NCBI GenBank assembly: GCA_003152875.1
Contig: PMBF01000076.1
Location: forward strand, 118,598 to 178,603
DNA: 60,006 bases
Reading direction: 5' to 3'
Source: Ignavibacteriota bacterium
GTDB taxonomy: Bacteria; Bacteroidota; Ignavibacteria; UBA10030; UBA6906
Position numbers and translations under genes: made by a program. Of this stretch, positions 1 to 60,006 are shown in pieces. Position 1 is the first letter of the stretch. Every line of letters starts with the position of its first letter. The notes under the pieces were generated by a model. That model saw only the letters and a list, made by a program, of their open reading frames with translations, was not told the origin of the DNA and searched no databases.

Positions 1-387
1 TCCATTGATTATGTGGTCATCGGGATCGGACTCAACGTCAACCAGAGGACCTTCCCCCTGGAGCTTGCAGGCAAGGCAACCTCTCTCGCCCTGCAGAGCG
101 GGCATGACTACGACCGGGAGGAACTCTTCCGCGAGATCATGCGCTCCCTTGAATCCCGATACCGGGCGATGCTCAAGAATGGGTTTGGGGGCATCATCCC
201 TCTCTGGGTCGAACGATCGAGGATCGTCGGCCGCCGGGTTTCCATCTCACAGAACGGAACGGTGCTCACAGGGACCGTCAAGGGGCTCAGCGTTCACGGG
301 GGACTGATCATGGAACATGACGGGGTGGAACAGGTGCTCCTGGCCGGAGACGTGAGCATCCTCGACACCGAACAGGTCGCCCACTAG
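1..387 (+). CDS. birA: biotin--[acetyl-CoA-carboxylase] ligase, C-terminal part (5' end outside window)
   Basis: The frame is open from base 1. The translation (GIGLNVNQ...GRRVSI...GTVKGLSVHGGLIMEHDG) looks like the BirA catalytic end plus the SH3-like C-domain. Stop TAG is at 385-387, and coaX follows immediately, a common birA-coaX arrangement. Confidence 0.8.
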   Translation, partial: SIDYVVIGIGLNVNQRTFPLELAGKATSLALQSGHDYDREELFREIMRSLESRYRAMLKNGFGGIIPLWVERSRIVGRRVSISQNGTVLTGTVKGLSVHGGLIMEHDGVEQVLLAGDVSILDTEQVAH

Positions 388-393
388 GGCCTC

Positions 394-1185
394 ATGCTCC
401 TCGCCATCGATATCGGCAACTCACACACCGTCATCGGTGTTTTCGACGAAACCCGGCTGACGGCCGAATGGCGCCTTTCGAGTGGCGCCCGAAGGACGGA
501 CGATGAGCTCTGGCAGACTCTGAAGGGTCTTTTCAACGAGGGGCCCGTCGAAATCAGGTCTCTGACGGCATCCGGAATAGCCTCGGTGGTGCCCGAACTG
601 ACGCAGGCCTTCGCAACGGTCGTCCGCTCAAAGCTCGGCGTCGAGCCGACCATCGTCTCAGGCACTCTGGACTTGGGGTTCCGCGTCCTCTACGCCGATC
701 CATCCGCCGTGGGGGCTGACAGGATCTGCAACGCTGTTGCCGGCTACCGGAAATACGGCGGCCCCCTCATCATCATCGACTTCGGAACTGCCACCACATT
801 TGACGTCGTAGCCGCTAACGGCGACTACCTGGGGGGGGCGATAAGCCTCGGCGTCGAATCCCTGGCTTCGGAGCTCCACCGGCGGGCCGCCAGGCTCCCC
901 AGGATCGAGCTCAAGTTCCCCCCCGCGGTCATCGGCACCGATACGGTTTCGAGCATGCAGGCAGGGGTGCTCTTCGGAGCTGCCGACGCAGTGGAGGGCA
1001 TGGTGCGGAGAATCCGGCAGGAACTGGGGGCGGACGCGCGCGTGATTGCCACCGGGGGACTCTCGTCCCTGATAGCGCCCCGCTGCCCGTCCATCGAACG
1101 GTGCGAGCCGGCACTGGTGCTCGAAGGGATTCGGCTGATCTGTGAGATGACCGGGGCAGGAGGGGGAGGCAGCGGAAAGGCTTAA
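394..1185 (+). CDS. coaX: type III pantothenate kinase
   Basis: 263 aa. The N-terminus MLLAIDIGNSHTVIGVF is the ASKHA phosphate-1 motif, and IIDFGTATTFD plus ATGGL are typical of CoaX. Confidence 0.9.
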   Translation: MLLAIDIGNSHTVIGVFDETRLTAEWRLSSGARRTDDELWQTLKGLFNEGPVEIRSLTASGIASVVPELTQAFATVVRSKLGVEPTIVSGTLDLGFRVLYADPSAVGADRICNAVAGYRKYGGPLIIIDFGTATTFDVVAANGDYLGGAISLGVESLASELHRRAARLPRIELKFPPAVIGTDTVSSMQAGVLFGAADAVEGMVRRIRQELGADARVIATGGLSSLIAPRCPSIERCEPALVLEGIRLICEMTGAGGGGSGKA

Positions 1186-1232
1186 GAAGAAACCGCGCCT
1201 GGCGGCACGGTCACCTGAGCTTCAAACCTGTA

Positions 1233-1267
1233 ACGGCGATCCTTCCCAGGGGATCGCCGTTTTTTTA
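1233..1267 (+). terminator. rho-independent terminator after coaX
   Basis: Perfect 10-bp stem ACGGCGATCC / GGATCGCCGT (1233-1242 / 1251-1260) with an 8-nt loop, followed by T7 (1261-1267). Confidence 0.7.
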
Positions 1268-1330
1268 TCCTCGCTTCTTTCGATGCAGCTCACCCCCTTC
1301 CCCCCCGCGGAAACCGCCGGGGGAGCTGCG

Positions 1331-2839
1331 TCAGGGGGTTCCGAAGATCTTTACGCTTGCCTGGGCCAGTTGTGCCAGCGGGGCAAAGTAGATGCCGAGG
1401 AGGAGCACCGGCGCCACCAGGAGAAGGACAAGCGCGCGCTGCGGCCTGGAGAACGTCAGTGGAGCGGTCAACTCCGATTTTTCCAGGTACATGTTCTTCA
1501 GCACCCGCGCGTAGTAGTAGAGCGCGATGACGCTGTTGAGCGCGCCCACCACCGCAAGCCACACCCAGCCCTGCGTGTTCAATACTGCCGCAAAGAGATA
1601 GAGCTTGCCGATGAAACCGGCGGTCGGCGGCAACCCGGTCAGCGAGATCAGAAAGATCGAGAGCGATACGGTGACGAACGGCGCGCGAGGCCCGATACCC
1701 CGGTAATCCTCGATGTCCTCGCTCCCCGTCCTGTTCGCGATCAGCATCACCACGTAGAACGCGCCGAGGTTCATGAACAGATAGATCACGAAGTACAGCA
1801 TAATGGCGGCAAGCCCTTCGTTGCTCATGACCACCACACCCATCAGCAGGTAGCCCGCGTGGGCGATGCTCGAGTAGGCCAGGAGGCGCTTCATATTGGT
1901 CTGCCAGATGGCGACGACGTTGCCGACGGTCATCGTCATCACGGCGAGGGCGGCAATGATGTAATGCCAGTCGAAACCCTGAAGGGTTGCCCATGCGCCT
2001 GCGGGGATCGCGACCGCTGCCGGGTCGATGAACGTCACCTTTAGGAAGCGGATCAGCATGGCAAAACCACCCGCCTTGGATGCCACCGAGAGGAACGCGG
2101 TGATGGTGATCGGGGCTCCTTCATACACGTCGGGCGTCCAGAAATGGAAGGGCACCGCGGAGATCTTGTAGCCGAACCCGGCACAGGCGAGGATGCCGGC
2201 AATCGCCAGGGCATACACGGCCGTCCCCCCGCCCGCCACCACGGACGGGAGGGTCTGATTGATGACGGCAAGGTCCAGCGAGCCAGTCAGCCCGTAGAGG
2301 ATCGAGATGCCGTACAGCATCAGGCCGGACGAAAACGCCCCGTAGATGACATACTTGAGCGAAGCCTCGCTCGAGTCGGCCGCCTCCCGGGTGTACCCTG
2401 CCAGGATGTACGAGCTGATGGAGGAAAGCTCCAGCGCAAGGTACATCATGAGTAAATTGTTCGCGCCCGCCATCAGCATCATGCCGAGCGTGAGACCCAT
2501 GAGCAGCGCAAAGTATTCGCCGAGCGGCCTCTCCCGGTTGTTCAGCTCCGACGAGCCGAGAGAAAACAGCACCACCAGGACCGCGCAGCCGGCGATCAGG
2601 AGCTTGAAGAACACGGCAAACGGGTCGACCGCCAGCATGCCGCTGAAGACCGTCGTGTGGACGCCCCACTGCCCGATTGCAAGGGCGCCGGAGGCGGCAA
2701 GGCCGAGGAGGGCGATCATGGCCGGGATGACCGCCGAACGTTTCGTCAGCAGGTCGACGATGATCACGAGCAGCATGGTTGCCGTCAGCGTCACCTCGGG
2801 GAGGAGCCGCGGAAGGTCGTTGAGGATCTGTTCTGCCAT
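1331..2839 (-). CDS. nuoN: NADH-quinone oxidoreductase subunit N
   Basis: 502-aa polytopic antiporter-like protein. It is the last gene of a colinear nuo operon and has the typical NuoN/ND2 pattern (FHFWTPDVYEGAP, LLAYSSIAHAGY). Confidence 0.9.
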   Translation of the reverse strand: MAEQILNDLPRLLPEVTLTATMLLVIIVDLLTKRSAVIPAMIALLGLAASGALAIGQWGVHTTVFSGMLAVDPFAVFFKLLIAGCAVLVVLFSLGSSELNNRERPLGEYFALLMGLTLGMMLMAGANNLLMMYLALELSSISSYILAGYTREAADSSEASLKYVIYGAFSSGLMLYGISILYGLTGSLDLAVINQTLPSVVAGGGTAVYALAIAGILACAGFGYKISAVPFHFWTPDVYEGAPITITAFLSVASKAGGFAMLIRFLKVTFIDPAAVAIPAGAWATLQGFDWHYIIAALAVMTMTVGNVVAIWQTNMKRLLAYSSIAHAGYLLMGVVVMSNEGLAAIMLYFVIYLFMNLGAFYVVMLIANRTGSEDIEDYRGIGPRAPFVTVSLSIFLISLTGLPPTAGFIGKLYLFAAVLNTQGWVWLAVVGALNSVIALYYYARVLKNMYLEKSELTAPLTFSRPQRALVLLLVAPVLLLGIYFAPLAQLAQASVKIFGTP

Positions 2840-2854
2840 GGGGTGGGCCGGGGC

Positions 2855-4510
2855 TTAGTTCATTCCCATCATCGTTCCGGCGCCGCCGTGCAGCACGATG
2901 CCGGAGAGCGCATTGAGCGAGGTATTCATCAGGTTGAGCATAGGGGCCGGATAGATCCCCAGGAAAATCACGATCGCCGCGAGCGATGCGAGCATCAGCG
3001 TCTCGCGGGCGTTCAGGTCCGTCAGCCCTTTCCACTTGTCGGGCAGGGTTCCCAGGAACACCCTCTGCAGCACCCAGAGCATGTAGCCGGCGGTCAGGAC
3101 GATCGTGACGGCGGAGATGATGGTCAGCGTCTGGAACGTCTGGAACGCGCCGAGCAGAGAAAGGAGCTCGCTGACGAACCCGCTCAGCCCGGGAAGGCCG
3201 AGCGCGGCAAAGAAGGCCACCGTCATCATTCCCGCATAGCGCGGCATCTGGTTCATCAGGCCGCCGAATTCGTTCAGCCCTCTCGTGTGGGCACGGTCGT
3301 ACAGGACCCCCACGATCAGGAAGAGCATCGCGGTGATGGTCCCGTGGTTGAACATCTGGAATACTGCTCCCATCATCCCCTGGGTGTTCATCGACGCCAT
3401 CCCGAGCACCACGATGCCCATATGGCTGATCGAAGAATAGGCAATGAGCTTCTTGAAATCGGTCTGCGCCATCGCCACCAGCGCACCGTACACCATGCTG
3501 ATCACGCCCAGAAGGGCGAGCTCCCACGCAAAGTGCCTCATGGCGTCGGGGAAGATCGGGAAGCTGATCCGCAGCATTCCGTAGGTCCCCATCTTCAGGA
3601 GCACCCCGGCGAGGATCACGCTGATCGGAGTCGGCGCCTCGACGTGGGCGTCGGGCAGCCATGTGTGGAACGGGAAGAGGGGAACCTTGATGGCGAAGCC
3701 GATGAACAGGGCGACGTACGCTGCATAGCGCCAGAACGTGTTGAAGCCGGCCAAGAGCGAGCCGGGGACGAAGTTGCCGGGATCCATCATCTGCAGGAGA
3801 TTGAATGTATGGATCTTCTCGAGGCCGGGGATCCCCAGCTTCGCGCCCTCGGCTATCGAGTAGAGCGTTCCCGCGGGATCGATGTAGACGTTTGTGCTGA
3901 AGTAGAGCGCCAGCATCGCCAGCAGCATCAAGACCGATCCCAGCAGCGTGTAGAGGAAGAATTTGATCGCCGCGTATTCGCGCCGCGAGCCTCCCCAGAT
4001 GCCGATCAGGAAGTACATCGGGAGCAGCATGACCTCCCAGAACATGTAGAAGAGGAAGAAGTCAAGCGCGACAAACACCCCCATCATCCCGGTGTCGAGC
4101 AGGAGAAGGAGCGCGAAGTAACCCTTGAGCGACTTCTCGATGGTCCACGACGAAATCACGGCCACACAGCTGATGAGGGCGGTCAGCAGCACCATCACCA
4201 CGCTGAGCCCGTCGATCCCGAGGAGGTACTCGATGTGGACACGCCCGAACCACGACACTCCCTGGACGTCGATCCACCGGGCCTTCTCCACAAACTGCAT
4301 CGTGCCCTGGCTGCTGATTCCCGCGAGCGATCGGTCAAAGTACCCGAACAGCACCGCCGCCAGCGCCACCTGGACAAGCGTGACCGCCAGGGCCGTCCAC
4401 CGGGTCAGGCCCGGCCGGCCCTTGGGGAGCATCAACACGACAACCATGCCGAGCACCGGCAGAAACGTCATCCAGGACAGTATCCCGATGCCGAACAATG
4501 ACGAGGCCAT
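2855..4510 (-). CDS. nuoM: NADH-quinone oxidoreductase subunit M
   Basis: 551 aa with NuoM/ND4 motifs (FPFHTWLPDAHVEAPT, LIAYSSISHMG). It lies between nuoL and nuoN. Confidence 0.92.
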   Translation of the reverse strand: MASSLFGIGILSWMTFLPVLGMVVVLMLPKGRPGLTRWTALAVTLVQVALAAVLFGYFDRSLAGISSQGTMQFVEKARWIDVQGVSWFGRVHIEYLLGIDGLSVVMVLLTALISCVAVISSWTIEKSLKGYFALLLLLDTGMMGVFVALDFFLFYMFWEVMLLPMYFLIGIWGGSRREYAAIKFFLYTLLGSVLMLLAMLALYFSTNVYIDPAGTLYSIAEGAKLGIPGLEKIHTFNLLQMMDPGNFVPGSLLAGFNTFWRYAAYVALFIGFAIKVPLFPFHTWLPDAHVEAPTPISVILAGVLLKMGTYGMLRISFPIFPDAMRHFAWELALLGVISMVYGALVAMAQTDFKKLIAYSSISHMGIVVLGMASMNTQGMMGAVFQMFNHGTITAMLFLIVGVLYDRAHTRGLNEFGGLMNQMPRYAGMMTVAFFAALGLPGLSGFVSELLSLLGAFQTFQTLTIISAVTIVLTAGYMLWVLQRVFLGTLPDKWKGLTDLNARETLMLASLAAIVIFLGIYPAPMLNLMNTSLNALSGIVLHGGAGTMMGMN

Positions 4511-4684
4511 GAGTCTATCTTCCTCCAGTTACGTGTCAGAATTCACTGCCCCCCGCCGTGAGAGGGCCGCCCGAACCCCTCTGCAGCGAGGGGCTGTTGC
4601 ATTGCAACGCGGCGCTCCTACCACGCAGGGCGCTCCGGAGCCCGCTGCGGGTCACTATCATCGCACCCAGCCTCCACTCCCGCG

Positions 4685-6751
4685 TCAGCCCAGCCGGAAG
4701 ATGAAGTAGAAAATCATGACGCTGAAGAGGGCAAGCACCACATACGTCTGCACCCTTCCGGTCTGCGTCTTGCGGAAGAGGAGGCCGAACGCCCCGGAAA
4801 CCCATGCGGTCAAGTTCACCAATCCATCGATCACGTAGTGATCGAACCTGCCGCTCACGAACGAGACGCCCCGTGTCACCAGGCCTGCGCCATTGACGAT
4901 GCCGTCCACGACGGTGTTGTCGAACCACCGCAGCACCACGGTGGCCCCGAGCAGACCCCGCACGAGGACGCCGTTGTAGAGCTCGTCGAAATACCACTTG
5001 TTGAGCAGAAACGTGTGCACCGGCCTTAGCGCGGCCTCTATGGCGTCCGCGTTGATCTTCTTCCAGGAGTAGGTCATGAATGCCGCGAGGATTCCCATTC
5101 CTGCCACCGTCAATGAAAGCGCCATGGCGGTCCAGTGGAAATGGCGGACTCCCTCCTCGAACTCCTGCGCGCCGGGACCCGCCAGGACCGACGGGACGAC
5201 AGTTGCGGGGCGCTCAACGGCCCGCGCGATCCAGCTGCCGGAAGCGTCGACCGGATTGAGACTGAACACGAAGCACAGCGAGAGAGCGGCCAGGATGACG
5301 AGCGGGATGGTCATGACAGCGGGCGATTCGTGCACATGTTCCATCCGGCCGGCGTCAGCAGGCTCGCCCAGGAACGTAAGGATGACAACCCGGAACATGT
5401 AAAAAGCCGTAAGGCCGGCCACCAGGAATCCGATCACCGGAATCAGGGCATGGCCGGTCAAACCGGCGAAAGCAAGCGTCCCCGCGAGGATTTCATCCTT
5501 GCTCAGGAAGCCGGAGGTGAGCGGCACCCCCGAAATGGCAAGCGTGAACACCACGAATGTCCAGAAAGTGACCGGCATCCTGGCCTTCAGCCCCCCCATC
5601 GAGCGGATATCCTGTGCATCGGTGTGATGGTCGTTCTGGCGGTGCAGAGCATGGTGCATCGCATGGATGACCGAGCCGGACCCGAGAAAGAGTCCGGCCT
5701 TGAACATCGCATGCGTCGTCAGATGGAAGAAACCTCCCGTGTATCCGCCCACGCCCATCGACATGATCATGTAGCCGAGCTGGCTGATCGTCGAGTAGGC
5801 GAGCACTTTCTTGATGTCGTTCTGGACGATGGCAATGGTGGCCGCAATGAAGGCGGTGATGGCTCCAATGTACGCGATCACCATCAGGGCATCCCCCGTC
5901 ATGAGCGGGAATGTCCGGGCAACCAGGTAAACGCCTGCCGCGACCATGGTGGCCGCGTGGATGAGGGCGCTCACCGGGGTCGGGCCTTCCATTGCATCGG
6001 GCAGCCAGACGTGGAGGGGAAACTGAGCCGATTTGCCGATGGCACCGCAGAAGATCAGGACGCCAGCGGCGGTCAGCCACCCCTGGCCGTCACCGGGGAG
6101 CCTCTGGATCCCTTCGAAGAGCTCCCTCAGGTTGAACGTGTGAAACGTCGCATAGAGCGTGAGCATCCCGATCAGGAAACCGAAATCCCCCACGCGGTTG
6201 GTGATGAACGCCTTGATCGCCGCGTTGGACGCGCTCTTCTTTTCATACCAGTGGCCGATCAGCAGGTAGGAGCAGATGCCCACGAGCTCCCATCCCACAT
6301 AGAGCAGGAAGAGGTTGTCAGCCAGCACGATCTCCAGCATGGAAAAGGAGAAGAGCCCGAGGTACGCGAAGTAGCGCGAGTAGCGCACGTCCCCCCTCAT
6401 ATACCCGATGGAGAACAGGTGGACCAGCATGCTGACCAGCGTCACCACGCACAGCATGATCGCGGCGAGGTTGTCGACCTGGACGCCGAGCACCAGCTTC
6501 AGGGGGCCGACCAGCGGGACATCGTGGAAATTGATCCAGGAGAAGCTGAGACCCAGCGTCTCGTCATGATACTGTGTCAGCTTCTGCACCAGGACAGTCA
6601 CCGCGAGAGCGAAGGAGACCGTGATGAGTCCTGTTCCGAGCCAGTCCCCCTGCCGGGGAAGCCTCCGGCCGAAGAAGATCAGGAGCACGAAGCCAGCCAG
6701 CGGCAGCAGCAGGATGGCGAGCGAGAGGGTGATCAGTGTTTCGTGTGCCAT
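4685..6751 (-). CDS. nuoL: NADH-quinone oxidoreductase subunit L
   Basis: 688 aa with NuoL/ND5 motifs (GWELVGICSYLLIGHW, FPLHVWLPDAMEGPTPVSALIHAATMV) and a long C-terminal lateral-helix region. Confidence 0.92.
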   Translation of the reverse strand: MAHETLITLSLAILLLPLAGFVLLIFFGRRLPRQGDWLGTGLITVSFALAVTVLVQKLTQYHDETLGLSFSWINFHDVPLVGPLKLVLGVQVDNLAAIMLCVVTLVSMLVHLFSIGYMRGDVRYSRYFAYLGLFSFSMLEIVLADNLFLLYVGWELVGICSYLLIGHWYEKKSASNAAIKAFITNRVGDFGFLIGMLTLYATFHTFNLRELFEGIQRLPGDGQGWLTAAGVLIFCGAIGKSAQFPLHVWLPDAMEGPTPVSALIHAATMVAAGVYLVARTFPLMTGDALMVIAYIGAITAFIAATIAIVQNDIKKVLAYSTISQLGYMIMSMGVGGYTGGFFHLTTHAMFKAGLFLGSGSVIHAMHHALHRQNDHHTDAQDIRSMGGLKARMPVTFWTFVVFTLAISGVPLTSGFLSKDEILAGTLAFAGLTGHALIPVIGFLVAGLTAFYMFRVVILTFLGEPADAGRMEHVHESPAVMTIPLVILAALSLCFVFSLNPVDASGSWIARAVERPATVVPSVLAGPGAQEFEEGVRHFHWTAMALSLTVAGMGILAAFMTYSWKKINADAIEAALRPVHTFLLNKWYFDELYNGVLVRGLLGATVVLRWFDNTVVDGIVNGAGLVTRGVSFVSGRFDHYVIDGLVNLTAWVSGAFGLLFRKTQTGRVQTYVVLALFSVMIFYFIFRLG

Positions 6752-6760
6752 TCCTTGGCC

Positions 6761-7114
6761 TTATTCCTTCAGGGAACTGATCTCGTCGACGTTGACGGTC
6801 TGGAAGCGGTGGAAAATGTTCAGCACGATGGCCAGCGCGATGGCAGCCTCGGCAGCGGCCAGGATGATCACGAAGATCGCGGCGGCCTGTCCGTCGAGCG
6901 AAAGCATCTTGTAGTGCGAGAAAGCAACCAGGTTGAGATTGGCTGCGTTCAGGACGAGCTCAACACCCATGAGCAGGAGGATCGCATTCCTCCTCGTGAT
7001 GATCGCATACAGGCCGAACGCGAACAGCAGGGCGCTTACGATGAGGAAGTGGGCCAGCTGCACGTGGGGAAGCCACGACGCGAATTCGCCCCAGACGTGT
7101 TCCAGTGCACCCAT
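6761..7114 (-). CDS. nuoK: NADH-quinone oxidoreductase subunit K
   Basis: 117-aa protein with three TM helices and the motif RRNAILLLMGVELVLNAANLNLVAFS. Its ATG lies 2 nt after the nuoJ stop. Confidence 0.9.
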   Translation of the reverse strand: MGALEHVWGEFASWLPHVQLAHFLIVSALLFAFGLYAIITRRNAILLLMGVELVLNAANLNLVAFSHYKMLSLDGQAAAIFVIILAAAEAAIALAIVLNIFHRFQTVNVDEISSLKE

Positions 7115-7116
7115 GA

Positions 7117-7620
7117 TCAGGCCTTTCTCTTGCGGCGGGCTATGAAGGCCGCGCCAAGGAGGGTGACAAGGAGGATGACGGAGGCCACCTCAAACGGGAG
7201 CAGGTAGGTCGTCATCAGCAGCGTTCCGAGCAAAGGAGTGGTGGTGACCGCGGCCGACGAGGCAGCGGGGACGGATTTCCATGTGGAGTAGAAGATCCCC
7301 GCCAGGGAGCCAGCCACCAGCGCAACGAGGATCAGGGCCGGCGCTGTCTGGACGGAGCTTCCTTTGATGTCAACGCTGACCACCCTGCTGGTCAGCATCA
7401 GACCAAAGAGCATGAGCACCAGGATCCCGCCCACATAGATCAGGACCTGCGTCACGGCCAGGAAATCCGCCTGGAGCATCACATACAGCGCCGCCACGCC
7501 GAAGAGCGTGAATAGGAGGGAAAAAGCGGCATAAATGACATTACGGGAGAACACGACAATGCCGGCCGACACGATCGTCACCAGCGCGAACAGGTAGAAG
7601 ACGACATCAAACAGTTGCAT
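7117..7620 (-). CDS. nuoJ: NADH-quinone oxidoreductase subunit J
   Basis: 167-aa membrane protein in the J position of the operon, with NuoJ-like TM spacing (VMLQADFLAVTQVLIYVGGILVL). Confidence 0.85.
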   Translation of the reverse strand: MQLFDVVFYLFALVTIVSAGIVVFSRNVIYAAFSLLFTLFGVAALYVMLQADFLAVTQVLIYVGGILVLMLFGLMLTSRVVSVDIKGSSVQTAPALILVALVAGSLAGIFYSTWKSVPAASSAAVTTTPLLGTLLMTTYLLPFEVASVILLVTLLGAAFIARRKRKA

Positions 7621-7625
7621 GGCGT

Positions 7626-8279
7626 TCAGGGCTTGGTTTCTGGAACCTTCGGGGACCCATCGCCGGGGAGCGGTTCCGGTTTGGGCGCGGGAGCTCCCGG
7701 CGGCTTTGCGCCGGCCGAAACGGCGGCCGCGGCCGGCTTCGGTGCCGCTGGCTTTGCGGCGGCTGAGGCGGCCTTCTTCGCGGCCTGTTCCTTTTCGTAG
7801 GCGGTCAGTTTTGTCTTCGCCTGGTCGATCTGTTCCGGACTCATGGTCGCAAAGCTGTAGATGAGGTTTTGACGCTCATACTCCGAGAACTCGTAGACGT
7901 CGGTCATGACGATGCAATCTGTCGGACAGGGAGGCACGCACAATCCGCAGTAGCAGCACTTCGCGATGTCGATGTCGAACCGGGGGACGTAGAGCCGCTT
8001 CTTGGTCCCGACCGACGTCAGCCCCAGATCCACGTCCGGAGTGGATTTGATGGTTTCGATCGTGATGCAGTCAACCGGGCATGCCATCGAGCACTGGTCG
8101 CAGCCGATGCAGTCGTCCATGTTGACGTACAGCCGGTTGCGCGCCCGGTCCGGCAGCGTGAGCTTCACATCCGGGTACTGGATGGTGACCGCCGGAACGA
8201 AAAGGTGTTTCCATGTCACCTTCATCCCGATCAGCACGGTCATAACCCCGTCCCAGACGTTCCGAAAGTAGCTGCCCAT
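7626..8279 (-). CDS. nuoI: NADH-quinone oxidoreductase subunit I, with an Ala/Pro/Lys-rich C-terminal tail
   Basis: Two 4Fe-4S ferredoxin motifs (CIGCDQCSMACP, CCYCGLCVPPCP). I chose the start at M29 of the ORF (MGSYFRNVW, 8279), because the longer ORF start at 8363 would overlap nuoH by 47 nt. Confidence 0.9.
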   Translation of the reverse strand: MGSYFRNVWDGVMTVLIGMKVTWKHLFVPAVTIQYPDVKLTLPDRARNRLYVNMDDCIGCDQCSMACPVDCITIETIKSTPDVDLGLTSVGTKKRLYVPRFDIDIAKCCYCGLCVPPCPTDCIVMTDVYEFSEYERQNLIYSFATMSPEQIDQAKTKLTAYEKEQAAKKAASAAAKPAAPKPAAAAVSAGAKPPGAPAPKPEPLPGDGSPKVPETKP

Positions 8280-8316
8280 ACTCTCAATAATCCTTTCCGA
8301 TGCCCACGGTCCCGCC

Positions 8317-9342
8317 CTACCGCACTGCCAGAGTCCAGATGCCCACACCGAACACGATGACAAACCCGAACGGGATCAGCACCTTCCATCCGACGTACAT
8401 GAGCTGATCGACGCGCAGCCGGGGAAGCGTCCAGCGGAGCCACATCTGCACAAAAATAAACGCCATCCCCTTCGCGAGGAACCAGAAGAAACCCAGCACT
8501 GGACCCGACAGGAAGCTGCCGAACGGGCTGTTCCACCCCCCCAGAAACACCGTCGAAGCAACGGCCGACACGGCAAACATGTTCGCATATTCGGAGAGGA
8601 AGAGCAGCGCGAAACGCATCCCGCCGTACTCCGTATGGTATCCTCCCACGAGTTCCGATTCCGCCTCGGGGATATCGAAAGGCGTCCGGTTGACCTCGGC
8701 AAGCGAGGCCACGAAATACACGATCATGGCAAGGAACAGGAAGGGGAACTTCTGGAACATGAACCAGTTCCAGAACCACCCGCTCTGCATCCTGTTGATC
8801 TCCTGCAGGTCGAAGGTGCCCGCAACCATGACCACGGCGAGAAGGCCGAGCGCAATGGGGATCTCGTAGGACACGATTTGCGCCGCCGACCGCATGGCCC
8901 CGAACAACGACCATTTGTTGTTGGATGCCCAGCCCGCCATCAGCAGCCCCACGACGACGATCGAGGAGATGGCGATGACGTAGAAAAGGCCGATGTTGAT
9001 CTCGCTCCCGATATACGCCGCGCTGAACGGGATGGCGGCGTAGGCGGCATACGATCCGGCGAAGACGATATATGGCGCAAGCTTGAAGAGCCGGCGGTCC
9101 GCAGCCGAAGGGATGATATCCTCTTTCTGAATCAGCTTCAGGATGTCCGCAATCGTCTGCGCCCAGCCGTGCCAGCCACCGGTCCGCATCGGCCCGAGCC
9201 GGTCCTGCATATGCGCCGAAATCTTCCGCTCCCACCAGACGGCAAACAGGGCGAACGGGATGACGAAGATCAACGGCACAAGCGCAAGAAGCGTGTACAC
9301 GATGACCGGATTCTCGAAGATGCCGAGCAGAAGCTCTTTCAT
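8317..9342 (-). CDS. nuoH: NADH-quinone oxidoreductase subunit H
   Basis: NuoH/ND1 pattern ([49 protein letters not shown]). I chose the start at the ATG at 9340-9342 (MKELLLGIF), since the upstream in-frame extension does not look like NuoH. Confidence 0.9.
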
Positions 9343-9508
9343 TGCAGTCTGCGTGATGGTGTACTCTGTGATCGGACTGGAATGTCCTGCCTCCAGTTCC
9401 CTCCGCAACGCGCCACCCGGACTCCCCTGCGGGTCCTCGCTGCGGCCGTCCCAGTCAACGTACCGCTCGTGATCGCCAAAGAGAACTCCGGACGATTTCC
9501 CTTTGTCC

Positions 9509-9651
9509 GGCTTACGGAGCACCTCCCCCAGCACACTATCGATGCTCCTCCGTAGTCAGACAGATCGGTCAGATCCCGCTTCGCGGGATCTGACTTCAAG
9601 GCCTTCCAGGCTTACCGGTCCACCTCCCCCAGCACAATATCGATGCTCCCC
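9509..9651. repeat. imperfect direct repeat of the nuoD 3' terminus (copy A 9509-9551, copy B 9609-9651)
   Basis: Aligned by hand, the two ~43-nt copies differ by 5 substitutions and one 1-nt indel. Copy B contains the real nuoD stop and the last 12 codons. Copy A is a non-coding relic 100 nt downstream. Confidence 0.6.
9558..9584 (-). other. perfect GC-rich hairpin between the two repeat copies
   Basis: GTCAGATCCCGC-TTC-GCGGGATCTGAC forms a 12-bp inverted repeat (realistically an 11-bp stem with a 5-nt loop). It lies 28 nt downstream of the nuoD stop, and no T-tract follows on either strand. Confidence 0.5.
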
Positions 9652-10796
9652 AGGATCGCCACCACATCCGAAATCATGGCACCGCGGCACATGGCGGGAA
9701 GGGCGGAAAGGTTGACGAACGAAGGGGCCTTCACCTTCACCCGGAACGGACTTGCCGTCCCGTCCGAGACAATATAATATCCGAGCTCACCCTTGGGAGT
9801 CTCGGTCCTGGCATAGAGCTCTCCGGCATTCGGACGGATGCGCTTCGGGATGGCGGATTGCACGTCTCCCGGGGGAAGCTGCTCGACCGCCTGCTCGATG
9901 ATGCGGACGCTTTGCTCCATTTCGTGCACCCGCACCATGTACCGGTCCCAGCAGTCGCCCACCGTCCCTTTGAGGCCCAGGCCGACGGGAATATCGAACT
10001 CAAAGCGGTCATAGATCGAATACGGATCGTCCCTCCGGAGGTCCCAGTGCACCCCCGACCCCCTCAGCGCTGGTCCGCTCACGGCATAGTTCACGGCAAC
10101 CGCGGCCGGGAGGACTCCCACATTGGCCGTACGCTCCACGAAGATTTTGTTGTAGGAGAGGAGGTCGTTCAGCTCCTTCACATTCGGCTTGAAGTAGCGG
10201 CAGAAGCGGCGGACGGACTCCTGGAAGTCCGGCGGCACGTCGTGCGACAGGCCGCCCACCCACATGTAATTGTAGAGAAGCCTCGCGCCGCAGGTCCGCT
10301 CGAAGATGTCAAGCACGTGCTCGCGGTCCCGCATGCAGTACAGGAACGGCGTGAACGCTCCGATGTCCATGCCGTAGGTCCCGATGGCGATCAGATGGCT
10401 CACGATGCGGGAGAATTCGGCCATGATCACCCTGATGTACTCCACACGCTCCGGGACCTTGATGCCCAGCAGCCGCTCCACGCCGACCACGTAGCCGAGT
10501 TCGTTGCTCATCGCCGCCACGTAATCGAGCCGGTCTGCATACGGAATGACTTGCTGGTAGCTCGTCATGTGCTCGCAGTGTTTCTCGAAGCAGCGATGGA
10601 GGTAGCCGATATGAGGGATTACGTCGACAACGATTTCGCCGTCCACAACGAGCTCCAGGCGCAGCACGCCATGGGTCGAGGGGTGCTGCGGTCCCATGTT
10701 GATGACCATCTCCTGCGAGTCCAGGGATCGTCCCAAGCCGGGAACGGTGTCCGGACGCCGCGCCTGCGGCTCCGCGGTGATCGCTCTTGGGTCCAT
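9612..10796 (-). CDS. nuoD: NADH-quinone oxidoreductase subunit D
   Basis: NuoD 49-kDa motifs (MGPQHPSTHGVLRL, C-terminal SIDIVLGEVDR). Start MDPRAIT at 10796, where the ATG overlaps the nuoC TGA by 1 nt (TGATG). The longer ORF start at 11105 would lie inside nuoC. Confidence 0.92.
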   Translation of the reverse strand: MDPRAITAEPQARRPDTVPGLGRSLDSQEMVINMGPQHPSTHGVLRLELVVDGEIVVDVIPHIGYLHRCFEKHCEHMTSYQQVIPYADRLDYVAAMSNELGYVVGVERLLGIKVPERVEYIRVIMAEFSRIVSHLIAIGTYGMDIGAFTPFLYCMRDREHVLDIFERTCGARLLYNYMWVGGLSHDVPPDFQESVRRFCRYFKPNVKELNDLLSYNKIFVERTANVGVLPAAVAVNYAVSGPALRGSGVHWDLRRDDPYSIYDRFEFDIPVGLGLKGTVGDCWDRYMVRVHEMEQSVRIIEQAVEQLPPGDVQSAIPKRIRPNAGELYARTETPKGELGYYIVSDGTASPFRVKVKAPSFVNLSALPAMCRGAMISDVVAILGSIDIVLGEVDR

Positions 10797-11275
10797 CAGT
10801 ACGGCACCTTCATGCCATTGTAGTATTCGGGCACCTGGAAGTCCTTCCGCAGAGGGTGCCCGTCCCAATCGTCCGGCATCAGGATCCGCCGGAGGTCCGG
10901 GTGGTGATCGAAGATGATTCCGAACAGGTCGAAGGCCTCGCGCTCGTGCCAGTTTGCAGTTTTCCAGATCTCTTCCACCGATTCGACGTGCGGGCTGTCT
11001 GTCGGGAGCTGAACCTTCAGCGTGATCTTGTGCTTCAGGACGGTTGAGTCCAGATGGTAGACCACGCCGAGCTTCCCCCCGGTGTAATCCATTCCGCTGA
11101 GGCACATGAGAAGGTCGAATTTCATCCGCTCATCGTCGCGGAGGAACAGCGCGACCTCCTTGATGGTGCCGGGGACCACATTGATGGAGGGTTGAAGGAC
11201 ATTGTCGGTCTTTGCCTCGGGTATCGCGTCGGCAAATCTCTCCTTCAGCGCAGTGCAGATCTCTGGAGCGTTCAT
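10796..11275 (-). CDS. nuoC: NADH-quinone oxidoreductase subunit C
   Basis: 159 aa with the 30-kDa subunit pattern (NWHEREAFDLFGIIFDHHPDLRRILMPDDW). Confidence 0.9.
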   Translation of the reverse strand: MNAPEICTALKERFADAIPEAKTDNVLQPSINVVPGTIKEVALFLRDDERMKFDLLMCLSGMDYTGGKLGVVYHLDSTVLKHKITLKVQLPTDSPHVESVEEIWKTANWHEREAFDLFGIIFDHHPDLRRILMPDDWDGHPLRKDFQVPEYYNGMKVPY

Positions 11276-11312
11276 GAGCGGTTATCGTTGCAGAACATGA
11301 ATGAACCGCCGT

Positions 11313-11807
11313 TCAGGCGGTTTTCTCTTTCACCAGGCTCTCTCCGCGGATCTTCTCCTGGAGTTTCATCAGCCCTTCCATCAAGGCCTCCGGACGAGGC
11401 GGACACCCCGGGACGTATACATCCACCGGGATAATCCTGTCGACGCCCTTCAGGACGTGGTAGCCATGCTCCCAGTACGGCCCGCCGCAGTTCGAGCAGC
11501 TCCCCATCGAAATGACATACCGGGGTTCCGACATCTGGTCGTAGAGGGTCTTGATGCGCGACGCCATCTTGAGGGTCACGGTCCCTGCCACTATCATCAC
11601 GTCCGACTGGCGGGGCGATCCACGAAAAAACGTGCCGAACCGGTCAAAATCGTAGTGCGACGCCCCGGTGGCCATCATCTCGATTGCGCAGCAGGCCAGG
11701 CCGAATTGCATTCCCCACAGCGACGAGAGCCTGGCCCAGTTGAGGAGAGTATCGACCGATGTGACAAACACGTTTCCGTTTTCGAACCGTTGATCCAGAA
11801 GTCCCAT
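11313..11807 (-). CDS. nuoB: NADH-quinone oxidoreductase subunit B
   Basis: 164 aa with the N2-cluster ligand motifs ([26 protein letters not shown]). Confidence 0.92.
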
Positions 11808-11810
11808 GCG

Positions 11811-12245
11811 TTATGCCTCGATGCCGTCTTGATGCGCCTCCTCGTGAACCCCGGTACCGGCGGCGTACCGCGGGATGCTGGGTGCGGGTTTGTCCCAATC
11901 AAGGTCTCCTTTTCGCCAGACGTAGGCGTATCCCACGAGCAGGATGACCAGAAAGACCGCCATCTCGATGAATGCCGGCCATCCGAGACCCTTGTACACC
12001 GTCGCCCAGGGGAAAAGAAACACCACTTCGACGTCAAAGATGAGGAAGATCAGGGCAACGACATAGAAGCGGATATTGAACCGGATGTGGGTGTCGCCGA
12101 ACGGGGTCTCGCCGCATTCATACGTGGCGAGCTTGCTGGGATAGGGACGGTTGGGGCGCAGAAGCCAGGCCGTGATCAGACCGACGGCGACAAACAGCGC
12201 ACCGACGATCAGAAAGATTAATACTCGACCAAATTCGGTCAGCAT
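11811..12245 (-). CDS. nuoA: NADH-quinone oxidoreductase subunit A
   Basis: 144-aa first gene of the operon with the NuoA/ND3 pattern (YECGETPFGDTHIRFNIRFYVVALIFLIFDVEVVFLFPW). Confidence 0.88.
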   Translation of the reverse strand: MLTEFGRVLIFLIVGALFVAVGLITAWLLRPNRPYPSKLATYECGETPFGDTHIRFNIRFYVVALIFLIFDVEVVFLFPWATVYKGLGWPAFIEMAVFLVILLVGYAYVWRKGDLDWDKPAPSIPRYAAGTGVHEEAHQDGIEA

Positions 12246-12460
12246 GAATACTCATCTCCGTTGTCCAGAGAGTGGGGGAACTCTGGCCGTGATAGACCCT
12301 TGACTGGATGCAGAAGAGCAGGAGTTCGCCCGTGGGGCTTGTCGAGGTGGTCCACCGGGATGAGGATGGAACCGCTGCGAGACTCGCAAGGGGCTACGAC
12401 GGTGTGAAGTTCAGATGACTGCCAGTGAGCCTATCGTGGCTTGAGACCCTAAATTTTTCC

Positions 12461-12490
12461 AATATACGAAGAACAAGCCGGCAAAGTCAA
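12461..12490 (-). promoter_or_regulatory. candidate sigma70-type promoter of the nuo operon
   Basis: On the minus strand: TTGACT (12490-12485), 18-nt spacer, TATATT (12466-12461). It lies about 215 nt upstream of the nuoA ATG, which implies a long leader. Confidence 0.45.
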
Positions 12491-12793
12491 TCGATCTTCC
12501 CGTCCTGTTTGGCTCCCCTTCATCACTCCGCCGCCCAGTCTCATGTCCGTTCACTGGACCTGCCGGGCTCTCTGGTTCCCGTACCTTCCGGCCGTGAGCG
12601 GGCTCATGGGGAAACACTCCGGATGCTCCGCACGCCCCCTGTTGTACGCGGGCTCATTGTCGCAAGCGCCATGCCAGATTCAGCAGCCCAATTCCGGCCT
12701 TATCCCCTCGAATCTGCATCCCCGATGGGAGGAAATTCCCACTAATGGGAAGGGCCGGGAATAAGGCCGCCGCCGGCATGACGCACCCGCCGC

Positions 12794-15121
12794 TCACATT
12801 GCCGCAGTGGCAATACCGGAGATGGTCAGGCTGTCCTGGCGGGTAACGGTGAAACGCGTGGTCCGATACGGCGGCGGCTTCTCGAACCATACCGGCGTCG
12901 CCAGTGTATCGAATGTCATGGTCGCCGACTGGCTGATTCTCTGGTTCTTCTTCATGATGAGAGTCACCGGTACTCTGAGGAGCGTATCGGGAAAAGCATA
13001 CCAGCTGAATACCTTTCGCTTGTCGGTAAGCCCTCCTCCACTGGACGGGCCGCGGACCCCCATGATCCATGGAGAGACAGCCTCAAACCTCCGGCTGCTT
13101 TCGAAGGAAACCGTCACGGCAAGCGGCCTTATGGGCGCTCTGAGCACGAGAGTTCGCTCGAGCGTTACCAGGGAATCGCTCATCCCAATGATGCTGTCAT
13201 GGACAGACACGGCGCACCACGCATCAGGATCGAGATGGGACGAAGGAAGCGCCGTGGCACTCCCCGCCAGAAGCGTGTCCCTCCCTTCCCACCGGACTCT
13301 CATCTCTCTGAACTTCTCGCTCGACGAAATCCTCACGGCACCGCTCGTGTCAAGGCTGTTCCACGCCTGCCTCACGCGCACGATCGGCTCCCATTTCGCA
13401 TCGTAAGGAGTTCCAAGCGAAAGGAGTGTGACGGCGAGGACCAGACATCCGCCGGCTGCCGCCAGGCCTCGCGGACCCGAAAGCATGCGAATCTTGAGCA
13501 GGTCCCTCCCCGCATGCCGGTACCATGCAGCGGCGGCGAATGTATACGGCAGCAAGAGAAGGCCGAAAAGGAGAATGTATGCCCCGTGGTACAGAAGCGC
13601 CTGCACCAGTGTATCGGGCACGAACGTGGTTATGAGATGTTGAAACAGACCTAACCCATCGAAGAAGACCACTTTATATCCGATCACAGCCGATGCGAGC
13701 AGTGCACACAAACCGGCCCATGGAGACCGGACCCACACTGCGAGTGTCCACAGGACAAGGAGCGCGGCGGGATACACGGCCAGCTCCACATCCCTCGCCG
13801 CCAGCAGGGCCGTTACGGCGACGGGAACCACCACTGCGCGCAGAAACATCGGGGCGGTGCGCCGGCTGATCTTCACGCGCATCAGCCATCTGATTCCCAT
13901 GAATGTCCCCAGCACGCCTGCCACGATACCGAGCACCACGAAAGCAGGGAAGCGGGCCGCCCACGGGTACCGGTACCCTTCGACGATGCCGACGAGGCTG
14001 GGGGACATCCAGATGAACACGCTCACGAACAGTGTCACGCCAAGAAGCTTGAGCCCCGACAGGCGGATCTTCGGCAGCCTCTGATGCCGCTCGCCTCTGA
14101 ACAGAACAAACAGAAGCCAGAGTGAACCGGATATCGAGAGCACGGCAAAGGCCCTGATCGCCCAGTGCGGGATGTAGAGCGGAAGATTGCCTGCTTGCAC
14201 AAGCCAGTACTGCTCCGTAGACCCGGCCGGCTGTCCCCTGTCGAACCGTTCGGCCAGCCTCAGCACGAGGTCTCCCGAGCGCTTCAACCCTGAAGGGGTG
14301 AAGTTGCCGAGGTTGTCGAGGGGCGAATGGATGGGATACGTGATGTCGGTGGTGAAATCGATTGCGGGAATCCCTCGCTGGATGAACGGGATATGGTCGG
14401 AACCGGAGGAGCCCGAGCCCGTGGAGTTCAGCGTGGCGAACTGCGTCGGGTAGCGAAGTCCGCTGTAGTGCAGGTCATTATAGAAGATATCAAACGAGGC
14501 CTCCACGAGCCACCGCGGAGCGCTTACCTGAAACGGACCGTCGGGATCAGCTTCTACGGGCCCTTCCCCGTCGGCCATATCGATCTGCAGCATAAGCTTC
14601 ACGCTGTCGATCAGCGCGAAATTCCCGGCAAAATACTGAGAGCCACAAAGTCCCATTTCCTCCCCGCCCCAGAGGCAAAACAGGAACGTGGAGTGACGGG
14701 GTTTCTGGGCGAGAATCCGCGCCAGCTCCAGCACGCATGCCGCACCGGAACCGTTGTCATTTGCGCCCGGGACCTCAGGTCCTTCGGAATCAATGTGTCC
14801 TCCTATGACGATGATCCGGCCTGTCTCTCCCTTGAGCACGCCGACGGCAATCCCGCTCCGGGTGTTCACGCCGGCCGCAAAGGTGAACGGCATGATAAAC
14901 GTATCCTGACAACCGAACGCCTTCAGGCGGCCGAGCGCGTACTCCATGGCCTTCCGCTCTGCGGGAGAGCCCATCGGCCGGGGACCGATGGTTCCGGCAA
15001 GCATGCGAAGGTGCTCCATCGCACGGTCCGTCGAGAACTCTGAGGTGGTATCGGGTCCGGCAAACATCGCCGCCGCGAGAAACAGCACGAGCACCGCAAC
15101 GAGACGCGTCTTGGGAATCAT
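12794..15121 (-). CDS. M28-family metallopeptidase fused to a polytopic membrane domain and a C-terminal beta-rich domain
   Basis: Signal peptide, then M28 zinc-site motifs (GGHIDS, NDNGSGAA, WGGEEMGLCGS, GSDHIPF), then about 8-9 hydrophobic helices and a ~200-aa tail. I chose the start at MIPKTRL (15121), because the ORF start at 15199 would overlap the upstream gene. Confidence 0.8.
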   Translation of the reverse strand: MIPKTRLVAVLVLFLAAAMFAGPDTTSEFSTDRAMEHLRMLAGTIGPRPMGSPAERKAMEYALGRLKAFGCQDTFIMPFTFAAGVNTRSGIAVGVLKGETGRIIVIGGHIDSEGPEVPGANDNGSGAACVLELARILAQKPRHSTFLFCLWGGEEMGLCGSQYFAGNFALIDSVKLMLQIDMADGEGPVEADPDGPFQVSAPRWLVEASFDIFYNDLHYSGLRYPTQFATLNSTGSGSSGSDHIPFIQRGIPAIDFTTDITYPIHSPLDNLGNFTPSGLKRSGDLVLRLAERFDRGQPAGSTEQYWLVQAGNLPLYIPHWAIRAFAVLSISGSLWLLFVLFRGERHQRLPKIRLSGLKLLGVTLFVSVFIWMSPSLVGIVEGYRYPWAARFPAFVVLGIVAGVLGTFMGIRWLMRVKISRRTAPMFLRAVVVPVAVTALLAARDVELAVYPAALLVLWTLAVWVRSPWAGLCALLASAVIGYKVVFFDGLGLFQHLITTFVPDTLVQALLYHGAYILLFGLLLLPYTFAAAAWYRHAGRDLLKIRMLSGPRGLAAAGGCLVLAVTLLSLGTPYDAKWEPIVRVRQAWNSLDTSGAVRISSSEKFREMRVRWEGRDTLLAGSATALPSSHLDPDAWCAVSVHDSIIGMSDSLVTLERTLVLRAPIRPLAVTVSFESSRRFEAVSPWIMGVRGPSSGGGLTDKRKVFSWYAFPDTLLRVPVTLIMKKNQRISQSATMTFDTLATPVWFEKPPPYRTTRFTVTRQDSLTISGIATAAM

Positions 15122-15182
15122 GGAGTGCGGAGGATTGTGAGATAAAAGGGGAAGAGGCGAAGAGGTCCGGCAGGCGTCGGCT

Positions 15183-15746
15183 TCACTCGTATGCTCCACC
15201 TTCAGCAGATTTCCACTGGATTTCGGGCATATTTGCCCTTACATTTGCGTAGCGGGCGAGGACGAACAGCAGGTCGGAGAGCCGGTTGAGGAACACGATC
15301 GCCGCCTCGCCGATGTTCTCGTTCTTTGAGAGGCGGACGCACACACGTTCCGCGCGCCGGCAGACCGTGCGGGCAAAATGCAGCCTCGCGGCAACAGGCG
15401 AGCCGCCGGGAAGGATGAAATTCTTCAGGGGCTGAAGCCGTGCTTCAAGACGGTCGATGAGAGGTTCAAGTCCTGAAGCATCCGCCGGCTCGATCCGACG
15501 GATCTCTGGCCGGAGGGCGGACCGGGGTGTGGCGAGATCGGCTCCGAGATCGAATAGGACGCTCTGGATCGGTTTGAGAACCAATTCAATCTCGGGATCG
15601 TTACTATCAGCGAGTACGATCCCCAGAACGGAATTCAGCTCGTCAATAGTCCCATAGGCTTCGACGCGCAGAGCGTCTTTCGGTACACGCTGTCCGCCAA
15701 AAAGCGCGGTGTCTCCCCTGTCCCCTGTCCGGGTGTAGATCTTCAT
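15183..15746 (-). CDS. ATP:cob(I)alamin adenosyltransferase, PduO type
   Basis: MKIYTRTGDRGDTALFGG...RVEAYGTIDELNSVLG is the characteristic PduO-type N-terminus. Start taken at the MKIY methionine. Confidence 0.85.
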   Translation of the reverse strand: MKIYTRTGDRGDTALFGGQRVPKDALRVEAYGTIDELNSVLGIVLADSNDPEIELVLKPIQSVLFDLGADLATPRSALRPEIRRIEPADASGLEPLIDRLEARLQPLKNFILPGGSPVAARLHFARTVCRRAERVCVRLSKNENIGEAAIVFLNRLSDLLFVLARYANVRANMPEIQWKSAEGGAYE

Positions 15747-15795
15747 GAGGTGTCCGCTCGTGCCGTGAATGTAGATAATTCGACTCTGACAATCA

Positions 15796-16416
15796 ATGAG
15801 CACATCCTGTCATTCCCGCCGCCGCTCCCTTCTATACCCAGGCTGCGCGTGCCGGCCGCTTCGGCCATGGGTCCTCTGCATCGTCCCTCTTCTCCTGTCC
15901 GGCTGCCTCACGGTGGAAAGCAAGGAGTACCACGTGACGTTGAAGGACGATGGTTCGGGTGAGGCCCGGATTGTCTTCCGCAATATCCAGTCGGAGAGTG
16001 ACGATACGACAAATACCACCGACGAGGATTTCCAGCAGCTGGTCGACACTTATCTTCTCGGGAACCGATTCGAAAAAGACAACCCGGGATTCCACAACGT
16101 GCGTAAGCGCCTATTCGAGGAGAACGGCAAGCTCTGCGGCGAGGTCTCCATCTCGTTTGACAGCCTGGCGACCCTCCGGCTGTACAGGTACGAAACGGAT
16201 GGACCCCTGATGTATTTTGTGGGGAGCCCCATCACGTCCGAAGTTCTCCAGGGGACCAACGGCGCCTACGGCCGCGACTGGATGCCGGTCGTCTTCTGGC
16301 CTCATGACACCCGCGAACTCTTCATCAAGACGAAGATCATTTCCCAGGCCTCATATCACCGGTCCCTTCTCCCGAACTTCAAGAAATGGGAGCAGGCCGG
16401 AAAGTCCCAGAAGTGA
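15796..16416 (+). CDS. hypothetical lipoprotein
   Basis: Lipobox LLLSGC after a hydrophobic stretch, but the n-region is unusually long if the ATG at 15796 is used. I recognise no family. It is transcribed divergently from the adenosyltransferase gene. Confidence 0.55.
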   Translation: MSTSCHSRRRSLLYPGCACRPLRPWVLCIVPLLLSGCLTVESKEYHVTLKDDGSGEARIVFRNIQSESDDTTNTTDEDFQQLVDTYLLGNRFEKDNPGFHNVRKRLFEENGKLCGEVSISFDSLATLRLYRYETDGPLMYFVGSPITSEVLQGTNGAYGRDWMPVVFWPHDTRELFIKTKIISQASYHRSLLPNFKKWEQAGKSQK

Positions 16417-16484
16417 AGCACGGCTACACTGCCCCTCCCCGGTGCATCGTCAGGAGCGGGGGAAACCTGCGCACGAGTTGGAAG

Positions 16485-16530
16485 AAAAACTGCAAAACTG
16501 TATCTTTGGCGGGCATACAGTGCAGTTTTT
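16485..16530 (+). terminator. rho-independent (bidirectional-looking) terminator
   Basis: AAAAACTGC..ACTGTAT, 11-nt loop, ATACAGT GCAGTTTTT. The stems are 9 + 7 bp with a 3-nt bulge, with an A-run before and a T-run after. It lies 69 nt after the lipoprotein stop. Confidence 0.65.
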
Positions 16531-16611
16531 GTTGCTCGAGTGTTGCCCATGGATCAGCGAATCAGGGGGAAAGGTCGGAACACAACTGGGAAAGGCGGGA
16601 TTCTGTAAGTA

Positions 16612-17856
16612 ATGGAAGCATGGCGCAGGAACCTGTATGTCCTCTGGGGTACCCAGTTCCTCGCCATGGTGGGAATGAACCTCGTCGTCCCATTCCTCCC
16701 CTTCTTCATCCGCCAGCTCGGCGTCACTGACCCCGACGACCTCTCCCGCTGGAGCGGCGTGGTCTTCGCGGGACCGTTTTTCCTCTCCGTGATCGCCACT
16801 CCTTACTGGGGCAGCCTGGGCGACCGCTACGGCCGGAAGATCATGGTTGTCAGGGCGCTCTACGGCCTCGCCCTCTCCCAGATCCTCATGGGATTCTCCC
16901 AGAATGTCTACCAGCTGCTCGCTTTTCGGATCGTGCAAGGGGTGATCAGCGGCTTCATCGCCTCTGCCCTTGCGCTGGTCTCCACGAACACGCCCAAGCA
17001 GCACATCGGCTACGCCCTCGGGTTCATTCAGTCTGCATCGGCCGGCGGGATGGTGCTCGGACCGTTTGTGGGAGGGGTGCTTGCCGACCTGATCGGATAC
17101 CGCGAAATTTTCTTTCTCACGGCGGCGCTGTGCGCCATCGGTGGGGTCGTCGTCATTGTGTATGTCCGTGAGCAATTCACTCCCCCTCCCGGCGGGACGG
17201 CGTGGACCGTCCTGCAGAATTTCCGGCTCATGGCCTCCGACCGGAGGCTTCGGGTCGTCGCTCTGACGCTCATCGCATCCCAGATGTCGGTCCTGATGAT
17301 CGAACCGATCTTCGCCCTGTATATAGAAAGCTTTAAGACCGACTCGCGCTACATGTCGACCGTGGCAGGGAGCATCTTCTCCATTCTCGGCTTCTTCATG
17401 GTGATCTCCGCCCCCTGGTGGGGGCGGCGGAACGACAAACACGGCTACTCCCGCAACCTCGCCATCGCATTGGTCGTTGTCGGCGTGGCCTATGCCGGTC
17501 ATATCATCGTGCGCAGCCTGATCCAGCTTGCAGTCCTGCGGGCGTTCCTGGGATTCGCCCGGGGAGGAGTGCTTCCCAGCCTTTACGGATTGACGAACCT
17601 CTATGCCCCCCAGGACCGCCGGGGAGGGATGATGGCCGTCGCCTCCAGCATGACCATCCTCGGCAACATGGTGGGACCGGTCGCCGGCGGACTCATTGCG
17701 GGGCACTTCGGCATTATCGCCTCGTTCATCGCGACAAGCCTCCTCATGGTGGCAACGGGCCTGATGGTTTCGCGGAAACTTCGCGATGGCCCGCCCGGTG
17801 CCGGGGACGATCCGGGGCGTCTGCAAAGCGTGGAAGTTGCAGAGAGGAGTCCATAG
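16612..17856 (+). CDS. MFS transporter (drug:H+ antiporter-like)
   Basis: 414 aa, about 12 TM helices, with the MFS loop motif GSLGDRYGRKIMVV between TM2 and TM3. Confidence 0.85.
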   Translation: MEAWRRNLYVLWGTQFLAMVGMNLVVPFLPFFIRQLGVTDPDDLSRWSGVVFAGPFFLSVIATPYWGSLGDRYGRKIMVVRALYGLALSQILMGFSQNVYQLLAFRIVQGVISGFIASALALVSTNTPKQHIGYALGFIQSASAGGMVLGPFVGGVLADLIGYREIFFLTAALCAIGGVVVIVYVREQFTPPPGGTAWTVLQNFRLMASDRRLRVVALTLIASQMSVLMIEPIFALYIESFKTDSRYMSTVAGSIFSILGFFMVISAPWWGRRNDKHGYSRNLAIALVVVGVAYAGHIIVRSLIQLAVLRAFLGFARGGVLPSLYGLTNLYAPQDRRGGMMAVASSMTILGNMVGPVAGGLIAGHFGIIASFIATSLLMVATGLMVSRKLRDGPPGAGDDPGRLQSVEVAERSP

Positions 17857-17886
17857 CCATTTCCCGTGACCACACGAGGTGTCTCC

Positions 17887-20733
17887 ATGGCCCAGCAGGA
17901 ACGTCTCTATCTCCTCGACGGCATGGCGCTGGCATACCGCGCCTACTTCTCATTCATCGCTCGCCCGCTGATCAACAGCAAGGGAATCAACACCAGCGCG
18001 ATCTACGGATTTACCATGGCCCTGATGAAGATCCTGGATGAGGAGCATCCGGACCACATCGCCGTCGTGTTCGACACCCCGCAACCTACGTTCCGCCACA
18101 AGCTGTACGCCCAGTACAAGGCAACACGGCAGAAGATGCCTGAAGATATGGCCTCCCAGCTCGGCAAGCTCAAGGATGTAGTGCGGGCCTTCAAGACTCC
18201 GGTCGTGGAACTCCCCGGCTACGAGGCCGACGACGTGATGGGAACACTCGCCCGCAGGGCCGAACGCGAGGGTGTGCTCACCTATCTGGTCACCGGCGAC
18301 AAGGATTTCATGCAGCTGGTCTCCCCCCTCGTCAAGATCTACCGCCCCGGCAAAACCGGGTCCGATACCGAGATCGTCGACGAGAAGGGCGTGCACGAGA
18401 AGTTCGGCGTTACGCCGGACCGGGTCACGGACGTCCTCGGCCTCATCGGCGACAAGTCTGACAACGTTCCCGGAGTCCCCGGCGTTGGCGACAAGACTGC
18501 CATCCCCCTCATTCAGAAATTCGGGACGATGGAGGCGCTCTATGACCGCGTGGAAGAGGTCCCTCAGAAAGGGGTGCGGGAAAAGCTGAAGACCAACCGT
18601 GATCTGGCCTTCCTCTCGAAGAAACTCGTCACCATCGACACCGCCGCGCCTGTGGCCATCGACTTTCACGAACTGCGCGCCGCCCCGCGCGATGTCGCCC
18701 GGCTGAGGGAGCTGTTTACAGAACTGGAATTCAAGACCCTGCTCACACGCGTCTCGGCTCCTCAGCCGGCGGCCCCTTTGGAGGAGCACCCCGCAATCAG
18801 TCCAGTAGAGGCTTCCACCGCCGGAGGCGAAACACCCGCCGTCCTCGACATCACGACGGACCCCCACTCCTATCACCTCGTCACTTCCCTGGAGGAGCTC
18901 GGGGAACTCTGCGCGCGGCTGCAGTCGTGCGGCCGGTTCGTTGTCGATACCGAAACAACGTCGTCCGACGCAATGCGCGCACACCTCGTCGGGCTCTCCT
19001 TCTCCACCAGCGAGCGCGAAGCGTACTATGTTCCGGTCCGGACTCCCGCGCTGGCATCGCTGTCGGGTGCCCGGGGGCCGGACACTCCGCCGTCCGGAGA
19101 CCCGGAAAGCAGGGTGCCCCTCGGCCATCTTTCGCGCGCCCTGGACTCGGGAGCCGCCCTGTCGCTCCTGAAACCGGTCCTCGAGAATCCGGCGATCAAG
19201 AAGATAGGCCAGAATATAAAGTACGACCACCTGGTCCTGATGCGCCACGGCATTACGATGGCAGGCATCGCCTTTGATACCATGGTGGGCAGCTACATCC
19301 TCCGGGCGGACGGGCTGCACAACCTGGATGCCCTCGCTCTGGGCGCCTTCAACTACCGGATGGTTTCCTTTGAAGACCTCGTCGGCAAAGGGAAAAGCGT
19401 GAAGGCCATTACGGAAATCTCCCTCGAGAGAGTCGGAGAGTATTCCGCCGAAGACGCCGACTTTACCATGCGCCTCTACCTCCACCAGCGCCCCGGCCTG
19501 GAACGGCTCGGCCTCCTGAAGCTGTGCGAGGAAATCGAGTTCCCGCTTATCCCCGTCCTCGCACGGATGGAAGCCCATGGGGTCTCCCTGGACACGGAGC
19601 ACCTGGCGGGCATGTCCAAGGACCTTGAACGCCAGCTGCAAAACCTTGTAGCCGGCATCCACGAACAAGCGGGCTCTCCCTTCAATATCAACTCCACCCA
19701 GCAGCTCGGGGAGGTCCTCTTCAACCGCCTGGGGCTCCCCTCACAGAGAAAGACCAAGACCGGGGTGTCCACGGACGTGAGCGTCCTGGAGGCGCTTCGC
19801 GGCCAGCACCCGATCATCGACCTCCTGCTCGATTACCGCCAGTTGACCAAGCTGAAATCGACGTATATTGACACTCTTCCGCTGCTGATCAATCCCGCCA
19901 CCGGTCGTGTCCATACGTCCTACAATCAGACCGTCGCGGCGACGGGGCGGCTTTCCTCGAGCGACCCGAACCTCCAAAACATCCCGATCCGCACCGAGAT
20001 CGGCCGCTCCATCAGGCGGGCCTTCATCCCCGCAAAGGGGAGGGCGATCATGTCTGCCGATTACTCTCAGATCGAGCTCCGGATCATGGCACACATCTCG
20101 GGCGATGAGGGGCTGATGGAGGCATTCCTGAACAAGGAGGACATTCACGCGACGACGGCCGCCAAGGTCTTCGGAGTCCGGCAGAAAGAAGTGACGAGGG
20201 ATATGAGGCGCAAGGCCAAGGAGGTGAACTTCGGCATCATGTACGGCATCGGGCCGTTCGGGTTGGCTTCCCGTCTGGGGATATCACAGGCGGAGGCGCG
20301 GGAGATTATCGACCGCTACTTTGAGCGCTTCCCGAAAGTCCGCGAGTATATCCAGGCGACCATCCGCGGGGCGCGCGCGGACGGGTACGTCAGCACCCTG
20401 TTCGGCCGCAGGAGGTACTTTGCAGACATTAACAGCCGGAATCATACGATACGGTCCAATGCCGAGCGGGCCGCCATCAACATGCCGATTCAGGGAACTG
20501 CCGCTGATATGATCAAGGCGGCAATGATCCGGATCGATGCAGAGATGGTTGCCAGCAAGCTCGCCAGCCGGATGATACTGCAGGTGCATGATGAGCTCGT
20601 CTTCGAGTACGAGCCTGCGGAAGAGGGACAGCTCAGGGGGCTGGTCAGCGATCGGATGCGCGACGCCCTCCGCCTCAAGGTTCCTGTTGAGGTGGAGGTG
20701 GGGACGGGGAAAAACTGGCTCGAGGCTCACTGA
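17887..20733 (+). CDS. polA: DNA polymerase I
   Basis: 5' nuclease domain (LYLLDGMALAYRAYF), 3'-5' exonuclease motifs (DTETTS, NIKYD, YSAEDAD) and polymerase motifs (DYSQIELR, QVHDELVFE). An alternative ATG lies at 17866. Confidence 0.93.
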   Translation: MAQQERLYLLDGMALAYRAYFSFIARPLINSKGINTSAIYGFTMALMKILDEEHPDHIAVVFDTPQPTFRHKLYAQYKATRQKMPEDMASQLGKLKDVVRAFKTPVVELPGYEADDVMGTLARRAEREGVLTYLVTGDKDFMQLVSPLVKIYRPGKTGSDTEIVDEKGVHEKFGVTPDRVTDVLGLIGDKSDNVPGVPGVGDKTAIPLIQKFGTMEALYDRVEEVPQKGVREKLKTNRDLAFLSKKLVTIDTAAPVAIDFHELRAAPRDVARLRELFTELEFKTLLTRVSAPQPAAPLEEHPAISPVEASTAGGETPAVLDITTDPHSYHLVTSLEELGELCARLQSCGRFVVDTETTSSDAMRAHLVGLSFSTSEREAYYVPVRTPALASLSGARGPDTPPSGDPESRVPLGHLSRALDSGAALSLLKPVLENPAIKKIGQNIKYDHLVLMRHGITMAGIAFDTMVGSYILRADGLHNLDALALGAFNYRMVSFEDLVGKGKSVKAITEISLERVGEYSAEDADFTMRLYLHQRPGLERLGLLKLCEEIEFPLIPVLARMEAHGVSLDTEHLAGMSKDLERQLQNLVAGIHEQAGSPFNINSTQQLGEVLFNRLGLPSQRKTKTGVSTDVSVLEALRGQHPIIDLLLDYRQLTKLKSTYIDTLPLLINPATGRVHTSYNQTVAATGRLSSSDPNLQNIPIRTEIGRSIRRAFIPAKGRAIMSADYSQIELRIMAHISGDEGLMEAFLNKEDIHATTAAKVFGVRQKEVTRDMRRKAKEVNFGIMYGIGPFGLASRLGISQAEAREIIDRYFERFPKVREYIQATIRGARADGYVSTLFGRRRYFADINSRNHTIRSNAERAAINMPIQGTAADMIKAAMIRIDAEMVASKLASRMILQVHDELVFEYEPAEEGQLRGLVSDRMRDALRLKVPVEVEVGTGKNWLEAH

Positions 20734-20750
20734 CGGTCCGGGAACCCGGG

Positions 20751-20768
20751 GCGCCGGGCCCCCGGCGC
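20751..20768. terminator. GC hairpin between convergent polA and a membrane-protein gene
   Basis: GCGCCGG..CCGGCGC palindrome with a short loop in the 38-nt convergent gap. It has no T-tract, so its function as a terminator is uncertain. Confidence 0.3.
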
Positions 20769-20771
20769 AGT

Positions 20772-21287
20772 TCACGGCTTGAAATAGTCCTGTCCCCTGT
20801 TCAGCAGCAGCGCCACCCCGAACAGGATGAGAGCCGCGGGCCACCAGGTATGGACGGAGTCGATGACTTCCCAGCGGCTGAAATACCCCTCTTCCGCAAG
20901 AAGGAGAACCGACCCCAGGCCGATCAGGGTCACCGAGGGGATGATCAAGTGCCAGCGCCTGGGGACCGCGGCAAAGGTCAGGAGGAATCCGACTCCCGCG
21001 AGAATGATGAGCGAGGGGAACACCAGGTAGGACGGGATGTACACCAATTCGTAGTGCTTCAGTACCTCATAGGTCCCCACCGCAGCAACGCCGGTCCCGA
21101 AGAAGACCCCTCTCCCGTGATGCAGGAAACCGTCGACAATTTTGTATAGCCCGAGCAGGGCCACAACGGCCCAGAAGAGGATATGCCAGTTGAAATACAG
21201 CACGTGCACGCGGGCCAGGAGCATGAAGGCGCCGGCCACGATAAGGCCGACGCCGATCAGTGGCCGCTTCGAACCGTGATGGTCCAT
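20772..21287 (-). CDS. membrane protein, LiaF/DUF5668-like (tentative)
   Basis: 171 aa with about 5 TM helices, lying directly downstream of a PspC-domain gene. The family assignment is from memory only. Confidence 0.55.
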   Translation of the reverse strand: MDHHGSKRPLIGVGLIVAGAFMLLARVHVLYFNWHILFWAVVALLGLYKIVDGFLHHGRGVFFGTGVAAVGTYEVLKHYELVYIPSYLVFPSLIILAGVGFLLTFAAVPRRWHLIIPSVTLIGLGSVLLLAEEGYFSRWEVIDSVHTWWPAALILFGVALLLNRGQDYFKP

Positions 21288-21300
21288 GGGAATGTTCCTC

Positions 21301-22038
21301 TCAGGCAGTCTGAGCCTCAGGTGCGCGGGCCGGCTCGTTCGGGACGATGATGGCCATCGCGATGTACAGAAGGATCATGAATCCGCAGGAGGCGAGAGCG
21401 CCGACCACGAAGAGTATCCTGATGATGGTCGGATCCACGTTGAGATAGGTGGCAATGCCCCCGCAGACCCCAAACAGCTTTCGTTCGCTTCGTGATTTGT
21501 AGAGCCGGGCGGGCGTCCACACGGAAGCCGCGGCCTGTCCCGGCTGTGCACCCGCATCCCCCGGCGAAGGTACCGGCCGGGAGGCCTCGGCTGACGATCC
21601 CGCGCCCGTCGCCGCCGGTTCGGGCTCCTTCAACATGCCTGAGCGGCCGCCGAAGAGAAACGCCACCCCTGCCATGATCAGGATCACCGGGAGCATATAG
21701 TCCCAGGAGAATCCCCACCAGTGGAGATAATACGGGATATCGAGGTTTCGCAGCAGCCAGAGAATCCCAATCACAACCAGCAGAATGCCCCAGAATTTCG
21801 CGTTTGCGCCGGTGGAGCGTGCCTGGGCAGCGGCATTCGCCGGAACAGGCTCGGGGTTCACCGGCATCACGAACATGGCAACGAGATAGAGCAGTATCCC
21901 GGACCCGCCGAGCAGTGTCAACAAGACCCATGCGATCCGGACAAGGGTGACGTCGAGCTTGAAGAACTCTGCCAGTCCTCCACAGACGCCGTCAATCATC
22001 CGCTCGGTTCTTGACTTGTACAGCCGGTTCGGTCTCAT
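21301..22038 (-). CDS. PspC-domain membrane protein with two PspC repeats
   Basis: N-terminal RLYKSRTERMIDGVCGGLAEFF... and C-terminal RLYKSRSERKLFGVCGGIATYL... are both PspC-type sequences. They are separated by TM helices and a Pro/Ala-rich linker. Confidence 0.8.
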   Translation of the reverse strand: MRPNRLYKSRTERMIDGVCGGLAEFFKLDVTLVRIAWVLLTLLGGSGILLYLVAMFVMPVNPEPVPANAAAQARSTGANAKFWGILLVVIGILWLLRNLDIPYYLHWWGFSWDYMLPVILIMAGVAFLFGGRSGMLKEPEPAATGAGSSAEASRPVPSPGDAGAQPGQAAASVWTPARLYKSRSERKLFGVCGGIATYLNVDPTIIRILFVVGALASCGFMILLYIAMAIIVPNEPARAPEAQTA

Positions 22039-22252
22039 AGAAACCTCCTTGAGGGAAGGGGAGCTTCCACCCCCATCTGTTCATACGAGGCACATTCGGC
22101 TATGTTGCGGCCAAAGCGCGCATGGTGCCCATGGCTGGCAGACCCCGGGGCCCGGAGTCGTCGTCCTGGCGCCAAGCGAAGAGAGCGCCGGGAGAAAAAC
22201 GAAAAGCCATCCCGTGGTGGGACGGCTTTCGATCCGGTGCATTCCGGCCCTC

Positions 22253-22810
22253 CTACACCTCCATGATCTCCTTCTCCTTCTGTGCGAGCAGGGCGTCGAT
22301 GTCCTTGGTGCACCTGTCCGTCATTTTCTGGAGTTCCGATTCCCCACGCTTCCGTTCATCCTCCGGGAAGTGTTCGGCCTTTTCGGATTTTCGGAGGTGT
22401 TCGATGGTGTCACGGCGTATGTTCCTGACGGCGATCTTGCCGTCTTCGCCGAATTTCTTGGTCTGCTTCACGAGCTCTCTGCGCCGTTCCTCATTGAGGG
22501 TGGGTATCGGAACGCGCACGATCTGCCCGTCCTTGATGGGGTTCAACCCGAGGTTTGCCGTGAGGATGGCTTTCTGAATCGCGTCGAGCACCCCCTTGTC
22601 GTACGGCGTGACGGTCAGAGTATGCACGTCGGAGACCCCGACATTTCCCATCTGTTTGAGAGGAGTCGGCGTGCCGAAATAGTCAACCTTGATGCCGTCG
22701 AGCAGCGCCGTCGTCGCTTTGCCGGCACGGATGCCGGCGAGTTCCTGCCGGACCACTTCCTGAGCCTTTCGCATCCTCTCTTCGGCTTCCTTCAGGATAT
22801 CCTTAACCAT
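22253..22810 (-). CDS. frr: ribosome recycling factor
   Basis: 185 aa with a typical RRF sequence (LDGIKVDYFGTPTPLKQ..., IAVRNIRRD). Confidence 0.95.
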   Translation of the reverse strand: MVKDILKEAEERMRKAQEVVRQELAGIRAGKATTALLDGIKVDYFGTPTPLKQMGNVGVSDVHTLTVTPYDKGVLDAIQKAILTANLGLNPIKDGQIVRVPIPTLNEERRRELVKQTKKFGEDGKIAVRNIRRDTIEHLRKSEKAEHFPEDERKRGESELQKMTDRCTKDIDALLAQKEKEIMEV

Positions 22811-22820
22811 GCTGCCTCCG

Positions 22821-23564
22821 CTAGCTGTTCTGGATGAGGGGAGAAGCCACCTCCATCACCTTTGTTCCCACCTGCTCTCCAAGGACGATGCGTTGCAGGT
22901 TTCCCGGAGTGTTCATATTGAACACAAGAATCGGAAGCTTGTTCTCTTTGCAAAGAGTGATCGCAGTCATGTCCATCACCTTCAGGTCCTTTTCCAGGAC
23001 TTCAAGATAGGTGAGTTGGTCGTACTTGAACGCCCGGGGATTGCGTTCGGGGTCGGAGTCGTACACCCCGTCGACCCGCGTTCCTTTCATGATCACGTCC
23101 GCCTCGATCTCCACTGCCCTGAGGACGGCGGCGGTGTCGGTGGTGAAATACGGATTCCCCGTGCCGGCGCCGAAGATCACGACGCGGTCCTTCTCCAGGT
23201 GCCTGATCGCGCGCCTCCGGATGAACGGTTCGGCGACCACGTCGACGCGGATTGCCGACATCAGGCGGGTCACCATGCCCTCATGCTCGAGCGCGCTCTG
23301 GAGTGCGAGCGCATTGATCAGGGTGGCGAGCATCCCCATCTGGTCGCCCGTCACCTTGTCGATCCCCGACGAGGAATTCTCCACACCGCGGAAGATGTTG
23401 CCGCCCCCGATGACGATACCGATCTGCACGCCCATGTCTTTCGCTGCCTTCACCTCGCCGGCGTACTTCTTCAGGACCTGGGGGTCGATGCCGAACTGCT
23501 TTTCGCCCATCAGGGCCTCGCCGCTCAACTTGAGGAGGATCCGGCTGAAGACAGGTTTCTTCAT
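22821..23564 (-). CDS. pyrH: UMP kinase
   Basis: 247 aa with [23 protein letters not shown] and [12 protein letters not shown]. Confidence 0.95.
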
Positions 23565-23567
23565 GGC

Positions 23568-24416
23568 TTACGCGTTTTCCTCACCGAGTTGATACCTGAC
23601 GAACTGCTTCACGCCGGCCCCGGCCTCCTGGAGCACGTCCTTGATGGTCTTCGAAGAATCCTTGATGAAGAGCTGTTCCAGGAGCACGACTTCCTGATAA
23701 AATTTCTCCAGGCGCCCGGCGGCAATCTTGTCGAGGATCTTGTCGGCCTTCCCCTCGTTCTTGGCCTGGGTCCGGTAGATATCCAGCTCCCGTTCCACTG
23801 TGCTCTGGCCGATATCGTCCCGGCTGACCACCATCGGGTTCATGGCTGCAATCTGCATAGCCATGTCGCGGCCGAGACCCGAAACGGCCTGCGCCAGGGT
23901 CATCCCTTTCACCTCGACCAGGACCCCGATCTTGCTTCCCATGTGGGTATAGGAGCTCAGGAGGCTCTGGCTGGCCTCGATGAGGCGGAAGCGCCTCACC
24001 TCGATCTTCTCGCCGACCTTGGCAAGCAGGTCGTTCTGGAGGGACTTCAGGGCCTTGCCGCCGGGGGCGGTGAGGCCCATCAGGGCTTCCAGGCTGGCGG
24101 GTTTCTGGTCCTCAATGGTTGCCGCAACGGCCCGGGCAAAGCCGGTGAAGTCCTCGCTGAGACCAACGAAATCGGTCTCGCAGTTCACTTCAACGACAGC
24201 GCCGGTCGTGCCGTCGGGGCTGACGCGGGTAACGATCATCCCTTCCTTCGCTGTCCGGTCTGCCCGCTTGGCCGCTACTGCGGCCCCTTTCTTGCGGAGG
24301 TACTCCACGGCGGCTTCCATGTCTCCGCCGGATTCCGTCAGTGCCTTTTTGCAGTCCATCATGCCCGCTCCGGTGTTGTCCCGGAGCTTCTTGATCATGT
24401 CAGTGGTGATAGCCAT
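23568..24416 (-). CDS. tsf: translation elongation factor Ts
   Basis: 282 aa. The N-terminal UBA-like stretch IKKLRDNTGAGMMDCKKAL is diagnostic. Confidence 0.95.
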   Translation of the reverse strand: MAITTDMIKKLRDNTGAGMMDCKKALTESGGDMEAAVEYLRKKGAAVAAKRADRTAKEGMIVTRVSPDGTTGAVVEVNCETDFVGLSEDFTGFARAVAATIEDQKPASLEALMGLTAPGGKALKSLQNDLLAKVGEKIEVRRFRLIEASQSLLSSYTHMGSKIGVLVEVKGMTLAQAVSGLGRDMAMQIAAMNPMVVSRDDIGQSTVERELDIYRTQAKNEGKADKILDKIAAGRLEKFYQEVVLLEQLFIKDSSKTIKDVLQEAGAGVKQFVRYQLGEENA

Positions 24417-24491
24417 ATGGTCTACGCGATAGGGTTCTATGTGAGAGAGAGATCTTCGAATGACGGCCGGCGCCGGAAGCGTGGAGCGGAC

Positions 24492-25247
24492 TCACCTCGC
24501 CTCGACCGATGTGTCCTTGCCTCTGTTCTCGGCCTCAGCGGCCATTTCGGCCTGACGGGCCGCCGCTCGCTCGCGCCCCTCAAGGACGGCGTCGGCGAAC
24601 GCCTTGCTGATCACCTGCACCGACTTGATCGCGTCATCGTTAGCGGGGATAAGATAATTGATCGGCTCGGGGTCGCAGTTGGTGTCGACTATCGCGAACA
24701 CCGGCACACCAAGCCGCTTCGCTTCCTTCACGGCGATCGCCTCTTTCTTCACATCGATGACGAACAGGGCCCCGGGAAGCCGGGTCATCTCTACCACTCC
24801 CGACAGGACGTTGTTGAGCTTGTCCTTTTCCCGCTGCAGGGTCAGGATTTCCTTCTTGGTGATCTTCTCGAACGTACCGTCGTTTTCCATCTTCTCGATG
24901 TTGGTCAGCCGTTTGACGCTCTTGCGGATGGTCGTGAAGTTGGTCAGACAGCCGCCGAGCCAGCGTTCGCTGACGTAAAACTGTCCGGCACGCACGGCTT
25001 CTTCGCGGATGATGTCCTTCGCCTGCTTCTTGGTGCCGACGAAGAGCACCCTCTTTCCCTCCGCGACGATGCCGGCGATGGCGTTGCACGCCTCGTCGAG
25101 CAGCATGGACGTCTTCATGAGATCGATGATGTGGATCCCGTTGCGCTCCATGAAAATGTAGGGGCGCATCTTGGGGTTCCAGCGGCGGGTGAGGTGGCCG
25201 AAATGACAACCGGCGGCGAGAAGTTCGGAGACTTCAACGCGGGGCAT
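24492..25247 (-). CDS. rpsB: 30S ribosomal protein S2
   Basis: 251 aa with LLAAGCHFGHLTRRWNPKM and ERWLGGCLTNF. Confidence 0.95.
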   Translation of the reverse strand: MPRVEVSELLAAGCHFGHLTRRWNPKMRPYIFMERNGIHIIDLMKTSMLLDEACNAIAGIVAEGKRVLFVGTKKQAKDIIREEAVRAGQFYVSERWLGGCLTNFTTIRKSVKRLTNIEKMENDGTFEKITKKEILTLQREKDKLNNVLSGVVEMTRLPGALFVIDVKKEAIAVKEAKRLGVPVFAIVDTNCDPEPINYLIPANDDAIKSVQVISKAFADAVLEGRERAAARQAEMAAEAENRGKDTSVEAR

Positions 25248-25421
25248 AGGTGATCCTTTCTATGAGTTTGACTTCTACTTCCTTCTTCTCACGACGCCAT
25301 CCCGCGCGGGCGGAACACTCACGCCGTGATCCGGAAGTATGAGTGGTGGCGGTCACGCGCAAGGCAATGCCGGGGCCACCGGCCGCCGGCATCACGTTCC
25401 ACGGACCTGTACAGAAACCTG

Positions 25422-25814
25422 TTACCGCTTGGAGAACTGGAATCTCTTGCGGGCCTTGCGCTGGCCGTATTTCTTGCGCTCGACCATGCGCGGATCGCGC
25501 GTCACGAGGCCCGCAGCCCGCAGCGGGGCACGGTGCTCCTCCGTGACCGCAATGAGCGCGCGGGCAATACTGAGGCTCGTCGCGCCGGCCTGTCCCGTAG
25601 GCCCGCCCCCTTCAACATTGACATGGACGTCGTACTTGCCCGTCGTCTGAGTCACCTCGAACGGCTTCAAAACGTCCTGCCGGAGGGTTGCAATCGGGAA
25701 GTACTGCTCAAGCGGACGCTTGTTGATGGTGACCGTGCCGTTTCCCGGAATCAGGATCACCCTGGCTACAGCCGTCTTTCTGCGCCCAACCGTAACGGTA
25801 TTGTGTGCTGGCAT
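25422..25814 (-). CDS. rpsI: 30S ribosomal protein S9
   Basis: 130 aa with [10 protein letters not shown] and C-terminal [18 protein letters not shown]. Confidence 0.95.
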
Positions 25815-25823
25815 GCCTCGCTC

Positions 25824-26279
25824 TTACTCCTGCTGCGATGTTGAGAGTAGCCTGTAGGGCTGAGGGACCTGGGCGGCATGCGGATGTTCCGCACCGCCGT
25901 ACACCTTCAGCTTCTTGATGATCTGGCGGCCCAGCCGGTTGTGCGGGAGCATCCCCTTCACCGCATGTTCGATGATGCGCTGTGGCTGCTTCTTCACGAT
26001 ATCCTGGAATTTCTCGAACGTCGCGCCGCCCGGATATCCCGTATAGTGGAAATACTCCTTCAGCTCCGGACGCTTGCCTGTCATCTTGATCTTGGATGCG
26101 TTCACCACCACGACAAAATCGCCGAGGTCCGCATTGGGGGTGAACATGGGTTTGTGCTTCCCACGGAGCAGGTGTGCAACCTCGCTCGCGAGACGGCCAA
26201 GAGTCTGCCCTTCGGCATTCACCACATGCCACTTCCGCTCGGTGTCCTTCACTGTAAAAAAATGTGTTGCCTTGTCCAC
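25824..26279 (-). CDS. rplM: 50S ribosomal protein L13
   Basis: 151 aa with a GTG start, WHVVNAEGQTLGRLAS and YTGYPGG. Confidence 0.95.
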   Translation of the reverse strand: MDKATHFFTVKDTERKWHVVNAEGQTLGRLASEVAHLLRGKHKPMFTPNADLGDFVVVVNASKIKMTGKRPELKEYFHYTGYPGGATFEKFQDIVKKQPQRIIEHAVKGMLPHNRLGRQIIKKLKVYGGAEHPHAAQVPQPYRLLSTSQQE

Positions 26280-26327
26280 AGATTGCTCCCCTGTTAGGGT
26301 TGGTGCTCCAGGAATGAAAAGCCAATG

Positions 26328-26356
26328 AATTTAGCGAATTCCAGGGAAAGAGTCAA
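26328..26356 (-). promoter_or_regulatory. candidate sigma70-type promoter of rplM-rpsI
   Basis: On the minus strand: TTGACT (26356-26351), 17-nt spacer, TAAATT (26333-26328). It lies about 50 nt upstream of the rplM GTG. Confidence 0.4.
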
Positions 26357-26533
26357 TGGAAGCACGCCATCTCCTCCGGGAAATTCTCTTTTGAATGCCA
26401 CTGCGGCCCCTGTCCGGGCCCCTGGGATGCAGCCGCGGAGTTTTCGACAGTCCCGGATGAGAAAGGAATTGACGTGCAGCAAGGGGAAAAGGGCCGGGGG
26501 ACCGCTCCAAACTCCCGAGGGACCTGCCGCTGA

Positions 26534-27418
26534 TTAACCGGGAATCTGCTCCCCTGCATGATAGGAGCTTCGCACGAGCGGACCCGACTGAACAATCCTG
26601 AAGCCCATGGCAAGCCCGCGCTCACGGTAATCCGCAAACTCGTCGGGATGGACATACCGGTCCACCGGCAGGTGGTCCCTCGTCGGCTGGAGATACTGTC
26701 CGAGCGTGAGGATATCGCATCCCGCTCCCCGCAGGTCGTTCATCACCTCCAGTACTTCTCCGGAATGCTCCCCCAGCCCGAGCATCAAGCCGCTCTTCGT
26801 CGCCATTTCCTTTCGCTTCGCGCGTGCGATGAGTTCCAGCGTCCGCGGATATCTTGCCTGCGGACGGACGGCAGGATACAGCCTCGGTACGGTCTCGGTA
26901 TTGTGGTTCAGGATATCGGGCTTCGCCTCGACCACCACGTCCAGGGCCCACTCCACGCCGCGGAAATCGGGGATCAGCACCTCCACAGTCACCGACGGGT
27001 TCACGCGCCGGACCTGGCGGATGGTCTCTGCGAAGACTCCCGCTCCTCCGTCGGGGAGCTCATCCCGGTTGACGGACGTGATCACGGCATGCCGGATCCC
27101 CATGCTGCGCACGGCATCGGCAACGCGGAAAGGCTCCTCGAGGTCAAGACCTTCCGGGCGCCCGGTCTTTACGGCGCAGAAGCCGCACGATCGGGTGCAG
27201 ATATCCCCCAGGATCATGAATGTGGCGGTCCCGGCGTTCCAGCACTCGCTCATGTTCGGACACCGCGCTTCTTCACAGACCGTATGAAGGTGCTTGTGTT
27301 CCATCAAACCCCGGAGCTTCGAGAAATTCTCCCCCAGCGGCACCTTCACCTTCAGCCACGCGGGGCGCGGTGCATGCGACTGCTCCTCCACGGGAGTCTC
27401 CTGAATCACGAATTCCAT
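26534..27418 (-). CDS. lipA: lipoyl synthase
   Basis: 294 aa with the auxiliary cluster motif [12 protein letters not shown] and the radical-SAM motif CTRSCGFC. Confidence 0.93.
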
Positions 27419-27440
27419 ACGTCCTCACTCTGTTCGAAGC

Positions 27441-28904
27441 TTACAGGGCGCTCTCCGGGTCGAAGCTCTCCAGGATCTGGACGATCTCGGCGAGGAACTT
27501 CCCTCCCATGGCGCCGTCAATGATCCTGTGGTCGAACGACAGCGTGAAATACGCGAGCGACCTGATGGCAATGGCTTCGTCAATAACCGCAACACGGCGT
27601 GCGATGGCCCCTGTGCCCAGGATCGCCACCTGAGGCTGGTTGATGATGGGGGTCCCCATCATGGTGCCGAAGACGCCGTAGTTGGAGATCGTAAACGTCC
27701 CCCCCTGGATGTCGTCGGGTGTCAGCTTCTTGGCACGCGTCCGGACGGCAAGATCGTTGACGGCCCGGGCGTACCCCAGGAAGTTTTTTTCGTCCGCCCG
27801 CTTGATGACGGGCACAATCAGCCCGTTGTCGGCGGCAACGGCAATGCCCAGGTTGATGAAGCGCTTCCTGATGATACGGTCCCCCTCAACCGAACTGTTG
27901 AGCAGCGGGAATTTCTTGATGGCCCTGACCACGGCGTCGACGACGTACGGGGTGTAGGTGAGCCGAAACCCCTCCCGCTTCTCGAAGGCTTCCGCATGCC
28001 GCGACCTGTGCGTGACCACCGAGGTCATGTCCACCTCGTGGATTGCGGCCACGTGCGGCGAGGTCTGAACGCTCTGCACCATGTGCCGGGCCATGCGCTG
28101 GAGCACGTTGCTCATCTGGAGGACCTCGTGGCCGGGCGGCGGATATTTCGCGAGCAACGCCGCGTCATCCACAGGCCGGAGGCCCATGGGCACAGACGGC
28201 TCCGGGCCGGCAGGAGCGGTTCTCCCTTCCAGCCGAGGCAGTGCGCTGGACGCCCTCCGGGCGTCAACCCAGGCCGAGATGTCCTTCTTGGTTACCCTCC
28301 CCCCCTCGCCGCTGCCGTTGATCTGTTCGAGCTGCTCTATCGAAACTCCCTCGTTCCTCGCAATGCTCAGGACGAGCGGGGAATAAAACCGGTCGGGCTT
28401 GTGTTCCCTCTTTTCCGCTCCGGGAGCACCGGCAGCCGGCGCGGGGCCGGACCCGGCGGCGTGGGCCTGACCAGGCTGTCGTCCCGCTTTCGCGGGTTCT
28501 CCCTTCACATCCTCCACCTCCCTCGCCGGTCCAGCCGGTGCCCGTGCTCCTCCCGGGCTCTGCGCAGAATCCGGTGCATGCTCCTGCACCGCTCCACCCG
28601 AAGGCGCAGCGCCAGGTTCAGCAGCAACCGCCCGCTGCGGAACATCCTCAGCTACTCCGGCGGCATCGGTTTCCAGGTGAGCGATGACAGTCTGGACAGC
28701 CACGGTCTCGTTTTCCTGCACGGCAATGTCGGCAAGGATGCCCGAAGCAGGCGATGGAATCTCGGAGTCCACCTTGTCGGTGCTGATTTCAAGCAAGGTT
28801 TCGTCCTTCTGAACAACATCTCCGACTTTCTTGTGCCACTTGACCACTGTTCCCTCGGTGATGCTTTCGCCCATCTGAGGCATCACAACGTCAACTCTGG
28901 CCAT
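27441..28904 (-). CDS. dihydrolipoamide acyltransferase (E2) of a 2-oxoacid dehydrogenase complex
   Basis: One lipoyl domain (EISTDKV), a long Ala/Pro/Gly linker, a subunit-binding domain and a catalytic domain ending in SFDHRIIDGA. Confidence 0.9.
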   Translation of the reverse strand: MARVDVVMPQMGESITEGTVVKWHKKVGDVVQKDETLLEISTDKVDSEIPSPASGILADIAVQENETVAVQTVIAHLETDAAGVAEDVPQRAVAAEPGAAPSGGAVQEHAPDSAQSPGGARAPAGPAREVEDVKGEPAKAGRQPGQAHAAGSGPAPAAGAPGAEKREHKPDRFYSPLVLSIARNEGVSIEQLEQINGSGEGGRVTKKDISAWVDARRASSALPRLEGRTAPAGPEPSVPMGLRPVDDAALLAKYPPPGHEVLQMSNVLQRMARHMVQSVQTSPHVAAIHEVDMTSVVTHRSRHAEAFEKREGFRLTYTPYVVDAVVRAIKKFPLLNSSVEGDRIIRKRFINLGIAVAADNGLIVPVIKRADEKNFLGYARAVNDLAVRTRAKKLTPDDIQGGTFTISNYGVFGTMMGTPIINQPQVAILGTGAIARRVAVIDEAIAIRSLAYFTLSFDHRIIDGAMGGKFLAEIVQILESFDPESAL

Positions 28905-28934
28905 AGAGGACCCTTCCTGTCAAAGTGAACTTCC

Positions 28935-29912
28935 TCATGCCCTGCTCAGCCCGCGGATGGCTTCGACCACCCTGGAAAGGTTGGGCAGAAATGCCTCTTC
29001 GAGCGTCGGAGCGAAGGGGACCGGCGTGTCAAGCGATCCTATCCTCCGGATTGGGGCATCAAGGTATTGAAAAGCATGCTCCGTAATCAGCGCCGCGATC
29101 TCACCCCCGATGCCGCCTGTGAGTGTTGCCTCGTGGAGGATCAGCACCTTCCCGGTTTCCCGAACGCTGGAGAGGATCAGCTGGGTATCCAGGGGCGCCA
29201 ATGTCCTCAGATCCACCACCCGGACTTCTACCCCGTCTTCGCGGGAGAGGACCGCCGCCGCTTCGAGCGCCGTGTGAACGGTCGGGCCGTAGGTGAATAC
29301 CACCAGATCGTCGCCGGTTCTTCTGACCTCCCCCTTCCCGAGCGGGACAACAAAGTCGGCGTCAGGCACCTCCTCTTTGATCCGGCGGTAGAGGTATTTG
29401 TATTCCAGGTAGAGCACGGGATTGTCATCGCGGATCGCTGACTTCATGAGGCCCTTGGCATCGTAGGGAGTAGCAGGGGCTACGATTTTCAAGCCCGGGA
29501 CATTGAGGAACCACCCCTCAGGATTCGCCGAATGGTACGGCCCTCCGTGGATGTTGCCCCCGGCCGGAAGCCGTACAACCATCGGGACCGGTAGATGCCA
29601 TCGGTAATGAATCTTGGCCGAGTTGGTGACAAGTTGGTTGAAGGCACAACTGACAAAGTCGGCGAATTGCATCTCCACCACGGGCCGCATCCCGACAATC
29701 GCGGCCCCCGTGGCTGCGCCCACGATGGCGGCTTCCGACAACGGAGTATCGATGACTCGCTCTTCTCCAAAATGCTGAAGGAAGCCCCGCGTCACCTTGA
29801 ACGCGCCGCCATACTCGCCGATATCCTCCCCCAGAAGGAAGACGGCGGGATCGCGCTCCATCTCTTCCCACAACGCCCGGGAGATCGCCTCCAGATACGT
29901 CAGGACCGCCAT
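28935..29912 (-). CDS. 2-oxoacid dehydrogenase E1 component, beta subunit
   Basis: MAVLTYLEAISRALWEEMERDP..GEDIGEYGGAFKVTRG is the standard E1-beta N-terminus. The longer ORF start at 30053 adds 47 residues that do not look like E1-beta. Confidence 0.88.
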   Translation of the reverse strand: MAVLTYLEAISRALWEEMERDPAVFLLGEDIGEYGGAFKVTRGFLQHFGEERVIDTPLSEAAIVGAATGAAIVGMRPVVEMQFADFVSCAFNQLVTNSAKIHYRWHLPVPMVVRLPAGGNIHGGPYHSANPEGWFLNVPGLKIVAPATPYDAKGLMKSAIRDDNPVLYLEYKYLYRRIKEEVPDADFVVPLGKGEVRRTGDDLVVFTYGPTVHTALEAAAVLSREDGVEVRVVDLRTLAPLDTQLILSSVRETGKVLILHEATLTGGIGGEIAALITEHAFQYLDAPIRRIGSLDTPVPFAPTLEEAFLPNLSRVVEAIRGLSRA

Positions 29913-30086
29913 GGCTTCCTTCTCATATTCTGCTATGCGGCAACAATCCGGAATCGCCGGAATCCGCCGCGCATTGCCATATCCATGCAGGTCGAATCCC
30001 TCCCCCGGCTGCTCCATCCGCCACCCCGTTGAAAACGCTGCCCGGTCCTTCATCTTCTGCGAGATCAGCCGCTTCGAGCCGCCCGT

Positions 30087-31037
30087 TCATGCGTAGACCC
30101 CCAGGCCGGCGTCGCCGGGAGGAGGATAGGGATTCGCTTCGGCTTCGCCGACGGCAAGACGTATCGCCGACGCGATTTCCGCCTCCATTCCCGCCTTGCG
30201 CTCCGCCGTCAGGACACACTCGGCAAGGAGCATCCGCTCCAGCCGGTCGATCGGATCCTTTTTCCTCCACTCCTCCAGCAGGGCAGGGGGCACGTAGGCT
30301 GCGTCATCGGAAGCCGAATGTCCCTGCATCCGCATGGTCACCGATTCGATGAGCGAAGGCCCTCCGCCTCTGCGCGCCGATTCAACAGCCAGCCGGCACG
30401 CGTCCGCGACCGCCAGCACGTCCGTCCCGTCGATGGTCACGCCCGGAATACCGTATCCGGCGGCCCGGTCGGACAATCGTTTTGCCGCAAATTGCCTGCT
30501 GGCGGGGGTGGAGTAGGCGTACTGGTTGTTCTCAATGATCAGGACGAAAGGGAGCTTCAAGACTGCCGCCATGTTGAGTCCCTCGTGGAAATCTCCCACG
30601 TTTGATCCGCCGTCGCCGATAAAGCTTATCGCCACGGCGTCCTCCCTCCTGATTTTCGCCGCCAGAGCTGCTCCCACGGCAACCGGAATCATTGCCGCAA
30701 GATGGCTGACGTTCCCGTAGATGCGCAGCGCGGGGTCCGCATAGTGCCCCGTTCCGTCGCGTCCCCCAGTGAGGCTGTCGCGCCTTCCCAGCTGCTGCAG
30801 GAAGATATTCCTCAGTGTCTGCCCCTTGACCAGATGAGCTCCCAGATCGCGGTGCAGGGGGAACAGATAATCGCGCGGCTCCAGGACGCTGGCGCTCCCG
30901 ACAGCTGTCGCCTCGTTGCCGGTCCCGGTGTAGGCGCCGCCGAGGATCTTTCCCTGCCTGTACAGGCGAAGGATGGCAGTGTCACATTCCCGCGCCAGCT
31001 TCATGTAATAATACAGCTTCAGAGGTTCTGTTGTCAT
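30087..31037 (-). CDS. 2-oxoacid dehydrogenase E1 component, alpha subunit (TPP-binding)
   Basis: 316 aa with the TPP motif GDGGSNVGDFHEGLNMAAVLKLPFVLIIENN. Confidence 0.88.
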   Translation of the reverse strand: MTTEPLKLYYYMKLARECDTAILRLYRQGKILGGAYTGTGNEATAVGSASVLEPRDYLFPLHRDLGAHLVKGQTLRNIFLQQLGRRDSLTGGRDGTGHYADPALRIYGNVSHLAAMIPVAVGAALAAKIRREDAVAISFIGDGGSNVGDFHEGLNMAAVLKLPFVLIIENNQYAYSTPASRQFAAKRLSDRAAGYGIPGVTIDGTDVLAVADACRLAVESARRGGGPSLIESVTMRMQGHSASDDAAYVPPALLEEWRKKDPIDRLERMLLAECVLTAERKAGMEAEIASAIRLAVGEAEANPYPPPGDAGLGVYA

Positions 31038-31042
31038 GACTC

Positions 31043-33121
31043 TCAGTAGCGTGCAAGCTTTTCGAGAGCTGCCACAAGGTCGGACTCCTGGGGCAGCATC
31101 GCATTTTCAAGAAGCGGGCCGTACGGGACCGGTGTGTCTTTCGCGGCCAGCCGCATGACCGGCGCATCAAGCCATTCGAAAGCCTCGGCGGCAACAATCG
31201 CCGCTATCTCGGCACCGAAGCCCCCCGTCAGTGTGTCCTCATGGGCGATCAGCACCTTGCCGGTCTTCCTGACCGAGGAAATCACGCTCTCCTTGTCGAG
31301 AGGGTTCAGCGTGCGAAGATCGATGACTTCGATCGACACGCCAGCCGCTTCCTCAACACGCCGGGCCGCGTCGAGCGCGCGCTGAACAAGCATCCCCCAG
31401 CAAATCACCGAAATATCCTCCCCTTTTTTCCTGATACCCGCCAGACCGAAGGGGAGCAAAAAGTCCGGGCCCGGCTCAGGCCTTGAAGCAAACCCCTGCC
31501 TGTAGAGGCCCTTGTGTTCGCAGAAGAGCACGGGATCGGACTCCCGGCACGCCGTTTTCAGGAGGCCCTTGGCGTCCGCGGCGTTCGAGGGAAACACCAC
31601 ACGCAGTCCGGGGATATGCGTGAAAAACCCGTCGATCGACTGGCTGTGATACAACCCTCCATGGATGTACCCGCCCACGGCAACACGGATGACCATCGGA
31701 CAGGACCAATCCCCGGCGGAGCGAAAACGCAATGTCGCCACCTCGTCCCTGATCTGCATGAAGGCCGGCCAGATATAGTCGCCGAACTGGATTTCAACTA
31801 CCGGCTTGCAGTCGCCGCGCACCGCAAGCCCGAACGCGGTGCCCACGATGCTCGCCTCTGCAAGAGGTGAATTGAACACCCTGGCCTCGCCGAACCGGGC
31901 AGTCAGTCCCTTCGTGGCCGTGAACACACCCCCTTTATTCCCCGCGACATCCTCGCCGTAGATCAGCATCTTCGGGTTGCGCTCCATCTCCTCCGCGAGC
32001 GCATGGTTGATGGCGTCCACCATCACGACCGGCGGGCCGGCCGCCGGAGGATCACGCAGCGAATCTGCGGGCACCGCCGGGGTGCGGGCATAGAGATGAT
32101 CGAGCAGGACGGATGCGGGGGTCACCCGCTCCGCTTCCGCCGCGTTTGCCGCCCGTTCGATCTGTTCATGAATCTCCTTTCTGATCGCACCGATCTCGTC
32201 GCGGCTCAGACCCCCCTGGTCCAAGAGGAGATGTTCCATGCGGGGGACCGGGTCGCGCTTCAGGTCCTTCTCGAGATCCCCCGCATCCCGGTACTTCCGC
32301 TGGTCGTCGGAAGACGAATGCGCCAGGAGCCGCACCACATCTGCCTCGATCAGACTCGGACCTTCGCCGCGCCGGGCGAGGCCGACGGCTTCTGTTGCGG
32401 TGTCGAACATCGCCCCGAAATCGCAGCCGTCGACATGGAAGCGATGCAGTCCGGCGTATCCCTGGACCAGCCCATGGACGCTTTTCCCTGCAACCTGGTC
32501 TTCCACGGGGACGGAGATGGCGTACTTGTTGTTCTGGATCAGAAAAATTACGGGGAAGCGTTCCCTCGCCGCCCAGTTGATTGCTTCGTGGAACTCCCCT
32601 TCGCTCGTCGCTCCTTCGCCGGAGGAGACGTACACGACTTCATCCTTCCCTTCTTTCACTGCCCCCATGGCGGTCCCCACCGCCTGCAGGAACTGCGTCC
32701 CGGTGGGACTCGACTGGGCGATGATCCTCAACTTCTTGTGCCCGTAATGGAACGGCATGGAGAACCCGTTGCTGCTCGGCCCGCCCACACGATGCAGCGC
32801 TTCCAGCATGATCTCCTCCACCGTATAGCCGAACTGCAGCGAGAACGCGAGGTCACGGTAGTAGGGGTAGGCCCAGTCGGACCCCGGCTTCAAGGCGAGC
32901 GCAACGGCGGTCTGGGCTGCTTCGTGGCCGGAGACGCCGATATGGAAGAACACCTTGCCCTGCTTCAGAAGGGTGAGGATTTTGCCGTCGATGAACCGGG
33001 CTCTCACCATTGTCTTGTACGCGCAGAGGAGCTGCTCCTGCGTGATGGCCGCCTTCGGCGATGAGGCGCCGGTGGCCGATATCGATGGTTTGGCGGTCCT
33101 GGGTCTCACGGTAGTCGTCAT
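31043..33121 (-). CDS. fused E1 alpha-beta 2-oxoacid dehydrogenase component
   Basis: 692 aa. The N-terminal half is E1-alpha-like (SGEGATSEGEFHEAINWAARERFPVIFLIQNN) and the C-terminal half is E1-beta-like (MLIYGEDVAGNKGGVFTATKGL...). Its ATG overlaps the lipB stop (ATGA). Confidence 0.85.
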   Translation of the reverse strand: MTTTVRPRTAKPSISATGASSPKAAITQEQLLCAYKTMVRARFIDGKILTLLKQGKVFFHIGVSGHEAAQTAVALALKPGSDWAYPYYRDLAFSLQFGYTVEEIMLEALHRVGGPSSNGFSMPFHYGHKKLRIIAQSSPTGTQFLQAVGTAMGAVKEGKDEVVYVSSGEGATSEGEFHEAINWAARERFPVIFLIQNNKYAISVPVEDQVAGKSVHGLVQGYAGLHRFHVDGCDFGAMFDTATEAVGLARRGEGPSLIEADVVRLLAHSSSDDQRKYRDAGDLEKDLKRDPVPRMEHLLLDQGGLSRDEIGAIRKEIHEQIERAANAAEAERVTPASVLLDHLYARTPAVPADSLRDPPAAGPPVVMVDAINHALAEEMERNPKMLIYGEDVAGNKGGVFTATKGLTARFGEARVFNSPLAEASIVGTAFGLAVRGDCKPVVEIQFGDYIWPAFMQIRDEVATLRFRSAGDWSCPMVIRVAVGGYIHGGLYHSQSIDGFFTHIPGLRVVFPSNAADAKGLLKTACRESDPVLFCEHKGLYRQGFASRPEPGPDFLLPFGLAGIRKKGEDISVICWGMLVQRALDAARRVEEAAGVSIEVIDLRTLNPLDKESVISSVRKTGKVLIAHEDTLTGGFGAEIAAIVAAEAFEWLDAPVMRLAAKDTPVPYGPLLENAMLPQESDLVAALEKLARY

Positions 33122-33900
33122 GGGTTCCCGGTGCAGGTCAACGTATCACGTGGCTCGAAAAATGCGGCGGCGGCATCTCCCGCCCGGCCGGAAGTTGGGG
33201 CAAGCCCATGCAGGGATTCAAGGAATGCGCCGGCGCCGACCTCCTTGGCAGAGACCCTGAAAACCAGCGCAAACTCCTCAATGCAGGCTCCGGTCACTTC
33301 TTCCAGCGGCACGCGGCAGCCGAGGAGGTTTTCCATGGAGGTCACACTCTGTTCGAATATTCCGCAGGGGATGATGCGTCCGAAGGGCTGAAGGTCGGCG
33401 CAGACGTTCAGGGCGAATCCGTGCATGGTAATCCAACGGCTCGTGTGGATGCCGATTGCGCAGATCTTGTCGCCTCCCGCCCAGACCCCCGTATACGAAG
33501 GGTGCCGTTCGGCGCGGACGGAAAAGCGGCCGAGTACGCGGATGACGGTTTCTTCCAGATCCCGCAAATAGCGGTGAAGGTCGGGCTGAAAGCCGTGAAG
33601 GTCGAGGATGGGATACCCGACGAGCTGACCCGGACCGTGGTAGGTTACGTCGCCTCCCCGCTCGACGGAAACCAGGTCGATGCCCTGATCCAGCCTCTCA
33701 GCATCGCCGGCAAGGACATGATCAGGATTGCCGGAGCGGCCGATGGTGAACACCGGGTCATGTTCCGTGAGGAGCAAGACGTCGGGAATCGAGCCTGCGC
33801 TTCGCAGGGCGAATGCACGGCGCTGGACTTCCAGGCACCAGCGGTACTCAGTGCGTCCGAGGCGGACGGTGTGGAGTGTGCGATTTTCCTGTGAGCCCAT
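33118..33900 (-). CDS. lipB: lipoyl(octanoyl) transferase
   Basis: 260 aa with a LipB-like core (LLTEHDPVFTIGRSG, RGGDVTYHGPGQLVGYPI, KICAIGI). Confidence 0.9.
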   Translation of the reverse strand: MGSQENRTLHTVRLGRTEYRWCLEVQRRAFALRSAGSIPDVLLLTEHDPVFTIGRSGNPDHVLAGDAERLDQGIDLVSVERGGDVTYHGPGQLVGYPILDLHGFQPDLHRYLRDLEETVIRVLGRFSVRAERHPSYTGVWAGGDKICAIGIHTSRWITMHGFALNVCADLQPFGRIIPCGIFEQSVTSMENLLGCRVPLEEVTGACIEEFALVFRVSAKEVGAGAFLESLHGLAPTSGRAGDAAAAFFEPRDTLTCTGNP

Positions 33901-34111
33901 GCTGTAGAAGAACGGTCCTTCCCTCCGATGCTTTCCTTAAACCTGATCCCCCTGCCGGGTGTCGCGGAGGCATGCCCTGCCTCCCTCCCCACAAACAATC
34001 GTGACGCGGCTCCTTCCGCAGCCCCCCACCCCCACTCCCCTCGCCGCCTCATTCCGTCCTGCTCCTGGCCGGTCAAGCGGCCCAGGCCTCACACCCCCCT
34101 GGCAGGCCGGT

Positions 34112-35500
34112 CTAGATATTGATCGCCTCTCCCTTTGAGGCCGCGGCTGCCTCCATGACAGCCTCGCTCATTGTAGGATGGGCATGCACCGAGCGGAGAA
34201 TGCTTTCCGCCGTCGCCTCGTGGCGCTTGGCTATCAGGAGTTCCATGATCAGCTCGGTCGCCTCCGAACCCAGGATGTGCGCCCCAAGAAGCTCACCGTA
34301 TTGTGCGTCAAAGATAAGTTTCACCATTCCCTCGGTCTCTCCGGAGGCAGCGGCCTTTCCGAGAACCCTGAACGGGAACCGCCCGATCCTGATCTCCCGG
34401 CCGAGCGCTTTTGCCTTCTCTTCCGTGATGCCGATACTCGCGACCTGAGGCTGGCAGTAGGTGCACACGGGGATGGAGGTGTAATCCAACGGCTCGGGAT
34501 GCAGGCCGGCGAGCGCTTCCACACAATGGATTCCCTCCGCCGAGGCAACGTGGGCAAGCCAGGGAGGACCGATAACGTCGCCGATGGCATAGACACCCGG
34601 GATGTTTGTACGGAAGTCCGGGTCCACCTTGATCTGGCCCCCGTCCACTGTCACTCCGAGCTCTTCGAGTCCGATGTTCTCGACATTGCCCTGGACCCCG
34701 ACCGCCATGAGTGCGACATCCGCCGTTACTTCTTTCGCGACCCCGTCCGCTCCAGTCAGTGACAGCGTAACTCCAGCAGGTCCCGGCTTGATTTTTTCCA
34801 CCCGGGTCCCGGTGAGAATCTCGATCCCCTGCTTCCGCAGAGTCCGCTCCAGTTCCTTTGATATCTCGCGGTCCTCCACCGGGAGGATCCCCGGCATCAT
34901 CTCCACGACGGTCACCTTCGTCCCGAGCGCGTTGTAGAAATAGGCGAACTCGATCCCAATTGCCCCCGCTCCGATGATAGCCATGGAGCCGGGTTGCTCG
35001 GAGAGCGACATCGCTTCCGAGCTGCTGATGATCTTTTTGCGGTCGATCGAGGTGCCTGGGAGGGTGCGGGGCCGGGCGCCGGTCGCCAGGATGATGTGTT
35101 TTGCCGAAATGGTCTGCTTCCCTTCCGAATTCACTTCAACACGTCCGTCACCCGCCAGCCGCGCGTACCCTGGAAACACGGCAATCTTGTTCTTCTTCAT
35201 GAGGAATTCGACACCCTTCGAAACTCTCTCGGCCACCTTCCTGCTGCGCTGAATGATCTTGGGAAACTCAAAGCGCAGGTTGTCGAAGGAGATGCCCCAT
35301 TCGCCGGCCCGGCGAATGGTCTGGAGGAGCTCGGCGTTTTTCAGAAGGGCCTTCGTGGGAATGCACCCCCAGTTCAGGCAGATGCCGCCGAGACGGTCGC
35401 GCTCAACGATGGCAGCCGAAAGCCCGAGTTGTGCAGCTCTGATTGCGGCGGTATACCCCCCCGGGCCGCTGCCGATGACCAGCACATCATATGCATTCAT
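34112..35500 (-). CDS. lpdA: dihydrolipoyl dehydrogenase (E3)
   Basis: FAD motif VIGSGPGGY, redox-active disulfide GGICLNWGCIPTK and C-terminal HAHPTMSE. Start taken at ATG 35500, which is preceded by GAGGAG. The ORF-track start at 35518 is a TTG inside the terminator T-tract. Confidence 0.93.
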   Translation of the reverse strand: MNAYDVLVIGSGPGGYTAAIRAAQLGLSAAIVERDRLGGICLNWGCIPTKALLKNAELLQTIRRAGEWGISFDNLRFEFPKIIQRSRKVAERVSKGVEFLMKKNKIAVFPGYARLAGDGRVEVNSEGKQTISAKHIILATGARPRTLPGTSIDRKKIISSSEAMSLSEQPGSMAIIGAGAIGIEFAYFYNALGTKVTVVEMMPGILPVEDREISKELERTLRKQGIEILTGTRVEKIKPGPAGVTLSLTGADGVAKEVTADVALMAVGVQGNVENIGLEELGVTVDGGQIKVDPDFRTNIPGVYAIGDVIGPPWLAHVASAEGIHCVEALAGLHPEPLDYTSIPVCTYCQPQVASIGITEEKAKALGREIRIGRFPFRVLGKAAASGETEGMVKLIFDAQYGELLGAHILGSEATELIMELLIAKRHEATAESILRSVHAHPTMSEAVMEAAAASKGEAINI

Positions 35501-35516
35501 GGACAGCTCCTCGTGC

Positions 35517-35548
35517 AAAAAAAAGGGCGATGGTCAATCCCTTCGCCC
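35517..35548 (-). terminator. intrinsic terminator inside the lpdA leader
   Basis: On the minus strand: GGGCGA (35548-35543), 12-nt loop with further internal pairing, TCGCCC (35530-35525), then T8 (35524-35517). The RBS and ATG of lpdA follow immediately. Confidence 0.6.
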
Positions 35549-35664
35549 GGCCGTCAGCTGATCGTCCCTCCACTGTAAAACACCGGCGTTGACCCGGCGG
35601 TTTCCTCACAATGAGAGTCCTGCGGGCACAATTCAGGGGGAACCTCCTGTGTCGGGTCGTGTCG

Positions 35665-35693
35665 AATATAGAAACGCGCCCCCAGAAAGTCAA
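35665..35693 (-). promoter_or_regulatory. candidate sigma70-type promoter driving the lpdA leader
   Basis: On the minus strand: TTGACT (35693-35688), 17-nt spacer, TATATT (35670-35665). These are the same hexamers as the candidate nuo promoter. Confidence 0.5.
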
Positions 35694-35965
35694 AATCACC
35701 GTCATACACCGAGGCCCCCCATCCCGGGCTTCACTTCGCGGGAGTCCACAACCCGATGGCAGCATGGCCCAAGCGCAACACACTTCGCGGGAAAGACCAC
35801 CGGAGGACCACACCCTGAGGATCATGCCCCTCGCGGACCCCTCCGGGCGGACCTCCGGAATTGACCATTCCTGAAAGGCCGCACCTGTGCCATGGCAGAG
35901 ATTTCCCGTTTTCCTGGACTGCCCCGGGGCTCGAACCGCGAGGGTGCCAGCCTGATTCGAGGCGA

Positions 35966-36027
35966 GGCAGCTTCTCGCCCCTATGGTTCCCCGCGCGGTT
36001 TGGCTCCGGGGAGCTGCCACCTTTTTT
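35966..36027 (+). terminator. orphan plus-strand stem-loop plus T6 (no annotated upstream gene)
   Basis: GGCAGCT (35966-35972) pairs with AGCTGCC (36012-36018), and the helix can be extended by about 4 more pairs. It is followed by ACC and T6 (36022-36027) and lies just upstream of the smpB promoter. Confidence 0.4.
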
Positions 36028-36048
36028 CCTGGAGAGCCGCCACCTGCA

Positions 36049-36077
36049 TTGATTTTCCCTGTGATTTTCGGTATACT
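36049..36077 (+). promoter_or_regulatory. candidate sigma70-type promoter of smpB-tyrS
   Basis: TTGATT (36049-36054), 17-nt spacer, TATACT (36072-36077). It lies 21 nt upstream of the smpB ATG. Confidence 0.5.
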
Positions 36078-36098
36078 AGTGCGAATTTTTTCCAGACG

Positions 36099-36563
36099 AT
36101 GGCATCTTCGGAGGAGACGACCGGCAGGGTCATTGCGACCAATCGAAAAGCGCGGCATGAGTATTTCGTGCTCGATACGGTTGAAGCCGGCCTTGTGCTC
36201 ACAGGGACCGAGATCAAATCGATCCGCCAGGGAAATGTCAACCTGACGGATGCGTATGCGGCCCTGAAAAACGGAGAAGCCTGGCTGCTGGGCATGCACG
36301 TGAGTCCGTACGAACATGGCAGCTATGCCAATGTCGATCCGCGCCGGGAACGGAAGCTCCTGCTGCACAAGCGGGAAATCAGAAAGCTGGCAAGCCGGCT
36401 CGGCGAGACCGGAGTCACGCTGATCCCCCTTCAAATCCATTTCAGCAAACGCGTCGCAAAGCTTCTCCTTGGCATATGCCGGGGAAAGCGGGCGTACGAC
36501 AAGCGCGAGGATATCGCGAAGCGTGAGGCTGAACGCGACATCCGCCGCCATTACGCGAGGTGA
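36099..36563 (+). CDS. smpB: SsrA-binding protein
   Basis: 154 aa with IATNRKARHEYF, GTEIKSIR and KLLLHKREI. Start at the ATG at 36099; the ORF track extends 69 codons further upstream through sequence that does not look like protein. Confidence 0.93.
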   Translation: MASSEETTGRVIATNRKARHEYFVLDTVEAGLVLTGTEIKSIRQGNVNLTDAYAALKNGEAWLLGMHVSPYEHGSYANVDPRRERKLLLHKREIRKLASRLGETGVTLIPLQIHFSKRVAKLLLGICRGKRAYDKREDIAKREAERDIRRHYAR

Positions 36564-37786
36564 CCAGAACGTTGTTTCCACCCCTCAACGAGCAGCTCGA
36601 TATCATCATGCGCGGCGTGGCGGAAGTCGTCCCGCAGGATGACCTTGCGCGCAAGATCGAGCGCTCCATCGCTGCAAAGACACCCCTCACCGTCAAGCTC
36701 GGCTGCGATCCCAGTCGTCCCGATCTTCACATCGGGCACTCGGTCGTCCTCAGGAAGCTCAGGCAATTCCAGGATCTCGGTCATCAGGCTGTTTTGATTG
36801 TCGGCGACTTCACGGGCATGATCGGCGACCCGTCCGGGAGGAGCAAAACACGTCCACCCCTCACACTTGAAGAGACCAGGCACAACGGTCAGACCTATTT
36901 CGAACAGGCCACCAGGATTCTCTCGACGAAGAAGATCCAGATGCTGTACAACTCCGAGTGGCTCGCCAAGATGAGTTTCGCCGACGTGATCCAGCTCGGG
37001 GCCAAGTACACGGTGGCACGCATGCTCGAGCGCGACGATTTTGAGCGGCGCTACAGAGCAGGGGAGCCCATCAGCATCCATGAACTCCTCTACCCGCTCG
37101 CCCAGGCCATGGACTCGGTGGCGGTCAGGGCCGATGTGGAGCTCGGCGGGACCGACCAGAAATTCAACCTCTTGGTGGGCCGCGATATTCAGCGCGAATA
37201 CGGGGCAGACGCTCAGGTGGCTGTCACAATGCCGATACTTCCGGGGACCGATGGCGTCGAGAAGATGAGCAAATCCCTGGACAACTACATCGGCATCAGC
37301 GAGCCTCCACAGCAGATTTACGGGAAGACCCTTTCCATTCCGGACACGGTAATCTATCAGTACTTCCTGCTTGCGACTGACGCCTCTGCTGCCGAGCTGG
37401 AAGCGGTCAAACGCGACCTGGAGAACCCCGCACACAACCCCCGGGACTCGAAGCGCCGCCTTGCGCGCATGCTCGTCGCCATGTACCATGGGACCGATGC
37501 TGCCCAGGCAGCGGAGAAGGAATTCGACCGGATCTTCGTCAGGAAAGAGATGCCCGACGAGCTGCCGGAGTTTCAGCTGACGGCAGAAGGCCCGGTCGGC
37601 ATTCTCCGCATCCTGACGGAGACAAAGCTGGCCTCAAGCAACAGCGAGGCAAGGCGTCTGATCGACCAGGGAGGAGTCATGGTGGACGGGAGCAGGGTGA
37701 CCGAGCCGACAGCGGAGATCAAGCTCGGATCGGGGATTGTGGTTAAGGTGGGCAAACGGAAATTTGCGCGGGTAAGAAAAGCGTAG
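36560..37786 (+). CDS. tyrS: tyrosine--tRNA ligase
   Basis: 408 aa with class I motifs HIGH (PDLHIGHSV) and KMSKS, plus a C-terminal S4-like domain. The GTG start overlaps the smpB stop (GTGA). Confidence 0.93.
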   Translation: MTRTLFPPLNEQLDIIMRGVAEVVPQDDLARKIERSIAAKTPLTVKLGCDPSRPDLHIGHSVVLRKLRQFQDLGHQAVLIVGDFTGMIGDPSGRSKTRPPLTLEETRHNGQTYFEQATRILSTKKIQMLYNSEWLAKMSFADVIQLGAKYTVARMLERDDFERRYRAGEPISIHELLYPLAQAMDSVAVRADVELGGTDQKFNLLVGRDIQREYGADAQVAVTMPILPGTDGVEKMSKSLDNYIGISEPPQQIYGKTLSIPDTVIYQYFLLATDASAAELEAVKRDLENPAHNPRDSKRRLARMLVAMYHGTDAAQAAEKEFDRIFVRKEMPDELPEFQLTAEGPVGILRILTETKLASSNSEARRLIDQGGVMVDGSRVTEPTAEIKLGSGIVVKVGKRKFARVRKA

Positions 37787-37816
37787 TCACATCATTCATC
37801 TTCTGGAGGTGAGACA

Positions 37817-38362
37817 TTGTACGTTCCGGGAAAGATGTTCTTCACCAAGGGGGTCGGCCGCCACAAGGACTACCTCCAGTCGTTTGAGCTTGCACTTCGG
37901 GATGCGAAGATCGAGAAGTGCAACCTGGTGACGGTGTCGAGCATTTATCCGCCGGGGTGCAAGAGGATACAGACAGAGGAGGGTCTGAAGCTCTTGCAGC
38001 CTGGTCAGATTACGTTCGCGGTGATGGCCAGAAATGCAACCAACGAGCCGAACCGGCTTATCGCCTCCTCGATCGGTGTGGCAACACCAGCTGATGCCTC
38101 CAACTACGGATATCTTTCGGAGCATCATCCGTACGGCGAAACGGATGAAAAAGCGGGCGAGTATGCGGAAGACCTTGCAGCCACAATGCTCGCGACGACG
38201 CTGGGCGTCGAGTTTGATCCGAACACGGCCTGGGATGAACGCGAGAAGATCTACAAGATGAGCGGGAAGATCGTCCGGACCTACAATGTCACCCAGTCGG
38301 CCGAGGGGCACAAGGATGGTCTCTGGACAACTGTGGTAGCTTGCGCGATCCTTCTCCCGTAG
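37817..38362 (+). CDS. pdaD: pyruvoyl-dependent arginine decarboxylase
   Basis: 181 aa with [14 protein letters not shown] and the self-cleavage region [11 protein letters not shown], typical of bacterial PdaD. Confidence 0.88.
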
Positions 38363-38413
38363 ATCACCGCACAGCGGCTGACGTTCATCCGGGAACGCAG
38401 GACACTGAACGAC

Positions 38414-38453
38414 GAACGCCCGGCACGGCTTTTCTGGCCATGTCCGGGCGTTC
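38414..38453. other. 10-bp perfect inverted repeat between convergent pdaD and SLT genes
   Basis: GAACGCCCGG (38414-38423) pairs with CCGGGCGTTC (38444-38453) across a 20-nt loop. No T-tract on either side. Confidence 0.3.
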
Positions 38454-38642
38454 CCGCAGATTCAACACTCGCCGTATCTCCAGCGGGCCCAGAGCGCTCC
38501 CGCCTTTAAAGGACCCGGCAGCAGAGCTCCGGCGTAACCCAGCCTGATCCCTGGCCATCTCCGGTCTCCCGCCTTGCACCGGCACTCCCCCATCCTTCCT
38601 CCGGACCTCGTCCGTTGCCCGAAGCCTGCGGTATTCTCGCCC

Positions 38643-39377
38643 TCAGTTCAGGCAGCGCAGATACGTTTCGTAGTGTGCTATCACCGAATCGACATAGGCG
38701 ACAGTCTGCTTTGCCCCTCCGAAGTGGCCATTGTGCGGATGCTCGTCCGCCCAAACGTGCTGGTGCAGCGAGGCAAACCGCCTGGAAAGAAGTGGGAGGG
38801 ATTCCCTCACGGCCTGCCAGCGGACCGGGTTGTCGCCGAGATAGGCGGCGATCTCCTGAGCGTCCAGGATGCGCCCGAGCCCGGCGTTGTACGAGGCGAG
38901 CGTCAGCTTGAGGCGGTCGGCCTCATTGGCGCCGCGGAACATCTCATGGAGCGTGCGCAGGTAGTAGACACCAATCCTGATATTGGACGCGGCATAATTC
39001 GAGCTTTCGATGTCGAGCCTGTCGGCAACCTCTTTCTGTGTCACAGGCATGACCTGCATGAGGCCCGATGCGCCCCTCTGACTCTCCGCGTCGGCCTCGA
39101 ACCCGGATTCCTGTTTCATAATGGCAAGGATCAGCCGCCAGTCGAAGCCGTACTGGGATGCGTATTCCTTAATAGACTGGCCGTAGCGTGAGATGATGCG
39201 ATGGGTGGAAGGATCAAGAGAGGCCCCATCCGCTTGTCCGGCGTGAATGGGGACATTCGGATGACCCCCTTCTTCGGCGGCGGAGTGTGTGCGGCGAACG
39301 ATATTTTCGCTGGGCGGAGTACATCCCATGAGAAATGCCAGGGCAAGGAGAGCTGTCAGCTGGAATCTTCGAGTCAC
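38643..39377 (-). CDS. lytic transglycosylase (SLT domain) lipoprotein
   Basis: Lipobox AFLMGC and SLT catalytic motifs (MKQESGFEADAES, ASGLMQVMP, SYNAG). GTG start preceded by GAGGAG. Confidence 0.85.
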   Translation of the reverse strand: MTRRFQLTALLALAFLMGCTPPSENIVRRTHSAAEEGGHPNVPIHAGQADGASLDPSTHRIISRYGQSIKEYASQYGFDWRLILAIMKQESGFEADAESQRGASGLMQVMPVTQKEVADRLDIESSNYAASNIRIGVYYLRTLHEMFRGANEADRLKLTLASYNAGLGRILDAQEIAAYLGDNPVRWQAVRESLPLLSRRFASLHQHVWADEHPHNGHFGGAKQTVAYVDSVIAHYETYLRCLN

Positions 39378-39469
39378 AACGCTCCTCTGTAGAGTCCGGT
39401 AACTATGTCCCGCCTCAGCGGGATGAAGCTCCTGCCCTGCAGATCAGTTCAAGGGAAAGAACAACTGCT

Positions 39470-39493
39470 GTATCTTAATGAATTCTAAGATAC
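39470..39493. promoter_or_regulatory. 8-bp inverted repeat (possible operator) in an AT-rich patch upstream of the SLT gene
   Basis: GTATCTTA-ATGAATTC-TAAGATAC. It lies immediately downstream of a possible minus-strand promoter TTGCGT, 17-nt spacer, TATTTT (39527-39499). Confidence 0.3.
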
Positions 39494-39610
39494 GCAGAAA
39501 AATACGCCAACTTTCATTAAAACGCAACTGTCGGCGAATCTTTTCTTTTGATTATCCGCCAGGTTGCTTAATGTGGCTGATACTGGGAACCATTGCCGGA
39601 AGCCTTTCGC

Positions 39611-40036
39611 TCAAGGCTCTCCCATCTCCACAACCTCGAGCCTGACCTCAGAAGTTCCGCGGGCTATCAAACCAATCTGCTTGGCCGCTGCCAGCGACAG
39701 ATCGATGACCCTGTCGTCTTTGAAAGGACCCCGGTCATTCACCCGGACAATGGTCGAACGCCCGTTTCCCAGGTTCGTGACACGCAACTTCGTGTTGAAT
39801 GGAAGCGTCCTGTGTGCGGCAGTCAGGGCATTCATGTCGTACGTCTCGCCGTTCGAGGTCCTGCGCCCGTTGAACTCATCCGCATAGTATGAGGCAATCC
39901 CGGCAAGCTGATGACTGGAGGGATCCCTCGATGCCCGCCCCTCCTTCGCCGTGAAGCGCGGATAACTCCCGGTGCAGCCGGAGGCAATGAACGCACACAG
40001 GAGGGTCAGCGCCGCCCATCGACGCGTGCCTCGCAT
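39611..40036 (-). CDS. rlpA: septal ring lytic transglycosylase RlpA-family lipoprotein
   Basis: Lipobox FIASGC and the double-psi beta-barrel pattern (GIASYYADEFNGRRTSNGETYD, AAHRTLPFNTKLRVTNLGNGRS, VRVNDRGPF). Confidence 0.85.
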   Translation of the reverse strand: MRGTRRWAALTLLCAFIASGCTGSYPRFTAKEGRASRDPSSHQLAGIASYYADEFNGRRTSNGETYDMNALTAAHRTLPFNTKLRVTNLGNGRSTIVRVNDRGPFKDDRVIDLSLAAAKQIGLIARGTSEVRLEVVEMGEP

Positions 40037-40037
40037 G

Positions 40038-41126
40038 TCAGAGGAACTCGCTCATCTGCTTCCGCTTCAGGTAATCCGAGATCTCCTTCACCTCCTGCGA
40101 TCGTCCCTTCCGGCAGATCAGGAGGGCATCGTCGGTGTTCACCACGATCAGGTCCTCGATCCCGATGGCCGCAACGACCTTGCCGGGAGAATAGACGAAG
40201 GAATTGCGCATGTCCTTTTGAATCACCGTCCCGGTGATCGTGTTGCCGCCGTCGTCCTTTCCCGAGACGCGTGCCACCTCATCCCACGAGCCCAGGTCGT
40301 TCCAGCCGAACGAACCCGGAATCACGTACACTTCGTCTGCCTTCTCCATGACCCCGTAATCGATCGAAATCCCCCGGATCATTCCGTACACAAGCTCCAG
40401 GGTCTGCTGGTATTGGGGAGTGTCGATGGCTCTCCCGATGTTGAACAGCTCTTCATGCAGATCAGGCAGACGCTTCTCGAGCTGTGAAAGAATCACGTCG
40501 ACGCGCCAGACGAACATGCCGCTGTTCCAGAGAAAATCTCCACTGGCGAGAAAGCGCTCTGCGGTTTGGAGGTTCGGTTTTTCGGCGAAAGCCCGGACTT
40601 TGAGAACGCCCCGTGAGAAAAACGGGTTCTGCGGGCCTTCTTCATTGTTGATCTGGATATACCCGTAGCCGGTTTCCGGATGCGTGGGCTTGATGCCTAT
40701 CGTCAACAGGCTGCCCGATTCGTCGGCGGTCTGGACGGCCAGCCGAAGCACGCGCCTGAATTCCTCCACGTCCCGGATAAGGTGATCGGCAGGCAGGACG
40801 ATCATCACGGAGGCGGGATCGGCCCGCCGCACGTGGACTGCTGCCAGCCCGATACAGGGAGCGGTGTTCCTGCCTACCGGCTCGACGATGATATTCTCTT
40901 CGGGAACCTTCGGGAGCTGCTTGATAAGCTGTGCTTTCTGCAGGCGGTTGGTCACGACGAAGATGTCTTCATTCCTGACGATACCTTCCAACCGCTTGAC
41001 CGTGTTCTGGAGCATGCTTCCCTTGCCGATGATCTCCAGAAGGTGCTTCGGGCATTTTTCACGGCTCCGCGGCCAGAAACGGGTTCCGGAGCCGCCGGCC
41101 ATGATGACTGCACATACACGTGGCAT
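40038..41126 (-). CDS. manC: mannose-1-phosphate guanylyltransferase
   Basis: AVIMAGGSGTRFWPRSR nucleotidyl-transferase motif. At about 362 aa it has no PMI/cupin extension. Start taken at MPRVCAVIM. Confidence 0.88.
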   Translation of the reverse strand: MPRVCAVIMAGGSGTRFWPRSREKCPKHLLEIIGKGSMLQNTVKRLEGIVRNEDIFVVTNRLQKAQLIKQLPKVPEENIIVEPVGRNTAPCIGLAAVHVRRADPASVMIVLPADHLIRDVEEFRRVLRLAVQTADESGSLLTIGIKPTHPETGYGYIQINNEEGPQNPFFSRGVLKVRAFAEKPNLQTAERFLASGDFLWNSGMFVWRVDVILSQLEKRLPDLHEELFNIGRAIDTPQYQQTLELVYGMIRGISIDYGVMEKADEVYVIPGSFGWNDLGSWDEVARVSGKDDGGNTITGTVIQKDMRNSFVYSPGKVVAAIGIEDLIVVNTDDALLICRKGRSQEVKEISDYLKRKQMSEFL

Positions 41127-41184
41127 GATAAGGGGGGTCCTTTGACTGGGGAGCCCTGCCACTGCTGGCAAGGCTCCGGGTAGG

Positions 41185-41589
41185 TTACTGTTTTGTGGCC
41201 ACTTTCAATCGGTTGAGGGCGCGCGCCAGCGCCTCCCTGGTAAGCTCATCGTCCGGCAGGTGTTCCCGCAAGCGGTCCCCGGCCCCCCGGGCCGCCTTCT
41301 GCGCACGCTCTACATCGATCTCACCCGCCTTCTCGGCGCTGTCCGCCAGGACGGTCACCTGGTTGTCCCTCACTTCTGCGAACCCGCCCCCCACGGCGAA
41401 CAGCGAGACGGCCCCTGCAGAGTCCATGACCTTCAGAGGACCGGGGGCCAGCTGGGCAAGAAGCGGAGCGTGATTGAACAGCACCTGAAATGCGCCGAGG
41501 ACACCGGGCGCGGTGACGCTCGTCGCCTGACCTCGGTACACAAGCCGGTCAGGAGCAATGATATCAAGGTTGAATGGCTTCTCGTACAT
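41185..41589 (-). CDS. atpC: F0F1 ATP synthase subunit epsilon
   Basis: 134 aa immediately downstream of atpD, with a typical epsilon N-terminal beta-sandwich sequence. Confidence 0.9.
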   Translation of the reverse strand: MYEKPFNLDIIAPDRLVYRGQATSVTAPGVLGAFQVLFNHAPLLAQLAPGPLKVMDSAGAVSLFAVGGGFAEVRDNQVTVLADSAEKAGEIDVERAQKAARGAGDRLREHLPDDELTREALARALNRLKVATKQ

Positions 41590-41613
41590 GATCCTCGTCC
41601 TTGTGGGCCCGGA

Positions 41614-43119
<1,506 letters not shown>

Positions 43120-43213
43120 CTACCATGTGGAGAAGTAACTTACGTGAGGCAACGAAGAGCTTTGGCGTAGAAGTTTACGTGCAGGCAACCTGGGAATGGA
43201 ACAGCGGCAAGTC

Positions 43214-44212
43214 TTATGAGAGCCCTTCTCCGAGTCGTTGCTGTACCGCCGGGATGATCTGAAACGCATGCAGGCGGCCGTTTTCCACGAAGATCTTGTT
43301 GTTGTTCTTCCCCGCGACGACGGACCCGGCAACGAATAATCCCGGGATGTTCGTCTCCAGCGTCTCCTGGTTCGTGCAGGGGGCAAGCGTCTCCGGATCG
43401 AGCCGGATACCGAAGGATGTGAGAAGCTCGGTGTCGGGATTGAAACCAACCAGGATAAAGACGAAATCGGCCTTCACCTCCTTTGTTCCCTCCGGAGTCC
43501 GGAGCGCTACACAGCCTGGAGCGATGCGCTCGACCGTCACTCCGAACAGACCCCTGATCTGCTCCTGCTTGATTCTGTTCTCGATGTCGGGCAGGATCCA
43601 GTACTTTACGCCTTCGCTGAGCTTCACCCCGCGATGCACCAGAGTGACACGGGCCCCGTGACGGTACAGATCAAGAGCTGCCTCGACTGCGGAATTCCGT
43701 CCGCCGACTACGATGACGTCCGTTCCGTGATAGCGGAACGGCTCATCATAGTAATGAAAAACATGAGGCAGATCCTCTCCGGAAACCCCTATCCGGTTTG
43801 GATGATCGAAATACCCCGTCGCGAGGATCACTGTTCTTCCCTGAAAGCTCTCACCCGAATCAGTCTTCACTTCAAACCCGGAACCCATTCTCTGAGCGGC
43901 GGATACACGGCAAGAAGTCCTGATCTCAAGATGGAAGTGATGGACAACCCTCTGATAGTAGTTCATTGTGTCCATGCGTGTCGGGCGAGTCGTCGGAACG
44001 ACGAACGGGACACCGCCTACTTCCAGCAGCTCCGCTGTTGAGAACCAGACAAGGTTCGTAGGAAACCTCCGGATCGCATCCGCAACCCCCCCCTGTTCCA
44101 GAATGATGCACGAAAGACCAGCCTTGCGTGCTTCGATGGCACAGGAGAGCCCGGCAGGACCCGATCCCACAATCATGACGTCAACCATATTCGACACCCC
44201 TATCGCGTTCAT
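43214..44212 (-). CDS. ypdA: YpdA-family FAD/NAD(P)-dependent disulfide reductase (putative bacillithiol disulfide reductase)
   Basis: 332 aa with VMIVGSGPAGLS, a second dinucleotide motif VIVVGGRNSAVEAA and no CxxC pair. This pattern is what I remember for YpdA rather than TrxB. Confidence 0.75.
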   Translation of the reverse strand: MNAIGVSNMVDVMIVGSGPAGLSCAIEARKAGLSCIILEQGGVADAIRRFPTNLVWFSTAELLEVGGVPFVVPTTRPTRMDTMNYYQRVVHHFHLEIRTSCRVSAAQRMGSGFEVKTDSGESFQGRTVILATGYFDHPNRIGVSGEDLPHVFHYYDEPFRYHGTDVIVVGGRNSAVEAALDLYRHGARVTLVHRGVKLSEGVKYWILPDIENRIKQEQIRGLFGVTVERIAPGCVALRTPEGTKEVKADFVFILVGFNPDTELLTSFGIRLDPETLAPCTNQETLETNIPGLFVAGSVVAGKNNNKIFVENGRLHAFQIIPAVQQRLGEGLS

Positions 44213-44806
44213 ATATCCTGTAAAACAAAGAAGACCCGTTCAGAATTTCACCATTTCGTGCCCATGAACCTCCAGGCAAGTTAGAAGCTGCCTATGGCAG
44301 AACCCGAATTGATGACAATGGTTTCGCCGCCCTCTCTTCAGACATTTTTCCCCGTGAGACTCGCTTCGCACCTACTGAGTCGCCTAAGGACCCCCGTGCA
44401 CTATTGTGCAGATGGCTAGGAAATCTCTACAAAATTCTCCCAGTTCGAATGGTGATTCCAGTTTTCGGAGTCCTGGGGTGCCCTAAGGGGGCCCAAAATA
44501 ATGCGAATGGTATCTCACAATTGGGCCAATTCCCGGCACGAGAATTGCACCCATCTCTCAACATCGGGGTTCACCCGGACTATTCCGGAAGAGTTACTCC
44601 CCCCCGATTGACCAGTGACCCACGGAAAGCGATGGCGTAACAATGGAATACGGCGCCGGAAAGAGTGGAGGGCGAGTCGTGGCCGGCTGTCCCGCCACCA
44701 GGACATTCCTGGCTCCCTTCTCTGCAATCTCCCGCATCCCGACCTGTCTGTCAATCGTAATCTCCCGAGGCCCTATCCCTCATCCGCGGCATCCCAGGAG
44801 CACCCC

Positions 44807-46339
44807 ATGACGGGCCCTGTGCGTGTTCTCCATCTAGACGACAATTCCGATGATGCACAGCTCATCGCGCTTGCACTGGAATCCGAAGAGGAGAACTTCC
44901 CAAGCGTCCTGACCTATGTCCGGACCAGGGAGGAATATCTTTCTGCGCTGGACCGGAGGGATTTTGACATCATTCTGTCCGACTACCGTATGGCTGGCTT
45001 TGACGGCGACCAGGCTCTGGAGGCGGCCAGGGAAAAATGTCCGGATATCCCATTCATCATGGTCACCGGTGAGATGGGCGAGGAGCGGGCTGTGCAAACC
45101 CTGCAGCGCGGAGCGACCGACTACGTTCTGAAGAGCCGTATCTTCCGGCTCGTTCCCGCCGTCCGGCGGGCGCTTCACGAAGCCGGGGAACACCGGGTGA
45201 TCCAGGAGGCAGCACGGGCGCTCAACCAGAGCGAACAACGGCTTCGCGCAATCTTTGAAAGCGTCGGCGTGGGCATTCTTGAGATCGATGCATCCGAACG
45301 CATCCTCGCCGCCAATGACCGCATCTGTCAGACCCTCGGGTACACGCGGGAGGAGCTGCTGGGCATGTCGCTGCGAGAGCTGACTGCACCTCAGGACCGC
45401 GAAGAGAGTGATAACGTCAATGCCGACGTCCGGGAAGGACGCTACGATACCCTCGCATACGAAAAACGATACCTGAAACGGGACAATCAATTGCTCTGGG
45501 CCCACGTGACGGTGTCGGCCATTCGCGACAGCCGGGGAGCCTATGTCCGCTCGGTCGGCACCATCGAGGACATCAGCGAGCGAAAGCTGCTTGAGCGGAA
45601 GATCGGGGACATCGCCCGCTTGCCTGATGAAAACCCGTCTCCCGTACTCCGTGTCAGTCCGGACGGCTGGATTCAGTATGCCAATCGGGCCTCGGATCCG
45701 CTCCTTGCTGCATGGCGGAGCCACGTCGGAGGGATGGTCCCGGGCGAGATTCGCGACGCGGTCAGGATTGCCCTCCGCAGCAATGTGCCCCAGGCGATCA
45801 CCTACTCGCTGAGTGAATCCACATACTCCATAGATTTTGCCCCGGTCCTGACGAGAAACTACGTCAATCTGTACGCAAGAAACATTACGGAGCTGGAAAG
45901 GGCGGAGCAAGCCGCCCTCCTGGCACAGAAGCAACGGTCTGACATCCTCGAGAGCATTCAAGACCCGTTCTTTGCGCTGGACAGCTCATGGCACTTCACC
46001 TTCGTCAACGAGAAGGCCCAGCACCTGTGGTGGAAAAAACCGGTCGACATGGTCGGCCGGAGCATCTGGGAGATCTTTCCGGAACCCATCGGCGGCACGG
46101 CGTACGAGGACCTTCGGCGTTCGATGGTCGACCGCCAGGTGCGCCACATCGAGACTCTCTCTCAGAGCGCAGACACATGGTTTGAATTGCACGTGTATCC
46201 CACATCTGATGGCGGGCTCGCCGTCACCTATCGGGATATCGACGCGCGGAGGAAACTGGAAGAAGCTCTCAGCATCGAGCGGGCAACGCTCCAGACCGCT
46301 TGTTCAAGAATGTCCTCCAGGTCGTCTCACGCATTCTGA
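44807..46339 (+). CDS. response-regulator receiver + two PAS domains, N-terminal part of a disrupted sensor kinase
   Basis: REC domain (VLHLDDNSDD...ILSDYRMAGFDG...FIMVTG...DYVLK) followed by two PAS-like blocks. Start at MTGPVRV. The frame ends at TGA 46337-46339 just where a HisKA_2-type H-box is expected. Confidence 0.8.
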   Translation: MTGPVRVLHLDDNSDDAQLIALALESEEENFPSVLTYVRTREEYLSALDRRDFDIILSDYRMAGFDGDQALEAAREKCPDIPFIMVTGEMGEERAVQTLQRGATDYVLKSRIFRLVPAVRRALHEAGEHRVIQEAARALNQSEQRLRAIFESVGVGILEIDASERILAANDRICQTLGYTREELLGMSLRELTAPQDREESDNVNADVREGRYDTLAYEKRYLKRDNQLLWAHVTVSAIRDSRGAYVRSVGTIEDISERKLLERKIGDIARLPDENPSPVLRVSPDGWIQYANRASDPLLAAWRSHVGGMVPGEIRDAVRIALRSNVPQAITYSLSESTYSIDFAPVLTRNYVNLYARNITELERAEQAALLAQKQRSDILESIQDPFFALDSSWHFTFVNEKAQHLWWKKPVDMVGRSIWEIFPEPIGGTAYEDLRRSMVDRQVRHIETLSQSADTWFELHVYPTSDGGLAVTYRDIDARRKLEEALSIERATLQTACSRMSSRSSHAF

Positions 46340-46594
46340 ACCTTCACATACAAGCACGCCTTCCCGGCCGGCCGAGTCGGGACCATTCGTGTTCAGCTGC
46401 ATCGTCTGGAAAATGACAAGGTCGAGATCACCGTCTCTGATGACGGGATCGGGTTTTCCGGCCCGCTGGACCCCCACACCGACAGGGGTCTGGGAATGAG
46501 TCTTGTCCAGACTCTCACCGAGCAGATCCAGGGCGTTCTGGAGGTGAAGTCCAGAAACGGCTCCCGGTTCTCGCTGGTGTTCAAGAAGCGCTAG
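46340..46594 (+). pseudogene. HATPase_c remnant of the same sensor kinase, cut off by an in-frame stop and missing the DHp domain
   Basis: In the same frame as the upstream ORF, directly after the TGA: TYKHAFPAGRVGTIRVQL...ITVSDDGIGF...GLGMSLV...GSRFSLVF, which gives N, G1 and G2 boxes. An H-box-like KNVLQVVSRILNL is readable only in another frame (46300-46347). Confidence 0.6.
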
Positions 46595-46713
46595 CAGTTC
46601 ACCTCATCGTCGATACTCGTCACCGCCCTTTCAACATCGGACCCGGCTTCGGGCGCTTACAGCATCCCCCTTCGCCGGGCCGGCTGTACCATACCCCTCT
46701 TCTTCCCGGTGAT

Positions 46714-46896
46714 TCACATCCCGCTGCCAAAATTCACCCATGCACGATCAACAAAGAACGAAAAGCTCCCTTCTACCCCGAGGTTTCTTGCATATTGAAG
46801 GCGCTTCTTCACGACCTTGAGATAGTCCGCGTGCGTCTTTGACTTCATGGCGAGTTTGTCAAGCTTAAGGATCTTCACATAGTCCGGTGTTGTCAT
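46714..46896 (-). CDS. small Lys-rich hypothetical protein (60 aa)
   Basis: ATG at 46896 overlaps the stop of the upstream small ORF (ATGA). The sequence is helical and basic (DYVKILKLDKLAMKSKTHADYLKVVKKRLQYARNL). I recognise no family. Confidence 0.35.
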   Translation of the reverse strand: MTTPDYVKILKLDKLAMKSKTHADYLKVVKKRLQYARNLGVEGSFSFFVDRAWVNFGSGM

Positions 46897-47117
46897 CGCT
46901 TCATTCCTGATTGTTGACCCGCCCCTGCTGGTGTGTAGTCTATAGGAAGGTTGCAACATTGGTGCCAAACTGCAATCATATCGCCAACTATATAAGTGGC
47001 ATATGGCAGGCTCATTGGGCTAATCTGCCACTCACGTGACCGAGGCTCAGCAAGGTAACAACCCTCTATTGGGGAATCTTCTTCTGGAAGAAGAGGTCTC
47101 TCGTTCAAGAGGAGCAT
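46893..47117 (-). CDS. small hypothetical protein (up to 74 aa)
   Basis: It is the only other ORF in this gap and is translationally coupled to the 60-aa ORF. The N-terminal part looks weakly protein-like, so the real start may be internal. Confidence 0.25.
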   Translation of the reverse strand: MLLLNERPLLPEEDSPIEGCYLAEPRSREWQISPMSLPYATYIVGDMIAVWHQCCNLPIDYTPAGAGQQSGMKR

Positions 47118-47165
47118 CCGGCGCGTTTGATCCAGGCACCCTGCGGTGAGCCTTGCCGTCCTGCG

Positions 47166-47588
47166 CTATTCTGCGTGTTCTGTGAATGAGCCTCCCCCTT
47201 TTACCTGTCTCCTTAGCTCAAGGCCCTTCACGATGACGTATGCAATCAAGGCAAAGACGAAAAACAACAGCAGCATCCATGCAATGCCCTGCAGTGTCCC
47301 GATAACAGTCCGGTAAAGCTCAAGCACCCATCGATCCTGCGTTAGCAAAACGATGGCACTACCCTGCGTCGGTGGTGTGATATACTTCTCCAGATCCCAC
47401 ACTCTCACCCCTCCGGAGATGCCGACAACATAGATCGCGAAGACGATGTATTTTGCCCACGCAACAAAGAGATCCTCGGTAACCAGTCTTTCCAGGATTC
47501 TATTGATCGGCGCGCGAAAGAGCCACGCAACGATGAAGCTCACGGCGAAGGCGAGCAGGAAATTCACGACAAGAAGTGTCACAAACAT
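47166..47588 (-). CDS. hypothetical membrane protein (3 TM)
   Basis: 140 aa with three clear hydrophobic helices and a plausible RBS (AAGGAGG) before the ATG. I recognise no family. Confidence 0.55.
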   Translation of the reverse strand: MFVTLLVVNFLLAFAVSFIVAWLFRAPINRILERLVTEDLFVAWAKYIVFAIYVVGISGGVRVWDLEKYITPPTQGSAIVLLTQDRWVLELYRTVIGTLQGIAWMLLLFFVFALIAYVIVKGLELRRQVKGGGSFTEHAE

Positions 47589-47855
47589 AGGAGCCTCCTT
47601 GATTTAATGGAGCGGTTTCTCATGGCATGCAATGACGAAGCCGCGGCACACTCTGCGGGGCTGAGGTGCTCTGTGCGGCCGCCGGGGAACAACCCGTTAA
47701 TGGTTCGATCTATCGGTCTCTATTGTTCTTCAATGCTCCTGGCTCCTGAACCTGTCCGCTCGGGCGGCCCGCCGCCCAAGGAGTCGATGATACAGCAATC
47801 TGGTTGTTGCAGCACTCCATCGAATGATGGCGTCAGGCTGATCCCCCGGAGGATG

Positions 47856-49022
47856 TCACTGCTTCGTTTCCGAAGCGAAAGGAAGCGGATCATACAGTCC
47901 ACGGCATAGTCCCTCGGTGGTGTTGCCCTGGGAATCCAGAAAGGCGGAAACATTCGTTAGCACGACCAATCCGACGTGTTCGTTTCTCTCAAAGATAACT
48001 CCGGACGTATATCCGCCAGTCGCGCCAAATGCGCCCACATGATGCTTTCCACGATCGCTATACGTCGCCCATCCGAGTCCTCCCGTGAGATGCTGGTCAA
48101 ATTGCTTCGTCGTCTTCTGAGCCAGCCAGAAATACGTGGTATCGCTCATGTTGGCTTTGAGGTACTTCACAAGATCCCTGACTGAAGATTTTATCCCGCC
48201 CGCTCCCGTCAGCGCTCCGCAATCTCCGTCGCCGTGAGGAAGCAGTTGACCTATGGGATCTCTTCCGCGGACCATAGTTCGCATACGTTCATTGTTGAGT
48301 GTCACAAAAGTACTCCGCATGCCTAGAGGAACGCAAATGGTCTCAAAGAGAAGCTCTTCATACGACTTCGCCGAGATCAACGTCAGGATATGACCTAACA
48401 GCCCTCCGCCGAGGTTGGAATACGTTCTTTTCTCACCTGGCGTGGATTGCAGCGTCATATGACGGGACAGATACTCGTAGAGCCTTTTCACGCCATAGTA
48501 TTGGTAGGGACAATAAGGGTCAAATGGGTGCTCCGTATTGCCTTTGACATTGTCCGGTTCGAAGGGGAGCCCGGAGGTGTGGTCAGCAAGATGAACGAGG
48601 GTGATCTCGTGCCCGTTACGAGAGCTTTGATTCAAGGGGAGAGGAAGGATATTCCTGATCGGCTCGTTGAGATCGACTCTCCCGTCGTAGACGAGCTTGG
48701 CAAGCATCGTGCCGGTAAAGGTTTTCGTGATGGAACCTATCTCAAAGACGCTGTCGCTGTTCTCGATATATACCAGAGAGTCATTGCGTCGTAGGATTCC
48801 GATATACTTCTCCGAATCGCCTTTGATGATACAAATGGACAGTTGCGTCTCATTCGGGAAATGCTTGGCATAGCTGAAAACTACCTGCGCCTGTGAAGAA
48901 TCCAGCAGGTCCCGGTTCTCCGACGCCGGCAATGTCACCAGTGCTTTCGAACCATACTCTGAGCAAGATGCGGCACCGAGCAGCACCAGAAGACCACAAC
49001 ATACCGCTTCTCGTGAAATCAT
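47856..49022 (-). CDS. serine hydrolase, class C beta-lactamase / esterase family
   Basis: 388 aa with an N-terminal signal or lipoprotein-like sequence, the SxxK motif (GSITKTF), the YxN motif (YSNLGGG) and a late GGYTSG. Confidence 0.85.
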   Translation of the reverse strand: MISREAVCCGLLVLLGAASCSEYGSKALVTLPASENRDLLDSSQAQVVFSYAKHFPNETQLSICIIKGDSEKYIGILRRNDSLVYIENSDSVFEIGSITKTFTGTMLAKLVYDGRVDLNEPIRNILPLPLNQSSRNGHEITLVHLADHTSGLPFEPDNVKGNTEHPFDPYCPYQYYGVKRLYEYLSRHMTLQSTPGEKRTYSNLGGGLLGHILTLISAKSYEELLFETICVPLGMRSTFVTLNNERMRTMVRGRDPIGQLLPHGDGDCGALTGAGGIKSSVRDLVKYLKANMSDTTYFWLAQKTTKQFDQHLTGGLGWATYSDRGKHHVGAFGATGGYTSGVIFERNEHVGLVVLTNVSAFLDSQGNTTEGLCRGLYDPLPFASETKQ

Positions 49023-49053
49023 GGTTCACATCGTCCTTATGCCGCCAACGACG

Positions 49054-49086
49054 AAGCCCATCCCTCATGTTCAGGAGGATGGGCTT
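49054..49086. other. 10-bp perfect hairpin in the leader of the serine hydrolase gene
   Basis: AAGCCCATCC (49054-49063) pairs with GGATGGGCTT (49077-49086) across a 13-nt loop. A possible minus-strand promoter TTGACA, 17-nt spacer, TACCTT lies upstream of it. Confidence 0.35.
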
Positions 49087-49185
49087 TAGCCCCAAGCCTT
49101 GCCTTCAACACAATCGCTGCAACAGGAAGGTACTCGCCATTGCAACAAATGTCAACCAGCCGAATGGGGACCGTGTTTCTGTATT

Positions 49186-49743
49186 TCAGTCGACAAACAC
49201 CCAGACTTCTGAGTCCTCCCGTTCATTGTTGATGTACACAGCCCCGCCAGTTTTGCTGAGAAACGGGAGCAGTCGTTTCCAGTTGAAGGCAATGTCGTTG
49301 TCGCCTTTGTCGCCAGTTTCAATTTCGACATCCCCGAGCCTCAATCGGAAGGTCCTCTCCCCATTCTTGTAAGTCTCCATGACAATGCTCCCTTTGCCTC
49401 CGGCATGACGAGGGAGGTCCAGGTCTTTTAGATAGAGGGTTACCTCTGAACCGTTGTCAGGGTCTTCTGCACGGGCAATGTCTCTTGTCCCATCCAGGAC
49501 ATCTCTGATCATTTGCTTTGTGATCAGATCGCTGTGTCCGTGGTTGTGAAAATGCAGGGAGCCGTCTTTGTCTGCCTCGACCATGGCAACAGCGATTTCC
49601 CGGGTGACAGCGATTCGTGTCATTCCTTGATCATCGCTCTTGACCTCAATCCAGAGTGCAGACCTGGAGTTGCCCGCCGAGGAAGCAGCTGCACCGAGGA
49701 GTATGCTGGTTGCGATAATAAGAAACCGCTGCAAGTTGTTCAT
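49186..49743 (-). CDS. secreted hypothetical protein with a His-rich motif
   Basis: 185 aa with a signal peptide (LIIATSILLGAAASSAG) and the motif HFHNHGHSD. I recognise no family. Confidence 0.55.
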   Translation of the reverse strand: MNNLQRFLIIATSILLGAAASSAGNSRSALWIEVKSDDQGMTRIAVTREIAVAMVEADKDGSLHFHNHGHSDLITKQMIRDVLDGTRDIARAEDPDNGSEVTLYLKDLDLPRHAGGKGSIVMETYKNGERTFRLRLGDVEIETGDKGDNDIAFNWKRLLPFLSKTGGAVYINNEREDSEVWVFVD

Positions 49744-49818
49744 TGGGGACCCTCAGAGAATTGCAAGGAAATGACTCACTTCTCAAGTACGTGTCCTGCA
49801 GCTGGAAGTTGCTCTGCT

Positions 49819-50097
49819 TCAGTAATATGCAATGAATGGCACGTATTGTCTTACATGCTGCAAAGCGGACCGACAGGCCCGATTATCAGCTTTAACGCCT
49901 GTTCGGTGCAGACCCATGCAACCTTCCGGGAAAAATCCAAATACATCTCTGACCCCCGCATGCATCAGTGGCTGTTTACCTGGCAGTGCTTCAGAGTACG
50001 CAGGTATCAAGTGATCAACGTTGTCGATGATCTGGTTGATGACAGACTGCAAGGACCGGTCACGCATGCCGACTTCCTCCCGTGTTATGGCTTGCAC
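49819..50097 (-). CDS. doubtful small ORF (92 aa) downstream of ggt
   Basis: It is the only minus-strand ORF in a 400-nt gap. The N-terminal half looks protein-like (SLQSVINQIIDNVDHLIPAYSEAL) but the C-terminal half does not, so it may be a gene fragment. Confidence 0.2.
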   Translation of the reverse strand: MQAITREEVGMRDRSLQSVINQIIDNVDHLIPAYSEALPGKQPLMHAGVRDVFGFFPEGCMGLHRTGVKADNRACRSALQHVRQYVPFIAYY

Positions 50098-50148
50098 CTT
50101 GCCAGTGGCCCCGAGTATGTGCCATCCATGTTCTGAACGACACGTGCT

Positions 50149-51867
50149 TCAGTAGCCTCTTGCCACCCCATCCGGACTGCGAGGATCAGCAGCACCATCG
50201 AGGGTTTTGTTCTTAGCATCACATCGTATGCCCATGGCATCATTGTGAATCAAATCGTAGCCAGTGCGGGTTTTGTGGCCATAACGTTCATAGAGTGTTT
50301 GTTCGCCAGGAGAGAGAACCCCCTGTTCCAGGATTGTTGTATCGGGCATCCATTGATGATGAATTCGCTTATGTGCAATTGCTTCCGCGATATCCATGTC
50401 AAAATCAACAACGTTAAGGATTACCTGTAACACGGTATTTGGTATAGTCCGCCCGCCGGGAGCCCCGATGACAAGAAAAGGCCGTTTGTCTTTCAGGACA
50501 ATGGTGGGACTCATGCTCGACAACATTCTCTTTTCAGGCGCTATGAGATTCGGCGCCGTTCCGATGGTCCCTTGGTCATCAGTCTTCTGTGGAATTGGGT
50601 TGAAATCCCCCATCTCATTGTTCAACAGGAATCCTGCTCCATCAACAACAATGGCAGAACCAAACCAGCCCTCAATGGTAAACGTCAGGGATACCGCATT
50701 GCCCTGGGCATCCATGACTGAAAGATGAGTCGTATGCGGACTCTCTATTCCAGGTTCACCATCTTCAATCTTGCTTTGCAGTGTCGTGTCCGATCGAATC
50801 ATGCCTCGAAGCTTCAATGAGTATTCTTTGGATGCAAGCCTGTCCAAAGGGATTTGGGGATTCGAGTCGATATCACCTAGGTATCTTGCCCGATCCAGAT
50901 ATGCCAATCGCATACTCTCAGTGAGTACGTGCAAATACTGAACGGAATTATGACCCATTCTCCTCAGGTCATAACCTTCCAGCGTATTCAGCATTTCTGC
51001 AAGGACTACGCCCCCAGAACTGGGAAGCCCCATGGAATAAACGTCATATCCTCTGTATGTGCAGTGAATCGGTTCCCGTTCGACTGCAGTGTACTTCCTG
51101 AGATCGTCAGATGTGATTAAGCCTCCAGTCTTGCGCATGAACTCACATATCAATGCCGCGGTTCTCCCGTTATAGAAATCCTCCTTCCCATATACTGATA
51201 TCCGTCGCAATGTCGCCGCAAGATCGGGTTGGCGCCAGATCTCCCCGGGAGTGTACACGGAGCCATCCGCCTTGAGAAATGCCTTCACGGACGAAGGATA
51301 TCGTGAGACTTGGTCTTTGAACAACGCGAAATTGTCCGACAAGAAATGACTCACTGTGATTCCGTTCTCCGCCAGATCAATTGCAGGTTCGAGGAGTTGT
51401 TTCCATGGCAGTTTCCCGAATTTGTCGTGCGCCATCTCCAGGCCAGCAACGGTGCCCGGGACCCCTACGGAGCGTATTCCGTCGTGATTCGAATTATTCA
51501 CAATGTCGCCCTGATCATCGAGGTACATTCTCTCATGCGAAGCGAGCGGGGCTTTTTCCCGAAAATCGATGCTGGTGATACTCCCATCGTTCTTGGAGAG
51601 CAGAAGAAATCCACCCCCTCCAATGTTTCCTGCTCCGGGGTACGTCACTGCCAAAGCGAACGCCATTGCGACTGCCGCATCAATCGCATTACCTCCTTCC
51701 TTCAAAGTTCGAACTCCAATTTCTGACGCATTTCGTTCCGAACATACAACCATCCCGTTTCTTGCGGTAACTGGCTTGGGGGCCTGGGCCTGGACATCAA
51801 GAGGAAGAATCGTCAAGCCGGCAAGTGCTAAGATGCCCAGAAGTGATGCGTGTTTGCTCATTTCCAT
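50149..51867 (-). CDS. ggt: gamma-glutamyltransferase
   Basis: Signal peptide from MEMSKHASLLGILALAGL, an autoprocessing region with the nucleophile (SPHTTHLSVMD) and the small-subunit motif (KRMLSSMSPTIV). The ORF track start is 51918. Confidence 0.9.
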   Translation of the reverse strand: MEMSKHASLLGILALAGLTILPLDVQAQAPKPVTARNGMVVCSERNASEIGVRTLKEGGNAIDAAVAMAFALAVTYPGAGNIGGGGFLLLSKNDGSITSIDFREKAPLASHERMYLDDQGDIVNNSNHDGIRSVGVPGTVAGLEMAHDKFGKLPWKQLLEPAIDLAENGITVSHFLSDNFALFKDQVSRYPSSVKAFLKADGSVYTPGEIWRQPDLAATLRRISVYGKEDFYNGRTAALICEFMRKTGGLITSDDLRKYTAVEREPIHCTYRGYDVYSMGLPSSGGVVLAEMLNTLEGYDLRRMGHNSVQYLHVLTESMRLAYLDRARYLGDIDSNPQIPLDRLASKEYSLKLRGMIRSDTTLQSKIEDGEPGIESPHTTHLSVMDAQGNAVSLTFTIEGWFGSAIVVDGAGFLLNNEMGDFNPIPQKTDDQGTIGTAPNLIAPEKRMLSSMSPTIVLKDKRPFLVIGAPGGRTIPNTVLQVILNVVDFDMDIAEAIAHKRIHHQWMPDTTILEQGVLSPGEQTLYERYGHKTRTGYDLIHNDAMGIRCDAKNKTLDGAADPRSPDGVARGY

Positions 51868-51921
51868 TGACTTTTCTCTATTGGCAAGTCCAAGACACAC
51901 GCATAGTGTCGATGTCATGGG

Positions 51922-52842
51922 TCATCTTCTGTTCTGGAACGCATCGATTTCAGGCCTGAACGGCGCGGATGGTTGCGCCCCCAACCGGGTCACTGAAATT
52001 GCCGCTGCAGCTGCAGCAAACCTTGCAGATTCGGCGAGTGTCCGGCCCTCGACCAGCGCAACCGCGAGACACCCGCAGTAGACGTCGCCCGCAGCCGTGG
52101 TATCCACCGCATCGACCTTGAACGCCCGGATCCATTCACACATTCCGGGAGACGCCACATATGCCCCCTTTGCGCCCAGCGTGATGATGACTGTTTCACA
52201 TCCAGCCTTCAACAACTCTTGAGCAGCGATTTCTGCAGACTCTTCCGATGCTACTCTGATGCCGGACAACATCCCTGCCTCGGATTCATTCACCACGAGG
52301 ATCGCTACTTTCCTGAGATACGATCTGTCAATGTCCCTTGCCGGTGCACAGTTCCACAGGACTCTTGCCTTATGCCTCTCACAAACGTCAAGAACATATT
52401 TCAAGGTCTCGGGCAGGATCTCATACTGGAGGACGACGATCGCGGCTTCTTTGATCAGCGTCTCCGCTCTGTCGATGTGGGCTGGGGTAAGCCTGTAATT
52501 CGCACCCGGAGCTACCGAGAGATAGTTGGCACCCTGCTCTCCAATCATTACGAGGGCTGCTCCGCTTGGAATCCCCATCTCCTGAAAGACGAAATCAGCG
52601 TGAATTCCCTCTCTGTTGAATTGCTCCAGGATCCTGGCCCCGGCATCATCGTCGCCAACACAATTGACAAAATATACGTTTCCGCCCGCCCGCGCAGCCC
52701 CGACGGCCTGGTTCGCTCCTTTGCCACCAAATGTCTGCATAAAGACGGCATCGGTGATTGTCTCGCCCACGCCAGGGAGTCTTGGCATCTTCATGATGAA
52801 GTCGATATTGGAGCTCCCGATGACGACGATGTTCTTGTTCAT
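51922..52842 (-). CDS. rbsK: ribokinase
   Basis: 306 aa of the PfkB family with FGGKGANQAV and VDTTAAGDVY. Confidence 0.88.
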   Translation of the reverse strand: MNKNIVVIGSSNIDFIMKMPRLPGVGETITDAVFMQTFGGKGANQAVGAARAGGNVYFVNCVGDDDAGARILEQFNREGIHADFVFQEMGIPSGAALVMIGEQGANYLSVAPGANYRLTPAHIDRAETLIKEAAIVVLQYEILPETLKYVLDVCERHKARVLWNCAPARDIDRSYLRKVAILVVNESEAGMLSGIRVASEESAEIAAQELLKAGCETVIITLGAKGAYVASPGMCEWIRAFKVDAVDTTAAGDVYCGCLAVALVEGRTLAESARFAAAAAAISVTRLGAQPSAPFRPEIDAFQNRR

Positions 52843-52866
52843 GATGCATTCTTCCCTTGCTAACGA

Positions 52867-53868
52867 TCAGAGCTTCGCAGCCACGATGAGCCCCAGACCG
52901 ATGATGAATGTGCCGAACATCACAGCCAGGTACCTTGTGATCGAGGGGGGAGCCCCGCTGAACTCTTTGTACACAAAGACTCCCCATGCGGCACCGATCA
53001 TGGTGGCACCCTGACCCAGCCCATAGGAGATTGCGGGACCTGCTTTGTCGGAAGCTATCAGGTTGAACAGAAAGCCGGTGTTGAATATCAACCCACCCGC
53101 CAGACCTATCAGATGACGTTTCAGTGTTCCGCTCACGAAATACCCCGTGTACGTTGACCTGTTCCCATCAACGGGTTTGTACATGAAATACGTATTCCAT
53201 ACAAAATTGGATAGAAAAAGCCCGATGGAAAAAATGAGCACGGCTGAATAGGGCGTGAGTTTCCCGGACTCGGGTGTCATGAAATTCAGTGTCAGACTGT
53301 CGGCCACGAACCTGTAGAAGAATCCCATGATAATTCCGGCGAGGACCGACAGGACAATGCCTTTGGTTGGAGAGGTCCTCCTTGATCCCGATGTTTTCGC
53401 AGAAGCGACAGCATTCACCACCATCGCTACGACCACCAGGAGGACTCCCGAAAACAACAGGAGCGGGTCACCCTGGGGTTGTTTGAGATAGTTGACGATC
53501 ACTCCAATCACCAGCGCCAGACCCACGCCGATGGGAAAAGCGACCGATAATCCGGCCACCGATATTGCAGCAACGATGAGGAGATTCGAGAGATTGAAGA
53601 CAATCCCTCCGAGACCGGCCGAGAGGATTGAGGAAGGACTGGCCTGCATGAGGTCGTTCACGAAACCCCTGCCGCCGTTGCCGCTGCTTCCCATGGTCAG
53701 TCCGAAGAGAAGCGCCGCAACAATGAGCCCGAGCGAGTAATCCCAGTAAAACATCGGGAAGGGCCAGTTCTTGTTCGAGACCTTGGATGTGTTCGCCCAC
53801 GAGCCCCAGCAGAGCATGGTCACGATGCAAAAGACGACGGCTACGGGATATTCATGGATGATATACAT
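52867..53868 (-). CDS. DMT-superfamily (GRP-type) sugar transporter, putative ribose/glucose uptake
   Basis: 333 aa with about 10 TM helices and N-terminal CWGSWANT. It lies adjacent to ribokinase. The family call is from memory. Confidence 0.7.
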   Translation of the reverse strand: MYIIHEYPVAVVFCIVTMLCWGSWANTSKVSNKNWPFPMFYWDYSLGLIVAALLFGLTMGSSGNGGRGFVNDLMQASPSSILSAGLGGIVFNLSNLLIVAAISVAGLSVAFPIGVGLALVIGVIVNYLKQPQGDPLLLFSGVLLVVVAMVVNAVASAKTSGSRRTSPTKGIVLSVLAGIIMGFFYRFVADSLTLNFMTPESGKLTPYSAVLIFSIGLFLSNFVWNTYFMYKPVDGNRSTYTGYFVSGTLKRHLIGLAGGLIFNTGFLFNLIASDKAGPAISYGLGQGATMIGAAWGVFVYKEFSGAPPSITRYLAVMFGTFIIGLGLIVAAKL

Positions 53869-53881
53869 GGTCAGGTCCCTG

Positions 53882-55783
53882 TCAGTGATGACTCTGCAGT
53901 AAGGATAAGTATGTCACGGCACCGATGGCATGATAGAACGGGACTCCCCACACCTCCTGTGTATTCCATTCGATGGCGTTCGACGTCTCCATATACGGAG
54001 TATCGTCCAATCGACCGACAAAACCGTCCACGGTCGCGTCGGGAATCCGGTAATTCACGAACGATGCGATGACGGGATGCCTGAAACCCAGGCCGGTAAA
54101 CAGACAGAGACCTGTGGTGTTATGGCCGGTCGCCCATTGGATCAATTTCTCGCTCTGGCCGCGGTAGAGATCATTCTTCCAGAGGAATGCGGCCCGCGCG
54201 AGGAGATACGCATGATGCATGAGTACGGCATCAGTCCCGTGGACCATTTCCTGCGCATTGAGCGGACTGATGAAGGTGCGCACGGAATTTCCTCCGCCGG
54301 CATCGCGAAAGGCCACTTCATCGGCATGGAGCGGCTTCACGAATACCCCATACGGTGTTACAGAGAAAGGGTTACTGGCTGCATCCCTCAACAGATAGGA
54401 TTCGATATATCTTCTCACTGCCGCCGCCGATCGTTTCGTCAGGTCCGCCATCCCGGGAATGTTAAGTTCGCAGAGGCGAAGCAACGCCATCGCCGGTTCC
54501 GCATTCCACACAATACTGCGGTATCCGTCAGTCTTCCCTTTCTCGTAAAAGTATCCGCTCAAACGATATTCGCCGGTTTCCTGGCGACCCAGGAGCTCAT
54601 TGGCCAGCCCTTCAATCACTGCTTCGTTCACTCCTGCCAGGCCCGAGGCGTGCAATTCGCAGGCGGCCAGCAACTCCTCGGCCACGAACAACGTTCTCCC
54701 GTCATGCTCCACTTTTCTGCTGTACTTCCATCCCAGTTCGGCGAGGTGCTGGCACTTCAGGGCCTCAGCGGCCCCTAGAACCCCCGATGCTAAGACCTGA
54801 TTCCGGATGAAAAGGAACTGGCACACCGGATTATACGTCGTCCGGATTTTCCTCTCGTCCCCGTTTTCCTTGATATTATCGCTCTTCCCCTCCCCGGAGC
54901 CCAGACACCCGGCATGGTTCTCACACCACCAATCCTCCCTGTAGTTCTTGCCGCCGCGCAGTGCGCCACTGCCGATATCTTCATAGACTCTTCCCTCCGG
55001 AGTTATCATGGCATGGAAGAAGGTGTTTCCCCACCTGACCTCTTCCCTGGCTGCGTCTTGGTATGCATGATCGGCATGTTTCGCGATCAAGCAGAGAGCT
55101 TCGATGTGTGAACTCGTTTGAGAAATCCACTTGCGGAAATCGCCTGCATCATTCCAGCCGCCGGCGGCGGGAACATACGACCCATCCGTATCGAGAACTC
55201 CGTCGTCCGCATTCTCAAGCGGTCGTATTCCGGGGGTCTCTATCCCCGACCGCTGACAGTACAGGTAGTTGAGGTAGCTGCGGATGAACCGATCATACGG
55301 ATTGCTTTCAATCACGAACGGAGTTGTGAAACCGAGCTCGGTTTCAATCTGATACAGTCCGGGCCGGGCAAACGCTGTAAAATCACCCTGCCAGAACGTC
55401 CCCCATCGCGAGTCTATTCTCTTCAATGTTCCTCTGTACGCAGGGGTATCGGCTCCGGACCGATCCAGCGCAGCGTATTTCCCCTTGTCAATATCGAAGG
55501 GCCAGTCAAAAAACTCACCCGTCCAGCTTTTCGGCAAATGTTGTTCCCGTCTCATACGCGCGCCGACGACGTGGACATAGAAGGGGATTACACCGGGAAG
55601 TGTCGAGTCCAGAAGTGACGGAAGGAGCGTGACCGTCTTCGGGCCCCTCTCCCGAAACCCCAGCTGGGACGTTACGACAGTCGGTCGATCAACGTACGTG
55701 TTGCCTGCCTGTTGCGATACAGCCTGTCCTGCTGACACCAGGACAATCCATGCGAGTGAAGCACATGTTCTCGTCATTGGCAT
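53882..55783 (-). CDS. glycoside hydrolase family 9-like protein with an N-terminal Ig-like domain
   Basis: Signal peptide, then GGWNDAGDFRKW (compare GH9 GGWYDAGDHVKF), and a length and layout like CelD_N plus an (alpha/alpha)6 barrel. The start could be 55783 or 55777. Confidence 0.65.
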   Translation of the reverse strand: MPMTRTCASLAWIVLVSAGQAVSQQAGNTYVDRPTVVTSQLGFRERGPKTVTLLPSLLDSTLPGVIPFYVHVVGARMRREQHLPKSWTGEFFDWPFDIDKGKYAALDRSGADTPAYRGTLKRIDSRWGTFWQGDFTAFARPGLYQIETELGFTTPFVIESNPYDRFIRSYLNYLYCQRSGIETPGIRPLENADDGVLDTDGSYVPAAGGWNDAGDFRKWISQTSSHIEALCLIAKHADHAYQDAAREEVRWGNTFFHAMITPEGRVYEDIGSGALRGGKNYREDWWCENHAGCLGSGEGKSDNIKENGDERKIRTTYNPVCQFLFIRNQVLASGVLGAAEALKCQHLAELGWKYSRKVEHDGRTLFVAEELLAACELHASGLAGVNEAVIEGLANELLGRQETGEYRLSGYFYEKGKTDGYRSIVWNAEPAMALLRLCELNIPGMADLTKRSAAAVRRYIESYLLRDAASNPFSVTPYGVFVKPLHADEVAFRDAGGGNSVRTFISPLNAQEMVHGTDAVLMHHAYLLARAAFLWKNDLYRGQSEKLIQWATGHNTTGLCLFTGLGFRHPVIASFVNYRIPDATVDGFVGRLDDTPYMETSNAIEWNTQEVWGVPFYHAIGAVTYLSLLQSHH

Positions 55784-56439
55784 ACGATTGTGTGTCCCTA
55801 TGAGGATCCTGCGATGAATACAAAAGGTGGGCACGAACAGCTATTCACACTTCATGCAAGTCCCGTTATCCTTGCGATGGGCGGCGTCCATACACGAAAG
55901 GCCCTCCGATTTCTCGAAGAGCCTATGCGGGTGAACGGTCCCCCCTGGGGGGGCAATATACCCACGGAGGGGGAACATAGCAACCGCAGAGGTGTGTGTT
56001 GTTGATAAGAGAAACGCCTGGAGAATCTCGGAAAAGATCGTCCCTGCGGTAGAGTGCACCAAGAAGAAACACCCGCCCAGGCGCCACCAGGCGCAATCGC
56101 GTGCAGTCGGATGCGGAAGAAGACAGACCCGGAATTCGATGCTGGCGCTCAAACAGGCGAGGCATGGGCACAGGCGAAACGAAGGTCTGATGCACAGCGG
56201 AGGATGGCGTGTGAATCAGACGCGAGCGGAACGCGTCTTGCATGAAAAAGGGGATCTCCTTCGTCTTCACAGAATCGTCGGCTTGAAGCTGACAGGAATT
56301 GACGCCATACACGAGTCCTGATCCGCCGAACCTCACTTGGTGATATCGCCTTCCTATTCTCACCGCCTCAGGATGCAAGACAAACAGCCCGAAGCAACAT
56401 TGCGTTGCCCGGGCTGTTGACAATCGCTGGACGGCATGA

Positions 56440-57009
56440 TTACTTTGCCAGTCCGATCTGCTTCATATAGGTCAAGTTGTCCCAGAACAGGTGCTCCTCG
56501 ACCATCACTCCATTCTCCCAGAGGCCTATCGTGGCCATCGGCATTTTGAATGCTTTGCCCGTAGGTTGTATGAATTTGCCATTTCCGATTGGCATGGGCT
56601 TGGTGAATGTGCCTTCGAAGACTCCGGTGACGGCAGTATATTGTCCGGAACCAATCCGTATTGGATGTTCCTTGATTCTTGTGTCGGGCGCGTAGACAAA
56701 CAGCGCTTTGAGGTCTGCGATGTGCACATCTATACCTTGAGTCATATGTCCATCGGGCCAGTAGACCTTGACGTCTTGCGAGTGGCTCTCATGCAACCTT
56801 GCCCACTCCTGGTTGGTGAATACTGTAAAGTCCAGTGTATCAAAAGTCACCAGATGTCCCGCAATCAGGGCCTTCTCTCCGACGACCTCTTTCAACTGCG
56901 CTTTCATCGCCTGCACCTCAGGAGAGTCACCGCCACCGCAACCTGCGAGCACAAGAAACAGGAGGCCAACCGGAAACGCGACAAGTGCGTGATGCAGATT
57001 GTTTTTCAT
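56440..57009 (-). CDS. SnoaL-like (ester cyclase family) lipoprotein
   Basis: Lipobox LVLAGC and a ~150-aa alpha+beta barrel-type sequence with the pattern of the ester-cyclase/SnoaL family (W..LHE...V....DG.., G.F.G). Confidence 0.65.
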   Translation of the reverse strand: MKNNLHHALVAFPVGLLFLVLAGCGGGDSPEVQAMKAQLKEVVGEKALIAGHLVTFDTLDFTVFTNQEWARLHESHSQDVKVYWPDGHMTQGIDVHIADLKALFVYAPDTRIKEHPIRIGSGQYTAVTGVFEGTFTKPMPIGNGKFIQPTGKAFKMPMATIGLWENGVMVEEHLFWDNLTYMKQIGLAK

Positions 57010-57173
57010 GATGATCCTCTTCGATTAATGGTTCTTCCGACCTCAGGGGAGCTTTTCCCCGGCTACCGATCTCGCGTACCTATGCTGCTTTGGATGCGTA
57101 ACAACTCAAACATCATCTGGGTGCATTCTCGGAGCCAACGGTGGCAATGCATTCAACAAGACATCATGTCAAT

Positions 57174-58811
57174 CTATTCATATTTATACACTGTACACTT
57201 CTCAATGCCTAGCTTCCAGGACGCAAATCTCCAGGTACGTCCCTGGTCATTTTCATCGCCATTCAGCCGCCGTCCCGGAACCCAGGAGCCATCGCTGAAG
57301 ACGCCTTCGTCGACATTTCCAATTCCGACAATCTCCGGGCCTTTTGTCCTGGAAAAGAATCGTACCCTGAACCCGGATCCGGCGCCGATGAACTTGTTTG
57401 GTCCGTCTGTCATGACGAGTCCATAGCCCACCTTGGCTTTGTTTCCGAATAATTCATCGAGCGACACTTCAACCGTATAGCCGCCCATCTCGCGTGTTAC
57501 CACGGGACGTTTTTCATCAACGACAAACCCGACGATTTCGCCCTTTGCTTGTTTTTCAAGAACGATCGGGCTGATCTGCTTGAGTATTGCATAACTCTTG
57601 CTGAGTGGAGATTCACTGGGCATCCTGTCTATCCCGAACGGTGACACTCCTATGGCGTTGTAGGAACCGATCGCAATGAATACGTTTCGAGCGCCGTCCT
57701 CTCCGCTGTTCATCTCCGGTATAAACAGTGGGTTTCCGCGCTGTGTGAATTTCCTGCAACGTTCCTCGTACTCGGGCACATAGATATCCGGGGCCAGGAG
57801 ATCAATGGCCGGAGCGCCTGCAAGCCATATATCCAGCACGTGCGCCAACGGGCCGCCACTTGGATAGGAGCCGGGTTTGGGGCAACATTCCTGGTCAAGC
57901 CAGGCATTGGCATACATGGGAATAGGGTATTCTTTCTTTCCGGCCGCGGCTACCGTATTGACATAGCGGGCATAATTCCAGGCCATGAATATTTCATCGC
58001 ATTGTTCTCCCGCCCCAAACATCTCTTCCCAATTCCCGGAGGTCTTGAAGCCGCTCTTGCCCCATCGTTCCTTTAATTCTGGAACCAACTTCTCCTTGTT
58101 CGTAACCAGGTATTCCACCAGCTCTTTGGGCACCTGTGCACCGAATGCTGAATTGGCCATTTCCGAACGATCGCGGGAATCACCCAGTATGCCGACTTCA
58201 TTTTCAATCTGCATCATCAGCACTGTATGATTGATACCATCTGCGTTCCGAATGTGCTTCATAAGTGCGGAAAAGGCTTTTGCGTCGGCTTCACGATTGG
58301 CGTCCGATAACGTCGACAGCACCTCCACTGTCGTCCCATCCTTCATTTTTGCACGGGGATATTTCCTGTATTGTTCTTTCACCCAGAGCGGCATATAGCT
58401 GGACATGCCGTTCTTCCAACTGGCTAACCACAAGAAGACGATGCGCATATTATGCTGTCTTGCTTCTTTTATCAAACCATCGACAAGGCCGAAATCGAAT
58501 CGTCCTTCTGTGGGCTCGACGAGTTCCCATGACAGTGGAGTGATCACGGTGTTGAAATTCAGGTCTGTCACTAGTTGCCAGATCGGCTTCATGGACTCAA
58601 GATTCGACGAGGTGGAATTGTTCAATTCTCCCCCGATGACAAGGAATGGTTTTCCGTCAACATACAACTGAGTGACATTTCCATGTTTCACCAGGTGCGG
58701 AACACCTTCAGGGCTCTGTCCTTGTTGATTGTCGCGGCCGTATGCATAAGGGGCAAGCAGGATGCACGACAGTCCTGCCATCGCAACTGCAAAGCGCGTT
58801 CTTGATTTCAT
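57174..58811 (-). CDS. GH35-like beta-galactosidase family protein (DUF5597-type)
   Basis: Signal peptide, then a TIM-barrel N-domain (GGELNNSTSS, ITPLSWELVEPTEGRFDF, LWLASWKNG, MMQIENEVG) and a C-terminal beta domain. Confidence 0.75.
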   Translation of the reverse strand: MKSRTRFAVAMAGLSCILLAPYAYGRDNQQGQSPEGVPHLVKHGNVTQLYVDGKPFLVIGGELNNSTSSNLESMKPIWQLVTDLNFNTVITPLSWELVEPTEGRFDFGLVDGLIKEARQHNMRIVFLWLASWKNGMSSYMPLWVKEQYRKYPRAKMKDGTTVEVLSTLSDANREADAKAFSALMKHIRNADGINHTVLMMQIENEVGILGDSRDRSEMANSAFGAQVPKELVEYLVTNKEKLVPELKERWGKSGFKTSGNWEEMFGAGEQCDEIFMAWNYARYVNTVAAAGKKEYPIPMYANAWLDQECCPKPGSYPSGGPLAHVLDIWLAGAPAIDLLAPDIYVPEYEERCRKFTQRGNPLFIPEMNSGEDGARNVFIAIGSYNAIGVSPFGIDRMPSESPLSKSYAILKQISPIVLEKQAKGEIVGFVVDEKRPVVTREMGGYTVEVSLDELFGNKAKVGYGLVMTDGPNKFIGAGSGFRVRFFSRTKGPEIVGIGNVDEGVFSDGSWVPGRRLNGDENDQGRTWRFASWKLGIEKCTVYKYE

Positions 58812-58835
58812 ACGATTGATACCTTTCCCGGAGGA

Positions 58836-59771
58836 TTACTTTTTCGGATTGATTTTCTCAATATTCCCGTTGGCATCGAAATTCAAACTATCAATGCATA
58901 GTTGACGCAGGACGAAGCTCTCTTTTTGCGGCAGTATTCTATGATACAGGATATAGTCCTGTCCGCTCTCAGAGAACACGGTATGATGCCCCGGTCCCAC
59001 AACGGTGCTGTCGCTTGACGTTGAAAGGATTGGGCTCGTCGGTCCTTCCGTCCAGGGACCGAATGGACTCTTCCCCGTAGAATACCGGATCTTATAGGTG
59101 GGGTCGATGGCTTTACCTTCTGAATACATCAAATAGTAGATGCCTCTTCTCTTCAACATGAACGGGGCTTCAAAATAGTTCGGGGGAGTGACATCCTTCG
59201 GAGACCCGTTGAAGGTTATCATATCATCTCCCAATTTCACTGCAAAACAACGGCCGTTTATCCAATTCAACCCTGACCCCCAGTAGAGATACGCTTCTCC
59301 ATCATCATCAAGAAAACACTCCGCATCAATCATATGATAACCGCGATAGTACTGACCATTGATCAGAGGTGAGTCATCCGCTTTTGCGTTCTTCCAGGGA
59401 CCAAGCGGGTGTTCGCTTTCACCAACCCATATCTCGCTCCCCACGGAAACATACATATAGAATTGTCCGTTCTTGGCTTTCACCACAGAGGGAGCCCACA
59501 CCATTGAACCCCCTGATGTCGGACTGGTACACGCCTTCTTTGTTGGCCAGTTAGTGTGCTTGCGATCGAAATGGACAAAATCTCTGGTCTCGAGAACAGC
59601 CAGTTCTTCTCCGCCCCAGGGATCGATGGTTGCATAGATATAGTTGACACCATGGTCTTTGATAATGGTCGGATCGGCAAAGTACCCATCGACGATAGGA
59701 TTTTGGATAAAGCCGCGCTTCTCCTGACTATGCACGACAGAGGCAAGGAAAATGAACGACAAGATGAACAT
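58836..59771 (-). CDS. glycoside hydrolase family 43 (xylosidase/arabinofuranosidase-like)
   Basis: NPIVDGYFADPTIIK, WAPSV, the IDAECFLDDDG block and HHTVF. The signal peptide starts at MFILSFIFLASVVHS. The ORF track start is 59864. Confidence 0.88.
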   Translation of the reverse strand: MFILSFIFLASVVHSQEKRGFIQNPIVDGYFADPTIIKDHGVNYIYATIDPWGGEELAVLETRDFVHFDRKHTNWPTKKACTSPTSGGSMVWAPSVVKAKNGQFYMYVSVGSEIWVGESEHPLGPWKNAKADDSPLINGQYYRGYHMIDAECFLDDDGEAYLYWGSGLNWINGRCFAVKLGDDMITFNGSPKDVTPPNYFEAPFMLKRRGIYYLMYSEGKAIDPTYKIRYSTGKSPFGPWTEGPTSPILSTSSDSTVVGPGHHTVFSESGQDYILYHRILPQKESFVLRQLCIDSLNFDANGNIEKINPKK

Positions 59772-60006
59772 AGGAAGAAGAGGTGGAGCAATATCCTTTG
59801 CCGTCGCCGCATTTTCCTTTGCTGAGGTAAAGCACAATTCTTCTTCGTGTTGACGTACCATCACGTGTTTGCCTTCGCAAGAAATAGTCTGATCGGGTTT
59901 ATGGGGTCTTTTGTTTTCATGTCATACCCCATTTCATGTGGTCCTGGGTGAAGACGATTGCATTCCGTCTGCATTCTATATCAGCAGTGAATAGTAAAAC
60001 TGCATC

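Follow-up and report, generated by a model that had tools for sequence, protein, structure and literature searches.

A conserved leader terminator ahead of a combined 2-oxoacid dehydrogenase/lipoylation operon in an uncultured FCB-group lineage

Control of transcription at an intrinsic terminator in a 5' leader is a textbook mechanism, and Term-seq studies commonly turn up leader terminators for which no sensor is recognised. In some systems antitermination at such terminators depends on proteins, as in BglG/LicT-RAT, ANTAR, PyrR and TRAP. In Bacillus subtilis pyrG the leader is short and has no aptamer, and a pyrimidine-rich 5' arm is titrated by G residues that are added reiteratively at the transcript start. 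The leader attenuators known from Term-seq and PASIFIC-type predictions (PMC5314783) resemble the locus described here in having a promoter, an untranslated leader and a hairpin with a U-tract before the first ribosome-binding site (RBS), with no internal promoter, so that read-through is required. However, the typical regulated cases among them have a detectable alternative antiterminator or a known aptamer, whereas here we found none above chance and the upstream leader is not conserved.

Two orphan riboswitch candidates, aceE and aceE-II, have been described upstream of PDH operons that include lpdA; they are conserved, covarying multi-stem structures found in Proteobacteria upstream of aceE (PMC11109978). 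The likeness to our locus is that of a cis element preceding a 2-oxoacid dehydrogenase operon with lpdA. However, the Rfam 15 models give no match here, and only a terminator structure is conserved; the elements are unrelated. The suggestion in a first-pass annotation of this DNA, that a sensing element before an E3-containing 2-oxoacid dehydrogenase operon would be unprecedented, was nevertheless overstated, given that aceE and aceE-II precede such operons (PMC11109978).

With the protein-dependent systems the locus shares a bare leader terminator, at which read-through could depend on an RNA-binding protein acting in trans, with the invariant 5' arm of the hairpin, GAAGGGAA, as a possible recognition element. 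It differs from the RAT- and ANTAR-type systems in that it has no RAT-like, ANTAR-like or repeat motif, in that the sequence before the hairpin shrinks to as little as 22 nt in relatives, and in that neither the operon nor its neighbourhood includes a candidate regulator gene. The likeness to pyrG lies in the very short leaders of two related clusters (L174 and L182) and in terminator arms that are strongly purine- or pyrimidine-rich. However, the 5' arm is purine-rich here and the inferred start has no G-run; a by-eye comparison around this start suggested no more than a short CACTTT-like resemblance shared by four relatives. Furthermore, a nucleotide-sensing logic makes no sense for lpdA. 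What is new in the present locus is thus modest, namely a conserved leader terminator before a combined 2-oxoacid dehydrogenase/lipoylation operon in an uncultured FCB clade.

Anatomy of the lpdA leader and operon

The window, by which we mean the whole stretch of 60,006 nucleotides that was analysed (G+C content 58.7%), is placed by its LpdA homologues in an uncultured FCB-group lineage (Bacteroidota/Ignavibacteriota-like). The following features were delineated in it:

36049-36077, plus strand: divergent smpB promoter, TTGATT-17-TATACT (promoter scan; kept in relatives)
about 36099, plus strand: smpB start (called as 154 aa in the strain loci)
35665-35693, minus strand: sigma-70-type promoter of the lpdA operon, with -35 TTGACT (35693-35688), a 17-nt spacer and -10 TATATT (35670-35665)
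35501-35658, minus strand: 5' leader of about 158 nt, its start near 35658 inferred from the -10 position (about 7 nt past the -10)
35606-35648, minus strand: AGGAGG (35648-35643) and a 7-codon GTG mini-ORF (35629-35606), with an SD-to-GTG spacing of 13 nt
35577-35604, minus strand: local hairpin GAAAC-C-GCCGG / loop GTCAACG / CCGGT-GTTTT, -10.8 kcal/mol
35517-35548, minus strand: intrinsic terminator, GGGCGA (35548-35543) paired with TCGCCC (35530-35525), inner GG/CC pairs, and T8 (35524-35517)
35498-35512, minus strand: Shine-Dalgarno sequence (SD) GAGGAG (35512-35507), a 6-nt spacer and the lpdA ATG (35500-35498), the start codon being confirmed by N-terminal alignment with relatives
26534-35500, minus strand: leader-controlled operon of seven genes (Pfam matches; synteny in relatives)
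35500-34112, minus strand: lpdA, dihydrolipoyl dehydrogenase (Pyr_redox_2, 1.5e-72; Pyr_redox_dim, 7.8e-35)
33900-33118, minus strand: LipB/LplA-type lipoate ligase (Pfam)
33121-31043, minus strand: fused E1 alpha-beta (Pfam)
31037-30087, minus strand: E1 alpha (Pfam)
30053-28935, minus strand: E1 beta (Pfam)
28904-27441, minus strand: E2 (Pfam)
27418-26534, minus strand: lipoyl synthase lipA (Pfam)

A minus-strand reading confirmed the promoter, terminator, T8, SD and ATG where the first-pass annotation had placed them. The promoter is near-consensus and conserved in the clade beyond chance: TTGACT-17-TATATT scores 10/12 in the promoter scan and is identical across 12 related clusters with LpdA identities of about 70-75%. 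Its extended -35, TTGACTTTC, is typical of the clade, and the recurrence of the form TTGAyTTTC in the smpB promoter and at 12490(-) suggests a clade habit rather than an operon-specific site. In this FCB-group lineage the sigma-70-type promoters display the extended -35 TTGAyTTTC together with a -10 of the form TATAyT (35693(-), 36049(+) and 12490(-) in the window; loci L001-L003, L081 and L167-L186), and clear SD sequences of the form GAGGAA/GAGGAG are likewise seen. This is unlike the situation in Bacteroides, which has -33/-7 promoters and SD-poor leaders.

Upstream of the leader, smpB and tyrS lie on the plus strand, placing the leader within a divergent intergenic region. No same-strand gene is present upstream of the lpdA promoter, and the terminator would thus act solely on transcripts from this promoter. 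A unique spacer of 346 bp (35700-36045) keeps the lpdA promoter apart from the divergent smpB promoter and is missing in relatives outside the species, in which the intergenic region is about 200 bp. The spacer contains long imperfect hairpins at 35799-35859 (-) and 35914-36019 (+). We considered it as an ncRNA or a repeat and rejected both, given that it has no copy elsewhere in the window, that its divergence among strains is about neutral and that its fold z-score is -0.96; it may be what is left of an insertion. Searches with ARAGORN and Rfam recovered no tmRNA (ssrA) beside smpB (35892-36563 (+)), and no tmRNA or tRNA across the 60 kb.

The terminator hairpin has a folding energy of -14 to -15.4 kcal/mol and a closing-pair probability of 0.996 in the whole-leader ensemble. 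It combines the two typical features of intrinsic terminators, a stable G+C-rich stem and a U-tract directly 3' of it, and besides its T8 no run of eight or more T occurs on either strand across the 60 kb. When the whole window was scanned, the same type of hairpin and T-run was detected at genuine gene ends (1260+, 22199-, 16489-/16526+ and 39502-). The leader terminator is among the strongest in the window, and is the only one there located in a 5' leader. The element at 16489(-)/16526(+) is a bidirectional hairpin terminator flanked by T/A-runs, which lies between the plus-strand genes 15796-16416 and 16612-17856.

Just 4 nt (GCAC) separate T8 from the SD, and the T-tract ends 16 nt from the lpdA ATG, a gap into which a second promoter cannot fit. 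Thus, a polymerase starting at the operon promoter has to pass the terminator before it reaches the first start codon, and there is neither a co-directional gene upstream nor room for another promoter. This bears out the earlier proposal that lpdA is transcribed only by read-through of the terminator, and as lpdA transcription requires such read-through the element is an attenuator in the broad sense.

The operon downstream is tightly packed and unites E3, two E1 sets (one a fused alpha-beta, the other separate alpha and beta), one E2 and both lipoylation enzymes (the LipB/LplA-type ligase and LipA), and is followed after lipA by rplM-rpsI on the same strand. The gap between lpdA and the ligase gene (33901-34111 (-)) is 211 nt long, purine-rich and G-rich, the equivalent gaps in relatives being 0-50 nt; no hairpin with a T-run and no promoter-like site is visible in it. 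Pfam annotation of the genes within or beside the operon pointed to no candidate regulator.

The terminator module among relatives

The best LpdA matches outside the species are about 68-75% identical. In genome and metagenome scans with LpdA the closest relatives were 68-73% identical, and no DNA similarity to the leader was found in them. The set used for comparison comprised the clusters L001, L002, L081 and L089 and the contigs of eight further protein clusters from the 70-75% tier. The gene order PvlArgDC-tyrS-smpB, followed by the divergent lpdA-ligase-E1, is kept in most relatives. Over the whole intergenic region the window is matched at about 98% identity by six contigs of its own species (L161-L166). 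The few substitutions in them avoid the terminator stem, T8 and SD. At 4-fold sites, however, these contigs have diverged by just about 2-3%, too little to reveal a signal of selection or covariation.

In seven of the clusters (L002, L081, L089, L174, L178, L181 and L182) we detected a module of the form GAAGGGAA-loop-TTCCCTTTTTTGTTG between the conserved promoter and the lpdA RBS, and these clusters share the promoter-terminator-RBS layout of the window. The module itself is nearly invariant in its layout, with (G)AAGGGAA, a variable loop of 4-8 nt, and TTCCCTT TTTT GTTG. A covariance model trained on six of the clusters, L081 being left out, recovered this seventh cluster at 26.8 bits. Otherwise the model matched only ordinary AT-rich terminators in unrelated flavobacterial loci among the 1.3 Mb searched. 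The hairpin of the window is a diverged variant of this module with a shifted register, in which CGAAGGGA...CCCTTTTTTTTG is kept and the main pairing is now GGGCGA/TCGCCC; its strain-mates L161 and L164 match the model weakly, at 16 bits. In the stem of the module five of the seven pairs never vary, and a single compensatory change, A-U to G-C, is seen in L178. With so many invariant pairs covariation neither proves nor disproves the structure, and it is possible, judging from the sequences, that a constraint other than structure acts on the stem.

A further reading is an operator in the DNA. The half-sites are invariant and the 6-nt centre between them varies freely, a pattern typical of protein operators, and the GGG-CCC spacing is 10 nt in six of the seven clusters. 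A dimeric repressor could hence bind the palindrome AAGGGAA-N6-TTCCCTT of the relatives and form a roadblock, the RNA hairpin being incidental. However, the conserved T6-7 and GTTG flank is asymmetric, which fits a terminator and not a palindromic operator, and the module sits anywhere from about +30 to +190 with respect to the promoter. Furthermore, the spacing in L081 is 9 nt, and no second copy occurs beyond chance in the window or in any of the loci (3 found against 2.5 expected). The window itself keeps the hairpin and T8 yet is without the palindrome, AGGGAA-N6-TTCCCT being unmatched there within 2 mismatches. We therefore hold an operator to be very improbable and read the module as a terminator.

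In L171, L179, L186 and L167/L001 the module is missing or decayed, and the terminator is hence dispensable in parts of the clade; in L167 the hairpin is kept and the T-run is lost. That a hairpin can persist without its T-run, and that several relatives manage without the module, would agree with a non-terminating role in vivo, in which the 5'-proximal stem-loop stabilises the full-length mRNA and the U-rich tract just ahead of the SD serves as a translation enhancer or a site for protein S1. In the same vein, only 4-9 nt lie between the U-tract and the SD that follows it in the window, L174, L178, L081 and L182. Such a role is nonetheless unlikely, given that the module lies 50-230 nt upstream of the SD in L002, L181 and L089, and that a hairpin with T6-8 is indistinguishable from the gene-end terminators of this genome. 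Moreover, about 110 nt of RNA precede the hairpin in the window, counting from the inferred transcript start, and the hairpin is hence not a 5'-terminal stabiliser.

Two further peculiarities were noted in the region between the terminator and lpdA of individual relatives. Right after the terminator module a small UUCC...GGAA hairpin is seen in L174 (2480-2503), L178 (2527-2550) and L081 (1063-1086), which has no clear equivalent in the window; it may sequester the lpdA SD, which hints at an added translational layer in several relatives. In the metagenomic relative L089 the leader terminator and the lpdA start codon are set apart by an insert of about 200 nt (about 1680-1860), in which TCGTAGA motifs recur.

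Ahead of the hairpin the picture is very different. When the leaders of 13 clusters were compared all-against-all there was no significant match except the terminator module, and the length of the sequence preceding the hairpin ranges from 22 nt in L174 and 29 nt in L182 through 110 nt in the window to 185 nt in L081. Conservation of the lpdA upstream regions thus holds for the promoter and the terminator but not for the remaining leader, which is unalignable between clusters.

This distribution also bears on the notion that the locus is a stand-alone gene for a small RNA, the product of about 140 nt acting in trans and lpdA expression being a by-product of read-through. The region is a complete promoter-to-terminator unit without an ORF, and premature termination in 5' UTRs is a familiar source of small RNAs, which would provide a precedent. 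However, it is the terminator alone that is conserved between clusters, the RNA of L174 and L182 would be just about 50-60 nt long with no conserved single-stranded seed, and the unit is always tied to lpdA. On these grounds a dedicated small RNA gene appears quite improbable.

Possible determinants of read-through in the leader

In the window the sequence preceding the terminator hairpin, about 110 nt with three local hairpins, is long enough to house a ligand aptamer. The first-pass annotation had accordingly presented the leader as a candidate riboswitch, in which an antiterminator (35595-35583 with 35550-35532) and the terminator would be mutually exclusive alternatives, and orphan riboswitch candidates are indeed known upstream of PDH operons. 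The complementarity is present, with GGGTCAACGCCGG (35595-35583, hereafter segment A) able to form 6+6 bp, interrupted by a bulge and an internal loop, with the 5' arm and loop of the terminator at CCGGGCG...TTGACC (35550-35532). However, a fold forced to contain this antiterminator has an energy of -34.3 as against -50.8 kcal/mol for the minimum free energy (MFE) structure, a cost of 16.5 kcal/mol, and within the ensemble it has a probability of about 3e-11. Segment A is sequestered in its own hairpin (35604-35577) both in the MFE structure and in the fold of the nascent RNA, where it is already locked before the 3' arm of the terminator has been made.

The complementarity also proved to be at chance level. 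The best duplex of the upstream leader with the terminator 5' arm in the window scores -16.2, against -16.2 +/- 2.5 in dinucleotide shuffles, and no antiterminator beyond chance was found in any of seven leaders (the window and six relatives), the shuffle fractions being 0.19-0.81. Among the strain-mates, a C to G substitution of segment A in L164 breaks one antiterminator pair and is uncompensated. Similarly, the fold of the whole leader is no better than that of its shuffles (z = -0.73). The mutually exclusive foldings therefore have to be given up.

Comparison with relatives yielded no conserved aptamer-like element either, the terminator alone being shared across clusters. L171 is the only relative with leader homology to the window, and this is partial (GAAACC...CCGGTGTTTTA...GCTGAC...GACGAGGAGC); the L171 leader is, however, without a terminator. 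Conversely, L174 and L182 carry the same terminator with only 22-29 nt ahead of it. The earlier observation that the leader matches no known riboswitch was upheld: Rfam returned no family in the window at gathering thresholds, none at permissive E-values (E <= 10) in 35400-35950 and 35650-36150, and none in the loci of 12 relatives or the long L081 leader, the permissive matches being chance noise from miRNA, vault and lncRNA models only. Taken with the energetics, these observations leave a riboswitch or other cis switch very unlikely here.

A further element of the leader, AGGAGG followed by the 7-codon GTG mini-ORF, is present as had been reported, but the two are 13 nt apart and not conserved, and the pair is probably not functional. 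No conserved leader ORF or peptide was found among the leaders of the relatives, and L081, L178 and L174 are without any candidate ORF. We accordingly rejected ribosome-mediated attenuation by a leader peptide, given the 13-nt SD spacing, the lack of conservation of the peptides, and the end of the mini-ORF falling 58 nt short of the terminator hairpin.

We favor the reading, to which we assign a probability of roughly 0.6, that the region is an intrinsic-terminator attenuator in the leader of a 2-oxoacid dehydrogenase/lipoylation operon, with read-through that is either constitutive or controlled in trans. The analysis shows the anatomy, its conservation and the absence of a cis switch, whereas we infer termination in vivo and the nature of any trans input. 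Transcription from the strong promoter would mostly stop at T8, giving a short RNA of about 140 nt, and the operon would be expressed only by those polymerases that read through the terminator. The leader ahead of the hairpin is variable in length (22-185 nt) and lacks a conserved aptamer, antiterminator or leader peptide, suggesting that read-through is not set by a metabolite sensor in cis. A fixed share of polymerases could then leak past the hairpin, tuning the output of a very strong promoter, or the hairpin could be the target of a control in trans, exerted by an RNA-binding antiterminator protein, a small RNA or general elongation factors.

With regard to the latter option, the stem sequence is invariant around a freely varying loop, which is unusual for a purely structural terminator, and GAAGGGA is retained in the window, though it is not needed for the main stem there. 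Together these features hint at sequence-specific recognition. It is tentatively conceivable, though doubtful, that the invariant stem GAAGGGAA / UUCCCUU (with CGAAGGGA kept in the window) is the recognition element of an undiscovered trans antiterminator, either an RNA-binding protein or a small RNA, which would couple the operon to a metabolic signal such as redox or lipoylation status.

If read-through is constitutive, the element would be an ordinary terminator that tunes expression. If the terminator works as predicted, the three catalytic components and the lipoylating enzymes would be gated together at a single hairpin, 4 nt upstream of the RBS, giving a compact case of attenuation that governs a whole operon in an uncultured FCB lineage, and the invariant stem would offer a defined bait for a trans factor. 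Should a trans antiterminator indeed exist, it would represent a new attenuation system for central carbon metabolism, in a group of phyla in which leader-based control is almost unexplored.
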